DNA from: an uncultured Candidatus Saccharibacteria bacterium
GTDB taxonomy: Bacteria; Patescibacteriota; Saccharimonadia; QS-5-54-17
Length of the DNA stretch: 38,579 nt
Direction of reading: 5' to 3'
NCBI GenBank assembly: GCA_964638825.1
Contig: CAZXAD010000002.1
Coordinates: 1-38,579 of the forward strand
Under the pieces are notes generated by a model. The model had not been told where the DNA came from, did no database searches, and saw only the letters and a list, made by a program, of their open reading frames with translations. Made by a program: the position numbers and the translations under genes. This document shows, one piece after another, positions 1 to 38,579 of the stretch; within the stretch, counting starts at the first letter, position 1, and each line of letters opens with the position of its first letter.

Positions 1-68
1 ATGAAGACCTCGACAACGAGCGTGACCCGCAGCTGAAGAAAGCAATGGAATTGCTTTCAGAGGGTTAA
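1..68 (+). CDS. 3' end of a CDS entering from the left edge; product unknown
   Basis: Frame 3 is open from the window edge to TAA at 66-68 (..EDLDNERDPQLKKAMELLSEG*). Only 21 codons are visible, so no family call is possible. Confidence 0.3.
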   Translation, partial: EDLDNERDPQLKKAMELLSEG

Positions 69-259
69 GAATCAATAATCAATAATTACAAAGAACACTC
101 AAGAATTACATTTGCAAGCTCTCGAGGCTTTAATGAGTCCATTCAATAATTCAAGCAACAGCTTGTAATTCATAATTCAATATAAAGAGTGACAAGTTAT
201 AACAATTATACAGTACACGTGAATGCTTGCGCTAGCTCGGTTTAAACGTGGTAGTATAG

Positions 260-1888
260 GTGGAGTTTAGAGGAGAGTTGCAGGTGGCTAATACGCAAAC
301 AAAATACGTGTTCGTGACCGGAGGAGTATTATCCGGTGTGGGGAAAGGTATTACTGCTGCCAGTCTCGCCAAAATCCTCAAAAGCCGCGGCATGAAGGTG
401 AATATCCAAAAATGTGACCCGTATCTGAATACTGATGCCGGTACGCTCAATCCGGCGGAACACGGAGAGGTGTTCGTAACCGCTGACGGTGCGGAAACGG
501 ATCTTGATCTGGGGCATTACGAACGCTTTTTAGATCAGGAATTATCACAAAAAAGCTCATTAATGAGCGGCAAAGTATTATCTAACGTAATCGCGGATGA
601 GAGGGCAGGAGAATATCTGGGCAAGACCGTACAAATTATTCCGCATGTTACGAATGCCATCCAGGATGAGATAGAAGCAGCCGGAGCTGGGTGTGACGTT
701 CATTTCGTAGAAATCGGCGGTACCGTGGGTGATTATGAAGGGTTAAGCTTCCTGGAAGCTATTAGAGAATTCAAGCAAAGAGTAGGGGCGGAAAACGTTC
801 TGTATTTACACGTGGTCTATCTTCCGTATATTGAGGCCAGCAAGGAAGTAAAAACCAAACCCGCCCAGAATGCAGTGCGTAACTTGCGCAGTCTCGGTAT
901 CACGCCGGATGTACTGATTGCTCGTGCTGAGCAAGAAGCAGGAGAAGCAGTCCGTGAAAAATTACAGATGTATGCCGATATCGAGGAAGATGCGATTAGT
1001 ATTGTGCCCACTGTCGATAATGTATACAAAGTTCCGTTGAAACTGGAAGGTATTGCGAACACTATTATCCGTAAATTGACATTACATACAAAAAATGAAG
1101 ATTTACATTCCTGGAAAAAATTACTTGAGACGGCAGCTCGCGATGATTTGCCGACGGTACGCATTGGTGTAGTCGCGAAATACATGGCGCACGAAGACAC
1201 GTACAAAAGCGTGTTCGAAGCTATTAAGGCGGCTGCATGGCGCCACAAAGTCAGAGCCGAGATTACATGGGTAGACGCCGAACGTCTAGAACGAAGGTTC
1301 GATAAGCGAATGTTGAAAAATATTGACGGCATGGTGATACCGGGCGGATTCGGATCGCGTGGCATAGAAGGGAAGATTAAAGCCGCTCGCTATGCTATGG
1401 ACAATAATGTACCGTATTTGGGGTTATGTCTCGGTATGCAGGTAGGAGTGATCGCTTTGGCCCGTCAGGCCGTACATAAACGCGCCCATTCAACTGAATT
1501 TGATCCGGACACTAACCATCCGGTCATTAGCTTAATGGCAGAACAATCCGCGGTGGTGGATATGGGCGGCACGATGCGGCTGGGAAATTACGAGTGCGTG
1601 GTAGAGAAGGGTACTCGTGCACGCAAAATGTACGAAAAATCCCATGTGAATGAACGGCATCGCCACCGATATGAATTTAATAATGCCTATCGAGAGCAGT
1701 TGCAACAGGCAGGTTTGGTTCTTTCGGGCCTTTCACCGGATAATACATTAGTAGAAATGGTCGAGTTGGCTGACCATCCATTTTTTGTAGGCAGCCAATT
1801 CCATCCTGAATTTACTTCACGGCCAGAACATCCGAACCCTTTGTTCTCCGGATTCATGGCCGCTACCAAAAAACAGGGTAAAGGGTAG
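260..1888 (+). CDS. pyrG: CTP synthase
   Basis: 542-aa ORF. The N-terminus has KYVFVTGGVLSGVGKGI. The C-terminal glutamine amidotransferase has GLCLGMQ (Cys nucleophile) and HRHRYEFN. The likely true start is GTG 284, 8 nt after GGAG (272-275). Confidence 0.97.
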   Translation: MEFRGELQVANTQTKYVFVTGGVLSGVGKGITAASLAKILKSRGMKVNIQKCDPYLNTDAGTLNPAEHGEVFVTADGAETDLDLGHYERFLDQELSQKSSLMSGKVLSNVIADERAGEYLGKTVQIIPHVTNAIQDEIEAAGAGCDVHFVEIGGTVGDYEGLSFLEAIREFKQRVGAENVLYLHVVYLPYIEASKEVKTKPAQNAVRNLRSLGITPDVLIARAEQEAGEAVREKLQMYADIEEDAISIVPTVDNVYKVPLKLEGIANTIIRKLTLHTKNEDLHSWKKLLETAARDDLPTVRIGVVAKYMAHEDTYKSVFEAIKAAAWRHKVRAEITWVDAERLERRFDKRMLKNIDGMVIPGGFGSRGIEGKIKAARYAMDNNVPYLGLCLGMQVGVIALARQAVHKRAHSTEFDPDTNHPVISLMAEQSAVVDMGGTMRLGNYECVVEKGTRARKMYEKSHVNERHRHRYEFNNAYREQLQQAGLVLSGLSPDNTLVEMVELADHPFFVGSQFHPEFTSRPEHPNPLFSGFMAATKKQGKG

Positions 1889-1910
1889 AGCGTAAAGGAG
1901 AGAGGGGCAA
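1876..1910. repeat. G-type heptamer-word array (GGGTAAA GGGTAGA GCGTAAA GGAGAGA GGGGCAA)
   Basis: Read directly in 7-nt register. It starts inside the last pyrG codons (stop TAG 1886-1888). Confidence 0.7.
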
Positions 1911-1943
1911 GAAAAATAAAAGAAGATTCAACTTCTTATTTTT

Positions 1944-1978
1944 ACCCTCAACCCTTAGCCCTCTACGATTTACGCTTC
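1944..1978. repeat. C-type heptamer-word array (ACCCTCA ACCCTTA GCCCTCT ACGATTT ACGCTTC)
   Basis: Reverse-complement vocabulary of the 1876-1910 array, and an imperfect inverted repeat with it. It lies upstream of the receiver gene. Confidence 0.7.
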
Positions 1979-2025
1979 ATATAACCCTGTACATATTTCC
2001 ATAGAAACGCTACGCTTAAAGAACA

Positions 2026-2412
2026 ATGCAAGACAAGCCGAAAAAAATACTACTCGTTGAAGATGATGAAGGGTTAGCCAATGTCTATAAAGCCCGATTG
2101 GAAGCAGAGGGTTTTGAAGTGCGTCATTGCGATAACGGAGAATCAGCGTTAAGCGATGCCATGGAGTATAAACCAGATTTGATACTGCTTGACGTTATGA
2201 TGCCGGAGATAAGCGGCTTTGATGTACTGGATATATTGCGGAATACACCAGAAGTTTTCGAAATAAAAATCATTATGCTAACCGCGCTTAATCAGGATTC
2301 TGATAAGCAGCGTGCCGAGGAGCTTGGAATTGATGATTACCTTGTCAAATCACAAGTGGTAATAGCCGATGTGGTGGATCGAATCAAATATCATCTTGGC
2401 ATGACTGGCTAG
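2026..2412 (+). CDS. Stand-alone response-regulator receiver domain (CheY-like, no output domain)
   Basis: 128 aa with LLVEDD, LILLDVMMP (phospho-acceptor Asp context) and DYLVKS (conserved Lys). Paralogous to the receiver at 35588-36298 (shared GFDVLDILR.TPE and YLVKSQ). Confidence 0.9.
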   Translation: MQDKPKKILLVEDDEGLANVYKARLEAEGFEVRHCDNGESALSDAMEYKPDLILLDVMMPEISGFDVLDILRNTPEVFEIKIIMLTALNQDSDKQRAEELGIDDYLVKSQVVIADVVDRIKYHLGMTG

Positions 2413-2416
2413 AGCA

Positions 2417-2444
2417 GCGTCAAGGGTAGAGGGTTGAGCTACAG
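2417..2444. repeat. G-type heptamer-word array (GCGTCAA GGGTAGA GGGTTGA GCTACAG)
   Basis: Starts 5 nt after the receiver stop codon. Uses the same words as 9763-9776. Confidence 0.65.
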
Positions 2445-2544
2445 CACCAAAACTCAAAACGTCCAGTTCATGCACGGTACCTGTTTACCGAAAAAAGTAA
2501 ATTTATCCTCTTGTCACTTTTGAATTTTGTTTGGTGATGGGCAA

Positions 2545-2600
2545 GCGTAAAGGGTTAAGGAATAGAAATTCGGAATTGGTAATTAGGATACAGAAGTGAA
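2545..2600. repeat. Heptamer array changing from G-type to A/T-type words (GCGTAAA GGGTTAA GGAATAG AAATTCG GAATTGG TAATTAG ...)
   Basis: 7-nt register read directly. Positions 2556-2576 (TAAGGAATAGAAATTCGGAAT) are identical to 16414-16434. Confidence 0.7.
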
Positions 2601-2705
2601 GAGCTGGACATGAATTGCAACAAGAATCATGTCTTCATTACAGCCATCAAGAGGCAGAACCTGTCTTACTGCGCTCCGCGAAGAATTACCAAACATTGAG
2701 TAGTA

Positions 2706-2978
2706 TTATTTTACTGAAACAACAGTCCGTGGCACGCGGTGGCCGCTGAAACGACGAACCCGTGTTTTATGGAACTCAACATTGCCGTCACGAACAGCGT
2801 AAATGGTGTAGTCGCGCCCGATGCGCGTTCCATCACCAGCGCGCTTGCTCAAGCCGCGTTGGCGTACCAGGATGTTGCCGGCTTTGACTGCTTCACCGCC
2901 GAACCGTTTCACACCCAGCCGTTGACCGGGAGAATCATGCAGATTTTTTACTGAACCGCCAGCTTTCGTCTTAGACAT
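2706..2978 (-). CDS. rpmA: 50S ribosomal protein L27
   Basis: 90 aa with KAGGS.., [10 protein letters not shown] and ILVRQRG, which are the L27 signature blocks. Confidence 0.95.
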
Positions 2979-4157
2979 CTAAACTCTCTCCAATATCATT
3001 AATTGTCGTCCTACGTATTGATCATGGCGCATGTAGAGCAAATCGCTTGCTATTATGCCATCTAAGTCTATTAAATTGTACCCCAGAGAGGTGAGGTCGT
3101 CAATTTCTTCTGTGCGGTTTTGGGCAGAGTGCGATTGTGCATACGCCCTTGAAACCAAATGCGGCGTAATGGTTTGTTTCTCATGCCGCCACGCCGGCGC
3201 GGCGATACACAGGGGTGTGCCTGCGGTAAGTTGTGGATGTAAATTCTGCAAGGTTTCCCGTAATAACGTATCGGATTCCTCTGCTATTTTTTCTAGATAT
3301 TCCCGGGAGGATGGACCAGTCATAAGAGGGCCGAGATATCCTTCACTCGCTACGGCGTCAGCCGTTTCGGGTGCGGTAACGTGGCGGGCATCGGCTGTAA
3401 ATACCGCTTCGGGCGATTTCACGTTGAATTCCTGTTTCAGCCACTGAAGGTTATTCCGGCTACAGTCAACCATCCGGGGGTCAATGTCGCTGCCACTGGC
3501 ATCTTTTTCCATTAATAGCGCTTCTTGTAAAATGACGCCGCTGCCACAGAACGGGTCGAAAATATGGGCACCGCCGGCCATATTTACCATGATCCGGGCG
3601 AGTTTAGGCGGTAACATTCCGACATTCATATCCCGGCACGGCCGTTCCATGTCGCGTTTCGTGAAGGCATCAATATCCTGCACCCATACGCTGCGACCGA
3701 TAAGCGTGGAATGTTTTCCAATACTAATAACAAGCTCACTTTGGGAACGGTGGAGCTGATTATGCAATACATGGGCGGAATTCAGGGCTTGGGAACGGCC
3801 AAATACCACACGAGGCCGGAATCCGTGGTGTTTGAGCTGCTTTTTCATATTAAAGCAAAGATCCTTATACCGTGTCCATTTGGCGCCGTATACGCTTATT
3901 CCGAATGACAATTTTGCTTCGGACTGATCAGCGAGATACGAGGCAATATTCTCGAGCAAATGTGATTCTATTTCATCGATCCGGGTTGTTGGTATTTCAT
4001 CAACTACTCGCGCGATTTTACTGCTTCCGCCAAATTGAGAATAGTGCGCGCCAGTGAACGTAGCAGTGGTATTAGTATGCAGGATAACATCAGCGCTTGT
4101 GCGCTTTAATTCTGCCAATGAGAGGCGCGGATGTGAGCCGAGAATCGCTAAATACAT
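2979..4157 (-). CDS. SAM-dependent RNA methyltransferase, UPF0020/Trm11-like (THUMP-like N-terminus inferred)
   Basis: Motif I is FDPFCGSGVILQEA. The ORF extends at most to ATG 4178, but ATG 4157 (MYLAILGSHP..) lies 8 nt after an extended -10 TGTTACAAT, which overlaps the longer ORF start. Confidence 0.75.
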   Translation of the reverse strand: MYLAILGSHPRLSLAELKRTSADVILHTNTTATFTGAHYSQFGGSSKIARVVDEIPTTRIDEIESHLLENIASYLADQSEAKLSFGISVYGAKWTRYKDLCFNMKKQLKHHGFRPRVVFGRSQALNSAHVLHNQLHRSQSELVISIGKHSTLIGRSVWVQDIDAFTKRDMERPCRDMNVGMLPPKLARIMVNMAGGAHIFDPFCGSGVILQEALLMEKDASGSDIDPRMVDCSRNNLQWLKQEFNVKSPEAVFTADARHVTAPETADAVASEGYLGPLMTGPSSREYLEKIAEESDTLLRETLQNLHPQLTAGTPLCIAAPAWRHEKQTITPHLVSRAYAQSHSAQNRTEEIDDLTSLGYNLIDLDGIIASDLLYMRHDQYVGRQLMILERV

Positions 4158-4165
4158 ATGAGGGT

Positions 4166-4174
4166 ATTGTAACA
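4166..4174 (-). promoter_or_regulatory. Extended -10 element TGT-TACAAT, 8 nt before ATG 4157 (leaderless candidate)
   Basis: Read on the - strand. No Shine-Dalgarno lies between the box and the ATG. Confidence 0.5.
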
Positions 4175-4263
4175 GCATTAAAACAAGCGTTGAGCGTCAA
4201 GTATAAAGGGTAAAGCATGAAAAGAACGGAAAGACAGATCATTTTCCTGTAACCATGTTTTTT

Positions 4264-4312
4264 ACTCTCAACCCTCAACCCTCAACCCTTTATGCTTAAC
4301 CCTGCTCTCAGT
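4264..4312. repeat. C-type heptamer array (ACTCTCA ACCCTCA ACCCTCA ACCCTTT ATGCTTA ACCCTGC TCTCAGT)
   Basis: Two exact tandem ACCCTCA units flanked by degenerate copies, between divergent genes. The complement carries four GGG tracts. Confidence 0.8.
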
Positions 4313-4324
4313 GCTGTATAATGG

Positions 4325-5353
4325 ATGAGAATGAATTTACAACGGATACTCATATTTGCCGGTGTAATTTTTTTCGGGGTATTCATTTATTTTGCCCGGG
4401 AAGATATCGTGGAGGCTTTCCAGTTGATCCGATCAGTCAATTGGTGGTTTCTTCTGTTAATTCTTCCGCTTCAAGGACTGGATTATATAGTCAAAGCATT
4501 GTTTTACCGGAGTATGCTTGTGTACTTCGGCTACCGGGTTTCCGTTTGGCGGCTGTTTAAATTGAGCTGGGCGATGTTATTCGTGAACGTAGCGTTACCG
4601 TCTGCCGGGCTATCATCCTTGTCATTGATGGTGGCGGCACTCCGGAATGACGGGGTGCCGAGCGGAAAAGTAACGCTGACTCATTTTTCCAAGTACGCTA
4701 TTACGTATGTGTCGTTTTCATTGATATTATTATTCGGCGTATTGGCGCTTTATTTTGGCGACAGCATCGCTCAAATCACAATCCGATTCACCGTCTTAAT
4801 CGGGTTTGCCATCGTGGGACTGAGTATATTCGGCCTATATGCGCTGTATGATAAGCGGGCGTTTAATTGGGTTTCTCGCAAAATCCAACAAGGTATTGAT
4901 TGGTTCAGCAAGAAAGTCCGCGGCGGAAAAGAATTAATCGGCGGAGAGAAATTAGAACGCGTACTATATGATTTTTATGACGGGTTCCATCAAGTCATGC
5001 GTAATCGGGCATATCTGAGACAGCCATTTTTGTGGGGGTTAATCGGCAATATTATTGAGGTACTGATTCTTTATGTGATTTTTCTGGCGCTCGGGTATAC
5101 GCTTAATCCCGGAATAGTTATTATCGCGTACGCTATCGCCAACGCTACCGGATTAATAAGCATCATTCCCGGTGATATTGGTGTATATGAAGTAGTAATG
5201 GTAGCAGTTTTAACGGCAGCTGGCGTACCGCTATCTGTCGGCGTGTCAGCAACGTTGTTATACCGTGTGGTCGTGAAACTGGCATTTATACCGGTCGGAT
5301 TTTATTTTTATACCCGTCAAGTACAGGAGGTGCCCCATGCAGCCCGCCATTAG
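4325..5353 (+). CDS. Multi-pass membrane protein, lysylphosphatidylglycerol-synthase-TM/flippase-like (UPF0104) family
   Basis: 342 aa with about 8 hydrophobic segments. The N-terminus has the family-typical shape (..ILIFAGVIFFGVFIYF..VNWWFLLLILPLQ). The start may be ATG 4331, 8 nt after TATAAT 4317-4322. Confidence 0.7.
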   Translation: MRMNLQRILIFAGVIFFGVFIYFAREDIVEAFQLIRSVNWWFLLLILPLQGLDYIVKALFYRSMLVYFGYRVSVWRLFKLSWAMLFVNVALPSAGLSSLSLMVAALRNDGVPSGKVTLTHFSKYAITYVSFSLILLFGVLALYFGDSIAQITIRFTVLIGFAIVGLSIFGLYALYDKRAFNWVSRKIQQGIDWFSKKVRGGKELIGGEKLERVLYDFYDGFHQVMRNRAYLRQPFLWGLIGNIIEVLILYVIFLALGYTLNPGIVIIAYAIANATGLISIIPGDIGVYEVVMVAVLTAAGVPLSVGVSATLLYRVVVKLAFIPVGFYFYTRQVQEVPHAARH

Positions 5354-6512
5354 TGTCAGCCAGTTCGTAGAAATAATTAATGAAACTCTGGAAATGACAT
5401 ATCCGGTCGTGGATGTCATAGGGGAAATAGCCAGTTACCGGGAATGGAATAACCGGCTGGCGTTCATGGATTTAAAAGATGAGGGGGCGGTGGTTAGCTG
5501 CATGATTCCTTTACAAATGCTTAATACGCCTGTTGAGGAGGGTATGCAGATCTGCGTGAGCGCTACGCCGAAAGTAACCAACAAAGGGCGCTTCAGCCTG
5601 AATATACGCAAACTCGAATTGGTAGGAGAGGGGGCGCTTCGGCGCGCGTTCGAATTACTGAAAACGAAACTGGAGCAGGAGGGGTTATTCGCTCCGGAAC
5701 GGAAGCGGCCGTTGCCGCGCTTTCCCGAGAGAATAGCCGTGGTCACCTCGCTTGATTCGGCTGCGTATCAGGATTTTCTAAAAACTCTAAAGCAGCGATG
5801 GGGAGGACTGGAAATACTGGCGGTCCACACGCAAGTCCAGGGAGAGGCTGCCCCGGAACAGCTCGTGGACGCGCTTTCATACGTTAACCAGCTGCCAGAA
5901 CCCGTCGATGCTGTGGTAGTTACCAGGGGTGGCGGCAGTCTTGAGGATCTGGCGGCGTTTAACAGTGAACCGGTGGTGCGCGCGATCGCGTCCAGCAGAG
6001 TACCGACGGTGGTCGGTGTCGGTCATGAAACTGACACATCGTTAGCCGATATGGTAGCGGATGTACGGGCTACGACCCCTACGGACGTCGCTCGTCACAT
6101 CGTTCCCGACCGTCTTGAGCTGCAGAATGTTATTAGGCAATATAAACGCACAATCACACAGTCGACGAATGATGCAATCAAAGAATCGCGCACACAGGTC
6201 GCCCAGCGTGTACGCACGCTCCAACACGCGGTTACCATTTCGCGTTACCGTGAACTAACCCGTTACAGCGCGAAAACCCTCACACACCGCCAACAGCAAT
6301 TACTCAAACGTAATAAGGATTACGTGGTCGGACTGAAGCGGACACTGGAAGGGTTTGACCCACAGGCAGTATTGCGGCGCGGGTATGCGGTGGTGCGACA
6401 ACGTGATTCAGTATTGCACGAAGCCGGACGCGTCTCAGTCGGCGATCAGGTCATGATACAATTACACAAAGGAACGTTAGACGCAGAGGTAACTGATGTC
6501 AAAGAAGACTGA
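5337..6512 (+). CDS. xseA: Exodeoxyribonuclease VII large subunit
   Basis: 391 aa with an N-terminal OB-fold region (SVSQFVEIINETLE..V.V.GEI), VTRGGGSLEDL and a long coiled C-terminal region. Overlaps xseB by 17 nt. Confidence 0.9.
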   Translation: MQPAISVSQFVEIINETLEMTYPVVDVIGEIASYREWNNRLAFMDLKDEGAVVSCMIPLQMLNTPVEEGMQICVSATPKVTNKGRFSLNIRKLELVGEGALRRAFELLKTKLEQEGLFAPERKRPLPRFPERIAVVTSLDSAAYQDFLKTLKQRWGGLEILAVHTQVQGEAAPEQLVDALSYVNQLPEPVDAVVVTRGGGSLEDLAAFNSEPVVRAIASSRVPTVVGVGHETDTSLADMVADVRATTPTDVARHIVPDRLELQNVIRQYKRTITQSTNDAIKESRTQVAQRVRTLQHAVTISRYRELTRYSAKTLTHRQQQLLKRNKDYVVGLKRTLEGFDPQAVLRRGYAVVRQRDSVLHEAGRVSVGDQVMIQLHKGTLDAEVTDVKED

Positions 6513-6735
6513 TTTTAAACAACAACTTGAAGAACTTGAACAAATCGTGGAATGGTTTGAATCTGAGGAAGTGGATATTGACCAAGCACTGGAAAAATTC
6601 GAGCGCGGCATGGAACTGGCCTCCAATCTGGAAAAACAATTAAGTGAAATGGAAAACAAAGTCCAGGAAATTACTCAAAAGTTTAATGATTACGTCTCAG
6701 AAAAAGATACTTCAGATACCGAAAAAGAGGAGTAA
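6496..6735 (+). CDS. xseB: Exodeoxyribonuclease VII small subunit
   Basis: 79 aa with FKQQLEELEQIVEWFE...IDQALEKFERGMEL, the typical XseB helix pattern. Translationally coupled to xseA. Confidence 0.85.
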   Translation: MSKKTDFKQQLEELEQIVEWFESEEVDIDQALEKFERGMELASNLEKQLSEMENKVQEITQKFNDYVSEKDTSDTEKEE

Positions 6736-6738
6736 CCG

Positions 6739-7218
6739 GTGTATTGGTGGATAGTAACGGCTGTCGTGGCCATGTTCGGCCTGGGCGCGGCACTCGGCGC
6801 GCCGTGGCTGCCGACGCGGCGACGCGAAACGGATACCGCGCTTGATTTGCTCGCGTTAGAGCCGGGGCAAACAGTGATTGATCTCGGGTCGGGAACGGGT
6901 GATTTTTTGCGCGGGGCAGCACAGCGCGGCGTATATGGCATAGGGTATGAAATCAATCCGATTTTATGTGCATGGTCGCTAGTGCGTACATGGCCGTGGC
7001 GGAAAAAGGTGACTATCCATTGCCGCAATTATTGGCATGTCGAATTGCCGGAGTGTGACGGCGTGTATGTATTTCTCATCAAGCGGTATATGCCTAAATT
7101 GGACCGGAAACTAATCAGTGAACTATCGCCCGGTACTTCTGTGGTGAGCTATGCTTTTCCGGTTCCAGATCGTGAAGCAAGAACGGAGCAGCAAGGGTTA
7201 TACCTGTACAACTACTAG
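6739..7218 (+). CDS. Small class I SAM-dependent methyltransferase
   Basis: GTG start 3 nt after xseB. Motif I is VIDLGSGTGDF followed by GYEINP. It has an N-terminal hydrophobic helix. Confidence 0.65.
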   Translation: MYWWIVTAVVAMFGLGAALGAPWLPTRRRETDTALDLLALEPGQTVIDLGSGTGDFLRGAAQRGVYGIGYEINPILCAWSLVRTWPWRKKVTIHCRNYWHVELPECDGVYVFLIKRYMPKLDRKLISELSPGTSVVSYAFPVPDREARTEQQGLYLYNY

Positions 7219-7270
7219 TTTAGGAATAGAAAGTATTTACATAAGAAGTTTTTTATGTTGAAATAATGTA

Positions 7271-9040
7271 ATGGCTAAACAACGGATACGCCACACGTGG
7301 CGGATTCTCAGCAAATATATCGGTAATTCCCGACGTGAGCTCGTCCTTATCTCCATTGTGGGAGTAGTATCAGCAGCTGCCAATGGAGCGGCACCGCTAC
7401 TGGTAGGGCGGTTTATTGATGCGATTCTAGAACCTTCCAGTGTCGAGTTGTGGCAATTCACCATCGCTCTCTGGGTGTTTTTAGTGGCGTTATGGTTCAG
7501 TATACAAATAATCGCGGCAGTAGCTGACTGGTTCGTATCATTACGCGGAGACCGGATGGCAGATAACCTTTACGTGTCCTATATGTCCCAAGGATTCGAA
7601 ACGTTACTGCACTTGCCGCTTTCCTTTCATAAACGCAAACAGACCGGAGATATCACCAGCAACGTCCAGCGGGGCGGCAATTATTTAGCTAGGATGGTAC
7701 ATGAGCTGGCGAGTATCGGTCCGCAACTTCTCAGCATCTTTTTCGGTATCGGAATAGCGCTATATATCAGCGTCTGGGCGAGTTTACCGTTAATCGCGGG
7801 CGTGGGTATGTATCTTTTGCTTCTGCGTCGAAACTTTGGTCGGGCCTACCATATGCGCAGAAAACAATGGGACAAATTCAGTGACGCATTCGGTGTATCC
7901 TATGACATGGTTAATAATGTCGAATCCGTAAAGCATTTTACGGCTGAAAACTATGCTTCAAAGTTGTTCACGCGTAAATTTCACAATGCGTTCCGTTGGG
8001 CCTATCAGGGTATAGTGATATGGAGTCGCGTAGGTTTCCAGCAGAAAATGTTGGTGGCCATAGTACAACTGTCGGTGTTTACTATTTCGGTACTATTAAT
8101 ACAAGCCGGTACCATGACTGTGGGCGAACTGATCGCGCTCAATGGGTATGCGGCGATGTTCTTCGGCCCGTTCGTGGCTCTCGGCCGCCGGCTCGACTTC
8201 TTTCAGGAAGCAGCTGTGGGGCTTCGCAAGGCGGAATCGATTCTGACCAGTAAGCGTGAAGCCTACACGCCCCATCGTTCTGTTCGGCCGAATGAGATAC
8301 GCGGCGAAATAGAGTTCGACAATGTATACTTTCGGTACAAATCCAAAGATGAACCGGTACTCGAAAATATCAACCTGCATATCAGGCCGGGGCAAACGCT
8401 TGCCTTGGTGGGCGAATCCGGCGTCGGAAAGAGTACGTTGGTGGATTTGATAGGAGGGTTTTATTTTCCTTCGCGGGGCAACGTCCGTATAGACGGGCGC
8501 AATATACGCCGTATTGATTTGGAATACCTGCGCCGATACATCTCCTACGTACCACAGGAAATATTGCTGTTCCATGAAACCATTTATAACAACATACGGT
8601 TTGCGAAACCGGAAGCTACTAAAGCTGAAATTGAAGAAGCGGCCCGTCGCGCGAAAGCGGATGAGTTCATTGAGAAATTTCCACAGGGATATAACACAGT
8701 AGTAGGGAAACGCGGGGTTAAGTTATCGGCCGGGCAGCGTCAGCGCATTGCTATTGCCCGGGTGATCCTGCGGGATCCGCGGGTTTTAATTCTGGATGAA
8801 CCCACCAGTGCACTGGACGCCAAGACAGAAAAAAGCCTGACAGATTCACTGGAAGAGCTGATGGAAGGGCGAACCACTATTATCATTGCCCACCGGCTTA
8901 GTACTGTGCGCCGGGCGGATGTTATTGCCACGATCAAAAACGGACAGGTTATGGAAATGGGAAGCCACGATGAGTTATTAGCCAAGGAAGCTGGTATTTA
9001 TCGGGAGCTGCATGGTTTGCAATTCGATATGAATGACTAG
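7271..9040 (+). CDS. ABC exporter, fused permease/ATPase half-transporter (MsbA/MdlB type)
   Basis: 589 aa with six N-terminal TM helices, Walker A GESGVGKST, signature LSAGQRQR and Walker B LILDEPTSALD. Confidence 0.92.
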   Translation: MAKQRIRHTWRILSKYIGNSRRELVLISIVGVVSAAANGAAPLLVGRFIDAILEPSSVELWQFTIALWVFLVALWFSIQIIAAVADWFVSLRGDRMADNLYVSYMSQGFETLLHLPLSFHKRKQTGDITSNVQRGGNYLARMVHELASIGPQLLSIFFGIGIALYISVWASLPLIAGVGMYLLLLRRNFGRAYHMRRKQWDKFSDAFGVSYDMVNNVESVKHFTAENYASKLFTRKFHNAFRWAYQGIVIWSRVGFQQKMLVAIVQLSVFTISVLLIQAGTMTVGELIALNGYAAMFFGPFVALGRRLDFFQEAAVGLRKAESILTSKREAYTPHRSVRPNEIRGEIEFDNVYFRYKSKDEPVLENINLHIRPGQTLALVGESGVGKSTLVDLIGGFYFPSRGNVRIDGRNIRRIDLEYLRRYISYVPQEILLFHETIYNNIRFAKPEATKAEIEEAARRAKADEFIEKFPQGYNTVVGKRGVKLSAGQRQRIAIARVILRDPRVLILDEPTSALDAKTEKSLTDSLEELMEGRTTIIIAHRLSTVRRADVIATIKNGQVMEMGSHDELLAKEAGIYRELHGLQFDMND

Positions 9041-9106
9041 TGATCAGTAAATAGTTGTGTCTTTCGGTTGTTCCCTGTAAGCATATGCGTTACTATAATA
9101 TCCAAG

Positions 9107-9742
9107 ATGCAAGAAAATAATAACAACGCAGTTCTTATATTTATTCTCGGTTTTTTGGTGGTGGCGCTCGCTGCATTAGCCGGTTGGTCGCTTTTTAAGT
9201 ACCATCAGGAACGGACAACCGTCCAAGAGCAAATTGACGCTGCTGTACAGGAAGCCAAACAGGAACAGAAAAAAACTGATGAAGCCAGATTCGAAGAAGA
9301 ACGGAAGAAACCGTTCCGCACCTATACAGCACCGGAAGTTTTTGGGGGAATTACCTTATCGTTCCCGAAAACCTGGAATATTTACGTGGAAGATTCTACC
9401 AGCGGAAGCACGCTAGTCGATCTCACCATGCATCCGGAACTCATCCGGGAGCAGCAAGGGAACGATATTCCGCGGGCATTCCGCATGCAGCTTATCAATA
9501 GCCTATTCGAAGACGCTACTCGCAGCCATCGCAGTGACGCGGAAAAAGGCGATCTTGAGGCTAACACTATTACGGTCTCCGGAATAGAAGGCATTCGATA
9601 CGAAGGTGAAATTCGTGATGAGTACGATGGAAGTCTCGTCGCGCTGCCGTATCGTGACAAAACCATACTGATGTGGACAGAAAGCCAAAAGTTTGTATCC
9701 GATTTCAATACCGTTTTGAAAAAGGCAGAGATCAGCCGATAG
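9107..9742 (+). CDS. Membrane-anchored protein of unknown function
   Basis: Single N-terminal TM helix (AVLIFILGFLVVALAALAGW), then a charged coiled segment and a roughly 140-aa domain. The ORF extends at most to 9068, but ATG 9107 lies 7 nt after a perfect TATAAT (9094-9099). Confidence 0.6.
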   Translation: MQENNNNAVLIFILGFLVVALAALAGWSLFKYHQERTTVQEQIDAAVQEAKQEQKKTDEARFEEERKKPFRTYTAPEVFGGITLSFPKTWNIYVEDSTSGSTLVDLTMHPELIREQQGNDIPRAFRMQLINSLFEDATRSHRSDAEKGDLEANTITVSGIEGIRYEGEIRDEYDGSLVALPYRDKTILMWTESQKFVSDFNTVLKKAEISR

Positions 9743-9797
9743 GGAATAGGGTTAAGCGTAAAGCGTCAAGGGTAGAGAACGAATTACGAACTAAAGA
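9742..9797. repeat. G-type heptamer array (GGGAATA GGGTTAA GCGTAAA GCGTCAA GGGTAGA GAACGAA TTACGAA CTAAAGA)
   Basis: Strict 7-nt register starting on the last base of the stop codon TAG (9740-9742). Confidence 0.75.
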
Positions 9798-10000
9798 AAA
9801 TATATACTTAAACAACTAATTCCGGATTGTAGCCTGCCAGTTCGTTTGGAGAGTTTATACTCAGAGTCGAAGACCGGCAAAGACAGACCAGGAAACACAA
9901 AGAGAAAGGATTTATTTTTCAAAGTTTTGCATTTTGTGGCTCCTTCGGTTGTTTTTAATTCTTAATTCATTTTTACTAGCTTGGGCGGACTATTAATACG

Positions 10001-10030
10001 TTAACTCTCTACGCTTTACCCTCAACTCTG
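10001..10030. repeat. C-type heptamer array (TTAACTC TCTACGC TTTACCC TCAACTC)
   Basis: Reverse-complement words of the G-type vocabulary. It lies 20-50 nt upstream of the kinase -10 box. Confidence 0.7.
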
Positions 10031-10045
10031 TGTTCTCCCACGGCC

Positions 10046-10054
10046 TGCTACAAT
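10046..10054 (+). promoter_or_regulatory. Extended -10 element TGC-TACAAT, 6 nt before ATG 10061 (leaderless candidate)
   Basis: TGnTACAAT read directly. No SD is present. The predicted transcription start coincides with the A of the ATG. Confidence 0.55.
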
Positions 10055-10060
10055 ATACCT

Positions 10061-10771
10061 ATGAGAAGTCAAGACGCCTCCCGTGAGCTGGAGTTGATAG
10101 CAGCGACCGTCCACGAATTAAAAGCACCGTTAACTCTGATACACGGTATGGGGGCGATGCTTGAATCTGAGTCTCCCGAAAAGCTAACCGCGCGACAACA
10201 AGAGCAGTTGCAGCAAATCCGGAAAGCCAGCCACCGATTAAATTCATTAGTGGAGAGTTTGCTGCACGTGGAGAATTTGCCATATATACAACATGCCCAG
10301 CCCGTACAGATTCATAGCGAGTTACACACAGTAATGGAAGAAACTAAATCCTTGACCCGTGAACGAAATGTGGCGCTGGTATGGCGGCCACGGAAAACAC
10401 TTCCGCCCGTTTTAGCCGATCCAATCAGTACGTATCAGTTGTTGAGTCACGCGATAACAGCAGTAGTGAAGTATTCTCCCTCAGGTTCCGAAGTAGTGAT
10501 GCGCACCCGCCGCCGCGGCAGCATGATCGTCTTGCATATCGATGCTCCCGGTGAGCCGATTACTCCCAGTGAAGCACATCGTATCACCGAAATTCTCGGT
10601 AAGCATTTGCAACCTGTCCGCGGACACGGTAATTCTGCCGGGCTTAGTTGGTACATAGTGAAATCCATAGTAGAATTTTACGAGGGATCGTTGAAAGTTT
10701 CACCCGGGTCGGAATATACGACGATTGCAATCCGATTGCCGGTAAGCAATCAACTGAGTTTATTTTCATAA
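10061..10771 (+). CDS. Minimal cytoplasmic histidine kinase (HisKA + HATPase_c only)
   Basis: 236 aa with H-box HELKAPLTLI and a C-terminal ATPase region (..GLSWYIVKSIVEFYEGSL). No TM helix or sensor domain is visible. Confidence 0.8.
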   Translation: MRSQDASRELELIAATVHELKAPLTLIHGMGAMLESESPEKLTARQQEQLQQIRKASHRLNSLVESLLHVENLPYIQHAQPVQIHSELHTVMEETKSLTRERNVALVWRPRKTLPPVLADPISTYQLLSHAITAVVKYSPSGSEVVMRTRRRGSMIVLHIDAPGEPITPSEAHRITEILGKHLQPVRGHGNSAGLSWYIVKSIVEFYEGSLKVSPGSEYTTIAIRLPVSNQLSLFS

Positions 10772-10803
10772 TTTCGTACTACTAACCAAGGATCTACTAC
10801 GGA

Positions 10804-11172
10804 ATGAACATTTTATTAGTTGAAGACGATATAGATGTAAGCACCATGTATGGAGTGCAACTGGAGCGGGAAGAATATGGCGTGCGGTACGCACGTTCAG
10901 CCCAGGAAGCACTGGACGTATTGGAAGAAGATAAATTCGATATACTTATTCTTGATATTTTACTACCGGGGAGTAATGGCATCGCTGTGCTACAGGAACT
11001 CCAGGGGTACGAGGATTGGCGCACCATCCCTGTAATCGTATTGAGCAATGTCACGAAGGATGATTTGGCGGTTGATGCCCGTCATCTGCAGGACCTAGGT
11101 GTGCAAGAGTATTTGATAAAAATGCAGACCACACCGGATGATTTAGCAACCGCTGTACGGGCAGTAGCGTAG
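10804..11172 (+). CDS. Stand-alone response-regulator receiver domain
   Basis: 122 aa with LLVEDD, ILILDILLPG and EYLIKM. No output domain. Lies 32 nt downstream of the kinase. Confidence 0.85.
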   Translation: MNILLVEDDIDVSTMYGVQLEREEYGVRYARSAQEALDVLEEDKFDILILDILLPGSNGIAVLQELQGYEDWRTIPVIVLSNVTKDDLAVDARHLQDLGVQEYLIKMQTTPDDLATAVRAVA

Positions 11173-11267
11173 TCCTTACACAAAATGAACCGTGTATTTT
11201 TGCGAAGGTTCCATATAAAAAATATGAAAATCTATTAATTCATAGATAGTGAAATGGATATAACAGC

Positions 11268-11975
11268 ATGAGTACATACAAAACCACGGGCATTATTTTA
11301 CGTCGGCGGGACTACGGTGAAGCCGATCGTATTTACACCATTTTAACCCTGGAAGGAAAAGTATCCGCTATCGCGAAAGGGGTGCGTCGTATACGGGCTA
11401 AACTGGCAAGCCATCTCGAGGTGTTTAGTGAAATCGATTTGATGTTCGCCCGCGGGAAGAATCTGGATGTGGTTACTTCAGCGCGCACGTGTACTCAGTA
11501 CTCACTTTCCCATGACTATGAACGGCTTCGTACCGGCTTTTTATTTTTGGAAATGGCGGACAAACTCAGCGACCAGAAGGAAACGGAAAACATTTATTTA
11601 TGCCTACGTGAAGGGTTGAGTGTCCTTGAAACGCAGCAACCGAAAGTAGTAGAGCTTGCGTTCAAGTTAAAATTATTGGATGTGCTCGGACAGAAACCGC
11701 AACTCGAAACTACATTCGATTCAAATCAACCTGTTCGTGCTGACACCTCATATAATTTCGATATGTCACACGGTGGGTTAGTAGAGGGTAGCGGAGAAAA
11801 ATCCAATTCATTATCACCGGAAGCCGTGAAATTATGGCGCTTATGCTTGCGGTATAATATCAGTGATCTTGCTAGAATTAGTGGAAGCCAGCAGGCAGCG
11901 ATCGACAGTATCTGTATCTGTGATAGATTTTACGAATATATGTACAATTTTCGATTTACTGCCGATACGATTTAA
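11268..11975 (+). CDS. recO: DNA repair protein RecO
   Basis: 235 aa. The N-terminal OB region GIILRRRDYGEADRIYTILTLEGKVSAIAKGVRR is typical of RecO. Confidence 0.85.
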   Translation: MSTYKTTGIILRRRDYGEADRIYTILTLEGKVSAIAKGVRRIRAKLASHLEVFSEIDLMFARGKNLDVVTSARTCTQYSLSHDYERLRTGFLFLEMADKLSDQKETENIYLCLREGLSVLETQQPKVVELAFKLKLLDVLGQKPQLETTFDSNQPVRADTSYNFDMSHGGLVEGSGEKSNSLSPEAVKLWRLCLRYNISDLARISGSQQAAIDSICICDRFYEYMYNFRFTADTI

Positions 11976-11997
11976 AATAAGCACGCCAGTATAGTTG

Positions 11998-12033
11998 ACT
12001 TAAACCGGTAAATCATGATTTACCGGTTTAAGT
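11998..12033. repeat. 36-bp perfect palindrome ACTTAAACCGGTAAATCATGATTTACCGGTTTAAGT
   Basis: Both arms were verified base by base. It lies 23 nt after the recO stop. No U-tract follows on either strand. Confidence 0.85.
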
Positions 12034-12065
12034 AATACAATTATGCCAGCAACATGCTTTGCTAG

Positions 12066-12094
12066 TTGACGTTACAGGTACAATGAAGTATTAT
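12066..12094 (+). promoter_or_regulatory. Sigma-70-type promoter TTGACG-N17-TATTAT
   Basis: Hexamers and the 17-nt spacer were counted directly. It lies about 45 nt upstream of the SD (TAGGAG) and ATG 12142. Confidence 0.5.
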
Positions 12095-12141
12095 TTATAT
12101 CCAAATAATACGTAAGTAGCAATATAAAATAGGAGCTTTAA

Positions 12142-12339
12142 ATGACTAAAGAACATATATGGCCAGCAACTCCACAACAACCGCAACCAGAATATTTTCA
12201 TGGAATAAACGGCGAAGGTGTTATTTCAGCAGCTGGCGTACTAGAGGTGTTACGTAATACTCTTACTCCTGATGAACGTGAGGAAACCGATACAGGTGGC
12301 ACGACCGAAGGAAATAATGATGACGACAGAGAAACGTAA
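12142..12339 (+). CDS. Small acidic protein of unknown function (65 aa)
   Basis: The ORF has its own promoter-like element and a TAGGAG Shine-Dalgarno 7 nt upstream. The C-terminus is strongly acidic (EETDTGGTTEGNNDDDRET). Confidence 0.5.
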   Translation: MTKEHIWPATPQQPQPEYFHGINGEGVISAAGVLEVLRNTLTPDEREETDTGGTTEGNNDDDRET

Positions 12340-12402
12340 AAATCCTAAACTCGGGTAAAACAATATAGAGTAACCTTATTTAGGTTGAAAATATAAAAAG
12401 TT

Positions 12403-12444
12403 GGATACTTTATACTTAGTACACGATACTTTATACTGTTAAGG
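12403..12444 (+). repeat. Two tandem 21-nt units, each containing GATACTTTATACT (TATACT -10-like box)
   Basis: The two units are 12403-12423 and 12424-12444, with a 13-nt exact core. The second TATACT ends 8 nt before the glyQS ATG. Confidence 0.75.
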
Positions 12445-12445
12445 C

Positions 12446-13813
12446 ATGAACAAGCAAAATCCCAGTCTTGAGGTATTAGCATCGCTTGCAAAGCGAAGAG
12501 GGTTCGTGTATCAGGGTAGTGAAATTTACGGCGGACTCGCCGGAACGTGGGATTACGGGCCCATGGGCGTGCAGCTTAAACGGAATTTACAAAACTTGTG
12601 GTGGCGGATGTTCGTAGAAAACAGGGATGACGTATACGGTTTGGATACAGCTATCCTGATGAGCCAACGGGTATGGCAGGCCAGCGGCCATACGGGTGCG
12701 GGATTCGCCGATCCGATGGTAGAAGACCTTGAAACCAAAAAGCGGTACCGCGCGGACCATTTACTGGGAGACAATGGAGTAGAAGATGCTGAGTCGTTAT
12801 CGTTCGAAGAGATGGATCAGGTCATTCAGAAAAAAGACATTAAAAGCCCCGAAGGTAATCAGCTCAGCAACGTACGGCAATTTAATATGATGTTCGAAAC
12901 GTATGCCGGATCTCTCCAGGATGAAACCGCGAAAACGTATCTGCGTCCCGAAACCGCCCAGGGTATGTTCGTGAATTTCAAGAATGTCGTCGACAGCTTA
13001 TATCCGGATTTGCCGTTCGGATTAGCGCAAATCGGCCGATGTTTTCGCAACGAGATCAGTCCGCGGGAGTTTATTTTCCGCGTGCGTGAATTAGAGATAA
13101 TGGAGCTGGAATACTTCATAGAGGAAAAAGACTGGCAAAATGTGTTCGAAGACTGGCGACAGCAGTTTTACGGATGGTGCGAGGCGATTGGTTTGGACAC
13201 GAATAAGGTACACGAATTGGATGTACCCGACGAGGAACGGGCGCATTATTCCGATAAAACGGTGGACTTCGAATACGAATTCAGTTTCGGTACCAAGGAA
13301 ATCGCCGCCGTTGCGTACCGGACTGATTTCGATTTGCGCAACCATACGGAGCAATCCGGAGTCAGTCTCGAATATCCGAAAAAAGGGAGCAATGAACGCA
13401 TCATCCCGCACGTTATCGAGCCTACTTGGGGTTTGGACCGGAATTTATTAGCGGTGCTCTCAGAGGCATACAAGGAAGAGGAAGTAGAAGACGAAACCCG
13501 CATAGTATTGAAATTACCCCATGAATTAGCACCAGTTAAAGTGGCGGTATTTCCGTTGTTGCAGAATAAAGAGGAATTAGTAGGGAAAGCCCGTGAGGTA
13601 TATGAAAAATTGCAGCAACAATTCGGTAGCGTGACGTGGGACGGCAGCGGCAACATCGGCAAGCGCTATCGGCGCCAGGATGAAATCGGAACGCCGTATT
13701 GTGTCACGGTAGATTTCGATTCGCTGGAGGATGACAGCGTGACCGTTCGCGACCGGGATTCGATGGAGCAGAAGCGGGTAAAAGTTAATGAGTTAACTAC
13801 TCATTTAACTTAG
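12446..13813 (+). CDS. glyQS: Glycine--tRNA ligase (class II, homodimeric GlyQS type)
   Basis: 455 aa with RRGFVYQGSEIYGGLAGTWDYGPMGVQLKRNL, a FRNEISPR motif 2 context and a C-terminal anticodon-binding domain. Confidence 0.95.
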   Translation: MNKQNPSLEVLASLAKRRGFVYQGSEIYGGLAGTWDYGPMGVQLKRNLQNLWWRMFVENRDDVYGLDTAILMSQRVWQASGHTGAGFADPMVEDLETKKRYRADHLLGDNGVEDAESLSFEEMDQVIQKKDIKSPEGNQLSNVRQFNMMFETYAGSLQDETAKTYLRPETAQGMFVNFKNVVDSLYPDLPFGLAQIGRCFRNEISPREFIFRVRELEIMELEYFIEEKDWQNVFEDWRQQFYGWCEAIGLDTNKVHELDVPDEERAHYSDKTVDFEYEFSFGTKEIAAVAYRTDFDLRNHTEQSGVSLEYPKKGSNERIIPHVIEPTWGLDRNLLAVLSEAYKEEEVEDETRIVLKLPHELAPVKVAVFPLLQNKEELVGKAREVYEKLQQQFGSVTWDGSGNIGKRYRRQDEIGTPYCVTVDFDSLEDDSVTVRDRDSMEQKRVKVNELTTHLT

Positions 13814-13819
13814 AAATGT

Positions 13820-14578
13820 ATGACCAAATTTCATAAACAACCACCATATATCGTTATTTTTCGGAAAAACAGAGAAGGTGTTTCCGCGCAGGAATTCGTA
13901 TATATCGGCTCAGAGCACAGCTATGATATAAATCACCCGCAATTCGGGATTATACAGCGGTATTGGGAACATTGGTTATATGGCAAGGATAGCAATAATT
14001 GCATAGCTCTGATTGAGGGCGGAACGTTCGATCCGCCGCAGTCTCTGGAAGATGCTATGCACGAGAACGCTGAAAGGGGGTTTCTAGCATGGAAAGCGGA
14101 GCAGGAAAATATGCAATTCACGTCTCCGGAGCCAGATTATAAACAGGAAATGCGGCATTTACTGCAAGCGTTCAGCAAAGAACAGATATTTCACTATTAT
14201 TTTATTCGCAGCGTGGTGCAGTGGCACCGGATTGACCCGCGCCCTGATTTTCGCGAACATTTCGAGTTCGTGCCGAGAATGCCCGAGCGGTACGGAATAG
14301 AGAATTATGAACTAACCCTGGAAAAGTTAGTGGACATCCATAAAGAAATTACCGGCCGGGAATTCGATCCAGAAGATGTCTATTTTTTGCGCAGACTGGG
14401 GTCGTCTTATTATGATAAAGCAATAACCAATAAAGTCTCCGCCCGGTCCATGGCATTCCGTGACCAACATATAGTTGGAGAGATTGAAAAGTATTGGGAT
14501 GAAGGAAAGAGTATTTTCAGCGTATACGGCTTTTATCACGTAGAGGAACAGGAAGAACAACTGAAACAGTTGCTATAG
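13820..14578 (+). CDS. Hypothetical protein; possible Tiki/TraB/ChaN-superfamily fold (weak)
   Basis: 252 aa, starting 6 nt after glyQS. It has an N-terminal IGSEHS and a C-terminal VYGFYHV, reminiscent of the paired GxxH motifs of that superfamily. This is based on motifs only. Confidence 0.6.
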   Translation: MTKFHKQPPYIVIFRKNREGVSAQEFVYIGSEHSYDINHPQFGIIQRYWEHWLYGKDSNNCIALIEGGTFDPPQSLEDAMHENAERGFLAWKAEQENMQFTSPEPDYKQEMRHLLQAFSKEQIFHYYFIRSVVQWHRIDPRPDFREHFEFVPRMPERYGIENYELTLEKLVDIHKEITGREFDPEDVYFLRRLGSSYYDKAITNKVSARSMAFRDQHIVGEIEKYWDEGKSIFSVYGFYHVEEQEEQLKQLL

Positions 14579-14665
14579 TACTCACAAATCCAACCCCCTA
14601 TAATTGTTTGTCAAAACATCACTTACATGATATAAAAATGTTACTATTAAACCGTAATTTTCGAC

Positions 14666-15214
14666 ATGGAACAGAGAAAAGAGAACCATCAACACGAGAG
14701 TATGAACGAAGTTCTCGCGAACGAGGTCAAAAGCGCGGTAGCTGATATCGAAAAAAGACACGTTGAACTTCCCGAGGCGCAGTGGAGGCAAGCTACCAGT
14801 AAAGATTTACGAGAGTTTACAGCCCAGTTACGGGAACACTGGTTTCCTGGCAGGCACTTGGTAGCGATTGAGGGCGAAGCAATCTATGGGTATTTCGAGG
14901 ACAATAAAGGAAGAAGCGGCCTTAGAAAACACACTGGTGAAGCATGCGGAGAACTAGGCGAAATCCGCTTATTCGACTACCCGTATACAGGAACTCCCAT
15001 GGTAGTACTGAACCCTGATCCGTCCCGTGCGTATGATCCGCTCAAGTTGAGCGAGGAGCTTAAGCGTAATCATTCGTTAGAGTTAATACCGGTAGAGGCA
15101 GTGCGTGGCATCCAACCGTACCAATCCATGCAGGAAGAAACGTCCAAAGAATTCAATGAACTGATTAAGCAATTCGGCGAAGGCGGCTCCACGAATTTTA
15201 CCGCCACTATTTAA
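14666..15214 (+). CDS. Hypothetical protein (182 aa)
   Basis: Clean ORF with a TTGTCA-N17-TATAAA promoter-like element at 14608-14636. No recognisable motifs. Confidence 0.55.
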   Translation: MEQRKENHQHESMNEVLANEVKSAVADIEKRHVELPEAQWRQATSKDLREFTAQLREHWFPGRHLVAIEGEAIYGYFEDNKGRSGLRKHTGEACGELGEIRLFDYPYTGTPMVVLNPDPSRAYDPLKLSEELKRNHSLELIPVEAVRGIQPYQSMQEETSKEFNELIKQFGEGGSTNFTATI

Positions 15215-15229
15215 AAAGCAAACTTTTGG

Positions 15230-16363
15230 CTACTGGGGTGTAATACGTAAAATTTTATCATCATCAGGGTTTGGACTGCCGCGGCCGTCTCTGTTGCTGG
15301 TTAGCATGTATAAGCGCCCGTTTGGTCCTTCCTGGATAGTTCGCAGACGTCCGTACTCGTTTTTGAAAATACTTTTTATCTGATTGGTCGCGGTATCGAG
15401 CTGCCACAAACTTTCGCTCCGTAGGCCGGCGAATATAAACGTGCCGCGCCAAGACTCAGGGAGAACATCGGTATCATAAAAGACAGCTCCAGAGGGCGCC
15501 CATGTTAGCGAACCGCTGCTTTTGACCGGATTACGATAGTTTACTACTGGTGCATCGGTCCGGGAATCCAATTCAATACTTCCTTCCGCTGCCGGCCATC
15601 CATAGTTAGCGCCGGGTTCGATTTCGTTGACTTCGTCATGAGCCTGCGGGCCGTGTTCTGTGGCATAGAGACTACCGTTGGGATCCCAATCCAGTCCCTG
15701 GACGTTGCGGTGGCCGTATGAATACACGAAGGAATTCGGGTCCGGGTTGTCCACCGGTTTACTGCCATCAGGATTAATGCGGAGAATTTTACCGGCCAGT
15801 GAATCTTTATTCTGTGCTGATGCAGGGGTGCGGGCATCTCCGGTGCCCGCATACAGCTTGCCATCAGGGCCGAAGGCGATCCGGCCGCCATTATGGAATT
15901 CAGCACCGGGGATTTTATTAACCAGCACCGTTTCTTCTACGAGCGCATCGCCGTTAAACCGATACCGGGAGATTCGGTTGGTGGGCTTTGCGGTAGTGTA
16001 ATACACGTATACATATTGATTAGAGGAGAAATTCGGATCGAGCGCCAACCCGAGCGTACCGCCCTCGGATTCAGCGCGCGGTAATGTAAGAATTGGTTTT
16101 TTGCGGAGTTCGCCGTCCTGTATAACACGGACGCGTCCGGGCCGTTCAGTGAAAAAAATGTCGCCCGTTTCGGTAAAATCGATCGCCCACGGTGCACGCA
16201 GATTATCAGCTACTGTTTCTACGGCGACTCCGCTCGGAGATTGCGTAGTAATCTGGCTGCCCGGCGGTTCTTGCCATATCGAAACGGGTAACCATGTATA
16301 TACGGCCCATACGATGCCGCCGATGATAATGATGCCAGTAATAATGAATAATATTTTTTTCAT
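15230..16363 (-). CDS. PQQ-dependent sugar (glucose/sorbosone) dehydrogenase, beta-propeller, membrane-anchored
   Basis: 377 aa with an N-terminal TM anchor, HNGGRIAFGPDGKLY, SYGHRNVQGLDWDP and NYGWP, which are family blocks. TATACT lies 8 nt before the ATG. Confidence 0.85.
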   Translation of the reverse strand: MKKILFIITGIIIIGGIVWAVYTWLPVSIWQEPPGSQITTQSPSGVAVETVADNLRAPWAIDFTETGDIFFTERPGRVRVIQDGELRKKPILTLPRAESEGGTLGLALDPNFSSNQYVYVYYTTAKPTNRISRYRFNGDALVEETVLVNKIPGAEFHNGGRIAFGPDGKLYAGTGDARTPASAQNKDSLAGKILRINPDGSKPVDNPDPNSFVYSYGHRNVQGLDWDPNGSLYATEHGPQAHDEVNEIEPGANYGWPAAEGSIELDSRTDAPVVNYRNPVKSSGSLTWAPSGAVFYDTDVLPESWRGTFIFAGLRSESLWQLDTATNQIKSIFKNEYGRLRTIQEGPNGRLYMLTSNRDGRGSPNPDDDKILRITPQ

Positions 16364-16383
16364 ATACTCTTAGTATAACGTAT

Positions 16384-16460
16384 GGGAAGGGTAGAGGGTT
16401 AAGAGCAGAAGGGTAAGGAATAGAAATTCGGAATACTATATTCTAAATTCCGTATTTCAT
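16384..16460. repeat. Heptamer array: G-type words (GGGTAGA GGGTTAA ..) grading into A/T-type words (GGAATAG AAATTCG GAATACT ATATTCT AAATTCC)
   Basis: 7-nt register with one 1-nt phase slip. It contains the exact 21-mer shared with 2556-2576 and four GGG tracts. Confidence 0.7.
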
Positions 16461-16549
16461 TCTCGTATAAAACATATGTAGGGCAGGGTGTTTATTGCGC
16501 AACGCCATATCTGTATTTTCGCTCGTGTTCGGAAAAATTTCGGTACAGG

Positions 16550-16606
16550 GTGGGTGGACGTGGGTAATAATTAGTATTATATTGGAGTTAGTGGGTAGCA
16601 GTGGGT
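16550..16606 (+). promoter_or_regulatory. Candidate MraZ operator and dcw promoter: two pairs of TGGGT-N5-TGGGT flanking a TGGACG-N17-TATATT promoter
   Basis: GTGGGT occurs at 16550, 16560, 16591 and 16601 (spacings 10, 31 and 10 bp). The -10-like boxes TATTAT/TATATT lie at 16575-16583, and mraZ starts at 16641. Confidence 0.55.
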
Positions 16607-16640
16607 AAAGCCCACGATAAGCAATCCAAGGGAAATTAAC

Positions 16641-17027
16641 ATGCCAAACCTCGACTACTTCGAACGCAAGCTTGATGACAAAAACCGGTTAACCATACCG
16701 GCGGATGCCCGGGCTGAATTTGAAGACGGGGAAATGGTAATAACCCAGGGATTCGGCAACTACTTGCACCTTTATAGTAAGAAAGTATGGGATGCGGATA
16801 TGGAATCGGCACTTTCGGGAGACATCCTGGATGAACGGATCGCCGATTTAAACGTCAAATTCCGCTTGGGAAAACAAATAGCCAAGCTGGACAAAAAGCA
16901 AGGCCGCATCACCATCGAACAGCGTCTTCTGGATTATGCCGGTATCGACACTGATGTAATAGCCGTCCGGGTAGGGAAATACTGGCGGTTAATGAGTCCG
17001 AGCCGGACACAAACCCATACAGAATAA
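16641..17027 (+). CDS. mraZ: Transcriptional regulator MraZ
   Basis: 128 aa with KLDDKNRLTIPA and a second D..GR.TI repeat (KKQGRITIEQ). AAGGGA SD upstream. Confidence 0.9.
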   Translation: MPNLDYFERKLDDKNRLTIPADARAEFEDGEMVITQGFGNYLHLYSKKVWDADMESALSGDILDERIADLNVKFRLGKQIAKLDKKQGRITIEQRLLDYAGIDTDVIAVRVGKYWRLMSPSRTQTHTE

Positions 17028-17392
17028 TATCCCGACCGCTCCTTGAGACGCACAAACCAAAATTGTTAATCAATAATCCGATTTGCACATTCAAAAACCA
17101 AAACAAAAACTCACATGATTGATAAACCGTTCGCGGTTTAAACATATCAAGTGCGAGATTAGCTATGTGGCAGCCAGCAGGTGGGCTTAGGGTAAAACAC
17201 CTCAAAAACAACCCTCGCACCTCAAATCTCCAAAACAACAACTCCACCTCACACGTCTCTCTTTTTTGAAGGAATTATTTTAATTCCTTACCACAACAAC
17301 AACCCTCCCCCGCCGTTGGCGGGAGACGGGGTTTATAAAAACAAAAACTCAAGCAAAAATAAAAAGCTGGCTGCTACACAGGTGATCTTGAC

Positions 17393-18319
17393 ATGCCAAA
17401 ACAAACACAAACATCATCACCATCATCAAATCCGGAGTTTCACCAGCCGGTATTAGCAGACAGCGTAATGCGTTTGCTCGATCCCGAACCGGGCGACCGG
17501 CTTTTGGACCTCACCGCTGGATACGGAGGTCATGCACGGAAAATTATCGACCGCGCGGGCAATACGACACACCATATATTGGTGGATCGTGACGCCCAAG
17601 CAGTGGATTGTTTGCAGCGCGCGTTTACTCGCGACAATATCTCGATAATCCATAGCGATTATGAGTCAGCGCTGAACACTATAACCGATGGATTCGACAT
17701 TGTGTTAATTGATTCGGGCGTGTCGTCACCGCAACTTGACAGTAGCAATCGTGGGTTCAGTTTCTCTGTCGACGCTCCGCTCGATATGCGGATGGATCAG
17801 ACACGCGGCTCTACGGCCGCTGACATCCTGAATACCATGCCAGAGCGTGATATCGTCGATATATTGCAACGATATGGCGAAGAGCGGCTCTCAGGCCGCA
17901 TTGCGCGGGTAATCGTTGAAAACCGGCCGATAATCACCACCAAACAACTGGCCGATATCGTAACCAGCGTGTATAAAGGCAAGAGCCGTATACACCCGGC
18001 GACTCGGACATTCCAAGCGGTGCGCATCGCGGTCAACGACGAACTCGGACAGCTGGAACGAACGCTTCCCACGATTGAAAAAATTCTTAATCCCGGGGGA
18101 CGAGCGGCGATCATCAGTTTCCACAGTCTCGAAGACCGCATAGTAAAACAGTTTATCCGGGAAAGTAGCCTACAGCCACTCAACAAAAAAGTGGTGCACG
18201 GCAAAATTGAAGATGTTTCCAACCCGCGCGCCCGCAGTGCCAAATTGCGAGCGGCGATTAAAAATACAAACCATGGTCAGTCTCGCCATCGGCGGGATAA
18301 AACAAAAACAAGGAGGTAA
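17393..18319 (+). CDS. rsmH: 16S rRNA (cytosine1402-N4)-methyltransferase
   Basis: 308 aa with HQPVLADSV, LDLTAGYGGHA, DSGVSSPQLD and SFHSLEDRIVKQF. It has an extra low-complexity N-terminus and a basic C-terminus. Confidence 0.95.
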   Translation: MPKQTQTSSPSSNPEFHQPVLADSVMRLLDPEPGDRLLDLTAGYGGHARKIIDRAGNTTHHILVDRDAQAVDCLQRAFTRDNISIIHSDYESALNTITDGFDIVLIDSGVSSPQLDSSNRGFSFSVDAPLDMRMDQTRGSTAADILNTMPERDIVDILQRYGEERLSGRIARVIVENRPIITTKQLADIVTSVYKGKSRIHPATRTFQAVRIAVNDELGQLERTLPTIEKILNPGGRAAIISFHSLEDRIVKQFIRESSLQPLNKKVVHGKIEDVSNPRARSAKLRAAIKNTNHGQSRHRRDKTKTRR

Positions 18320-18321
18320 GT

Positions 18322-18402
18322 ATGGCTATTAAAGTAAAAGCACTCGGCAGCAATGCACGGGCACAAAAAGTAGCAGTAAAAGCTCTCGAGCCAGTTGCCT
18401 AA
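18322..18402 (+). CDS. Candidate 26-aa small ORF (MAIKVKALGSNARAQKVAVKALEPVA)
   Basis: ATG lies 5 nt after a strong AGGAGG (18311-18316) that overlaps the rsmH stop. A hairpin follows. No homology is claimed. Confidence 0.3.
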   Translation: MAIKVKALGSNARAQKVAVKALEPVA

Positions 18403-18419
18403 ACAGCAACGCGCACAAA

Positions 18420-18448
18420 CCCGCCCCATTTTCTGATAATGGGGCGGG
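18420..18448 (+). other. GC-rich hairpin (11-bp perfect stem CCCGCCCCATT/AATGGGGCGGG, 7-nt loop) inside the dcw operon
   Basis: The arms were verified. No U-tract follows, so it is not a canonical intrinsic terminator. Confidence 0.6.
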
Positions 18449-18521
18449 GAATTGTCATCAAAAACACAAACAATAAAAATGCTCGTTATCGTCGATAACG
18501 GGTCTTTAGGAAACAAAAACT

Positions 18522-18869
18522 ATGTATCAACAACAAGCATTAATGCGTCGGCAGAATTCCCGTGGTGTACGCCGCAATCGGAATTTCAATGCACACACCG
18601 CAAGCAAGACACTCGGTCCGGTAACCTCGACATTGTTTTTGGTCATTATTATCGGAGTATTATCACTTTTATATTTAACGCAAATCACTAAAACCAGTAC
18701 GTACGGGTATGAAATCAACGACCTTGAACAACAACAAGCTGCATTGCAAGAGGAGCAGCAGGAATTACAAGTAGAAGCAGCCCGGTTGCAATCGGTAGCC
18801 CGTATAGAAAACTCTCCAGTCGCTTCAGAACTCGAATCGGAAACCAACGTTACCTATGACAGGCAGTAA
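18522..18869 (+). CDS. ftsL: Cell division protein FtsL-like (bitopic, coiled coil)
   Basis: 115 aa with a basic N-terminus, one TM helix (LFLVIIIGVLSLLYL) and a Q/E-rich coiled coil. Its position between rsmH and ftsI fits FtsL. Confidence 0.7.
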   Translation: MYQQQALMRRQNSRGVRRNRNFNAHTASKTLGPVTSTLFLVIIIGVLSLLYLTQITKTSTYGYEINDLEQQQAALQEEQQELQVEAARLQSVARIENSPVASELESETNVTYDRQ

Positions 18870-20583
18870 GTCACGCATTACTATTATCGGCATCATCTTT
18901 ATGATATTGGGAGCAGCGGTAGTGGCTCGATTGGGGTACCTGCAGGTACTGCGGCATGATTATTTCGCTGTACTGGCCAGCCAAGCCCATTCGCGCAAAT
19001 TTGAAATACCTGCTCGCCGGGGAGAGATATTTATGCAGAATCGCGGAGAAACGGTGCCGGTTGCGATGAATCGCAATTTACAAACACTATATGCCGATAC
19101 CCGTTATGTATACGATACGCCTCGTATAGTCAGAGAATTAAAAAATATCACCGGTACAGATTATTCAGAAATTCTAGAACGCACCGAAGGGTACACGGTG
19201 TTAGAGGAAGAAGTAAAGCGTGAAACCGCGAAAAAGATTAAAGATAAGCAGCTTTCCGGCATAGGATTGAGTGATAACTTTACCCGGGTATATCCGGAAG
19301 GAGTACTGGGCGCACAGATGATCGGCTTCGTGAATGATGACGGTCAAGGCCAATACGGTGCTGAAGAAGCGCTTAACGATACGCTCGCCGGGCAACCGGG
19401 TTTATTGGATGCTGAAACTGACGCCCGCGGTATACCGATTGCCGCAGAAGAAAACGTGCAACGGCCTTCCCGCGATGGCCAGGATGCCGTTTTAACTATC
19501 GACCGCAATATCCAGGCGTATGCGGAAAAAGCCCTCAAAAAGGGAGTAGAGGAAACAGGGGGCGAATCAGGGCATGTCGTTATCATGGACCCGAACTCCG
19601 GAGAAGTTTTGGCAATGGCGAATTACCCGAATTATGACCCGAACCAATATGAAGACGTGCAGGATTATCAATTGTTTCGAAACGCGGCGACAAGCCAGCA
19701 ATTTGAGCCGGGTTCCGGGTTTAAAGTGTTTACCATGGCAGCGGGACTCCAGTCGGGCAGCATAACTCCCGAGGAAACGTATTATGACAGCGGGTCAGTA
19801 CAGGTAGCCGACCATCGGATTGAAAATGCCATGGGCGGCAATAAGACGCGCAGCATGACCGAAATAATAACGCACTCGGTAAACACCGGCGCTGTTTACA
19901 TACTCAAACAACTCGGCGGAGCGGACGATTCAGACACCGGAAGCATCACCGAAGCTGATAAGCAGACACTGTATGACTATTATGTAAACCGATTCCGATT
20001 GACAGATCCGACCGGTATTGAACAACCGGGCGAACCGGATTTGACCATGCATAAACCTTCTGAGGTCGGTCCTGTTAATTATGCCAACATGGCATTCGGC
20101 CAGGGAATCACGACCACCATGACGCGTATGGTCGCGTCTATGAGCGCGGTTATTAACGGCGGAACGCTTCACGCACCCAGTATGGTAGATTACTACCGTT
20201 CCACTAACGGAACTACCCGCGACATAACTCCGGAAGTAATCGATGAAAACGTGGTGTCGGAAAAAACCTCCCACCAAGTGCGGACCATGATGGAAACGGT
20301 CGTAGAGGAAGGGGGCGGGTACGCGACGCGGGTCGAAGGACACCGTATCGGGGGTAAAACGGGGACGGCGCAGATGCCTCGGCCTGATGGCGGCTATTAT
20401 AACAATCGTGATATCGGCACGTTTACCGGTTTCGCGCCCGTGGAAAATCCCGAGTATATTATGATGGTTCGCGTAGATAATCCTCAGGTGCCGGGGTATG
20501 CTGGTTCAGCGGCGGCAGGCCCTATTTTCGGTGATATAATAGAATGGTTGTTGCGCTACGAAGGTGTTCCGCCTACCGAATAA
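18856..20583 (+). CDS. ftsI: Penicillin-binding protein (class B transpeptidase, FtsI/PBP2B-like)
   Basis: 575 aa with an N-terminal TM anchor, SGFK (SxxK), HSVN (SxN) and KTGTA (KTG) in the correct order. Confidence 0.92.
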   Translation: MTGSKSRITIIGIIFMILGAAVVARLGYLQVLRHDYFAVLASQAHSRKFEIPARRGEIFMQNRGETVPVAMNRNLQTLYADTRYVYDTPRIVRELKNITGTDYSEILERTEGYTVLEEEVKRETAKKIKDKQLSGIGLSDNFTRVYPEGVLGAQMIGFVNDDGQGQYGAEEALNDTLAGQPGLLDAETDARGIPIAAEENVQRPSRDGQDAVLTIDRNIQAYAEKALKKGVEETGGESGHVVIMDPNSGEVLAMANYPNYDPNQYEDVQDYQLFRNAATSQQFEPGSGFKVFTMAAGLQSGSITPEETYYDSGSVQVADHRIENAMGGNKTRSMTEIITHSVNTGAVYILKQLGGADDSDTGSITEADKQTLYDYYVNRFRLTDPTGIEQPGEPDLTMHKPSEVGPVNYANMAFGQGITTTMTRMVASMSAVINGGTLHAPSMVDYYRSTNGTTRDITPEVIDENVVSEKTSHQVRTMMETVVEEGGGYATRVEGHRIGGKTGTAQMPRPDGGYYNNRDIGTFTGFAPVENPEYIMMVRVDNPQVPGYAGSAAAGPIFGDIIEWLLRYEGVPPTE

Positions 20584-20622
20584 ATGTTAGTATTTAAGCA
20601 ATAGATAAAGGGAAAAATCAAT

Positions 20623-21678
20623 ATGGAAATACTCAATAGCGGACTATTAGATCCAATCATTATCGATCCACGAATCGTATTGCGTTTAATGTGGGCGGCG
20701 GCTACTGGATTTCTGCTGGCAATGTTGTTAACCCCGGTGTATACTCACTTTGCTTTTAAACATAAAGCATGGAAACGCATCCGCGAAAACGCGACTTCCG
20801 GAGAAAAAGCGCCAATATTCCATAAACTCCATGAGGAGAAACACAAGCGTAATATTCCTACCATGGCGGGAATTGTTATGGTGGTTACGGTAGCCGTGAT
20901 CACCATATTGTTTAATTATGACCAGGCGCAAACATTACTTCCGCTTGTCGCGCTCTTAGCCGCCGGAGCAGTCGGGCTGATCGATGATTTTATAAATATA
21001 CGTGGACAGGGAACAGGGGTAGCCGGCTTGCGCTCGCAGTTGAAATTCTGGTTAATCCTTCTTATCGCTGCTGGAATTAGCATGTATGCATACGTGAAAC
21101 TGGACTACACCAGCTTAGCAGTGCCGTTTCTTGAACAAGTACCGTTCGGATGGCTGATTATTCCGTTATTCATGCTTGTGATACTCGCTTCTGCGAACGC
21201 GGTTAATATAACTGATGGACTGGACGGATTGGCTGGAGGTTTGCTTACAATCGTTTTCGCTGTCTACACCTTAATCGCTATGCTGCAAGGTAATTTTGGA
21301 ATCGCTGTATTTTGTGCCACGGTAGTAGGCGCTCTCTTGTCATATACGTGGTTCAATGTGCATCCGGCCCGGTTCTTCATGGGTGATGTCGGATCATTCG
21401 CATTGGGTACTACGCTGGGCGTAGTGGCGCTCTTAACCGATACCGTATTACTGCTGCCGGTGATTGCAGCGGTGTTTGTATTAGAAGCCGGTTCTAGCAG
21501 CCTGCAACTGCTTTCCAAGCGGATTTTTAAGCGGAAAATTTTCCGTTCAGCTCCTTTGCATCACCATTTTGAAGCCATTGGATGGCCGGAAAGCAAAGTT
21601 ACTATGCGCATGTGGATTTTAGGTGCTATGTCAGGCACATTAGGATTGATCATCGCGGTGCTGGGAGGGCAGTTATGA
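20623..21678 (+). CDS. mraY: Phospho-N-acetylmuramoyl-pentapeptide transferase
   Basis: 351 aa, polytopic, with NAVNITDGLDGLAGG, GDVGSFALG and APLHHHFE. AAGGGA SD upstream. Confidence 0.95.
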   Translation: MEILNSGLLDPIIIDPRIVLRLMWAAATGFLLAMLLTPVYTHFAFKHKAWKRIRENATSGEKAPIFHKLHEEKHKRNIPTMAGIVMVVTVAVITILFNYDQAQTLLPLVALLAAGAVGLIDDFINIRGQGTGVAGLRSQLKFWLILLIAAGISMYAYVKLDYTSLAVPFLEQVPFGWLIIPLFMLVILASANAVNITDGLDGLAGGLLTIVFAVYTLIAMLQGNFGIAVFCATVVGALLSYTWFNVHPARFFMGDVGSFALGTTLGVVALLTDTVLLLPVIAAVFVLEAGSSSLQLLSKRIFKRKIFRSAPLHHHFEAIGWPESKVTMRMWILGAMSGTLGLIIAVLGGQL

Positions 21679-22877
21679 GCCAGACCCGGGGACACCGGGC
21701 TGACACCAGTCTCATATTATTATTAGGTATTTTGTTAATGGTAGGTCTGGTGGTGATTTATTCAATCAGCCCTATATTAAGCCGTGAATTGCTGGATGGG
21801 GCGGGCCGTAATTATTTCGCCTATGCACAGTTGCGGCATATTGCTCTCGGGGTGATATTGTTCGCAATTGCTACTCGTGTACCGTTACGAATATGGCGAA
21901 AATTGCTGCCGTGGCTGGCTGCTGCATCCGCGATGTTTCTGTTTCTTATGCTTACTCCGCTCGGTGTGAGCGAGGGAGGGGCTACCCGGTGGCTCGGAGT
22001 GGGCGCGTATACCTTCCAGCCGGTGGAATTGGTGAAATTCACGGTAGTTATCGGAGCGGCGGCATGGTTTGCCGGGCTAAAAGAGAAAGAAGTACAAAGT
22101 TATAAGTACGCGCTGTTCCCTCTGATGGGGGTGTTAGCATTAATCGCGGTTTTCGTATTAGTGCATCAGAAAGATCTGGGTTCGATGCTCGTGATTGCCG
22201 TTATCGCGACTACCATATTTTTCGCAAGCGGCGTCGGGTGGCGGCAGCTCGCCTATTTATCAGGAGCCGGAGTCTTGGCGGGAATACTCAGCATTATTTT
22301 GGTTCCGCACCGAATGGAACGGTTCCGTACTTTTTTTAATCCCGAAGGCGGTCTGTCAGAAAGCAGCTACCACCTCCACCAGGCACTGATCGCGGTTGGT
22401 TCGGGCGGATTGTTCGGTCTTGGGCTCGGGAAAAGCGTTCAGGTTTACGGGTATTTGCCAGAAGCAGCCAATGATTCTATTTTTGCTATAATAGCCGAAA
22501 CATTCGGGTTAGTGGGAGCTACCACCGTACTGCTACTGTTCGGACTGCTTGTTTACCGTTGTCTTGTAATCGCGCAACATACCGAAGATACGTTCAGCAC
22601 GTACATTGCTCTTGGTATTGCTGCATGGATAGGCGTACAGGCATTGATTAATATAACCGCCATGATCGGCATCATTCCATTAACTGGAATTACGTTGCCG
22701 TTTATAAGTTATGGAGGTTCGAGCTTAGCATCTGTTATGCTTGCTATGGGAGTGGTCACCCACATATCGAAATACACAGCAAGGACGCCACATGAAAATC
22801 GTAGTCAGCGGGGGCGGCAGCGGCGGACACATAACGCCTATTTTGGCAGTCGCTCATCATCTAATATCACGCGGTAA
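21675..22877 (+). CDS. ftsW: Peptidoglycan glycosyltransferase / lipid II flippase FtsW (SEDS family)
   Basis: ATG 21675 overlaps the mraY TGA (ATGA). Polytopic, with PVELVKF, EAANDSIFA and TGITLPFISYGGSS. The ORF track's longer start at 21582 lies inside mraY. Confidence 0.92.
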   Translation: MSQTRGHRADTSLILLLGILLMVGLVVIYSISPILSRELLDGAGRNYFAYAQLRHIALGVILFAIATRVPLRIWRKLLPWLAAASAMFLFLMLTPLGVSEGGATRWLGVGAYTFQPVELVKFTVVIGAAAWFAGLKEKEVQSYKYALFPLMGVLALIAVFVLVHQKDLGSMLVIAVIATTIFFASGVGWRQLAYLSGAGVLAGILSIILVPHRMERFRTFFNPEGGLSESSYHLHQALIAVGSGGLFGLGLGKSVQVYGYLPEAANDSIFAIIAETFGLVGATTVLLLFGLLVYRCLVIAQHTEDTFSTYIALGIAAWIGVQALINITAMIGIIPLTGITLPFISYGGSSLASVMLAMGVVTHISKYTARTPHENRSQRGRQRRTHNAYFGSRSSSNITR

Positions 22878-23868
22878 CGAACTGCATTATATCGGTTCGG
22901 GGAATTCACAAGAATCCCGATTATTCAAAGGATCCGGCATTGCTATGCATACAGTACCGACCGGTAAATACCGGCGATATTCAGGAAATGCATGGTGGAA
23001 AGCACTGCTTGATATAAAGACTCTGGTACTTAATATTCGCGATATGATACGATTCGCGGCCGGTTTTCTTAAAAGCGTGTGGCTCTTGGTGCGATTGCGC
23101 CCTGATCGGGTATTCGTGAAAGGCGGGTACGTCGGGCTACCCGTTGGATTGGCGGCTTGGGTGCTCCGCATACCGTTTATCATCCATGAATCGGATAAAG
23201 TGCCGGGATTAACTAATCGTATACTCCAGCGGTTTACCCCATACCGCGTATCCGGATTTGATACGGAAGGGTTTGTTCCTCTTGGCAATCCTGTTCGAGA
23301 AGATATTCTTCGTCCAGCACCCCTGGACCGGAATCATTTTGCTATAAAGAGCCAAAAACCTATTGTGTTAGTGTTCGGGGGGAGCCAAGGTTCGCATGCT
23401 ATCAACGAGGTGGTGGGGGAGTTGGCCGCTTCTTATGATGATATGGAAATTATCCATGTCCACGGCCGTTCATCTCCGGAGAAAATGCCATCGTATGCGC
23501 ATTATCACCCGTATGAGTTTTTGATGGAGGATATGCCGCACGCATTGCAATTGGCTGATGTAGTAGTGGCGAGAGCCGGAGCCAATACATTAGCCGAACT
23601 TGCGGTTTTAGCCAAACCCTCCATTATTATTCCGCATCCGAATTTGAGTGGTGATCACCAGACCGAAAACGCAGTATCCTGGAGGGATAGTATCGTAATG
23701 ATGCCACAATCCGAGCTGACAGCACCCGCGTTGCACGATCAACTGGACCGAATCGTTAATGACTCCAAAATCAAGCAGGCACTGTCACACGCTATTGCGG
23801 AACGTGCGAACCCTCAAGCAGCGGCTGATATCGCCGAATACGTCATTAACCCCCGGGAGGCCTCATAA
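22792..23868 (+). CDS. murG: UDP-N-acetylglucosamine--lipid I transferase
   Basis: Starts MKIVVSGGGSGGHITPILAVA (G-loop) and has a C-terminal GANTLAEL. The start at 22792 lies behind AAGGAC and 86 nt inside the ftsW ORF. Confidence 0.92.
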   Translation: MKIVVSGGGSGGHITPILAVAHHLISRGNELHYIGSGNSQESRLFKGSGIAMHTVPTGKYRRYSGNAWWKALLDIKTLVLNIRDMIRFAAGFLKSVWLLVRLRPDRVFVKGGYVGLPVGLAAWVLRIPFIIHESDKVPGLTNRILQRFTPYRVSGFDTEGFVPLGNPVREDILRPAPLDRNHFAIKSQKPIVLVFGGSQGSHAINEVVGELAASYDDMEIIHVHGRSSPEKMPSYAHYHPYEFLMEDMPHALQLADVVVARAGANTLAELAVLAKPSIIIPHPNLSGDHQTENAVSWRDSIVMMPQSELTAPALHDQLDRIVNDSKIKQALSHAIAERANPQAAADIAEYVINPREAS

Positions 23869-24663
23869 ATGTCCGACAAGCAACGCCAGAAACAGAAGAA
23901 TAAGAAAACCCCGCAGTCACCTTCAGGATTCCAGGCCCGCTATTATCGGGGCGATACGCGTGCTCAAACGTCACGCCGCACGCCGTGGTGGCGGAAAATT
24001 GTGCTGATCGTTATCATTGGCAGCTTGTTGAGTGGCGCGTGGATATTCGGCCGGGTAGAGGCGATTTCGGTAACCGGAGTGAACGATAAGAAGGTTGTTC
24101 GCACTGTGCACCGGCAACTCAACCAGCACTATACATTCTTGTGGCATGCGTACACGAAACCGGTTGAAGAGACGATTCGTTACCCTGACAACATCGATCA
24201 TGTAACACTTTCAGCGGATTGGATGAATCAGCGTCTTGTCGCGTCAATCAGAAAAGCTTCGCCGGCATTATTATGGAAGACAGAAGGGGATACATTTATC
24301 GTCAATAAACAGGGGCGAGCGATACGAAAAGCCGAAGATACCGGCCAAACGCTCCCCGTTATTATCGATGATTCGGGATTACCGGTTAATACGGGGGAGC
24401 AGATAGCGCCTGAAGATTTTGTTGCGTTCGTGAGCAAAGTAAAGAGTGGAGAACTTCCAATTACCCGATTACGTATCGTTGACACCACGCGTGAATTGTA
24501 TGCGGATCTGGAAGATGGCTATTATGTACGGTTCGATACTACTGCGCCGGTAAAAACGCAGCTAGAAAACGTCCAGCGCGCGCAAAAAACAGCCAAACGT
24601 AACGGCGATACTATCACCGAATATATTGACGTCCGATTACCGTATAAAGCGTATTATAAATAA
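23869..24663 (+). CDS. ftsQ: Cell division protein FtsQ/DivIB-like (POTRA)
   Basis: 264 aa with a basic N-terminus, one TM helix and a POTRA-like segment (VEAISVTGVNDKKVVRTV). The ATG abuts the murG TAA. Confidence 0.7.
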   Translation: MSDKQRQKQKNKKTPQSPSGFQARYYRGDTRAQTSRRTPWWRKIVLIVIIGSLLSGAWIFGRVEAISVTGVNDKKVVRTVHRQLNQHYTFLWHAYTKPVEETIRYPDNIDHVTLSADWMNQRLVASIRKASPALLWKTEGDTFIVNKQGRAIRKAEDTGQTLPVIIDDSGLPVNTGEQIAPEDFVAFVSKVKSGELPITRLRIVDTTRELYADLEDGYYVRFDTTAPVKTQLENVQRAQKTAKRNGDTITEYIDVRLPYKAYYK

Positions 24664-25020
24664 CACCTATGCTATAGGTAACATGTAACTATTTCGCATA
24701 TAACAAAAGGAGGTAACATGTATCATATAGCAATTTTCAAAACTTTTTAACTGCTACATGAAACATGGTAAATCTATGCTACATGATAATTGATACATAT
24801 AGTCCATGCTACTTGGTGGAGTAGTGCCCCGCCCTCCCCGTTTTCTGTTCGTTTTTTGTTCATATAACTAAATGGTGGCCCCAGATAGAAATTATTTTTA
24901 TATATTTAAATATAATATATGCATATAGTCAAATAGGCGAGAGAGAAGAGTAGGAGAGAATAGAAGTGGAGTAGTGTCAAATAAATAATCGAACATGCAT
25001 CCGTGTGTGGTCTGTGGAAA

Positions 25021-25038
25021 ATGTGATTTAAATCACAT
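25021..25038. promoter_or_regulatory. 18-bp perfect palindrome ATGTGATTTAAATCACAT (exact TGTGA-N6-TCACA, CRP/FNR-type half-sites)
   Basis: Verified base by base. On the - strand, TTGACA (25054-25049) lies 17 nt upstream of TTAAAT at the palindrome centre. Confidence 0.5.
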
Positions 25039-25235
25039 AGTAATAAGTTGTCAAAAATAATACGGAACTCAACGGAGCACGCTCTTGGAATGAATCACAG
25101 TACGCATAATCAATAAAAGCGCGGCATGTAACACGAAAGTTCCTGAGAGTAGTGTTATAAGGGTGGATGAGAGTACTCTCCCCCTATAAGCACTCTTATG
25201 CCAGGATATTAAATGGATATATAATGCTTTTCCGT

Positions 25236-25275
25236 AAAAATTGAAGTACGTCGCAAAATATACATTGTGCGACGT
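25236..25275 (-). terminator. Candidate intrinsic terminator of the ATPase gene
   Basis: 8-bp stem ACGTCGCA/TGCGACGT (25248-25255 and 25268-25275) with a 12-nt loop. On the - strand a TTTTT run follows after 7 nt. It lies 93 nt past the stop codon. Confidence 0.4.
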
Positions 25276-25367
25276 TATAGTTATGTAAGGGTTCGCTTAC
25301 TTTTTTTATTTGCTTGTGACTGTCCTCGTGTTCATTATGTGTTTTTGTATTCTCTTGCTCCCTTTTG

Positions 25368-28052
25368 TTATTTACGTCTCCGTAGCTTCACCACTTCGTC
25401 CGGTCGCAAGTTCGCGTCTGAGTCTGAATCTTGGCTGTTTTGCGTTTGCGGCTGATTTTCAGGTTTTGTTTGGACTGGTCTTTTTTGTTGCTGCTGCTGT
25501 CCGCCTGATGCGTGTTTCGGTTTTTGTTTGTGTTGGTTGCTGCGATTTTGACTCCGTTGTCCGCCTCCGGCGTGCTGTCGTTGTTGTTGCTGCTGTTGTT
25601 GTCCGCCTGAGCCGGATTTCGGTTTTTGTTCATCCACTTGTGTCCAGGCGCGGATTTTCTGCTCAACCTCTGAGCGTCCAGAGGCGAAGGTACTGCGCGA
25701 ATGTTCGATAATATTAGGTATAAAGTCGCTTTCGGTATCAGGAACACTTAAAGAGTGGGCAGTGAACGGCGGCGCTTTTTCTCCGTCGATACTCATATTG
25801 ATAATGAAGTTTTGGTTATGAAGTTTTATGAGGTCTTCGCTTTCGAATGTGGGCGAGAAATATTTGGCCAAATACGGCGCGTCGTCCGCGCTAACACGGA
25901 AAGAGATGATCGAACCCACGTTACCGAATACCGCGTCGCGGACCTCCTGGGACATTTGCGATATATACTGGTTGGCGATCGTCAGGTTCAACCCGTATTT
26001 GCGGGCTTCTGATAATATAACCGCGAATGAATCCGTGGCAAAATTCTGGAATTCATCCACGTATAGATTAAACGGGCGCCGTTCTTCCAAGTGCGTGATG
26101 TTGGCCCGGCTCATGGCGGCCAGCTGGATTTTGGTAACCATGAGAGCACCCAGAGTGGCTGCGTTGTCCTCCCCTACCTGGCCGCGACTCAGGTTGACGA
26201 TTAAAATTTTACCCTCGTCCATCATTTTCCGGATATTAAAGGCGCTCTGAGGTTGGCCGATGATGTTGCGAACCAGCGGATTAGCAGTGAAGGCGCCTAC
26301 TTTATTCAGGATGGGCGCAACTGCTTCAGAGGCAAACTTTTCGTTCCAGGAAGCGAACTCGTTCACCCAGAAGTTCTTGACCACTGGATCCTGGATTTCT
26401 TTGATTACATCATCGCGGAATTGCTTTTCCGTTAACATGCGGGTTATGCCGAGCAATGTGGCGTTTGGGTAATCCAGTAGCGCCAGGATGGTATACCGCA
26501 GAATATACTCGAGCCGTGGCCCCCAAGAGTACCCGAACATGCGCTTTAGAGCTCCCACAACTTCTGAAGAAATGTGGCTTTTAAGGCTTGGGTCAGTAAC
26601 TTCCAGGGGATTGAATGCCACCGGGTATTCCGTATCAGCCGGATTGAAATACACTACGTCCTTCACCCGGTGTTCAGGGATATATCGTAACACATCGGCT
26701 GCAAAATCCCCGTGGGGGTCGATAGTGGCAAATCCTCCTCCATGGTAAATATCTGAAAGTGTTAATAACAACAACAAATAGGATTTCCCGGTGCCGGTTT
26801 GCCCTACTACGTACACATGCCGGCCACGGTCGCTTCGTTTAATACCGAATTGGTGGTTATGCCCCCGGAAATTTGTCACGCCTATCGGGCTTAATTCTTC
26901 TTGGGGTATGGTTGCTACCGATGGAAGATTAGAGGGTGGTTCGGCCGTTTTGTTATTCGCCCATACTACATTCGGGGTTTCGACGTTCGCGTGAGGCAAG
27001 TGGTACAGACTGGCGAGCTCCTCGATATTTAGAATAAACCCTCTATCAATGAATAATCGGGCGCGGTACTGTTTGATTGCTTCCTCGCCGCTGAGTTGCT
27101 TGCTGGATTTGAAGCCGTTGGTAACGTCATTGAATTGTTTGAACGCGCCGAGTAATGCTTGCATACGCAGCCGTGACAACGTTTTATCATTGCCGATATG
27201 GACGATTCGTACTTTTACTTCGTATCCGAGTTTGGCAATTTTATCGTTCGTGGATTGGATCATAGCTTTTTGTTGGTCGGAGACTTCGGGTTGTTTACTC
27301 CCTCCTTCCCCACTGTTGGGCGGTTTCCAGAGCGCGACAAAAAAGTCGCCGAGTAGTTTCTGCAATTTTCCGCCGGTTCCTGAACCGCCGCTTCTGAGCC
27401 GGGATATATATGCTTCGCCTTTTTTATGCCAGCTATCTTCGATCGGCCGGGCCAGTATTTGTATCCACGCTTGTTCGCTCGGATCTTCAAGTTTGGCCAA
27501 TACAGCGGTAATTCCTCCTAATGGATCAACTTCAAAACTATTAAACGTGCGGATCGGTAATACGTCGGGATTGGATAGTTTCAGCTCTAAAGATTCAGCC
27601 ACGTAGTTTTCAGGTAGTTCTTGGCGGGCATAATCTTCATTCAGTTCCACGATATTTACGCTTGGGTACTGGGCATATACCTGACCTTCTATAAAATTCT
27701 GTAAATGGTGGGGCGTCCAGATATAGAAACGGATTTTTTGATCAACGGCCGCGATTTCAAAACTGATGTGTTCCTGTATCCCTCCCTCACGCAATAATTC
27801 CTGTTTAGGCCGCAGAATTCCATGCAAACTGGCAAAAAGTTGTTCAGCGGAAAGCTCACGTTTCTCATTGTTGCGAGGCAACTCCAGCATGAGGAGACTG
27901 TATTTGGAATCGCTCACCCAGCGTTGTTTGCGCACATTCTGCCAGATAAGAAAACCGAAGACAGCCACGACAACTACCCAGCCGCCCCAATCAAAGAGCA
28001 ACTTGCCCAGAAACTGGATAATTGTAAAAAATATACTGAAGAGAAGATTCAT
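25368..28052 (-). CDS. Membrane-anchored P-loop ATPase, VirD4/TraG/TraD (type IV coupling protein)-like, with a Q-rich disordered C-terminal tail
   Basis: 894 aa with N-terminal TM helices, Walker A GQTGTGKS and IDPHGD. A long helical insert precedes Walker B (LYVDEFQNF), followed by SEARKYGLNLTIANQ. The tail is ..QKPKSGSGGQQQQQQQ..QKPKHASGGQQQQQ... Confidence 0.8.
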   Translation of the reverse strand: MNLLFSIFFTIIQFLGKLLFDWGGWVVVVAVFGFLIWQNVRKQRWVSDSKYSLLMLELPRNNEKRELSAEQLFASLHGILRPKQELLREGGIQEHISFEIAAVDQKIRFYIWTPHHLQNFIEGQVYAQYPSVNIVELNEDYARQELPENYVAESLELKLSNPDVLPIRTFNSFEVDPLGGITAVLAKLEDPSEQAWIQILARPIEDSWHKKGEAYISRLRSGGSGTGGKLQKLLGDFFVALWKPPNSGEGGSKQPEVSDQQKAMIQSTNDKIAKLGYEVKVRIVHIGNDKTLSRLRMQALLGAFKQFNDVTNGFKSSKQLSGEEAIKQYRARLFIDRGFILNIEELASLYHLPHANVETPNVVWANNKTAEPPSNLPSVATIPQEELSPIGVTNFRGHNHQFGIKRSDRGRHVYVVGQTGTGKSYLLLLLTLSDIYHGGGFATIDPHGDFAADVLRYIPEHRVKDVVYFNPADTEYPVAFNPLEVTDPSLKSHISSEVVGALKRMFGYSWGPRLEYILRYTILALLDYPNATLLGITRMLTEKQFRDDVIKEIQDPVVKNFWVNEFASWNEKFASEAVAPILNKVGAFTANPLVRNIIGQPQSAFNIRKMMDEGKILIVNLSRGQVGEDNAATLGALMVTKIQLAAMSRANITHLEERRPFNLYVDEFQNFATDSFAVILSEARKYGLNLTIANQYISQMSQEVRDAVFGNVGSIISFRVSADDAPYLAKYFSPTFESEDLIKLHNQNFIINMSIDGEKAPPFTAHSLSVPDTESDFIPNIIEHSRSTFASGRSEVEQKIRAWTQVDEQKPKSGSGGQQQQQQQRQHAGGGQRSQNRSNQHKQKPKHASGGQQQQQKRPVQTKPENQPQTQNSQDSDSDANLRPDEVVKLRRRK

Positions 28053-28059
28053 TTACTAT

Positions 28060-29082
28060 TTATTCATTCAGTGCGTAGGTCGCTTTGGCCACGCGTTTAA
28101 ATTGGTCCTTCCCTTGTAAGTTTAATATAATTGTCGTTGGTTTTACATGGCGTTGTTCAAGCACCCGTTTTATGATCTCGTCACGGTGCAAGGGTGATTC
28201 TTTGTGCAGAATATCTTTAATAACATCCGCAACCGTACCGGTATTGAATCCCCATTCGCGTAACGCGTAAATCCCCCTCCCTACAAGAATAAACCGTTTA
28301 TCTTTTATTAATTCATTATGAATTGCTTGAGTAGTTACGTCTTTGCGTTTGAAATCGGATTTCTTTATCTCTTCGGCGATTTCATTAAAATGCATCGGTT
28401 TTTGCTGGCGCTGCAGGATCACGAAAATCTTGTCCCGGATGCTTTTGGGGTTTACTGCCGGCCACGTATCGAGCCCCCACTTATCATCTAACTGCGCTAA
28501 TCCTTTGGTAGAACGTGCCAATCCGTGCAGATGGTGTTTTTCGAGTTGGCCGGAAAATTTCTCATGAAGCGCATCGAGATTTATCGGTTCCCCCATTTTT
28601 TCTACTGTTTTCACCAAGTCGTCGCGTAATTGTTTGAGTGTTTTGTGGTCATGGTGTTGGTGTAAAGCCAAACTGTGGTGGAAATGATCGTTATCAATAA
28701 TAACGGCGATATCAGGTACCAGATGAGCAAGAAAATTTATGTGGGCGTGTTTATCGGTACCGCTATGATGGGCAACTTCGTGAAGCGGAGCGATCCGCCC
28801 TAATTTTTCCAGTATCGAGACAAAGTGGTTGCGTATTGATTCCATGTGCGGATGTTCCAATTGCTGGAGTCTCAACAAGGTATGCTTTTCTATCTGCCGT
28901 ACACGCTCCCGGGTGATTCCGAGCGCGCCGCCGATTTCTTCCAGTGTTTCCTTGCGTCCATGCAAGCCGAAGCGCCGCGTGATGATTTCCCGTTCACGGT
29001 CTTTGTCCACGGTATCTAGTATATCCGTTACCAATTGGTGAATATCTAATTTTGCTATATCGGATGTTGCTGTTGTTTCCAT
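28060..29082 (-). CDS. DNA-binding protein: sigma-70 region 4 HTH + His-rich linker + two HARE-HTH-like winged helices (no sigma region 2)
   Basis: 340 aa with REREIITRRFGLHGRKETLEEIGGALGITRERVRQIE. The central region is His-rich. The C-terminus has two ..F.(L)VGRGIYAL..W and ..FKRVAKATYAL motifs, as in RpoE-delta/HARE-HTH. The stop is 7 nt before the ATPase ATG. Confidence 0.7.
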   Translation of the reverse strand: METTATSDIAKLDIHQLVTDILDTVDKDREREIITRRFGLHGRKETLEEIGGALGITRERVRQIEKHTLLRLQQLEHPHMESIRNHFVSILEKLGRIAPLHEVAHHSGTDKHAHINFLAHLVPDIAVIIDNDHFHHSLALHQHHDHKTLKQLRDDLVKTVEKMGEPINLDALHEKFSGQLEKHHLHGLARSTKGLAQLDDKWGLDTWPAVNPKSIRDKIFVILQRQQKPMHFNEIAEEIKKSDFKRKDVTTQAIHNELIKDKRFILVGRGIYALREWGFNTGTVADVIKDILHKESPLHRDEIIKRVLEQRHVKPTTIILNLQGKDQFKRVAKATYALNE

Positions 29083-29110
29083 GAATTTACTCTTATCAGT
29101 CGTTCATATG

Positions 29111-29139
29111 ATTATAAAACAACCTTAGTTCGGTGTCAA
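29111..29139 (-). promoter_or_regulatory. Perfect consensus sigma-70 promoter TTGACA-N17-TATAAT
   Basis: On the - strand: TTGACA (29139-29134), exactly 17 nt, then TATAAT (29116-29111). A/T-rich upstream. It lies about 22 nt before ATG 29082. Confidence 0.65.
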
Positions 29140-29177
29140 TTTATAAATATGACGTTTTGTAAAAAACTGAAGGACTG

Positions 29178-31463
29178 TTACGTACGCTTTCCTTTCCGTT
29201 TCTTGGGAGTATCCAGGATTGTTTGCGCCTGTTCTTTATCTATATTTTCAGGCGTTACATCATCAGGAACTTTGGCATTGCGCTTTCCATCCGTGACGTA
29301 TGGCCCGAAGCGCCCCCGTAAAACTTTTATATTGTTGTCGAATGTGGCGATTGTATTCTTGGCATTCCGTTCGCGCTTTTGTGCTAATGCAGTGCGTGCA
29401 TCGGATTCGCTGACGGAAAAGGGGTCTTCTCCGTCGGGAATCGGCGCGAACACGTTATCACTTTTTACGTACGGTCCATACCGGCCATAATTAGCTTGTA
29501 TTTCCTGGCCGCTTTCATCGGTGCCGACCGTGCGTGGTAATTGTAAGAGTTGGAGCGCTTCCTCCAGTGTAATGTCTTCGATTTTTTGGCCTTTTGGGAT
29601 AGGGGCAAATTTGGGCTTTTGGGCAGTATCTTTGCTGTGGCCGAGTTGCAACATGGGTCCATACTTTCCCATGCGAGCAATCACCGGCTCGCCGGTTTCC
29701 GGGTCTGTACCAAGTTCTCGGGCGCCGCTGGCTTCTTCACGGGATAATGATTCAGCTTCAGAAACTTTTTTACTGAATGGTTCATAGAAATCCGCAATCA
29801 TTCGGTTCCATGTTTCTTTGCCTTGGGCGATCCGATCGAATTCTTCTTCTACTTCTTTGGTAAAATCGTAATCGACAATATCTTTGAAATTATTTGTCAG
29901 AAAATCATTTACCAGAAACGCGATCTGGGTCGGGAACAGTTTACCTTTGTCCTGGCCGTACATAATGGTTTCTTCTGATTCTTCTACACTCTCTTTTTCG
30001 CCTACTGAAAGCAGCGACACGATTTTTTCTTTTCCTTGGACATCACCTTTTTCAACGTACCCTCGTTCCTGGACTGTTGAGATAGTCGGTGCGTATGTGG
30101 ACGGCCGGCCGATTCCCATGGCCTCCAGTTTGCGGACGAGTGCTGCTTCACTGTACCGGGCAGGGGCGCGCTTCAGTGTTTCACGGGCCGTGATAGATTG
30201 CCACGCAAGTGTTTCCCCCGATTCTACGGCAGGAAGAACGGTTTCAGTTACTTTAGTCTCGCGGTATGCCTTTAACCAACCGGAAAATGTGATTACTTCA
30301 CCCGTGGCTTCAAAAAACTGCGGCAGCGTATTACCGGAAATAGTCACGGTAGTTTTGTCCAGTTGTGCTGCTGCCATTTGGCTGGCAAGCGTTCGGCCAC
30401 GGATCAATTCATACAGGCGCTGTTCTCCTTTGTCACTGCTAACGGTTTCGTTGCTCAGATCGGTCGGCCGTATTGCTTCGTGTGCCTCCTGTGCGTCGGA
30501 ACGGCTTTGGTGGGTTCTGTGTTGGTGGTGGTCTTCGCCATACGTTTTTTCAATGACCTCACGTGCTTGTTTCAGTGCGTTCCCGGAAAGAGTAACCGAA
30601 TCAGTCCGCATATATGTAATATGGCCGGCTTCATATAAGCGCTGTGCCAATGTCATGGTTTGTTTTACGCTGTAGCCGAGTTTGCGTGAAGCGACTTGCT
30701 GGAGAGTTGATGTGGTAAAAGGTGGCGAGGGGTTCCGTGTAGCCGGTTTTTTAGAAACATCAGCCACTTTGAATTCGTCGCCGCGGGCGGTTTCAAGCAG
30801 CTCGCGGGCTTCTGATTTTTCAGCAATCGTATCTTTCAGTTCGGCGGGAAGTTCTTTGCCGTCTTGAGTGTTGAATTCCGTGGTTACTTTAAATGAGCTC
30901 TCTGGCTGAAAATCGCTTATTTCTCGTTCTCGTTCAACGATTAACCGGACGGCCACTGATTGTACTCGCCCTGCACTTAAGCCGGGTTTAACCTTCTTCC
31001 AGAGTAACGGTGATAACTCATACCCTACCAATCTGTCGAGTACGCGGCGTGCTTGCTGGGTATCAACCAAATTACGATCTAACCCTCGCGGATTGTTCAT
31101 CGCGGCAGTAATCGCTTCCTCCGTTATCTCATGGAACGTAATGCGCTTTGCTGAATCTTCATTAAGTCCGAGAGCGTGGACAAGATGCCATGCGATTGCC
31201 TCACCTTCGCGGTCTTCATCAGTGGCGAGCCAAACAGTGTCGGCATTTCGCGCCGCTTTTCTTAATTCATTAACCCGCTTCTTTTTATCTTCCGGGGTAA
31301 CATATTCGGGTTTAAAACCGTTTTCCTTATCAATCGCGAGCTCTTTACGGGGAAGATCCCGGACGTGTCCATAACTCGGCAGTACCTCGTAGTCGTTCCC
31401 GAGAAATTTTTTGATAGTCTTGGCTTTGGCCGGAGATTCTACGATAACCAACTGTTTACTCAT
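29178..31463 (-). CDS. topA: DNA topoisomerase I (type IA) with a Cys-free C-terminal repeat domain
   Basis: 761 aa with TOPRIM LVIVESPAKAKTI and the active-site Tyr context GHITYMRTDS. The C-terminus has three G(K/R)(Y/F)GP(M/Y) repeats, no cysteines and a basic tail. Confidence 0.97.
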   Translation of the reverse strand: MSKQLVIVESPAKAKTIKKFLGNDYEVLPSYGHVRDLPRKELAIDKENGFKPEYVTPEDKKKRVNELRKAARNADTVWLATDEDREGEAIAWHLVHALGLNEDSAKRITFHEITEEAITAAMNNPRGLDRNLVDTQQARRVLDRLVGYELSPLLWKKVKPGLSAGRVQSVAVRLIVEREREISDFQPESSFKVTTEFNTQDGKELPAELKDTIAEKSEARELLETARGDEFKVADVSKKPATRNPSPPFTTSTLQQVASRKLGYSVKQTMTLAQRLYEAGHITYMRTDSVTLSGNALKQAREVIEKTYGEDHHQHRTHQSRSDAQEAHEAIRPTDLSNETVSSDKGEQRLYELIRGRTLASQMAAAQLDKTTVTISGNTLPQFFEATGEVITFSGWLKAYRETKVTETVLPAVESGETLAWQSITARETLKRAPARYSEAALVRKLEAMGIGRPSTYAPTISTVQERGYVEKGDVQGKEKIVSLLSVGEKESVEESEETIMYGQDKGKLFPTQIAFLVNDFLTNNFKDIVDYDFTKEVEEEFDRIAQGKETWNRMIADFYEPFSKKVSEAESLSREEASGARELGTDPETGEPVIARMGKYGPMLQLGHSKDTAQKPKFAPIPKGQKIEDITLEEALQLLQLPRTVGTDESGQEIQANYGRYGPYVKSDNVFAPIPDGEDPFSVSESDARTALAQKRERNAKNTIATFDNNIKVLRGRFGPYVTDGKRNAKVPDDVTPENIDKEQAQTILDTPKKRKGKRT

Positions 31464-31641
31464 AATGCATTCTCCCGTTTCGTGTCATACACCTGCACTG
31501 AAGCTGTCCGTGCTTTAGTTGCTCGTGAGTGTTTCTGATGAACAGCGTGGTAATTCGGTGTAATCATGCTCATACATGTTTAGCGTAGTTGCCGCTTAAT
31601 TGCAATACGGTATATTTTCATTTGTTTATCTTCAAATATCG

Positions 31642-32511
31642 TTATTCTGCTGCCCAGGTATCGTTGTTCAGCCGCCGAACTAAACCGGTAATTTCCAAGG
31701 TGGTGATTGTCCGGTTGAATGTAGCCACGTCCCATCCGGTATGGTGGATAATGGCTTCCGTATTCGTAACTCCTTGACTGAGCAGGTCGAGAAGCCGCGT
31801 TTCTTCTTTGCTGCGTGGCGTGTCTTCGATTTTATTATTCCGTATCTCTTTATCGGTTTCGCGGGCGATTCTCAGCGCGTCGAGCACATCATTCGCGTTA
31901 GTAATTGCGGCAGCTCCGTCCTTGATTAAATTATTCGCGCCTGCGCTCAACGGATTAGTGGTGTTTCCCGGTACTGCCATAACCTCCCGGTTTTCTTCCA
32001 GTGCGAAACGGGCGGTAATCAATGCTCCGCTCCGCTCGGCGGCTTCAATAATAATAGTGCCAAGACTCAGCCCGGCAATAATCCTGTTACGGGCAGGAAA
32101 ATGCTGGCGCAACGGCGGAGTGCCTTCCTCGTATTCACTGATTATCGCTCCTTTGTTTTTAAGGATATTGCGAGCAAGATCACGGTTTCGTGCCGGATAT
32201 ATCGTATCCAAACCGGAAGCCATGACCGCCACTGTATACCCGCCAGCTTCTACTGCTGCGCGGTGAGCGATGGCGTCAATACCATGCGCAAGTCCGCTCA
32301 CGATTCCGACGCCAAAGGCAGCCAAGTCGTAACTTATACGCTGGGCTACTTCTTTCCCGTAATGGGTTGCTTTTCGGCTCCCTACTATGGCCACTAAGGG
32401 TGTTTCGGTGTGCAGTGCACCGCGTATGTATAGTTTTTTAGGTGGATAGGTTATTTCAGCCAATGCTTTCGGGTATTTTTCATCAGACGGCTGAACGCAA
32501 TGAATGTTCAT
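31642..32511 (-). CDS. dprA: DNA processing protein DprA (Smf)
   Basis: Contains YP..L..I..PP..LY..G, GSRKAT and GLAHGIDAIAHRAA. The ORF extends at most to TTG 32538. ATG 32511 is preferred because the TTG is part of a + strand TTGACA box. Confidence 0.9.
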   Translation of the reverse strand: MNIHCVQPSDEKYPKALAEITYPPKKLYIRGALHTETPLVAIVGSRKATHYGKEVAQRISYDLAAFGVGIVSGLAHGIDAIAHRAAVEAGGYTVAVMASGLDTIYPARNRDLARNILKNKGAIISEYEEGTPPLRQHFPARNRIIAGLSLGTIIIEAAERSGALITARFALEENREVMAVPGNTTNPLSAGANNLIKDGAAAITNANDVLDALRIARETDKEIRNNKIEDTPRSKEETRLLDLLSQGVTNTEAIIHHTGWDVATFNRTITTLEITGLVRRLNNDTWAAE

Positions 32512-32566
32512 GAATATATGAGTAAATATAGTTGACAAATAAACAAATTAGTGTTAAAAAGAAAAA

Positions 32567-32760
32567 GTAAGGACGTGCTATAGCGTCCTTCGTACCTCCC
32601 ATTACTATAGTGCCATTGCCCGGTATTTTTTTCTACCCTCCAGCGATAGACCGGGCAATGCTTGTCCCTTCAATCCGGGTATCCGTGTCGCATTACCCGT
32701 ATTGAAGGGAGATATAAGGCCACAAGTCTTCCCCACCCACTTGTGGCCTTATTTCGTTTT
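32567..32760. ncRNA. Candidate structured RNA / multi-hairpin element (four consecutive hairpins); orientation unresolved
   Basis: Stems: 32569-32590 (7 bp), 32614-32660 (10 bp), 32666-32709 (9+6 bp) and 32716-32750 (12 bp). On the + strand there is TTGACA-N17(TGT)-TAAAAA at 32532-32560 and a U-rich tail after the last stem. On the - strand the first stem is followed by TTTTTCTTTTT. Confidence 0.35.
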
Positions 32761-32794
32761 AAACTTTGTTAGTACTATTAATGTGGACAGGATT

Positions 32795-33364
32795 TTATTC
32801 GTCAAAATCAAGCTTATACGTATCAGTTTCCAGTTTATTCCGTATAAAAGCTTCCATATATTGAACGCTTGCTTTCAGAATTTCGGGAATTTTTTCTTCT
32901 TCCTCTCGACTAAAGCGGCTTAGAACAAACTTCTCCGAAGGATTCCGAGACAGGTTTTCATTCGCTACACCAATTCGTAAACGGTAAAATTTATTTCCGC
33001 AGTGAGAAATAACGGACTTAATACCATTATGTCCGGCGCTTTCCCCTTCTTGCCGGGTGCGAATGGTGCCGAACGGGAGCGCAAGCTCATCGTAGACGAT
33101 GAGTGTATCGCGCGGGTCAACGGCAAAAAAACGTTGCGCAGCCGCAACGGCTTCTCCGCTGCGATTCATCATCGTCTGGGGTTTGAGTAAGAGTACTGGT
33201 TCCTCTTTTTGATTAAACCGTGCTACGTGTGCATGGCATTTTTTTTGCACTGAAAAAGTAGTTTCTACCTGTGTGGCCATATGGTCTACCGCCATAAATC
33301 CAATATTATGGCGGGTATCGTGGTATTTTTTGCCGGGATTACCTAGTCCAACGATAAGTTTCAC
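32795..33364 (-). CDS. pth: Peptidyl-tRNA hydrolase
   Basis: 189 aa starting (M)KLIVGLGNPGKKYHDTRHNIGF, with GHNG. GTG start 6 nt after GGAGA. Confidence 0.95.
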   Translation of the reverse strand: MKLIVGLGNPGKKYHDTRHNIGFMAVDHMATQVETTFSVQKKCHAHVARFNQKEEPVLLLKPQTMMNRSGEAVAAAQRFFAVDPRDTLIVYDELALPFGTIRTRQEGESAGHNGIKSVISHCGNKFYRLRIGVANENLSRNPSEKFVLSRFSREEEEKIPEILKASVQYMEAFIRNKLETDTYKLDFDE

Positions 33365-33409
33365 AATCGTTCTCCGGATTTTGAAAGGCGAAAAGATCCC
33401 ATATGGGTT

Positions 33410-33418
33410 ATTGTAGCA
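33410..33418 (-). promoter_or_regulatory. Extended -10 element TGC-TACAAT upstream of pth
   Basis: Read on the - strand. It is followed by a leader of roughly 40 nt (start site inferred) ending in GGAGA-N6-GTG. Confidence 0.45.
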
Positions 33419-33472
33419 AGCAATAATAACGATTTCCTTGTAATTCTTTTTATAGATCCGTTTTGCACGGAG

Positions 33473-34825
33473 CTAGAGAGTTTCATTTCTTTTACCCTTT
33501 ACTTTCTTCTTACCTTCTTCAGTGTCTTTTTCGCGCCATTGCAGCCGAATCGGTGTTCCGTTGAAATCAAATTCTTCCCGGAGGCGGGTTTCAAGGTAGC
33601 GCTTATATGACCAATGCAGGTACGGAGTATGGCGGCCGAATACGGCAAACGTGGGCGGCGATGTGTCGGTCTGCGTCATATATTTCAGTTTCGGATGTTT
33701 GTTTTTCAATCCGGCCGGCGGATGTTCGGTCGTTGCCGTTTGGAGGAACTCATTCAGGTGTTTCGTTTGTATGGTTCGCTGGTGGTTTGTCCTCGTTTGA
33801 TCTGCCAGCGGCAATAATTTATCAACGTTGTGTTTTTGCGGCGCGGCCGTCAATAAAAGCGGCGCCCACCACACAAACTGAAAGGAAGCAGCCAGCATAT
33901 TTTCCAGTTGGTTCCGTGCCTGGTCAGTGCGTTCGGTTTGGTCCCACTTATTAACTACGATAATCATTCCCTTCCCTGCTTCTTTGATCATGCCGGCGAT
34001 TCTTTGGTCCTGGGCGGTTACCAGTTCAGTCGCGTCGAGCACGAGTGCGCACACATCACTTGCATTTATGACATTCATCGCTCGTAAATTACCGAACCGC
34101 TCTATATGCGTGTCCGCTTTAGTTTTTCGGCGCAATCCAGCAGTATCAGCAACTTGCCAGGTGTGCTCTTTATAGGGAATCTGTATTTCGGTTACATCCC
34201 TGGTAGTTCCGGGACGTGAGGATATAATCGCCCGTTCGTGGCCCGCCAAAGCGTTCAGTATGCTCGATTTGCCTACGTTGGGCCGACCGAGCAAGGACAG
34301 AACTGGCATAGACGGTACTTCTTCAGACGGGAAGTCTTCCTTGGCTGCTTCAGTGATAGCATCCATTAAATCCCCTGAGCCGGTTCCATGGATAGCGGAA
34401 ACAGGAATCTGTGGCTCTGGTAATTTTTCCCGTTCGATCGGTTGTTTGGCCCGGTCGGCTTTATTGATTGCGGTTATAACGGGTTTTTTGCTTTTCTGAG
34501 CTTGCTTTATTGCAGATGCGTCCTCGTCGCTTATAATAGTGCTCCCGTCAACGACCACCACGATAATATCTGCTTGGTCTCGGGCAATTTCTACCTGGTT
34601 TTGCACGGATTGGGCGAATTCCGTTTTATCCGCTTCCATTCCCGCGGTATCGACCAGCCAGAATTGCTTGCCTTGCCACTCCACGATCGCTTCCACACGG
34701 TCTCTCGTGGTCCCGGGCGCGTCGTGTACGATGGCCTTTCGTTCGCCGAGCAAACGATTGAACAGACTGGACTTCCCCGCGTTCGGCCGGCCAATAATGG
34801 TTACGATAGGAAGTTTTTGGCTCAT
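33473..34825 (-). CDS. der: Ribosome-associated GTPase Der (EngA), double GTPase domains + KH-like domain
   Basis: 450 aa with two G1 motifs (GRPNAGKSS and GRPNVGKSS), two DTAG motifs and NK.D motifs. Confidence 0.95.
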   Translation of the reverse strand: MSQKLPIVTIIGRPNAGKSSLFNRLLGERKAIVHDAPGTTRDRVEAIVEWQGKQFWLVDTAGMEADKTEFAQSVQNQVEIARDQADIIVVVVDGSTIISDEDASAIKQAQKSKKPVITAINKADRAKQPIEREKLPEPQIPVSAIHGTGSGDLMDAITEAAKEDFPSEEVPSMPVLSLLGRPNVGKSSILNALAGHERAIISSRPGTTRDVTEIQIPYKEHTWQVADTAGLRRKTKADTHIERFGNLRAMNVINASDVCALVLDATELVTAQDQRIAGMIKEAGKGMIIVVNKWDQTERTDQARNQLENMLAASFQFVWWAPLLLTAAPQKHNVDKLLPLADQTRTNHQRTIQTKHLNEFLQTATTEHPPAGLKNKHPKLKYMTQTDTSPPTFAVFGRHTPYLHWSYKRYLETRLREEFDFNGTPIRLQWREKDTEEGKKKVKGKRNETL

Positions 34826-34900
34826 ACTCCCTAGTTTATCAGCTAAAACATATTTATGATTATTTGTTGATATAAATAAGTTTTAATCAAAACGGGATAA

Positions 34901-35584
34901 TTATAGGTTCGTTATATCCTTGTATTCCCCTTCTTTCAAGGTAGAAAGTGAGTACTCTCCGAACTCAGTACGCAACAAATCGGTCACTTCGTATCCGAGA
35001 ACCTCGAACGTACGCCGTATCTGACGGTTCCGTCCCTCGCGCATAACAATGCGCCATACGCGATTCCTAATTTCTAATTTCGAATTTCTAATTTCTGTAA
35101 GTTTGAAGCGACTGGTATATTCGTTATCAATATTTACGCCGGCTTCGATGTGCTGTTTATCGTTTAAAGTTAACGGTTGATCAAGCTTAGCTTCGTAAAC
35201 TTTAATCTTTCGATGTTTCGGGTGTGTTAACTCATGGGCAAGCGCCCCGTCGTTGGTTAAAAGCAACAATCCCCGGCTATCTTTGTCCAGGCGCCCGACT
35301 GGCTTTAAATGGTGCACGTCTTCAGGTAACAATGAATAAATCGTCGGAGTATTTCCTTGGGGTTGACGGCTGACAACATACCCGGCCGGTTTGTTAAATA
35401 AAATGGTGGTTTTCGGTGCAAGGTTTATATTCTCGCCGTCTATTTGCACGGTATCGGAAGGATTTACATATTGACCGACTTGCGCGGGCTTCCTATTTAC
35501 ATATACTTTTCCGTTTTTAATGTATTCGTCGGCGGCGCGACGTGATACTCCTGTAGCGCGTGCTATGTACTGGTTTATGCGCAC
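34901..35584 (-). CDS. rRNA pseudouridine synthase, RsuA/RluB family (S4 domain + catalytic domain)
   Basis: 227 aa with an S4 N-terminus (RINQYIARATGVSRRAADEYI), catalytic GRLDKDSRGLLLLTNDG and EGRNRQIRR. GTG start 3 nt after the receiver stop. Confidence 0.9.
   Translation of the reverse strand: MRINQYIARATGVSRRAADEYIKNGKVYVNRKPAQVGQYVNPSDTVQIDGENINLAPKTTILFNKPAGYVVSRQPQGNTPTIYSLLPEDVHHLKPVGRLDKDSRGLLLLTNDGALAHELTHPKHRKIKVYEAKLDQPLTLNDKQHIEAGVNIDNEYTSRFKLTEIRNSKLEIRNRVWRIVMREGRNRQIRRTFEVLGYEVTDLLRTEFGEYSLSTLKEGEYKDITNL
35064..35098. repeat. Five tandem heptamers inside the pseudouridine synthase CDS (TTCCTAA TTTCTAA TTTCGAA TTTCTAA TTTCTGT)
   Basis: Read directly. On the coding strand it is GAAATTA-type, close to the intergenic AGAAATTCGGAAT word. 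It encodes the 7-aa periodic EIRNSKL/EIRNRVW. Confidence 0.75.
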
Positions 35585-35587
35585 TGT

Positions 35588-36298
35588 CTATGAAGAATTT
35601 TGCTGGTTGTCGGGCGAATTCTGTTGCATCTGTGTGTCGATATCATTGATTTCATCAGCCGCTTGATTCGGTTGTTTTGATTTCGATTGTGGCTGAGTGC
35701 TGGCATTCGAAGCTTGTTCGTTCGAATCATCAGAATTTGTATTATCCGAATCATCGTCTGTAGTCGCTTGCGACGAATCGGTAGGATTCTGTTTTGAATT
35801 TTGTGCAGTTTGCTGTTCTGGCTGCTCATTTGTTTGTGCTGGCCGTTGTTGTGAGCTACCCGAGTTTTGCGACCCTTCATCCGGTAAACGTCCCTCCGAA
35901 GTCGTTACGATTGATTGCGTTGACTCGTCAGTGTCTTCCACCATTTCTTTCACTGTTTCGACTACATCTTCAAGAGTGATTTGTGATTTAACCAAATATT
36001 TATCCACCCCCAATTTTTCTCCTCGTTCTTGATCGGACTGCTGGCTTAGGGCCGACAACATAACAACTTTCGTATTTTCCGTTTCAGGAGTGGAACGAAG
36101 AATATCCAGTACGTCGAATCCGCTAATTTTCGGCATCATGATATCAAGCAGGATAAGAGTCGGGTTTTCAGAAACTGCTTTCGATAATGCTTCTTCTCCA
36201 TCTGAAGCGAGTACGAGTTCGTGTCCTTCAGCACTCAGCCGGGCAGCATATATTTCTCGGAGATTGATATCGTCTTCTACCAGTAATACTTTAGCCAT
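35588..36298 (-). CDS. Response-regulator receiver domain with a roughly 110-aa low-complexity S/Q/D/N-rich tail (no recognisable output domain)
   Basis: 236 aa with LLVEDD, LILLDIMMP and KYLVKSQ, followed by ..SQNSGSSQQRPAQTNEQPEQQTAQNSKQNPTDSSQATTDDDSDNTNSDDSNEQ... Confidence 0.85.
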   Translation of the reverse strand: MAKVLLVEDDINLREIYAARLSAEGHELVLASDGEEALSKAVSENPTLILLDIMMPKISGFDVLDILRSTPETENTKVVMLSALSQQSDQERGEKLGVDKYLVKSQITLEDVVETVKEMVEDTDESTQSIVTTSEGRLPDEGSQNSGSSQQRPAQTNEQPEQQTAQNSKQNPTDSSQATTDDDSDNTNSDDSNEQASNASTQPQSKSKQPNQAADEINDIDTQMQQNSPDNQQNSS

Positions 36299-36309
36299 TT
36301 TTCCTCATT

Positions 36310-38082
36310 CTACGTATTCGTTGTGCCTGGTTCAACTGTTTCTCCCGCTTGATTGGTTGCTTTTCCTTGTGAACTTTGTACATTATTTTGCTGTGCTTCG
36401 ATTTTATCACGTAATTCTTGTGCTTGCGAATAGGTAAGCCGCGGAAGACTGAAATAAAAACTACTTCCTTTTCCTTCTTCGCTTTCAACCCATATTTTTC
36501 CATTATACATCTCGATAATCGTACGACTAAGATATAGTCCCAGTCCAGTTCCTCCTATTTCCCGGGTTTCAGTGTTATCGACGCGATAAAATTTTTGAAA
36601 TAAGTGATCCACCTCATCTTCGGGGATACCAATACCCTGGTCATGTATACCAATAGTAACTTCCTTATCGTCGCCATTTATGCTGATATTCACTTCTCCT
36701 TCCGGAGTAAACTTAATAGCGTTATCAACTAAGTTAATAAATACTTCTCGTATCCGTTCGGGGTCGGCGTTTACATAAAATAGCGGCATAATCCCGTTCT
36801 GGCCGGTCGCGATGCCGCTATGGGATTTTAGTTTGAGTTTCAGATTTTTCTGCTCCGCCTTGAATTGCAATTCGTCTATTGCAGTTTTAACTACCTTGCC
36901 GAGCTCAAACGGTTCTGGTTGACTGCTTAGTTTATTATCCTCAAGCTTAGTGATAGAAAGTAAATCCTTGAACAGTTTTCCGAGGTGCTGCGTGGATTCA
37001 TGTGCTTTCTGAATGTACTTTTTAGCATTTTCATCCACGGTGGAAACTTGCGGATTCATGGCAAGCGATAAAAAACCCTCAATAGCGGCAACTGGGGTAC
37101 GCATTTCGTGTGAGGCAGTAGATATAAATTCATTTTGTTCCCGCTCTGCCCGTTTTTCCTGGCTGATATCGCTAAACACCGCAATAGTACCTGTTACGGT
37201 ATCAGCACTGGCGAATATGGGTGCCACCGTCAGCGATAAATGCAGCTTTTTTTGCTGGCGGTTCAGGAGGACGATGTCTTTACGGCGGACGCTTTGCTTC
37301 GTGGTAATTACCTGATGGAATGGATCCTCACCTCCTTTCAATTCATTACCTTCCTCGTCTTCTAATGGCATAACTTGCGTGTAATCGATTCCAGTAGCTT
37401 CGTTCTCATCCCAGCCGGTTATGGCGGCGGCCGGCGGGTTGAATAGCTGTATTTCGCCTGACAGGTCGGTTACGAGCACCCCGTCCCCGATGCTTTTCAG
37501 CAGTATTTCTGATTTAAGTTGCTCAATTTCCAGCTTTTCTTCTAGTTCGCCTGCTCTGTTATCGGGTTTTTCTTCCACCGGATGATTCCGCCATAGCCAT
37601 AACCCGAGTGTTCCGGCTGCCAAGGCCGCGATGGCGTATACCGCATTGTCCAATATGAAACTGGCCGGCGAATCAGTTCGTACAGCGGCGATTACCAGAT
37701 AAAGTGCGGTAACGGCAACATAACCGACGACGACATACCTGCTCAACGCAGCCGATACGAGAATGATTAATAACCAGAAAACGAAATATGGTGAAAGAAA
37801 TCCGCCCGTAACGAGTAAGAGTATGACGATATTGATGCTGAAAAATATGAGATCAACCAGAGTGGCGATAATCGCATGGCGTTTTGCCACGAACCATCGC
37901 AATAAAAAGAAATATACGCCATGCAATCCCGCTATGATGAGATTGAGCGGTGATGTTCCGAGCAATTCTCCCGGGCCGAGCAATTCTCCGTAAAGGAGTG
38001 TAGCGTACAGGAGTACGATAGCGAAACTACCGCCAAGGAGTGCGATTTGTAAATGGCGGTACTGAGTGTTTAAAGGCGTCAC
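36310..38082 (-). CDS. Membrane histidine kinase (multi-TM N-terminus, PAS, HisKA, HATPase_c)
   Basis: H-box STASHEMRTPVAAI, N-box LVDNAIKFTP and G-boxes DQGIGIP / GGTGLGL. The ORF extends at most to GTG 38214, but 38083-38214 is heptamer-repeat DNA with a TATACT box, so GTG 38082 is preferred. Confidence 0.85.
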   Translation of the reverse strand: MTPLNTQYRHLQIALLGGSFAIVLLYATLLYGELLGPGELLGTSPLNLIIAGLHGVYFFLLRWFVAKRHAIIATLVDLIFFSINIVILLLVTGGFLSPYFVFWLLIILVSAALSRYVVVGYVAVTALYLVIAAVRTDSPASFILDNAVYAIAALAAGTLGLWLWRNHPVEEKPDNRAGELEEKLEIEQLKSEILLKSIGDGVLVTDLSGEIQLFNPPAAAITGWDENEATGIDYTQVMPLEDEEGNELKGGEDPFHQVITTKQSVRRKDIVLLNRQQKKLHLSLTVAPIFASADTVTGTIAVFSDISQEKRAEREQNEFISTASHEMRTPVAAIEGFLSLAMNPQVSTVDENAKKYIQKAHESTQHLGKLFKDLLSITKLEDNKLSSQPEPFELGKVVKTAIDELQFKAEQKNLKLKLKSHSGIATGQNGIMPLFYVNADPERIREVFINLVDNAIKFTPEGEVNISINGDDKEVTIGIHDQGIGIPEDEVDHLFQKFYRVDNTETREIGGTGLGLYLSRTIIEMYNGKIWVESEEGKGSSFYFSLPRLTYSQAQELRDKIEAQQNNVQSSQGKATNQAGETVEPGTTNT

Positions 38083-38110
38083 AATAAATCTTATGGTTAG
38101 CTTACACTTC

Positions 38111-38180
38111 AGTATAAAGTATAACGGGTAAAGTATTAAGAGCAGAAAACAGAAGCAGAGTGAAATCCTAAATACTAATC
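38111..38180. repeat. Heptamer array (AGTATAA AGTATAA CGGGTAA AGTATTA AGAGCAG AAAACAG AAGCAGA GTGAAAT CCTAAAT ACTAATC)
   Basis: 7-nt register read directly. AGTATAA is the reverse complement of the TTATACT word found at 38307-38320 and 12404-12437. Confidence 0.7.
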
Positions 38181-38292
38181 CGCCAGCCGGCGGACGAAAT
38201 ACTAAACAAGCCACAATATCTAATATTCAAAATTCTAAACCGTTTAGGTTATTGGGAATTTAAATTTTAGAAATTGTACGATAATCCTGGTC

Positions 38293-38334
38293 TTTCATAC
38301 TCAACACTTTATACTTTATACTAAATACTGCCTT
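38293..38334. repeat. Heptamer array (TTTCATA CTCAACA CTTTATA CTTTATA CTAAATA CTGCCTT) ending 3 nt before the tRNA
   Basis: Read directly. It contains TATACT -10-like boxes upstream of tRNA-Glu. Confidence 0.75.
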
Positions 38335-38337
38335 TGA

Positions 38338-38415
38338 GGCCCCGTCGTCTAGCCTGGTCCAGGACGCCAGGTTCTCATCCTGGTAACGCGGGTTCGAATC
38401 CCGCCGGGGTCACCA
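38338..38415 (+). tRNA. tRNA-Glu (anticodon CUC), CCA encoded
   Basis: Acceptor stem GGCCCCG/CGGGGTC, 3-bp D stem typical of tRNA-Glu, anticodon stem CCAGG/CCTGG with loop TTCTCAT, T arm GCGGG-TTCGAAT-CCCGC, discriminator A, then CCA. Confidence 0.93.
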
Positions 38416-38428
38416 GGTGATTACATAT

Positions 38429-38579
38429 TTAGTAGTCAACTTGGTATCCAATATCCCCGTCAAAAAATCTGGAACGTTCGAATAGATTACTGCTCGATAT
38501 TTCATAGGCGCGTTGAGTAATTTTACCCAGAAATTCATAAAATTCAGCGGCACGTTTCAAATCATCCATGTATATTTTA
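38429..38579 (-). CDS. 3' end of a CDS (or a small ORF) open to the right window edge; product unknown
   Basis: The frame is open from the edge (..KIYMDDLKRAAEFYEFLGKITQRAYEISSSNLFERSRFFDGDIGYQVDY*) to TAA at 38431-38429. It is too short for a family call. Confidence 0.3.
   Translation of the reverse strand, partial: KIYMDDLKRAAEFYEFLGKITQRAYEISSSNLFERSRFFDGDIGYQVDY

What the first reader, a model, noticed from the sequence alone, without database searches (positions are those of the whole stretch)
9742..10030. Combinatorial heptamer-word arrays (GSGTWRA vocabulary) punctuate the intergenic DNA
Starting on the last base of the TAG that ends the 9107-9742 ORF, the + strand reads GGGAATA GGGTTAA GCGTAAA GCGTCAA GGGTAGA GAACGAA TTACGAA in strict 7-nt register. 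About 200 bp later, just upstream of the kinase gene, the reverse-complement words appear: TTAACTC TCTACGC TTTACCC TCAACTC. The same small vocabulary (GGGTAGA, GGGTTAA, GGGTTGA, GGGTAAA, GCGTAAA, GCGTCAA) is reused in different orders at 1876-1910, 1944-1978, 2417-2444, 2545-2558, 4264-4312 and 16389-16417. These sites are always outside, or at the very edge of, coding sequence. G-type arrays tend to begin at stop codons. C-type arrays (in gene orientation) occupy roughly -20 to -60 of the next start. Tandem heptanucleotide repeats are known in heterocystous cyanobacteria (STRR elements), but I do not recognise this vocabulary or the shuffled-word organisation.
Basis: partly seen in the sequence, partly recalled or inferred. 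Interest (0 to 1): 0.7.

Follow-up and report, generated by a model that had tools for sequence, protein, structure and literature searches.

The report
Degenerate 7-base repeat arrays at gene edges
The intergenic DNA of this Saccharimonadales (candidate phyla radiation) bacterium carries real, far-from-chance arrays of 7-base words; they are a new example of a known but functionally unexplained class of bacterial heptanucleotide repeats, not a new kind of element.

Summary
Words of the form G[GC]GT[ACT][AG]A sit next to each other in strict 7-nt register 14 times, against 0.05 expected. Period 7 is the only non-coding periodicity in the window. The arrays lie at the gene-proximal edges of intergenic regions.

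The window comes from a Saccharimonadales (TM7/CPR) genome. Each array abuts the ORF on its 5' side, and its G-rich strand reads away from that ORF. Where both edges of an intergenic region carry an array, they form a convergent G...C pair that can fold into a long imperfect hairpin.

This anatomy was already described for GGGAATC and GGGGAYT heptamer repeats in Xanthomonas and Nostoc (Rehm et al. 2015). These belong to the heptanucleotide "long simple sequence repeats" of Mrazek et al. 2007.

A strain 98.5% identical differs by exactly one 7-nt unit, which swaps the pyrG stop codon. Closer relatives have no arrays, or arrays with other 7-nt vocabularies. A Levyibacteriota MAG uses the same vocabulary.

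G-quadruplex, MITE, canonical terminator and spaced -35 box readings each fail a test. The best reading is slippage-driven heptamer repeats of unproven function. It is a new member of a known kind, of moderate interest.

The parts
58..106 (+). G/A-type heptamer array GGGTTAA GAATCAA TAATCAA TAATTAC... It begins on the stop codon (TAA, 66-68) of the truncated ctpB gene.
   Evidence: Period-7 run; sequence. The L128 ortholog ends in GGGTAAA GCGCGAA GCGTAGA GGGTAGA.
1876..1910 (+). G-type array GGGTAAA GGGTAGA GCGTAAA GGAGAGA GGGGCAA. The pyrG stop codon (TAG, 1886-1888) lies inside the second word.
   Evidence: Strain contig L001 lacks exactly 1882-1888, which moves the stop to the TAA of GCGTAAA.
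1941..1979 (-). C-type on the + strand (TTTACCC TCAACCC TTAGCCC TCTACGA TTTACGC). It is the convergent partner of 1876-1910, 47 nt upstream of the response-regulator start (2026).
   Evidence: It folds with 1876-1910 into a 100-nt imperfect hairpin, -35.1 kcal/mol, z = -4.5.
2417..2444 (+). G-type array GCGTCAA GGGTAGA GGGTTGA GCTACAG, 4 nt after the response-regulator stop (2410-2412).
2545..2590 (+). Composite array: GCGTAAA GGGTTAA followed by words of a second vocabulary (..TAGAAAT TCGGAAT TGGTAAT TAGGATA). It lies between convergent genes and abuts neither, so it is an exception to the positional rule.
   Evidence: (family D3). It shares an exact 20-mer with 16415-16434.
4187..4221 (+). 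G-type array GCGTTGA GCGTCAA GTATAAA GGGTAAA GCATGAA. It is C-type in the orientation of the - strand methyltransferase gene, at -9 to -43 of its start (4178).
4261..4309 (-). C-type on the + strand: TTTACTC TCAACCC x3 TTTATGC TTAACCC TGCTCTC. It lies upstream of the LPG-synthase gene (4325) and is the convergent partner of 4187-4221.
   Evidence: TRF finds 3.3 perfect copies of CTCAACC. The pair folds at -31.1 kcal/mol, z = -3.8.
9742..9790 (+). G-type array of the finding: GGGAATA GGGTTAA GCGTAAA GCGTCAA GGGTAGA GAACGAA TTACGAA. It starts on the last base of the stop of the 211-aa ORF.
9791..10000 (.). Non-repetitive spacer between the two arms. It has no Rfam match and no convincing ORF, and it contains a long imperfect hairpin followed by a T-run. 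It is absent from relatives, whose orthologous intergenic region is 76-158 nt against 318 nt here.
10001..10028 (-). C-type on the + strand: TTAACTC TCTACGC TTTACCC TCAACTC. It ends 20 nt before a TACAAT -10 box that sits 6 nt before the kinase ATG (10061).
   Evidence: It pairs with 9742-9790 in the fold of 9736-10040, z = -3.0.
16389..16435 (+). G-type array GGGTAGA GGGTTAA GAGCAGA, a 1-nt register shift, then GGGTAAG GAATAGA AATTCGG. It is C-type in the orientation of the - strand GSDH gene, starting at -26 from its start codon (16363) and running outwards.
12405..12439 (-). Heptamer array of another vocabulary (ATACTTT ATACTTA GTACACG ATACTTT ATACTGT), directly upstream of proS. It contains repeated TATACT (-10-like) hexamers.
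38108..38140 (+). AGTATAA AGTATAA CGGGTAA AGTATTA AGAGCAG array, upstream of the - strand histidine kinase. It mixes the AGTATAA and GGGTAA words.
   Evidence: (I4: 81% complementary to 38294-38325).
38288..38335 (-). TCATACT CAACACT TTATACT TTATACT AAATACT array ending 2 nt before tRNA-Glu (38338). It is the convergent partner of 38108-38140.
35063..35096 (-). 4.9 copies of TAGAAAT-type heptamers, in frame inside the pseudouridine synthase CDS (34901-35584, -). They encode EIRNSKLEIRN.
   Evidence: TRF score 54; Pfam PseudoU_synth_2 spans the region; sequence.

Best explanation
These are degenerate heptanucleotide simple-sequence-repeat arrays. They belong to the class called long simple sequence repeats with 7-nt units. 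Their anatomy matches the heterogeneous G-rich heptamer repeats of Xanthomonas and Nostoc.

Shown:
- The invariant feature is the 7-nt unit, not the word. Several vocabularies coexist in the window, and relatives use others.
- Arrays gain or lose whole units. One strain differs by exactly 7 nt.
- Arrays turn over quickly between relatives.
- Arrays sit against the ORF on their 5' side, with the G/purine-rich strand reading away from it. As a result they overlap stop codons on the coding strand, or lie just upstream of starts on the non-coding strand.
- When both edges of an intergenic region carry an array, the two form a convergent G...C pair. The pair can fold into a long imperfect hairpin.

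Inferred:
- Arrays are born and resized by replication slippage in 7-nt steps and then blurred by point mutation.
- The G-type orientation is tolerated right at gene ends because most of its words carry TAA, TAG or TGA. Runs of adjacent words can therefore offer stops in more than one frame. A 7-nt slip that reaches the ORF then only swaps the stop and the last residue.
- G-type words upstream on the coding strand would create Shine-Dalgarno-like and start-like sequences, and are avoided.
- Any function, such as a boundary hairpin in read-through transcripts or an effect on promoter context, is secondary and unproven.
For: Register and periodicity:
- 14 adjacent word pairs against 0.05 expected.
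- Period 7 gives 11 runs and other periods give 0-1.
- Several vocabularies occur in one window.

Unit gain or loss:
- L001 is 98.5% identical over 5.6 kb and differs by a clean 7-nt deletion (1882-1888).
- The deletion changes the pyrG end from KG-TAG to KA-TAA.

Weak constraint at strain level:
- Divergence events in array regions run at about 3.6%, against about 1.3% elsewhere. This is my tally from the difference list.
- 5 of the 6 substitutions mapped to recognisable words hit the 'conserved' word positions.

Turnover between relatives:
- Syntenic relatives L123, L124, L127 and L129 have 0-1 arrays and short intergenic regions.
- L125 has 12 arrays in 17.6 kb with CTTGCTC/CTTACTT words.
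- L128 has CAGTATC/CAGTATT units right after the stop of the 211-aa ortholog, and GGGTAAA GCGCGAA GCGTAGA GGGTAGA on the ctpB stop.

Same vocabulary elsewhere:
- A Levyibacteriota MAG (L044) shows the same vocabulary and layout.
- A four-word pattern, which I estimate should occur about 0.3 times by chance (a by-hand figure assuming equal base frequencies, not a tool result), hit more than 120 contigs from many phyla.
- In those contigs, 45 of 58 intergenic arrays have the 5' neighbour ORF closer (median 20 against 98 nt, p = 3e-5).

Literature:
- PMC4692102 reports the same positional rule, convergent pairs, heterogeneous units and variability between species.
- PMC4679880 summarises Mrazek 2007: heptanucleotide units are the commonest long SSR, and slippage was proposed as the cause.
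Against: - Slippage alone makes identical neighbouring units. Here most neighbours differ; only 4268-4288 is homogeneous.
- Over 42 words, positions 1, 3, 4 and 7 are 79-98% conserved while positions 2, 5 and 6 vary. Founder words decaying at random would not give this pattern.
- The same six words recur at nine loci and in a distant CPR phylum. This calls for selection on the word form, sequence-dependent slippage, or a copying mechanism.
- Arrays sit at the edges of intergenic regions rather than filling them.
- The upstream (non-coding-strand) arrays are not explained by seeding at stop codons.
- Only one 7-nt indel was observed, and only a 38.6-kb window plus about 100 kb of relatives was examined.
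Confidence: 0.7

Rival explanations
1. Boundary hairpins. The convergent G...C pairs are selected to form long stem-loops in read-through RNA, or cruciforms in DNA. These would end, stabilise or insulate transcripts between neighbouring genes in a genome that appears here to lack an excess of canonical intrinsic terminators.
For: - All three pairs of this vocabulary fold better than every shuffle: z = -4.5, -3.8 and -3.0.
- The 38108/38294 pair is 81% complementary.
- L044 has a G-arm, a T-run and a C-arm between two genes.
- L062 and L023 show the same convergent layout.
- Canonical terminator-like sites are not significantly enriched in the window: 25 against 18 +/- 4.2.
Against: - There is no partner specificity. 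Non-partner arms pair as well or better, for example G4 x C3 at -40.4 against G4 x C4 at -27.0 kcal/mol. Complementarity therefore follows from the shared vocabulary.
- No U-tract follows the 3' arm.
- The arrays at 2417, 2545 and 16389 have no partner.
- In the pyrG/RR pair, most sequence differences between window and L001 lie within the arms, with no compensatory pattern visible.
Confidence: 0.25
2. Arrays of binding sites for a sequence-specific nucleic-acid-binding protein. The protein would recognise the G.GT..A word, or its RNA form, and act as a global regulator or nucleoid organiser.
For: - Word positions 1, 3, 4 and 7 are conserved while 2, 5 and 6 vary.
- The same words recur at many loci and in a Levyibacteriota MAG.
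- A binding partner has been proposed, but not found, for heptamer repeats in Nostoc and Beggiatoaceae.
Against: - Other 7-nt vocabularies in the same genome and in relatives share the layout. A single word-specific protein cannot explain the class.
- Close relatives with the same genes lack the arrays altogether.
- Strain-level substitutions fall on the 'conserved' positions.
- No candidate protein was identified.
Confidence: 0.15
3. Ends of small non-autonomous mobile elements (MITE-like). The G and C arrays would be the terminal inverted repeats, and the spacer would be the element body inserted between genes.
For: - The whole 9742-10030 unit is absent from relatives. Orthologous intergenic regions are 76-87 nt in L123, L124, L127 and L129 and 158 nt in L128, against 318 nt here.
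- In L125, heptamer arrays flank MITE-like palindromes.
Against: - The spacers share no similarity with each other within the window.
- Arms are not mirror copies and are not partner-specific.
- No target-site duplication is evident.
- In L125, arrays also flank the palindromes in direct orientation. That fits insertion into pre-existing arrays better than arrays being the ends of elements.
- Many arrays are unpaired.
Confidence: 0.07
4. G-quadruplex-forming repeats, as proposed for GGGAATC repeats in Xanthomonas.
For: About half of the words begin with GGG. The positional rule is the same as in PMC4692102.
Against: - No array has four G3 tracts with loops of 7 nt or less. Only 2 arrays qualify with loops up to 12 nt.
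- 31% of words are GCG and 14% are GAG.
- The AGTATAA and TAGAAAT vocabularies have no G-tracts.
Confidence: 0.05
5. Tandem promoter elements. C-type words (TTGACGC, TTTACCC, TTAACCC) would act as -35 boxes. TATACT-type words would act as -10 boxes for the downstream, often leaderless, genes.
For: - The word consensus T[CT]nAC resembles TTGACA.
- -10-like boxes lie 6-8 nt before several ATGs, just downstream of the arrays.
- A TATACT lies inside the 4187-4221 array.
- Repeated TATACT hexamers precede proS and tRNA-Glu.
Against: - Spacing from the last C-type word to the -10 box is 21, 15, 12 or more than 30 nt at the four promoters checked. None is 16-18 nt (by hand, from the sequences printed).
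- The consensus promoter scan shows no enrichment: 26 against 27.8.
- G-type arrays after stop codons would then point promoters into the preceding gene.
Confidence: 0.05

Closest known systems
Heterogeneous G-rich heptamer repeats of Xanthomonas (GGGAATC / GGGANTN) and Nostoc PCC 7120 (GGGGAYT); Rehm et al. 2015, PLoS One, PMC4692102
   Same: - 7-nt units in strict register, with heterogeneous units and fixed and variable positions.
- About 90% are intergenic.
[quoted passage not shown] - Convergent inverted pairs are frequent.
- Length and sequence vary between close relatives.
- Function is unknown.
   Different: - The word is different (GSGTWRA).
- About half of the words lack a GGG tract, and no array meets the canonical G-quadruplex rule.
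- Arrays are shorter and much more degenerate.
- The host is a small-genome CPR bacterium.
Heptanucleotide long simple sequence repeats (LSSR), Mrazek, Guo & Shah 2007, as summarised in PMC4679880
   Same: - The 7-nt unit is the favoured long-repeat unit.
- The phylogenetic distribution is patchy.
- Replication slippage is the proposed origin. The whole-unit indel between strains seen here fits that.
   Different: - LSSRs were defined on near-perfect repeats. Here most neighbouring units differ.
- No CPR genome was described in the papers I could search.
STRR (short tandemly repeated repetitive) heptamers of heterocystous cyanobacteria
   Same: Tandem heptamers in non-coding DNA, present in many copies per genome.
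   Different: The STRR1-3 words as I recall them (CCCCAGT, TTGGTCA, CAACAGT), quoted from memory and not checked with a tool, do not match. The organism is not a cyanobacterium.
TAACTGA direct repeats of marine Beggiatoaceae, some Cyanobacteria and Bacteroidetes (MacGregor 2015, PMC4679880)
   Same: Intergenic heptamer direct repeats of 2-6 copies next to gene starts. One word is shared across distant phyla with no evident transfer mechanism. A binding protein was proposed but not found.
   Different: [quoted passage not shown] Here the upstream arrays are on the opposite strand, further from the start, and many arrays sit at stop codons.

Membership tests
Heptanucleotide SSR arrays (LSSR / Rehm-type heterogeneous heptamer repeats) | Head-to-tail units of exactly 7 nt, at least 2 units, beyond chance | tested here: met
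   14 adjacent pairs against 0.05 expected. Period 7 gives 11 runs against 0-1 for other periods. TRF reports period-7 arrays.
Heptanucleotide SSR arrays (LSSR / Rehm-type heterogeneous heptamer repeats) | Strong bias to non-coding DNA | tested here: met
   5.65 against 1.42 words per kb. All arrays of this vocabulary are intergenic or overlap only a stop codon.
Heptanucleotide SSR arrays (LSSR / Rehm-type heterogeneous heptamer repeats) | Array abuts its 5' neighbour ORF: coding strand at stops, non-coding strand upstream of starts | tested here: met
   8 of 9 arrays in the window fit; the exception is 2545-2590. In the sample from other phyla, 45 of 58 arrays fit.
Heptanucleotide SSR arrays (LSSR / Rehm-type heterogeneous heptamer repeats) | Convergent inverted pairs | tested here: met
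   Four pairs: 1876/1941, 4187/4261, 9742/10001 and 38108/38288.
Heptanucleotide SSR arrays (LSSR / Rehm-type heterogeneous heptamer repeats) | Unit-number variation between strains or relatives | tested here: met
   One exact 7-nt indel against L001. Arrays are present, absent or use other words in relatives. This rests on a single indel event.
G-quadruplex-forming repeats (sub-class claimed by Rehm et al.) | At least four G3 tracts with short loops per array | tested here: not met
   0 arrays with loops of 7 nt or less; 2 arrays with loops up to 12 nt.
STRR of heterocystous cyanobacteria | The specific STRR heptamers, in a cyanobacterial genome | tested here: not met
   The 42 words tallied include none of the STRR heptamers as I recall them (recalled, not checked with a tool). 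The best named CTP synthase hits are Saccharimonadales, with synteny to two Saccharimonadales assemblies.
MITE | Near-identical dispersed copies with partner-specific terminal inverted repeats and target-site duplications | tested here: not met
   Spacers are unrelated to each other. Arms are not partner-specific. The test was limited to a 38.6-kb window.
Intrinsic (Rho-independent) terminator | Short GC-rich stem-loop followed directly by a U-tract | tested here: not met
   No array pair appears among the terminator-like sites. The 3' arms are not followed by T-runs.
Integron attC site | 5'-RYYYAAC...GTTRRRY-3' order of core sites, plus a nearby integrase | tested here: not met
   GTTAAGC lies in the 5' arm and GCTTAAC in the 3' arm, which is the opposite order. 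No Pfam hit to an integrase was found among the 30 ORFs scanned.
DNA uptake sequences | Genome-wide over-representation of the word, including inside genes | tested here: not met
   Isolated words in coding DNA occur at or below shuffled expectation: 1.42 per kb observed against about 1.7 per kb.

The most novel reading that the evidence does not exclude
Heptamer arrays could be a widespread, orientation-specific gene-boundary signal. In this reading, an as-yet unknown conserved factor or process reads 7-nt-periodic, purine-rich 'exit' sequences. These sequences lie on any transcript or strand leaving an ORF. The signal would insulate neighbouring transcription units. The GSGTWRA vocabulary shared by Saccharimonadales and Levyibacteriota would then be one dialect kept by selection rather than by slippage. 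The conserved word positions, the recurrence of one vocabulary in two CPR phyla, and the same 5'-neighbour rule in contigs from many phyla are compatible with this reading. They do not demonstrate it.
Probability: 0.1. Interest if true: 0.8.

Novelty: new member of a known kind. Interest (0 to 1): 0.4.

Why it matters
Heptanucleotide repeats are the commonest long simple repeat in bacteria. Nearly twenty years after they were catalogued, neither the preference for 7 nt nor the strict placement against the 5' neighbouring gene has been explained.

This window shows the same anatomy in a candidate-phyla-radiation bacterium, a group expected to have a small, streamlined genome. It offers:
- several vocabularies side by side in one genome;
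- a clean one-unit strain polymorphism that swaps a stop codon;
- close relatives that lack the arrays altogether.

That makes a compact comparative system for two questions. One is which gene content tracks array-rich genomes. The other is whether the arrays mark transcript ends, given that some Saccharibacteria are now cultivable and genetically tractable (PMC10633639; title and abstract only).

For annotation, the practical points are:
- These arrays can overlap and shift stop codons.
- They can occur in frame inside genes.
- They inflate intergenic length relative to relatives.

Tried and rejected
- **G-quadruplex.** I counted G3 tracts, and no array passes the canonical rule.
- **Partner-specific hairpins.** The duplex-energy matrix shows non-partner arms pair equally well.
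- **-35 boxes.** Spacings to the -10 boxes are wrong, and the promoter scan shows no enrichment.
- **Canonical terminators.** None was found at the arrays.
- **Known RNA families.** None was found in 9700-10100 even at E up to 1. The only hit in the whole window was tRNA-Glu.
- **Small ORFs in the 9791-10000 spacer.** None is convincing.
- **attC sites.** The core sites are in the wrong order and there is no integrase.
- **HutP- or TRAP-like triplet arrays.** Only 5 of 42 words carry UAG.
- **DNA uptake sequences.** There is no excess in coding DNA.
- **Horizontally acquired island as the reason the second half lacks arrays.** GC content is uniform. That half is core genome, consisting of the dcw cluster, topA, dprA, pth and der.

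Searches that gave nothing:
- The look-up of encoding contigs found no record for the 211-aa protein or the kinase.
- A metagenome scan for relatives of the 211-aa protein found none.
It is therefore a sample, not a census, and it did not reach the source genome.
Full report
**1. The observation**

The quoted words are in the sequence at the stated coordinates.

I defined a word as G[GC]GT[ACT][AG]A on either strand.
- The window holds 81 words, against 67 +/- 8 in dinucleotide-preserving shuffles.
- It holds 14 same-strand pairs exactly 7 nt apart, against a shuffle mean of 0.05 and a maximum of 1.
- The signal is therefore the tandem register, not word frequency.

A word-independent self-match scan gives 11 runs at period 7 and 0-1 at periods 4-6 and 8-13. 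Arrays of at least two perfect words lie at the following coordinates, where the sign is the strand that carries the G-rich words:
- 1876-1896 (+)
- 1941-1954 (-)
- 2417-2437 (+)
- 2545-2558 (+)
- 4187-4200 (+)
- 4268-4288 (-)
- 9749-9776 (+)
- 10008-10021 (-)
- 16389-16402 (+)

These are, and each extends further through degenerate words.

With rough ORF calls, word density is 5.65 per kb in non-coding DNA and 1.42 per kb in coding DNA. Over 42 words:
- Position 1 is G in 95%.
- Position 3 is G in 83%.
- Position 4 is T in 79%.
- Position 7 is A in 98%.
- Positions 2, 5 and 6 vary.

**2. The organism and its relatives**

The genes are housekeeping genes: pyrG, L27, xseA, recO, proS, the dcw cluster, topA and others. 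The best named CTP synthase hits are Candidatus Saccharimonadales, at 67-71% identity. Gene order matches two Saccharimonadales assemblies. The window is therefore a chromosomal segment of a TM7/CPR bacterium with 47% GC.

**3. Anatomy**

These are one rule. Each array abuts the ORF on its own 5' side, and its G-rich strand reads away from that ORF.

Where both edges of an intergenic region carry an array, the result is a convergent 5'-G...C-3' pair. The pairs are 1876/1941, 4187/4261 and 9742/10001, plus 38108/38288 in another vocabulary.
- The three pairs of this vocabulary fold into long imperfect hairpins better than any shuffle, with z = -4.5, -3.8 and -3.0.
- The complementarity is generic. 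Non-partner arms pair as well or better.

Three arrays are unpaired: 2417-2444, 2545-2590 and 16389-16435. Of these, 2545-2590 does not abut an ORF either, so it is also an exception to the positional rule.

Most G-type words contain TAA, TAG or TGA. Arrays begin on or within a few nucleotides of the stops of ctpB, pyrG, the response regulator and the 211-aa ORF.

Several downstream genes have a -10-like box 6-8 nt before the ATG, which suggests leaderless transcripts. The C-type arrays lie upstream of these boxes but at no fixed spacing.

**4. The 7-nt unit is the constant; the vocabulary is not**

The same window has period-7 arrays built from other words:
- TAGAAAT/TCGGAAT at 2563-2590 and 16421-16435, and in frame inside a pseudouridine synthase gene at 35063-35096.
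- AGTATAA/ATACTTT at 12405-12439, 38108-38140 and 38288-38335.
- TAATCAA at 70-86.

Mixed arrays such as AGTATAA AGTATAA CGGGTAA AGTATTA, and GCGTCAA GTATAAA GGGTAAA, join the vocabularies.

**5. Dynamics**

- Contig L001 is 98.5% identical over 5.6 kb. It lacks exactly 1882-1888, one heptamer. This moves the pyrG stop from the TAG of GGGTAGA to the TAA of GCGTAAA and changes the last residue from G to A.
- Array regions carry about 3.6% difference events against about 1.3% elsewhere. This is my tally from the difference list.
- 5 of the 6 substitutions mapped to recognisable words fall on the 'conserved' positions. There is therefore no sign of purifying selection at this time scale.
- Syntenic relatives L123, L124, L127 and L129 have 0-1 arrays. 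Their 211-aa/kinase intergenic region is 76-87 nt, against 318 nt here.
- L125 has 12 arrays in 17.6 kb built from CTTGCTC/CTTACTT words. Many of them flank MITE-like palindromes.
- L128 has CAGTATC/CAGTATT units directly after the stop of the 211-aa ortholog. It also has GGGTAAA GCGCGAA GCGTAGA GGGTAGA on the ctpB stop, the same gene end that carries GGGTTAA GAATCAA... in the window.

**6. Beyond this lineage**

By my own estimate (made by hand assuming equal base frequencies, not a tool result), a four-word pattern should occur about 0.3 times by chance in the 596-Gb genome collection.
- Most hits are homogeneous tandem heptamers from Planctomycetota, Gemmatimonadota, Bacteroidota, Cyanobacteria, Acidobacteriota, Proteobacteria and other phyla.
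- A Levyibacteriota MAG (L044) has shuffled words of the same vocabulary in the same layout.
  - TTGACGC TTAACCC TTAACGC TTTACGC fills the 30 nt between one gene's TGA and the next ATG.
  - GCGTTAA GGGTAAA GCGTCAA starts on the next stop and faces a C-type arm across a T-run.
- With crude ORF calls, 45 of 58 intergenic arrays in this sample have the 5' neighbour closer (median 20 against 98 nt, p = 3e-5).
- Arrays without stop codons show the same trend, 8 of 11, but the number is too small to decide.

**7. What is known**

Rehm et al. 2015 (PMC4692102) described GGGAATC/GGGANTN repeats in Xanthomonas and GGGGAYT repeats in Nostoc. They reported:
- about 90% of repeats in intergenic DNA;
- arrays nearer the 5' neighbour ORF;
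- 70-75 convergent inverted pairs per genome;
- extensive variation between sister species;
- no identified function.

MacGregor 2015 (PMC4679880) described TAACTGA repeats. That paper also summarises Mrazek et al. 2007: heptanucleotide units dominate long simple repeats in prokaryotes, possibly through polymerase slippage. A Nostoc preprint reports modest effects of heptamer repeats on recF and recO expression and speculates about a binding partner. I found no paper in the searchable library linking CPR bacteria to heptamer repeats.

**8. Interpretation**

The arrays meet every tested defining feature of heterogeneous heptamer SSRs except G-quadruplex capacity. No array has four G3 tracts with loops of 7 nt or less.

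The best-supported account is slippage-driven birth and resizing in 7-nt steps, followed by point-mutational blurring.
- Placement is filtered by what gene edges tolerate. Stop-rich G-type words are harmless at 3' ends, where a slip merely swaps the stop, as seen in L001.
- G-rich, Shine-Dalgarno-like and start-containing words are avoided upstream on the coding strand. This filter is inference.

Some observations remain unexplained:
- the conserved word positions;
- the recurrence of the same six words at many loci and in a second CPR phylum;
- the edge rather than centre placement of the arrays.

These keep a functional reading open, either boundary hairpins or a binding factor.

Other readings were tested and rejected: MITE ends, canonical terminators, attC sites, uptake sequences and correctly spaced -35 boxes.

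**9. Verdict**

The feature is real and statistically robust. It is a new member, in both host group and vocabulary, of a known class whose function is still open. Interest is moderate (0.4). It is useful mainly as a compact comparative system for the unresolved heptamer-repeat question.

Noticed in passing
window 35063-35096 (- strand), inside CDS 34901-35584: A 4.9-copy heptamer array (TAGAAAT TAGAAAT TCGAAAT TAGAAAT TAGGAAT) lies in frame inside an RsuA/RluB-type pseudouridine synthase gene. It encodes EIRNSKLEIRN. Three heptamers equal 21 nt, so the reading frame is kept. It may be a repeat-derived insertion in the protein.
   Followed up: partly
window 11998-12033: A perfect 36-nt palindrome (ACTTAAACCGGTAAATCA|TGATTTACCGGTTTAAGT) lies 23 nt after the recO stop. 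It precedes a small SD-led ORF (12142-12339, 65 aa) that corresponds in position to the 75-76-aa ORFs between recO and proS in L123 and L128 (similarity not checked).
   Followed up: partly
window 9093-9106, 10049-10060, 12430-12445, 16364-16377 (-): -10-like hexamers (TATAAT, TACAAT, TATACT) sit 6-8 nt before the ATG of several genes, with no Shine-Dalgarno sequence. This suggests many leaderless mRNAs in this genome. The TACAAT before the kinase gene is conserved in L123, L124 and L127.
   Followed up: partly
window 7271-9040: An ABC transporter gene (fused membrane and ATPase domains, 589 aa) sits between the 148/159-aa methyltransferase-like ORF and the 211-aa ORF. It is absent at this position from all five syntenic relatives examined (L123, L124, L127, L128, L129).
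   Followed up: no
window 2557-2576 and 16415-16434: An exact 20-nt repeat, AAGGAATAGAAATTCGGAAT, joins a GSGTWRA array to a TMGRAAT-type array at two unlinked loci. A related sequence (TTTAGGAATAGAAAGTATTTAC) lies at 7219-7240.
   Followed up: no
L125 3117-3943, 7608-7909, 9140-9552, 12620-12986, 14088-14601, 16363-16945: In this Saccharimonadales relative, intergenic regions are swollen to 300-800 nt. They contain MITE-like palindromic modules (for example GTCATTCCGGCC..GGCCGGAATGAC and CCTGAAACAAGCCTGCCTGCCGGCAGGCAGG..) nested between heptamer arrays of the CTTGCTC/AAGTAAG type. Sometimes the flanking arrays are in direct orientation, as if the modules had inserted into the arrays.
   Followed up: partly
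window 2182-2253 and 36083-36154: A 72-nt inverted repeat, 74% complementary, lies between two response-regulator genes on opposite strands (2026-2412 + and 35588-36298 -). It most likely reflects paralogous receiver domains rather than a structural element.
   Followed up: no
window 24664-25367 and 25368-28052 (-): A 704-nt AT-rich intergenic region with short 10-11-nt tandem repeats precedes an 894-aa protein with TrwB/TraG-like type IV coupling-protein domains. The 5' part of that gene holds a 47-nt imperfect triplicated repeat with TGT/TGC triplet runs (25482-25630).
   Followed up: no

Follow-up and report, generated by a model that had tools for sequence, protein, structure and literature searches.

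The question raised by this locus is what function could be served by a long gap, devoid of larger open reading frames, on which the genes of both sides converge. The window, i.e. the whole stretch of DNA that was analyzed (38,579 nucleotides), is contig C2 of an assembly of 668 kb in 80 contigs, and the relatives that were fetched by protein similarity carry the label Candidatus Saccharibacteria or Saccharimonadales. Among the sequencing runs searched, those holding the gap sequence were soil metagenome runs of DNA type only, and no RNA run with the gap sequence was found. The gap (24664-25367) extends from the end of ftsQ (24663) to the end of the gene for an 894-aa ATPase on the minus strand (25368). 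To its left lies a plus-strand dcw cluster of eight genes (mraZ, rsmH, ftsL, PBP, mraY, ftsW, murG and ftsQ), and to its right the minus strand encodes the 894-aa ATPase, which is a VirD4/TraD-like membrane protein, a sigma-region-4/HARE-HTH protein, topA, dprA, pth, der and further genes. A sequence-only reading of the window had described the gap as free of ORFs and flanked by convergent genes. This description holds, with plus-strand genes to the left and minus-strand genes to the right: reading frames entirely within the gap reach at most 32 aa, and a frame of 62 aa (25267-25455, plus strand) starts in the gap and then runs antisense into the ATPase gene. We consider it highly probable that the gap is the Xer/dif locus of the Saccharibacteria chromosome.

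The gap had also been described as rich in repeats and palindromes, and all the items listed are indeed present (one coordinate was off by one). Measured against 500 dinucleotide-preserving shuffles, the gap contains 11 repeated 9-mers (2.1 expected, P = 0.002), 3 repeated 11-mers (0.16 expected, P = 0.01) and 4 perfect 12-nt palindromes (0.27 expected, P < 0.002). Every segment of the gap is unique in its own genome, and a repeated mobile element was rejected on this basis. The main element of the gap, a 28-bp near-palindrome at 25248-25275, was absent from the earlier list. The features of the gap and its two neighbors are the following:

23869-24663, plus strand: ftsQ/divIB, the last dcw gene and conserved left neighbor (Pfam FtsQ_DivIB_C; tblastn synteny across Saccharibacteria loci).
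24664-24827, no strand assigned: lineage-specific spacer with short direct repeats and an SD-linked ORF of 10 codons (no counterpart in family relatives; unique in its own genome).
24828-24861, plus strand: C-rich patch, then Block A, TGTTCGTTTTTTGTTC (24846-24861), a TGTTC-N6-TGTTC direct repeat in an 11-bp register.
24889-24935, no strand assigned: A/T block with a TATAAT-like hexamer (24911-24916), then the conserved Block B1, GTCAAATA (24928-24935).
24936-24983, plus strand: purine-rich patch, then the second TGTCAAATA (24975-24983); composition and position are conserved across families.
25013-25038, no strand assigned: candidate DnaA box TGTGGAAAA (25013-25021), conserved in several families, and the 18-bp palindrome ATGTGATTTAAATCACAT (25021-25038) that abuts it.
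25039-25247, no strand assigned: poorly conserved spacer with GAGAGTACTCTC (25169-25180); CCCCCTAT alone is shared, by three of five family members, and the spacer is unique in the genome.
25248-25275, plus strand: dif-type Xer recombination site, ACGTCGCAAAA / TATACA / TTGTGCGACGT (single copy, class-wide conservation, prophage at the site in contig L163).
25285-25307, plus strand: terminator-like hairpin GTAAG-GGTTCG-CTTAC plus T7, directly after dif (read from the sequence; not conserved in relatives).
25368-28052, minus strand: VirD4/TraD-like membrane ATPase, the conserved right neighbor (Pfam, NCBIfam).

The core of 28 bp displays an 11-6-11 organization, i.e. a 6-bp centre between two arms of 11 bp, which form a nearly perfect inverted repeat. 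After reverse-complementing one of them the arms differ at 1 of 11 positions, the asymmetry between them (GCAAAA versus GCACAA) is conserved, and five of six pairs are formed at core positions 7-12/17-22, the dif criterion of PMC3025954. When the gap was searched as DNA against 40 relatives, hardly anything proved conserved except a piece of 22-29 nt at 25248-25276. Matches came from 27 genomes of many families, most of them with 93-100% identity over this piece. In the class-wide search of 201 genomes, a 24-nt core pattern allowing up to 3 mismatches was present in 173, as a single copy in 171 of these and as two copies in the other two; the reversed pattern, used as a control, had no match in any of the 201. 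The genome under study yields one match even when up to 6 mismatches are allowed. The core is intergenic, between convergent genes, and across the Saccharibacteria loci its position is always between ftsQ and the VirD4-like ATPase gene (protein identity 54-81%), 75 bp to 2.6 kb downstream of the latter and in constant orientation. Among genomes the centre varies (TATACA, GATATA, GGTACA, GATACA), GTCGCAAAA and TTGTGCGAC are kept, and the sequences flanking the core are unrelated. Conserved arms, a variable centre and unrelated flanks are the pattern reported for dif (PMC2731167), and the general Xer/dif layout is a unique, intergenic, imperfect inverted repeat of 11-6-11 with arms more conserved than the centre (PMC2958812, PMC2731167, PMC3025954). 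Moreover, no single RNA hairpin, read from either strand, could accommodate all the arm variants seen (GTCGT on one side, GTACGAC on the other), which argues for a DNA site. In the Gracilibacteria and Peregrinibacteria loci examined no such site follows the ATPase gene, and the core thus appears specific to Saccharibacteria. An alternative dif candidate at 25179-25206 (ATAA-N6-TTAT) was rejected, as it shows no conservation beyond CCCCCTAT.

A prophage is inserted at the site. Searching IMG/VR with the exact 20-nt sequence matched two contigs. On the IMG/VR contig L163, ftsQ is followed by the full 28-mer (1327-1354), 5.5 kb of minus-strand genes, and a second site (6843-6861); the latter is a hybrid copy, in which centre and right arm are unchanged (19 nt) but the left arm is degenerate. 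The 5.5-kb element encodes a rolling-circle initiator of G2P type (Pfam 44.5 bits, phrog_3419) and an assembly ATPase of Zot type (Pfam 25.9 bits, phrog_197), along with a 404-aa protein and several membrane-like ORFs of 50-70 aa, and no integrase was found in it. Xer-exploiting filamentous prophages have this architecture. A phage that is inserted without an integrase of its own must depend on a recombinase of the host, and the only tyrosine recombinase in most of the genomes is of Xer type. The insertion is therefore indirect evidence that site-specific recombination occurs at the core, probably by the host recombinase. A second dif half-site of the kind left as a scar by an IMEX was looked for in the gap and not found.

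Both proteins expected of a dif system are encoded. Exactly one gene of the Phage_integrase family, of Xer size (305-340 aa), is present in 22 of the 26 relatives; two relatives carry two or three genes of the family, and the two relatives that have none are assemblies only 81-84% complete. The recombinase of the genome under study (C4:1804-2775) comprises a SAM-like N domain, a catalytic domain and a C-terminus of RHR-Y type. Against the NCBIfam models it scores 252 bits for XerD, 248 for XerC and 232 for XerA, passing the cut-off of the archaeal XerA model only and falling below the XerC and XerD equivalog cut-offs; the XerS model gives 128 bits, with a cut-off of 267. Full-length FtsK is found in 26 of 26 relatives, and the FtsK fragment of the genome itself (contig C64) contains FtsK_gamma at 93.6 bits.

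From characterized Xer systems we infer which protein cuts the site, its dependence on FtsK and its role in dimer resolution. According to this model the single Xer-type tyrosine recombinase would bind both arms of the core. After replication FtsK, with its gamma domain, would bring the two dif copies of a chromosome dimer together at the septum, the recombinase would cut at the edges of the central hexamer, and strand exchange via a Holliday junction would ultimately yield two monomers. The order of strand exchange is probably set by the asymmetry between the arms. Filamentous phages devoid of an integrase would integrate through the same site and enzyme.

Known systems share parts of this design. 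Like the proteobacterial XerC/XerD-dif and the B. subtilis CodV/RipX-dif, the Saccharibacteria site is a unique intergenic 28-bp imperfect inverted repeat of 11-6-11, located in the terminus-side half of the chromosome at a switch in gene orientation, in the company of an FtsK with a gamma domain. The published Magnetospirillum dif, CGTCGCCATAA-TATACA-TTATGCGACAA, agrees with the centre and right arm of our site at 14 of 17 positions (TATACA-TTGTGCGAC here, TATACA-TTATGCGAC in Magnetospirillum). Unlike the XerC/XerD and CodV/RipX systems, there is one recombinase gene per genome, the arms differ at only one position, the flanking genes are constant over the class, and the site lies up to ∼19% of the genome from the skew switch. 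One recombinase together with near-identical arms is a feature of single-recombinase systems. Among these, archaeal XerA/dif likewise combines a single recombinase with the classical 11-6-11 site, almost palindromic arms and conserved flanking sequence, and the recombinase studied here passes the XerA cut-off, as noted above. Archaeal dif is often located 122-144 degrees from the origin rather than 180 (PMC5357621, PMC2958812), which is resembled by the ∼82-164 degrees between the Saccharibacteria site and dnaA in six single-contig genomes. However, the host in our case is a bacterium, its recombinase scores slightly higher on the XerD and XerC models, and it has a full FtsK with gamma domain, whereas archaea lack FtsK and their XerA acts independently of it. 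Bacterial single-recombinase systems are represented by XerS/difSL (streptococci, lactococci) and XerH/difH (Helicobacter, Campylobacter), and these are FtsK-dependent. In those systems the site departs from the classical form (31 bp in length, or with a longer centre) and usually lies next to the recombinase gene, whereas the Saccharibacteria site is a classical 28-mer and xer is situated on another contig (C4). As with the Vibrio phages CTX, VGJ and TLC, an integrase-less filamentous phage integrates at the Saccharibacteria site.

To the left of dif, alignments within the family and then with other families reveal what appears to be a module of conserved DNA motifs of ∼400 bp. Its order is C-rich patch, Block A, A/T-rich stretch, TGTCAAAT(A), purine-rich patch and TGTGGAAAA, with fixed orientation and with spacings of 72-82 bp from Block A to Block B, 74-85 bp from Block B to the DnaA box, and 176-291 bp from the box to dif. 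The A/T block, the purine block, the DnaA box and the 18-bp palindrome pointed out in the sequence-only reading are thus real, and since the relatives display ordered, invariant islands these elements are parts of the module. Alignment of the region downstream of ftsQ, a check which that reading had suggested, bore out conservation for the dif core and the left module but not for the remainder, as 24664-24827 is lineage-specific and 25039-25247 poorly conserved. The first ∼165 bp of the gap, with the GGTAACATGTA and TGCTACATG repeats and the mini-ORF, are read as lineage-specific filler. Here, AGGTAACATGTA occurs twice (24676, 24711), and a 25-nt tandem unit TGCTACATGA at 24752 and 24777 is followed by a third TGCTACTTG at 24807; in the family relatives Block A follows the ftsQ stop within ∼20-40 nt. 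GTGGAGTAGTG is found at 24816 and 24966, and GAGTAGTGT at 25147. Block A, the DnaA box and the SD-linked ORF of 10 codons were also considered as small coding ORFs and rejected: comparison among relatives shows frames that either disagree or are interrupted by stops, and hence these elements are not coding.

Block A has the consensus TGTTCGGTTTTTGTTC across relatives, and nearly every Saccharibacteria locus examined has it in the form TGTTCGGTTTTTGT (up to 2 mismatches) at 161-445 bp to the left of dif. Block A-like copies in direct orientation are located in the coding region of the ATPase tail (25513-25528 and 25616-25631), where the complement of Block A encodes a conserved EQKPN/K motif (EQKPK/EQKPN), and pairs of copies are often near-symmetric about dif (-372/+383, -300/+298, -411/+419). 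Judged by its TGTTC-N6-TGTTC pattern, Block A may be a binding site for tandem winged-helix domains. It was rejected as a general terminator motif, there being only 4 loose matches genome-wide. TGTCAAAT lies 72-82 bp from Block A and is the same in all 8 sequences aligned, which represent 4 families. The near-consensus DnaA box of the earlier reading is genuine as a conserved motif: it matches the boxes upstream of the genome's own dnaA (TTTTCCACA, three copies there and one in the gap), and loci of several families carry it at 176-291 bp to the left of dif with its orientation unchanged. Family f1 keeps the GTGA-N6-TCAC form of the adjoining palindrome GTGATTTAAATCAC, and at the dnaA promoter a very similar sequence, GTGATTTATATCAC, also lies beside a DnaA box. 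A CRP-type regulon of GTGA-N6-TCAC sites was rejected (10 sites versus 10.2 expected); only two A/T-centred sites, the one here and the one at dnaA, adjoin DnaA boxes.

An Xer core with a conserved one-sided flank of ∼200-400 bp that could bind accessory proteins is reminiscent of the cer/psi plasmid sites, although in cer/psi the flank abuts the core and the proteins are ArgR, PepA and ArcA, whereas the Saccharibacteria blocks start ∼190 bp from the core. A chromosomal dif that works with FtsK normally needs no accessory sequences. It could be speculated, and we regard this as rather unlikely, that dif forms the centre of a larger nucleoprotein module of ∼0.6 kb, dedicated to this task and conserved in the class, by which dimer resolution, or the selection of the site for it, would be coupled to DnaA or the state of the cell cycle. 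The proposed parts of such a module are TGTTCG-N5-TGTTC direct repeats, GTCAAATA boxes, and the DnaA box with the palindrome that is also present at the dnaA promoter. The TGTTCG-N5-TGTTC repeats resemble response-regulator sites, and they occur just after ftsQ and in the ATPase tail, bracketing dif. If true, this coupling could explain how dif works although the forks meet elsewhere.

The convergent genes had been taken as fitting a replication terminus. The locus is a dif site and a convergence point of gene orientation; it may also be where the forks meet, which in some relatives is unlikely. In the genome under study (one contig of 80) the mean GC skew is +0.080 left and -0.004 right of the site, and cumulative GC skew stops rising within ∼1 kb of it. 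Three complete, single-contig relatives, sampled at 50% density for GC skew, all have the skew minimum at dnaA and, like our contig, a switch in gene orientation at the site. The change from plus to minus skew falls at 434-460 kb in G053 (site at 488 kb of 916 kb), ∼300 kb in G148 (426 kb of 805 kb) and ∼550 kb in G031 (702.5 kb of 795 kb). The terminus reading is correct in kind, with a dif-type Xer site, a cis element that goes with the terminus region, and a local skew change of the right sense, but in the relatives the skew switch is offset from the site by 30-150 kb. That the gap is the exact terminus, possibly a fork trap formed by the flanking conserved blocks, is possible but doubtful: convergent gene orientation, the skew of our own contig, the distance of just 30-50 kb in G053 and a conserved one-sided motif set that could bind a terminator protein would all agree with it, yet our genome is in 80 contigs, and the sign change of the skew in G148 and G031 comes ∼125-150 kb ahead of the site, opposite dnaA, so that forks there probably meet away from dif. 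The same offsets weigh against the dif reading itself. Distances of ∼125 kb (G148) and ∼150 kb (G031), i.e. 16-19% of the genome, and of 30-50 kb (G053) exceed most of those reported for proteobacterial dif sites, and a position directly opposite dnaA holds only roughly (82-164 degrees, not 180). Furthermore, the recombinase stays under the XerC and XerD equivalog cut-offs, passing the archaeal XerA model only, and the same two neighbor genes throughout the class are unusual for a terminus region, so that the site could be tied functionally to the ATPase operon instead. The core might accordingly be a phage attachment or recombination site (attB), or a regulatory palindrome of the sigma4/HARE-ATPase operon, with no role in dimer resolution; it always lies downstream of the ATPase gene at 75 bp to 2.6 kb in one orientation, it is off the skew switch in two of the three complete relatives, and the phage insertion demonstrates recombination, not dimer resolution. 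We nevertheless find this improbable, since an integrase-less phage needs a host recombinase, the Xer-type enzyme being the sole tyrosine recombinase in most genomes, and since a 28-bp intergenic site kept on the host side across 40 families needs a host function. In addition, the very variable distance between the site and the ATPase stop, and the location of the site at the 3' ends of both neighbors, leave an operator making little sense.

An origin-like character had also been proposed for the gap, and as an origin or origin remnant we regard it as extremely improbable. TGTGGAAAA is identical to the boxes upstream of dnaA and conserved across families, the adjacent palindrome recurs at the dnaA promoter, and the A/T-rich stretch is flanked by oppositely skewed C-rich and G-rich patches. 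However, dnaA and dnaN reside on contig C55 (rpmH-dnaA-dnaN), where three TTTTCCACA boxes lie within 80 bp upstream of dnaA, versus one box here, and dnaA is where the skew minimum lies in the complete relatives. The local skew change (plus to minus or zero) is in the terminus sense, the "iterons", i.e. the repeats of 24664-24830, are specific to this genome and absent from relatives, and a dif 230 bp from an origin would lack precedent. An ncRNA, either structured or an sRNA transcribed from a TTGACA-type box on the minus strand, would be favored by whole-gap fold z-scores of -2.3 (plus strand) and -4.2 (minus strand), by the -35-like reading of TGTCAAAT on the minus strand (ATTTGACA, with a perfect TTGACA-17-TATAAT in one relative), and by the terminator-like element that follows dif on the plus strand. 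Its chances are slim all the same. Rfam 15 scans, at gathering and even at E = 10, gave no match in the gap (tRNA-Glu elsewhere and two noise hits only), and RNAalifold, applied to both strands and to sub-windows of 8 sequences from 4 families, returned 0 pairs on the plus strand and essentially none on the minus strand. Pairing of the C-rich and purine-rich patches displays no co-variation, with P = 0.80 and 0.36 for cognate versus non-cognate duplex energies; the dif arm variants are unfit for one hairpin on either strand, and the -10 and the terminator are not conserved. The suggested unannotated ncRNA thus has neither a family match nor a consensus structure on either strand.

In conclusion, the kind of system that the dif reading places in this gap is well known, and its Saccharibacteria member is without a description in the searchable literature, where we found none of dif, Xer or inoviruses for the phylum. 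Saccharibacteria and other Patescibacteria (CPR) represent a large, barely cultivated part of bacterial diversity whose chromosome biology is nearly unstudied. In these organisms dif, one Xer and FtsK make up a minimal bacterial system in which a single recombinase is paired with a classical 28-bp site. Two small questions can now be tested, namely the offset of dif from the skew switch and the conserved DnaA-box module. For practical purposes, the site can be used as a landmark when Saccharibacteria MAG assemblies are oriented and checked, and since integrase-less filamentous phages dock there naturally, it may also offer genetic tools a neutral place of integration in the few strains that can be cultivated.

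The order ftsW-murG-ftsQ, followed by dif (the 28-bp Xer-type site), is kept across Saccharibacteria, and the dcw cluster that leads up to the site contains neither Mur ligases nor ftsA and ftsZ. The relevant features in the window are the following:

16641-24663, dcw cluster, with ftsQ as its last gene
25285-25307, + strand, intrinsic terminator (5-bp stem, T7), rated good, 10 bp past dif
25368-29082, VirD4/TraD-like ATPase gene and, upstream of it, a sigma-region-4/HARE-HTH gene
25513-25528 and 25616-25631, DNA complementary to Block A within the ATPase tail, also at loci L088-L091

The position of the + strand terminator just beyond dif suggests that + strand transcription crosses the site in this genome; the terminator is not conserved in relatives.

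Among Saccharibacteria families the ATPase retains 54-81% identity and the sigma-region-4/HARE-HTH protein 42-83%, whereas the adjoining FtsQ retains only ∼23-46%, and homologues at ∼40% identity occur in Gracilibacteria and Peregrinibacteria. No secretion genes were found near them. Judged by these identities, the ATPase and the sigma4/HARE protein are a pair of unusual conservation. A short peptide, EQKPN/K, is conserved in the ATPase's disordered tail, which is rich in Q and K; in many cases FLGxLKNP comes next. Reverse-complementing the DNA that encodes EQKPN/K, GAACAAAAACCGAACA, gives Block A, the conserved TGTTC-N6-TGTTC direct repeat between ftsQ and dif. Consequently, a 16-nt stretch of the ATPase mRNA would have its complement in the 3' UTR of the dcw mRNA.

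With respect to replication, the dnaA promoter/oriC region is probably a segment of another contig of the same genome, C55:

C55:1300-1420, rpmH-dnaA intergenic region, three TTTTCCACA DnaA boxes inside 80 bp and the palindrome GTGATTTATATCAC

Blocks of 125-150 kb separate the GC-skew switch from dif in two relatives (∼300-426 kb in G148, ∼550-702 kb in G031). The skew in these blocks is negative, most of their genes lie on the + strand, and these genes are thus apparently head-on to replication. The pattern is common to two different families, represented by these genomes.

The site and its surroundings may also harbor other elements. L164, the second IMG/VR contig (viral-flagged) with an exact dif core (765-784), carries + strand ORFs after the core, one of them with a weak, sub-threshold match (22 bits) to SU10_portal, a portal of tailed phages. 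L164 is perhaps an element of another kind that uses the dif site, or else a piece of host DNA. Two site copies were found in only 2 of 201 genomes, which are candidates for further site-bounded insertions:

G081, C5:15206 and C21:7653
G188, C6:29 and C7:68050 (one of the two at a contig end)

In G003 (L004/L084), 450 bp separate ftsQ from Block A, and a ∼35-nt hairpin-forming unit, ATGTCATCCTGAA-TT-TTTCAGGATCT, occurs twice in the extra spacer; it looks like a miniature inverted-repeat element. This spacer would indicate that the space after ftsQ takes small insertions in several lineages.

Follow-up and report, generated by a model that had tools for sequence, protein, structure and literature searches.

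A putative accessory type IV secretion ATPase with a VirB4-like N-terminal fold, encoded beside a sigma region 4/winged-helix protein in Saccharibacteria

The stretch of DNA analyzed here (the window) comprises 38,579 nucleotides of an uncultured Candidatus Saccharibacteria bacterium, on a contig of 39.8 kb. It carries two genes in tandem, encoding a 340-aa HTH protein and an 894-aa ATPase (Table 1). As an earlier note on this DNA had claimed, the ORF coordinates place these genes 7 nt apart (ATAGTAA, after the TAA stop), and a consensus promoter lies in front of them. The HTH start codon follows this promoter at a distance of 28 nt, and no other perfect consensus match turned up in a scan of 4.8 kb. 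The coordinates also agree with topA and dprA being upstream neighbours on the same strand. The note had seen no mobile-element gene, and indeed no integrase, relaxase, replication gene or T4SS gene was found anywhere in the window. No repeats were found in the window, and no conjugative element flanks the locus.

Table 1. Features of the HTH-ATPase locus, with positions in the window
Feature	Position	Strand	Basis or remark
Candidate dif, 28 bp, ACGTCGCACAA-TGTATA-TTTTGCGACGT	25248..25275	.	93 nt past the ATPase stop
894-aa ATPase gene	25368..28052	-	ORF, profile matches
Q/K/S/G-rich low-complexity C-terminal tail	25371..25637	-	ends in conserved motif DEVVKLRRRK
P-loop motor domain, residues 386-805	25638..26897	-	profile matches, motifs
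ARKYG, residues 683-687			motif
Walker B DEFQNF, residues 666-671	26040-26057	-	motif
IDPHGD, residues 444-449			motif
Walker A GQTGTGKS, residues 417-424	26781-26804	-	motif
DUF8128 (PF26449) alpha/beta domain, residues 49-385	26898..27908	-	structure model, Pfam name
N-terminal helical hairpin, residues 2-48, predicted membrane anchor	27909..28049	-	model helices 2-20 and 24-48, pLDDT >90
340-aa HTH gene	28060..29082	-	ORF; NCBI name 'sigma factor-like HTH DNA-binding protein'
HARE-HTH (residues 216-277), then DUF3320-type winged helix (residues 280-340)	28063..28437	-	profile matches
Sigma-70 region 4 domain, residues 28-73	28864..29001	-	Sigma70_r4, E 5e-14
Sigma-70-type promoter TTGACA-17-TATAAT	29111..29139	-	12/12 consensus match
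topA	29178-31463	-	upstream of HTH gene
dprA	31642-32538	-	upstream of HTH gene

The first domain of the HTH protein matches the sigma4 structures of SigA/RpoD at a profile E of ~1e-15 and aligns to regions 4.1 and 4.2 of the primary sigma. When aligned with B. subtilis SigA, its recognition helix is almost identical (TRERVRQIE against TRERIRQIE). The HARE-HTH profile matches at E 3.5e-10, and the match to the DUF3320-type winged helix covers residues 280-309. Where the earlier note had proposed sigma4 plus two HARE-HTH-like domains, the sigma4 assignment stands but the number does not, DPAM splitting the winged part of the Southlakia ML1 ortholog SEML1_0294 into three winged-helix domains. 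Region 4 is the only sigma region present, and full-length sigma models match the protein over their C-terminal ~70 residues only, far under their cut-offs. Because regions 1-3 are missing it cannot be a sigma factor, and we rejected membership of the sigma-70 family. The 'RpoS' label given to the ML1 ortholog is a misnomer. The HARE-HTH winged helix resembles the N-domain of the RNAP delta subunit (TIGR04567, 38.9 bits over residues 215-278 only, against a cut-off of 42). With this score under the cut-off and the acidic C-terminal tail absent, the protein was also rejected as delta subunit (RpoE). Proteins that combine sigma4 with three winged helices are enriched in CPR, and the present one most probably serves as a DNA-binding factor of transcription or associates with RNAP.

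The ATPase consists of a TM hairpin, DUF8128, a TrwB/VirD4-like motor and a disordered tail. A basic stretch, RKQR, follows the second helix of the hairpin, so that by the positive-inside rule the bulk of the protein is probably cytoplasmic. Walker A, IDPHGD, Walker B and ARKYG are invariant across two CPR clades, and a helical bundle inserted in the motor (residues ~488-600) is modelled at pLDDT 70-90. These motifs and the T4CP profiles bear out the VirD4/TraG/TraD-type motor that the note had recognized. TrwB_AAD_bind (27.0 bits, GA 20.5; profile positions 14-314 of 387), T4SS-DNA_transf (22.6, GA 20.1), TraG-D_C (23.0, GA 22) and DUF87 all pass GA, all four by small margins. In the PDB profile search TrwB ranked best (E 1.9e-5), followed by DotL and HerA, and neither FtsK nor VirB4 chains were found. 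FtsK Pfam gave no match either. Membership of FtsK/SpoIIIE, which calls for an FtsK_SpoIIIE motor, a gamma winged helix and a 4TM N-domain, was rejected on these grounds and because ML1 has an FtsK besides. Among the VirB4 motor profiles considered (CagE_TrbE_VirB, AAA_10, TraC_F_IV and P-loop_TraG), AAA_10 reached E 0.095 and 12.2 bits (GA 27.5); TrbE gave 15 bits where its cut-off demands 1020, and the motor was rejected as VirB4. Judged from its sequence, the motor thus belongs to the VirD4/TrwB branch. The architecture of a plain VirD4 does not hold, however, as the N-terminal 350 aa resemble the N-terminal domain (NTD) of VirB4.

This resemblance comes from the model of DUF8128 (pLDDT 87.9, pTM 0.81). 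Foldseek returned 13 matches at E<=1e-3, all of them TrwK/VirB4 (E 1.1e-6 to 1.3e-4, probability 1.00), the next-best folds having E>1e-2. The likeness, at TMq 0.34-0.42, is one of fold only, no sequence-profile signal being found between DUF8128 and VirB4. Since the modelled domain folds like the VirB4 NTD, the ATPase appears to be a hybrid of TM hairpin, VirB4-like NTD and VirD4-like motor, a proposal that is new in this analysis. Like the T4CPs VirD4, TrwB, TraD and TraG, it has a membrane anchor at the N-terminus; its P-loop motor is of the FtsK/HerA superfamily, has Walker A and B and contains a helical insertion, and its C-terminal tail is disordered and bears a motif at the end. Unlike them, it carries the ~340-aa DUF8128, probably cytoplasmic, between anchor and motor, so that the NBD does not directly follow the anchor, and its gene adjoins neither relaxase nor T4SS genes. 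To our knowledge, canonical T4CPs have no DUF8128-like domain at this place, and DotL and Cagbeta align structurally with the ATPase over the motor region only (~470-530 columns). With VirB4 (TrwK of R388; PDB 7o42, 7o43, 8rtd and 8rtb) it shares the order of its two domains, an N-terminal one of ~400 aa and then a motor of ~400 aa, in a collinear structural alignment of ~900 columns, and a Walker A at about residue 420. It differs from VirB4 in that its motor scores with T4CP models, it has its own TM hairpin and no VirB3 gene adjoins it. In R388, VirB4 protomers pair through this NTD, which also touches VirB3 and VirB8.

Work published by Quinonero-Coronel et al. reports VirD4-like T4CP homologues in 2,918 of 3,035 Patescibacteria genomes, with only 148 near virB4, and VirB4-type T4SS clusters in 2,417 of the 3,035 (Quinonero-Coronel et al., 2025). 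The Patescibacteria T4SS derives from MPF-FATA. The 894-aa ATPase is a member of these homologues, sharing with them and with the ML1 ortholog SEML1_0293 the annotation 'T4SS DNA-binding domain-containing protein' and the same Pfam set. The motor had been called an orphan, which is a property of the window only: a T4CP gene far from virB4 is the published norm. T4CP-like genes occur in 96% of genomes and VirB4 in 80%, and MAG incompleteness, together with ~2 T4CP-like copies per genome, could explain the gap. The family spans CPR classes at 40-82% identity. Outside CPR, DUF8128 homologs of Streptomyces and haloarchaea (Haladaptatus) lie inside T4SS clusters, where genes for VirB4-like proteins, PrgI and a cell-wall hydrolase are their neighbours, and the VirB4-like neighbour in Streptomyces does match VirB4 motor profiles. 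CPR-wide VirD4-like ATPases were known, and in the texts and tables searched, both earlier papers treat the family as a plain VirD4 homolog (Quinonero-Coronel et al., 2025; Wang et al., 2023). The same texts and tables contain no description of an N-domain of DUF8128/VirB4-like type, of the operon with the HTH gene, of non-CPR homologs inside T4SS clusters or of the nearby dif described below. New here are the DUF8128-VirB4 fold link, these non-CPR homologs, the adjacency statistics and the dif neighbourhood.

The dprA-topA-HTH-ATPase synteny is shared by ML1, for which Tn-seq data are published (Wang et al., 2023). In that screen the ATPase ortholog SEML1_0293 is non-essential (NE; normalized reads falling from 5817 to 1372) and the HTH ortholog SEML1_0294 is essential (ES), as is the T4SS cluster SEML1_0006-0019, which lies ~270 kb from SEML1_0293. 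With the T4SS essential and the ATPase not, the latter is unneeded for the essential T4SS job in ML1. No relaxase is found in ML1. ML1 has an FtsK of its own, which is complete with gamma domain and essential. Segregation, one of the roles that the earlier note had considered, is thereby excluded in the form of an FtsK substitute.

Our best explanation, which we regard as about evenly balanced between right and wrong, is that the 894-aa ATPase is an accessory T4SS motor whose gene has been relocated and is co-transcribed with that of a DNA-binding factor, itself essential independently of the motor. The ATPase would represent a subfamily of its own among the type IV secretion ATPases, passed on by vertical inheritance. 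In Streptomyces and haloarchaea, the same protein type stands beside VirB4 and PrgI/VirB3 in monoderm-type (MPF-FATA-like) T4SS clusters, and in Patescibacteria its gene would have been relocated away from the cluster. A hexameric motor might dock via its VirB4-like N-domain on the inner-membrane platform of the chromosomal T4SS and pass some of the substrates, whether DNA or protein, into the channel. Such a role would be dispensable for growth in laboratory co-culture. Three points weigh against this reading: the ATPase could be T4SS-independent, being dispensable in ML1 where the T4SS is essential; T4CP-like genes occur in more genomes than VirB4; and the likeness of DUF8128 to VirB4 is one of fold only. 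In many Saccharimonadia the HTH gene would have come to share an operon with the motor gene, and its product may regulate or assist the motor without being a dedicated adaptor. A self-contained DNA-handling device is unlikely, because the ATPase is a dispensable CPR-wide T4SS motor, related genomes carry the channel genes at other places and the HTH protein is separately essential.

The note had instead seen the HTH protein as the DNA-recognition adaptor of the motor. As a dedicated adaptor, the HTH protein would be a DNA- or substrate-recognition accessory, perhaps binding the C-terminal tail motif, and would form a DNA import or export module with the motor. T4CP accessory DNA-binding proteins include TraM (F), TrwA (R388) and PcfF (pCF10). 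Here too a small DNA-binding protein is encoded with a coupling ATPase that has a tail motif. The analogy extends to function only. Those proteins have ribbon-helix-helix or TraM tetramer folds, unrelated to sigma4 plus winged helix, and the present locus has neither oriT nor relaxase and an HTH protein essential by itself. Synteny favours an adaptor. The HTH gene directly precedes the ATPase gene in 49 of 67 ATPase-anchored species loci, with a median gap of 43 nt and, in Saccharimonadia, often with overlapping or near-overlapping stop/start codons. The pair thus proved frequently conserved as neighbours, also in lineages with different flanks: 9 of the 49 adjacent pairs lack topA upstream, and in a distant lineage the HTH gene is bracketed by two DUF8128 paralogs. 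The conserved motif ending the disordered tail and the flagging of both families as Patescibacteria-enriched core families point the same way. Against this, the motif does not track HTH adjacency, and in about ten Saccharimonadia lineages the locus reads topA-HTH-dif-ftsQ and lacks the ATPase. The ATPase occurs without this HTH protein nearby in several CPR classes (including Dojkabacteria and Peregrinibacteria), at the tandem-paralog loci L067/L071 and in the Streptomyces and haloarchaeal T4SS clusters, and no fusion of the two proteins was seen among the 360 homologs listed. Finally, Tn-seq splits the partners: the HTH protein is essential while the ATPase is dispensable, and therefore the former cannot be merely an adaptor for the latter. 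We consider a dedicated adaptor rather unlikely.

Alternatively, the ATPase could be a T4SS-independent exaptation, since ML1 can do without it but not without the T4SS. In nearly all genomes its gene lies apart from virB4, and housekeeping DNA genes recur beside it across classes (ruvCAB/yebC, ruvX, parAB and topA). However, these neighbours vary between classes, so that no single partner pathway emerges. The topA/dprA neighbourhood, offered earlier as a functional clue, is lineage synteny only; many relatives lack dprA or have it on the opposite strand, and in ML1 it is non-essential. As the closest non-CPR relatives with DUF8128 sit within T4SS clusters and the N-domain is of the VirB4 type, which docks VirB3 and VirB8 in R388, we judge such an exaptation improbable.

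The third alternative concerns the replication terminus. We defined a chromosomal dif as a single-copy 28-bp site with two 11-bp arms and a 6-bp spacer, near a skew shift or terminus. On sequence grounds, the 28-bp element past the ATPase stop is a candidate. It has the 11-6-11 layout, its centre TGTATA is identical to that of E. coli dif (18/28 positions identical overall), it is unique in the window, and it lies at a convergence of gene orientation with a drop in GC skew. The same 28 bp recur unchanged in genomes that share ~50% protein identity. The operon would thus abut the replication terminus, the candidate dif being context of the operon and not part of it. In ML1, an inovirus-like prophage lies at the strand switch, ~9 kb from the ortholog. 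Motor and HTH protein might then act at the terminus/dif in chromosome unlinking, segregation or terminus anchoring, the three winged helices reading DNA in an FtsK-gamma-like manner. The short distance to the candidate dif, an HTH or ATPase gene adjoining dif in at least 25 loci, the FtsK/HerA superfamily of the motor and the ML1 prophage are consistent with such a role. Yet dif is tightly linked to the end of the dcw cluster, and the other replichore needs some last gene; in other classes, the ATPase genes do not lie where gene orientation converges in this way. With the ATPase dispensable and a complete essential FtsK in ML1, we find a terminus function very unlikely.

A mobile-element remnant or an anti-phage defence system is hardly credible and already largely refuted: T4CP families are typical of conjugative elements and PADLOC gave weak matches to mad8/HerA and to the sigma4 of MzaA, but these are limited to generic P-loop and sigma4 segments, integrase, relaxase and repeats are absent, viral contigs hold motor-level relatives of the ATPase only, and the ATPase family shows vertical, class-congruent divergence along with its core-family status.

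All of the sequence features described in the earlier note were recovered: the two ORFs, separated by the 7-nt spacer ATAGTAA that follows the TAA stop, the consensus promoter, and topA and dprA upstream of the HTH gene on the same strand. The remaining genes in the window are housekeeping genes (pyrG, recO, glyS, the dcw cluster from mraZ to ftsQ, pth, der, two-component systems and tRNA-Glu). No integrase, relaxase or T4SS genes were found in the window, in agreement with the claimed lack of a mobile element. The two genes are real and conserved.

Features of the HTH-ATPase locus and of compared loci from other genomes or metagenomes
Feature	Location	Strand	Remark
Promoter	29139..29111	(-)	perfect TTGACA-17-TATAAT
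HTH protein gene	28060-29082	(-)	340 aa
Sigma70_r4	HTH protein residues 28-73		E 5e-14
HARE-HTH	HTH protein residues 216-277		E 3.5e-10
DUF3320-type winged helix	HTH protein residues 280-309		E 7.6e-06
ATPase gene	25368-28052	(-)	894 aa
Walker A	ATPase residues 417-424
IDPHGD	ATPase residues 444-449
Walker B	ATPase residues 666-671
ARKYG	ATPase residues 683-687
ATPase tail	25371-25637		residues 806-894
Candidate dif	25248-25275		28 bp, ACGTCGCACAA-TGTATA-TTTTGCGACGT; 93 nt past ATPase stop
Conserved gap	24664-25367		also L001:12619-13299, L084:12662-13598
Split DUF8128 and motor	L075:9983-12937		424 aa + 556 aa, divided by in-frame TAA
Haladaptatus DUF8128 and motor	L092:8923-12745		350 aa + 895 aa, separate genes
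Putative Cas9-like ORFs	L047:14593-18306; L049:14451-18509		1,237 / 1,352 aa
Viral-contig motor	L086:8001-9266		IMG/VR UViG_3300015370_000561

Profile evidence places the motor among the coupling proteins, one branch of the FtsK/HerA superfamily. The searches proposed in the earlier note to fix the family gave matches above the Pfam gathering scores of TrwB_AAD_bind, T4SS-DNA_transf, TraG-D_C and DUF87, each narrowly, and none for FtsK; in NCBIfam, the ATPase matched the TraD and CD1115-type VirD4 models. Against PDB chains, the family profile retrieved TrwB (E 1.9e-5), then DotL (0.015), then HerA (~0.1), and no FtsK or VirB4 chains. A role as FtsK substitute is excluded, since the relative Southlakia ML1 has a complete, essential FtsK and FtsK profiles do not match the ATPase. 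The ATPase has more than 5,800 relatives (a lower bound), and all among the matches listed pair an N-terminal PF26449 (DUF8128) with PF10412. No mention of DUF8128 was found in the literature searched. The tail is Q-rich (23/89 residues) and low-complexity, and ends in DEVVKLRRRK. In most Saccharimonadia orthologs, a motif acidic-hydrophobic-hydrophobic-[KR]-hydrophobic-[RH] with a K/R patch is located at the C-terminus or close to it and is likely a partner-binding peptide. It does not mark partnership with the HTH protein, as it is also found in ATPases without an HTH neighbour.

The N-terminal part was analyzed with a model of residues 1-400 built from a two-clade alignment of 111 sequences (pLDDT 87.9, pTM 0.81), which presents a helical hairpin (residues 2-48) followed by an alpha/beta domain. 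Comparison of this N-domain with the PDB gave significant matches to 13 TrwK/VirB4 chains of the R388 T4SS (E 1.1e-6 to 1.3e-4, probability 1.00), while all other folds had E>1e-2. PDB-profile and Pfam searches detected no sequence link between DUF8128 and the VirB4 NTD at E<=10, and the relationship is therefore one of fold only. The first full-length AlphaFold model, from a 12-sequence alignment, was poor (pLDDT 55) and served only to check collinearity; this low-confidence model aligns to TrwK across ~900 columns, whereas the T4CPs DotL and Cagbeta align to it in the motor only (~470-530 columns). As modelled, the ATPase is a hybrid in which a TM hairpin and a VirB4-like N-domain precede a VirD4-like motor, and the disordered, Q/K-rich tail ends in a conserved motif. 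DPAM assigns no domain to the N-terminal part of the ML1 ortholog. Separate genes often encode DUF8128 and the motor, as at L075 and in Haladaptatus, and many representative proteins of 420-480 aa stop just after the N-domain. These split genes and N-domain-only proteins show that DUF8128 is an autonomous module.

Relatives were also found outside CPR. A tblastn search of the ATPase against plasmids returned 627 records, and the best matches span residues ~35-790, so that the N-domain is included. The N-domain HMM detected homologs in Priestia (E 3e-51), Haladaptatus (E 8e-29) and Streptomyces (E 4e-11). The Streptomyces replicon carries, in order, a PrgI/VirB3-family gene, a VirB4-like ATPase (matching P-loop_TraG, AAA_10 and TraC_F_IV), the DUF8128 ATPase and an SLT+NlpC/P60 hydrolase; in Haladaptatus, the split-off DUF8128 gene and then the T4CP-like motor come after a VirB4-like ATPase. 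These gene orders indicate that the DUF8128 ATPase is a regular part of monoderm/archaeal-type T4SS clusters, which is consistent with the published conclusion that the T4SS of Patescibacteria derives from the MPF-FATA class.

That the HTH protein is a dedicated DNA-recognition adaptor for the motor, as the earlier note supposed, has gene order in its favour. We sampled 80 ATPase-anchored loci from different GTDB species, 67 of which were assessable for HTH position; the HTH gene lies directly upstream of the ATPase on the same strand in 49/67 (median gap 43 nt, 33 gaps <=60 nt), and in a 72%-identical relative the stop and start codons of the pair overlap. One divergent lineage, with an ATPase ~47% identical, has a DUF8128 paralog on either side of the HTH gene; two further unknown genes accompany them, and secDF lies downstream. 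Four loci of this lineage (L066, L068, L069 and L076) contain, at about positions 3.3 to 13 kb of each, a five-gene cluster encoding a ~540-590-aa protein, a ~845-aa DUF8128 paralog, a ~180-aa protein, the HTH protein and a ~1,050-aa DUF8128 ATPase; the first and third had no Pfam or PADLOC matches. At L067 and L071, the two DUF8128 paralogs form a tandem in which the stop codon of one gene overlaps the start codon of the next. Adjacency of the HTH and ATPase genes thus exceeds passive synteny, and this part of the proposal stood.

The idea of an obligate module did not. A second anchor, a conserved intergenic 26-mer, gave 19 metagenomic loci with the HTH gene visible in 13, and 12 of these 13 show the order topA-HTH-(0-1 small ORF of 100-296 aa)-element-ftsQ, the ATPase being missing from the locus. 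They come from about ten Saccharimonadia lineages (L095-L103, L105, L109, L111), whose HTH proteins are mutually 55-69% identical. ATPase-only loci (L054-L061, L065), with variable contexts and no N-terminal TM segment, may be the relocated copies of genomes that have such an ATPase-less HTH locus. The Dojkabacteria-type order is lspA-rluD-LytR_C-ATPase-yebC-ruvCAB, with no HTH gene within 10 kb of the ATPase, and the Peregrinibacteria order is rplI-ruvX-ATPase; parAB or variable neighbours occur elsewhere. Across CPR classes, a DNA-metabolism flavour recurs among the ATPase neighbours and there is no common partner. The housekeeping DNA genes concerned differ between loci (L077, L078, L080, L081-L083; L073, L074; L020), with yebC-ruvC-ruvA-ruvB beside the ATPase and dnaB upstream in Dojkabacteria, and parA-parB at L020. 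None of the 360 homologs listed is an HTH-ATPase fusion; an apparent one at L002 was an artefact of a masked N run.

Published Tn-seq data separate the two genes genetically and speak against the adaptor role. In ML1, the HTH ortholog SEML1_0294 ('RpoS', 349 aa) is scored ES/ES/ES, with 24 insertions in input DNA and 1-2 post-selection, whereas the ATPase ortholog SEML1_0293 ('T4SS DNA-binding domain protein', 921 aa) is NE/NE/NE with 87-120 insertions (Wang et al., 2023, Table S1). Normalized reads of SEML1_0293 were 5817, 2940 and 1372, those of neighbouring genes being flat, and both genes are flagged as core, Patescibacteria-enriched families (Wang et al., 2023). Since each gene occurs without the other, no fusion is among the homologs listed and essentiality is split, we argue that the HTH protein has an essential function of its own, and that its relation to the motor is at most that of a facultative partner or regulator. 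The proximity of topA and dprA, taken earlier as a functional hint, lost its value: dprA adjoins topA in the same orientation in 18/28 loci, lies on the opposite strand in 7/28, and is absent beside topA in the 72%-identical relative. This variability leaves the linkage without functional signal for the pair, which persists without topA upstream in 9 of its loci, and both genes were rejected as functional partners. In ML1, dprA (SEML1_0298) is scored NE and topA (SEML1_0296) ES (Wang et al., 2023, Table S1).

For the first domain of the HTH protein, the alignment is to primary-sigma regions 4.1 and 4.2 (profile E ~1e-15), and its recognition helix has the sequence TRERVRQIE, compared to TRERIRQIE in B. 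subtilis SigA. In sigma-70, the recognition helix of region 4.2 reads the -35 hexamer; by analogy, binding of TTGACA-like DNA by the HTH protein is plausible. The protein is not a sigma factor, since sigma regions 1-3 are absent, nor RpoE (delta), since the delta-subunit model scored below cut-off and there is no acidic tail. It fits neither definition, and the RpoS label in ML1 is a mis-annotation. Most likely, it is an essential transcription factor or RNAP-associated DNA-binding factor. DPAM assigns a sigma-like tri-helical domain and three winged helices to the ML1 ortholog. Public names of the family conflict and mislead: 'RNA polymerase sigma factor RpoS' (PROKKA), 'DNA-directed RNA polymerase delta subunit' (JGI), 'XRE-family regulator' and 'CsgD family'. 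The protein is a separate lead, being essential, CPR-enriched and endowed with a putative -35-reading head of primary-sigma type without the other sigma regions.

Published work largely accounts for the proposal of the earlier note: the "orphan" status is generic to the phylum, related genomes have their T4SS at another place, and the two genes can be separated genetically. Quinonero-Coronel et al. (2025) reported 5,713 VirD4-like T4CPs in 2,918/3,035 Patescibacteria genomes, 148 of them near virB4, and VirB4 in 2,417 genomes; they described the ML1 T4CP copy as non-essential and possibly exapted. A translocase independent of T4SS could be read from the excess of T4CP (96% of genomes) over VirB4 (80%), which does not decide the matter, because two copies per genome together with MAG incompleteness predict just these percentages. 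The essential T4SS cluster of ML1, SEML1_0006-0019, is without recognisable coupling or relaxase proteins (Wang et al., 2023). No relaxase was found in ML1, and the role of the essential Saccharibacteria T4SS has been called "completely unknown" in print. The VirB4-type domain, the T4SS-embedded relatives outside CPR and the non-essentiality together make the ATPase a concrete, testable candidate for the second motor of this T4SS; the non-essentiality also makes a clean knockout feasible. Our results give no support to a stand-alone DNA device of a new kind. What is new here is the VirB4-like DUF8128, its T4SS-embedded homologs outside CPR, the quantified, non-obligatory operon with the HTH gene, and the neighbourhood of a candidate dif. 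DUF8128 ATPases may also represent an evolutionary step between VirB4 and VirD4.

A review describes VirB4 NTDs as membrane-embedded, linking the protomers and making contact with VirB3 and VirB8. From these contacts, we infer that the motor, as a hexamer, would sit on the chromosomally encoded T4SS platform with DUF8128 as its docking part, or else be paired through this domain with VirB4 or a paralog. Some of the substrates would be handled by the VirD4-like motor and the tail, a role dispensable in co-culture yet with a fitness cost, and the HTH protein may regulate or assist the motor. We give little credence to a broader scenario in which DUF8128 ATPases would be a third, unrecognised class of T4SS motor, a VirB4/VirD4 hybrid pairing with VirB4 via homologous N-domains and, in Saccharimonadia, rewired under the essential HTH protein as a reader of -35-like DNA, the two together coupling chromosomal DNA to the essential T4SS at the terminus beside dif; if true, DNA would be exported or imported between epibiont and host without a relaxase.

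A terminus module was also considered. Between the ftsQ and ATPase genes, whose ends converge, a gap of ~700 nt contains the candidate dif. This element is single-copy in the window, has the 11-6-11 layout and shares the central hexamer and 18/28 positions overall with E. coli dif (Kono et al., 2011, for definition and sequence). It is unchanged in 19 metagenomic contigs and in relatives with an ATPase identity of only 54%, and identical across genomes with ~50% protein identity. Initially considered as an RNA, it had no Rfam match and was reread as dif. Gene orientation converges at the element, and GC skew, at about +0.05 to +0.1 before, falls there to ~0. In ML1, an inovirus-like prophage (Zot, Rep/Gp2), of a class known to integrate at dif, occupies the strand switch ~9 kb past the ATPase ortholog. 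Judging from these signals, the window probably spans the replication terminus, which would make the HTH-ATPase operon the last transcription unit of one replichore. The element always lies 200-450 nt from the ftsQ end. Since the element is most tightly linked to the dcw end and this spot often has no ATPase gene, we regard terminus proximity as position and not function. The candidate dif offers a terminus landmark for Saccharimonadia genomes.

The same gap contains further blocks conserved between relatives (TGTGAT-N-ATCACA-TTTTCCACAG; TTTGACAC with a CT-rich block; GAACAAAAACCGAACA). It has no Rfam family or conserved ORF and an RNA fold z-score of -2.9, and may represent an sRNA, a regulatory region or one associated with the terminus. 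Directly beyond the ATPase ortholog of ML1, at the strand switch, SEML1_0277-0292 comprise a type II CRISPR-Cas system (cas9, cas1, cas2, csn2) and the prophage (Wang et al., 2023, Tables S1 and S2). At L047 and L049, ORFs that are putatively Cas9-like by their N-termini lie ~1.5 kb downstream of the ATPase. The region near the terminus looks like a hotspot for insertions.

The reading as a mobile or defence remnant was rejected, as the relatives on viral contigs match the motor alone, without DUF8128 and HTH, and PADLOC matches are to generic P-loop and sigma4 only. At L086, a locus classed as viral, the motor is 49% identical to ATPase residues 380-803, and neither a DUF8128 ORF nor the HTH gene is present; this could be either a CPR fragment that was misclassified or a motor-only relative carried by a phage.
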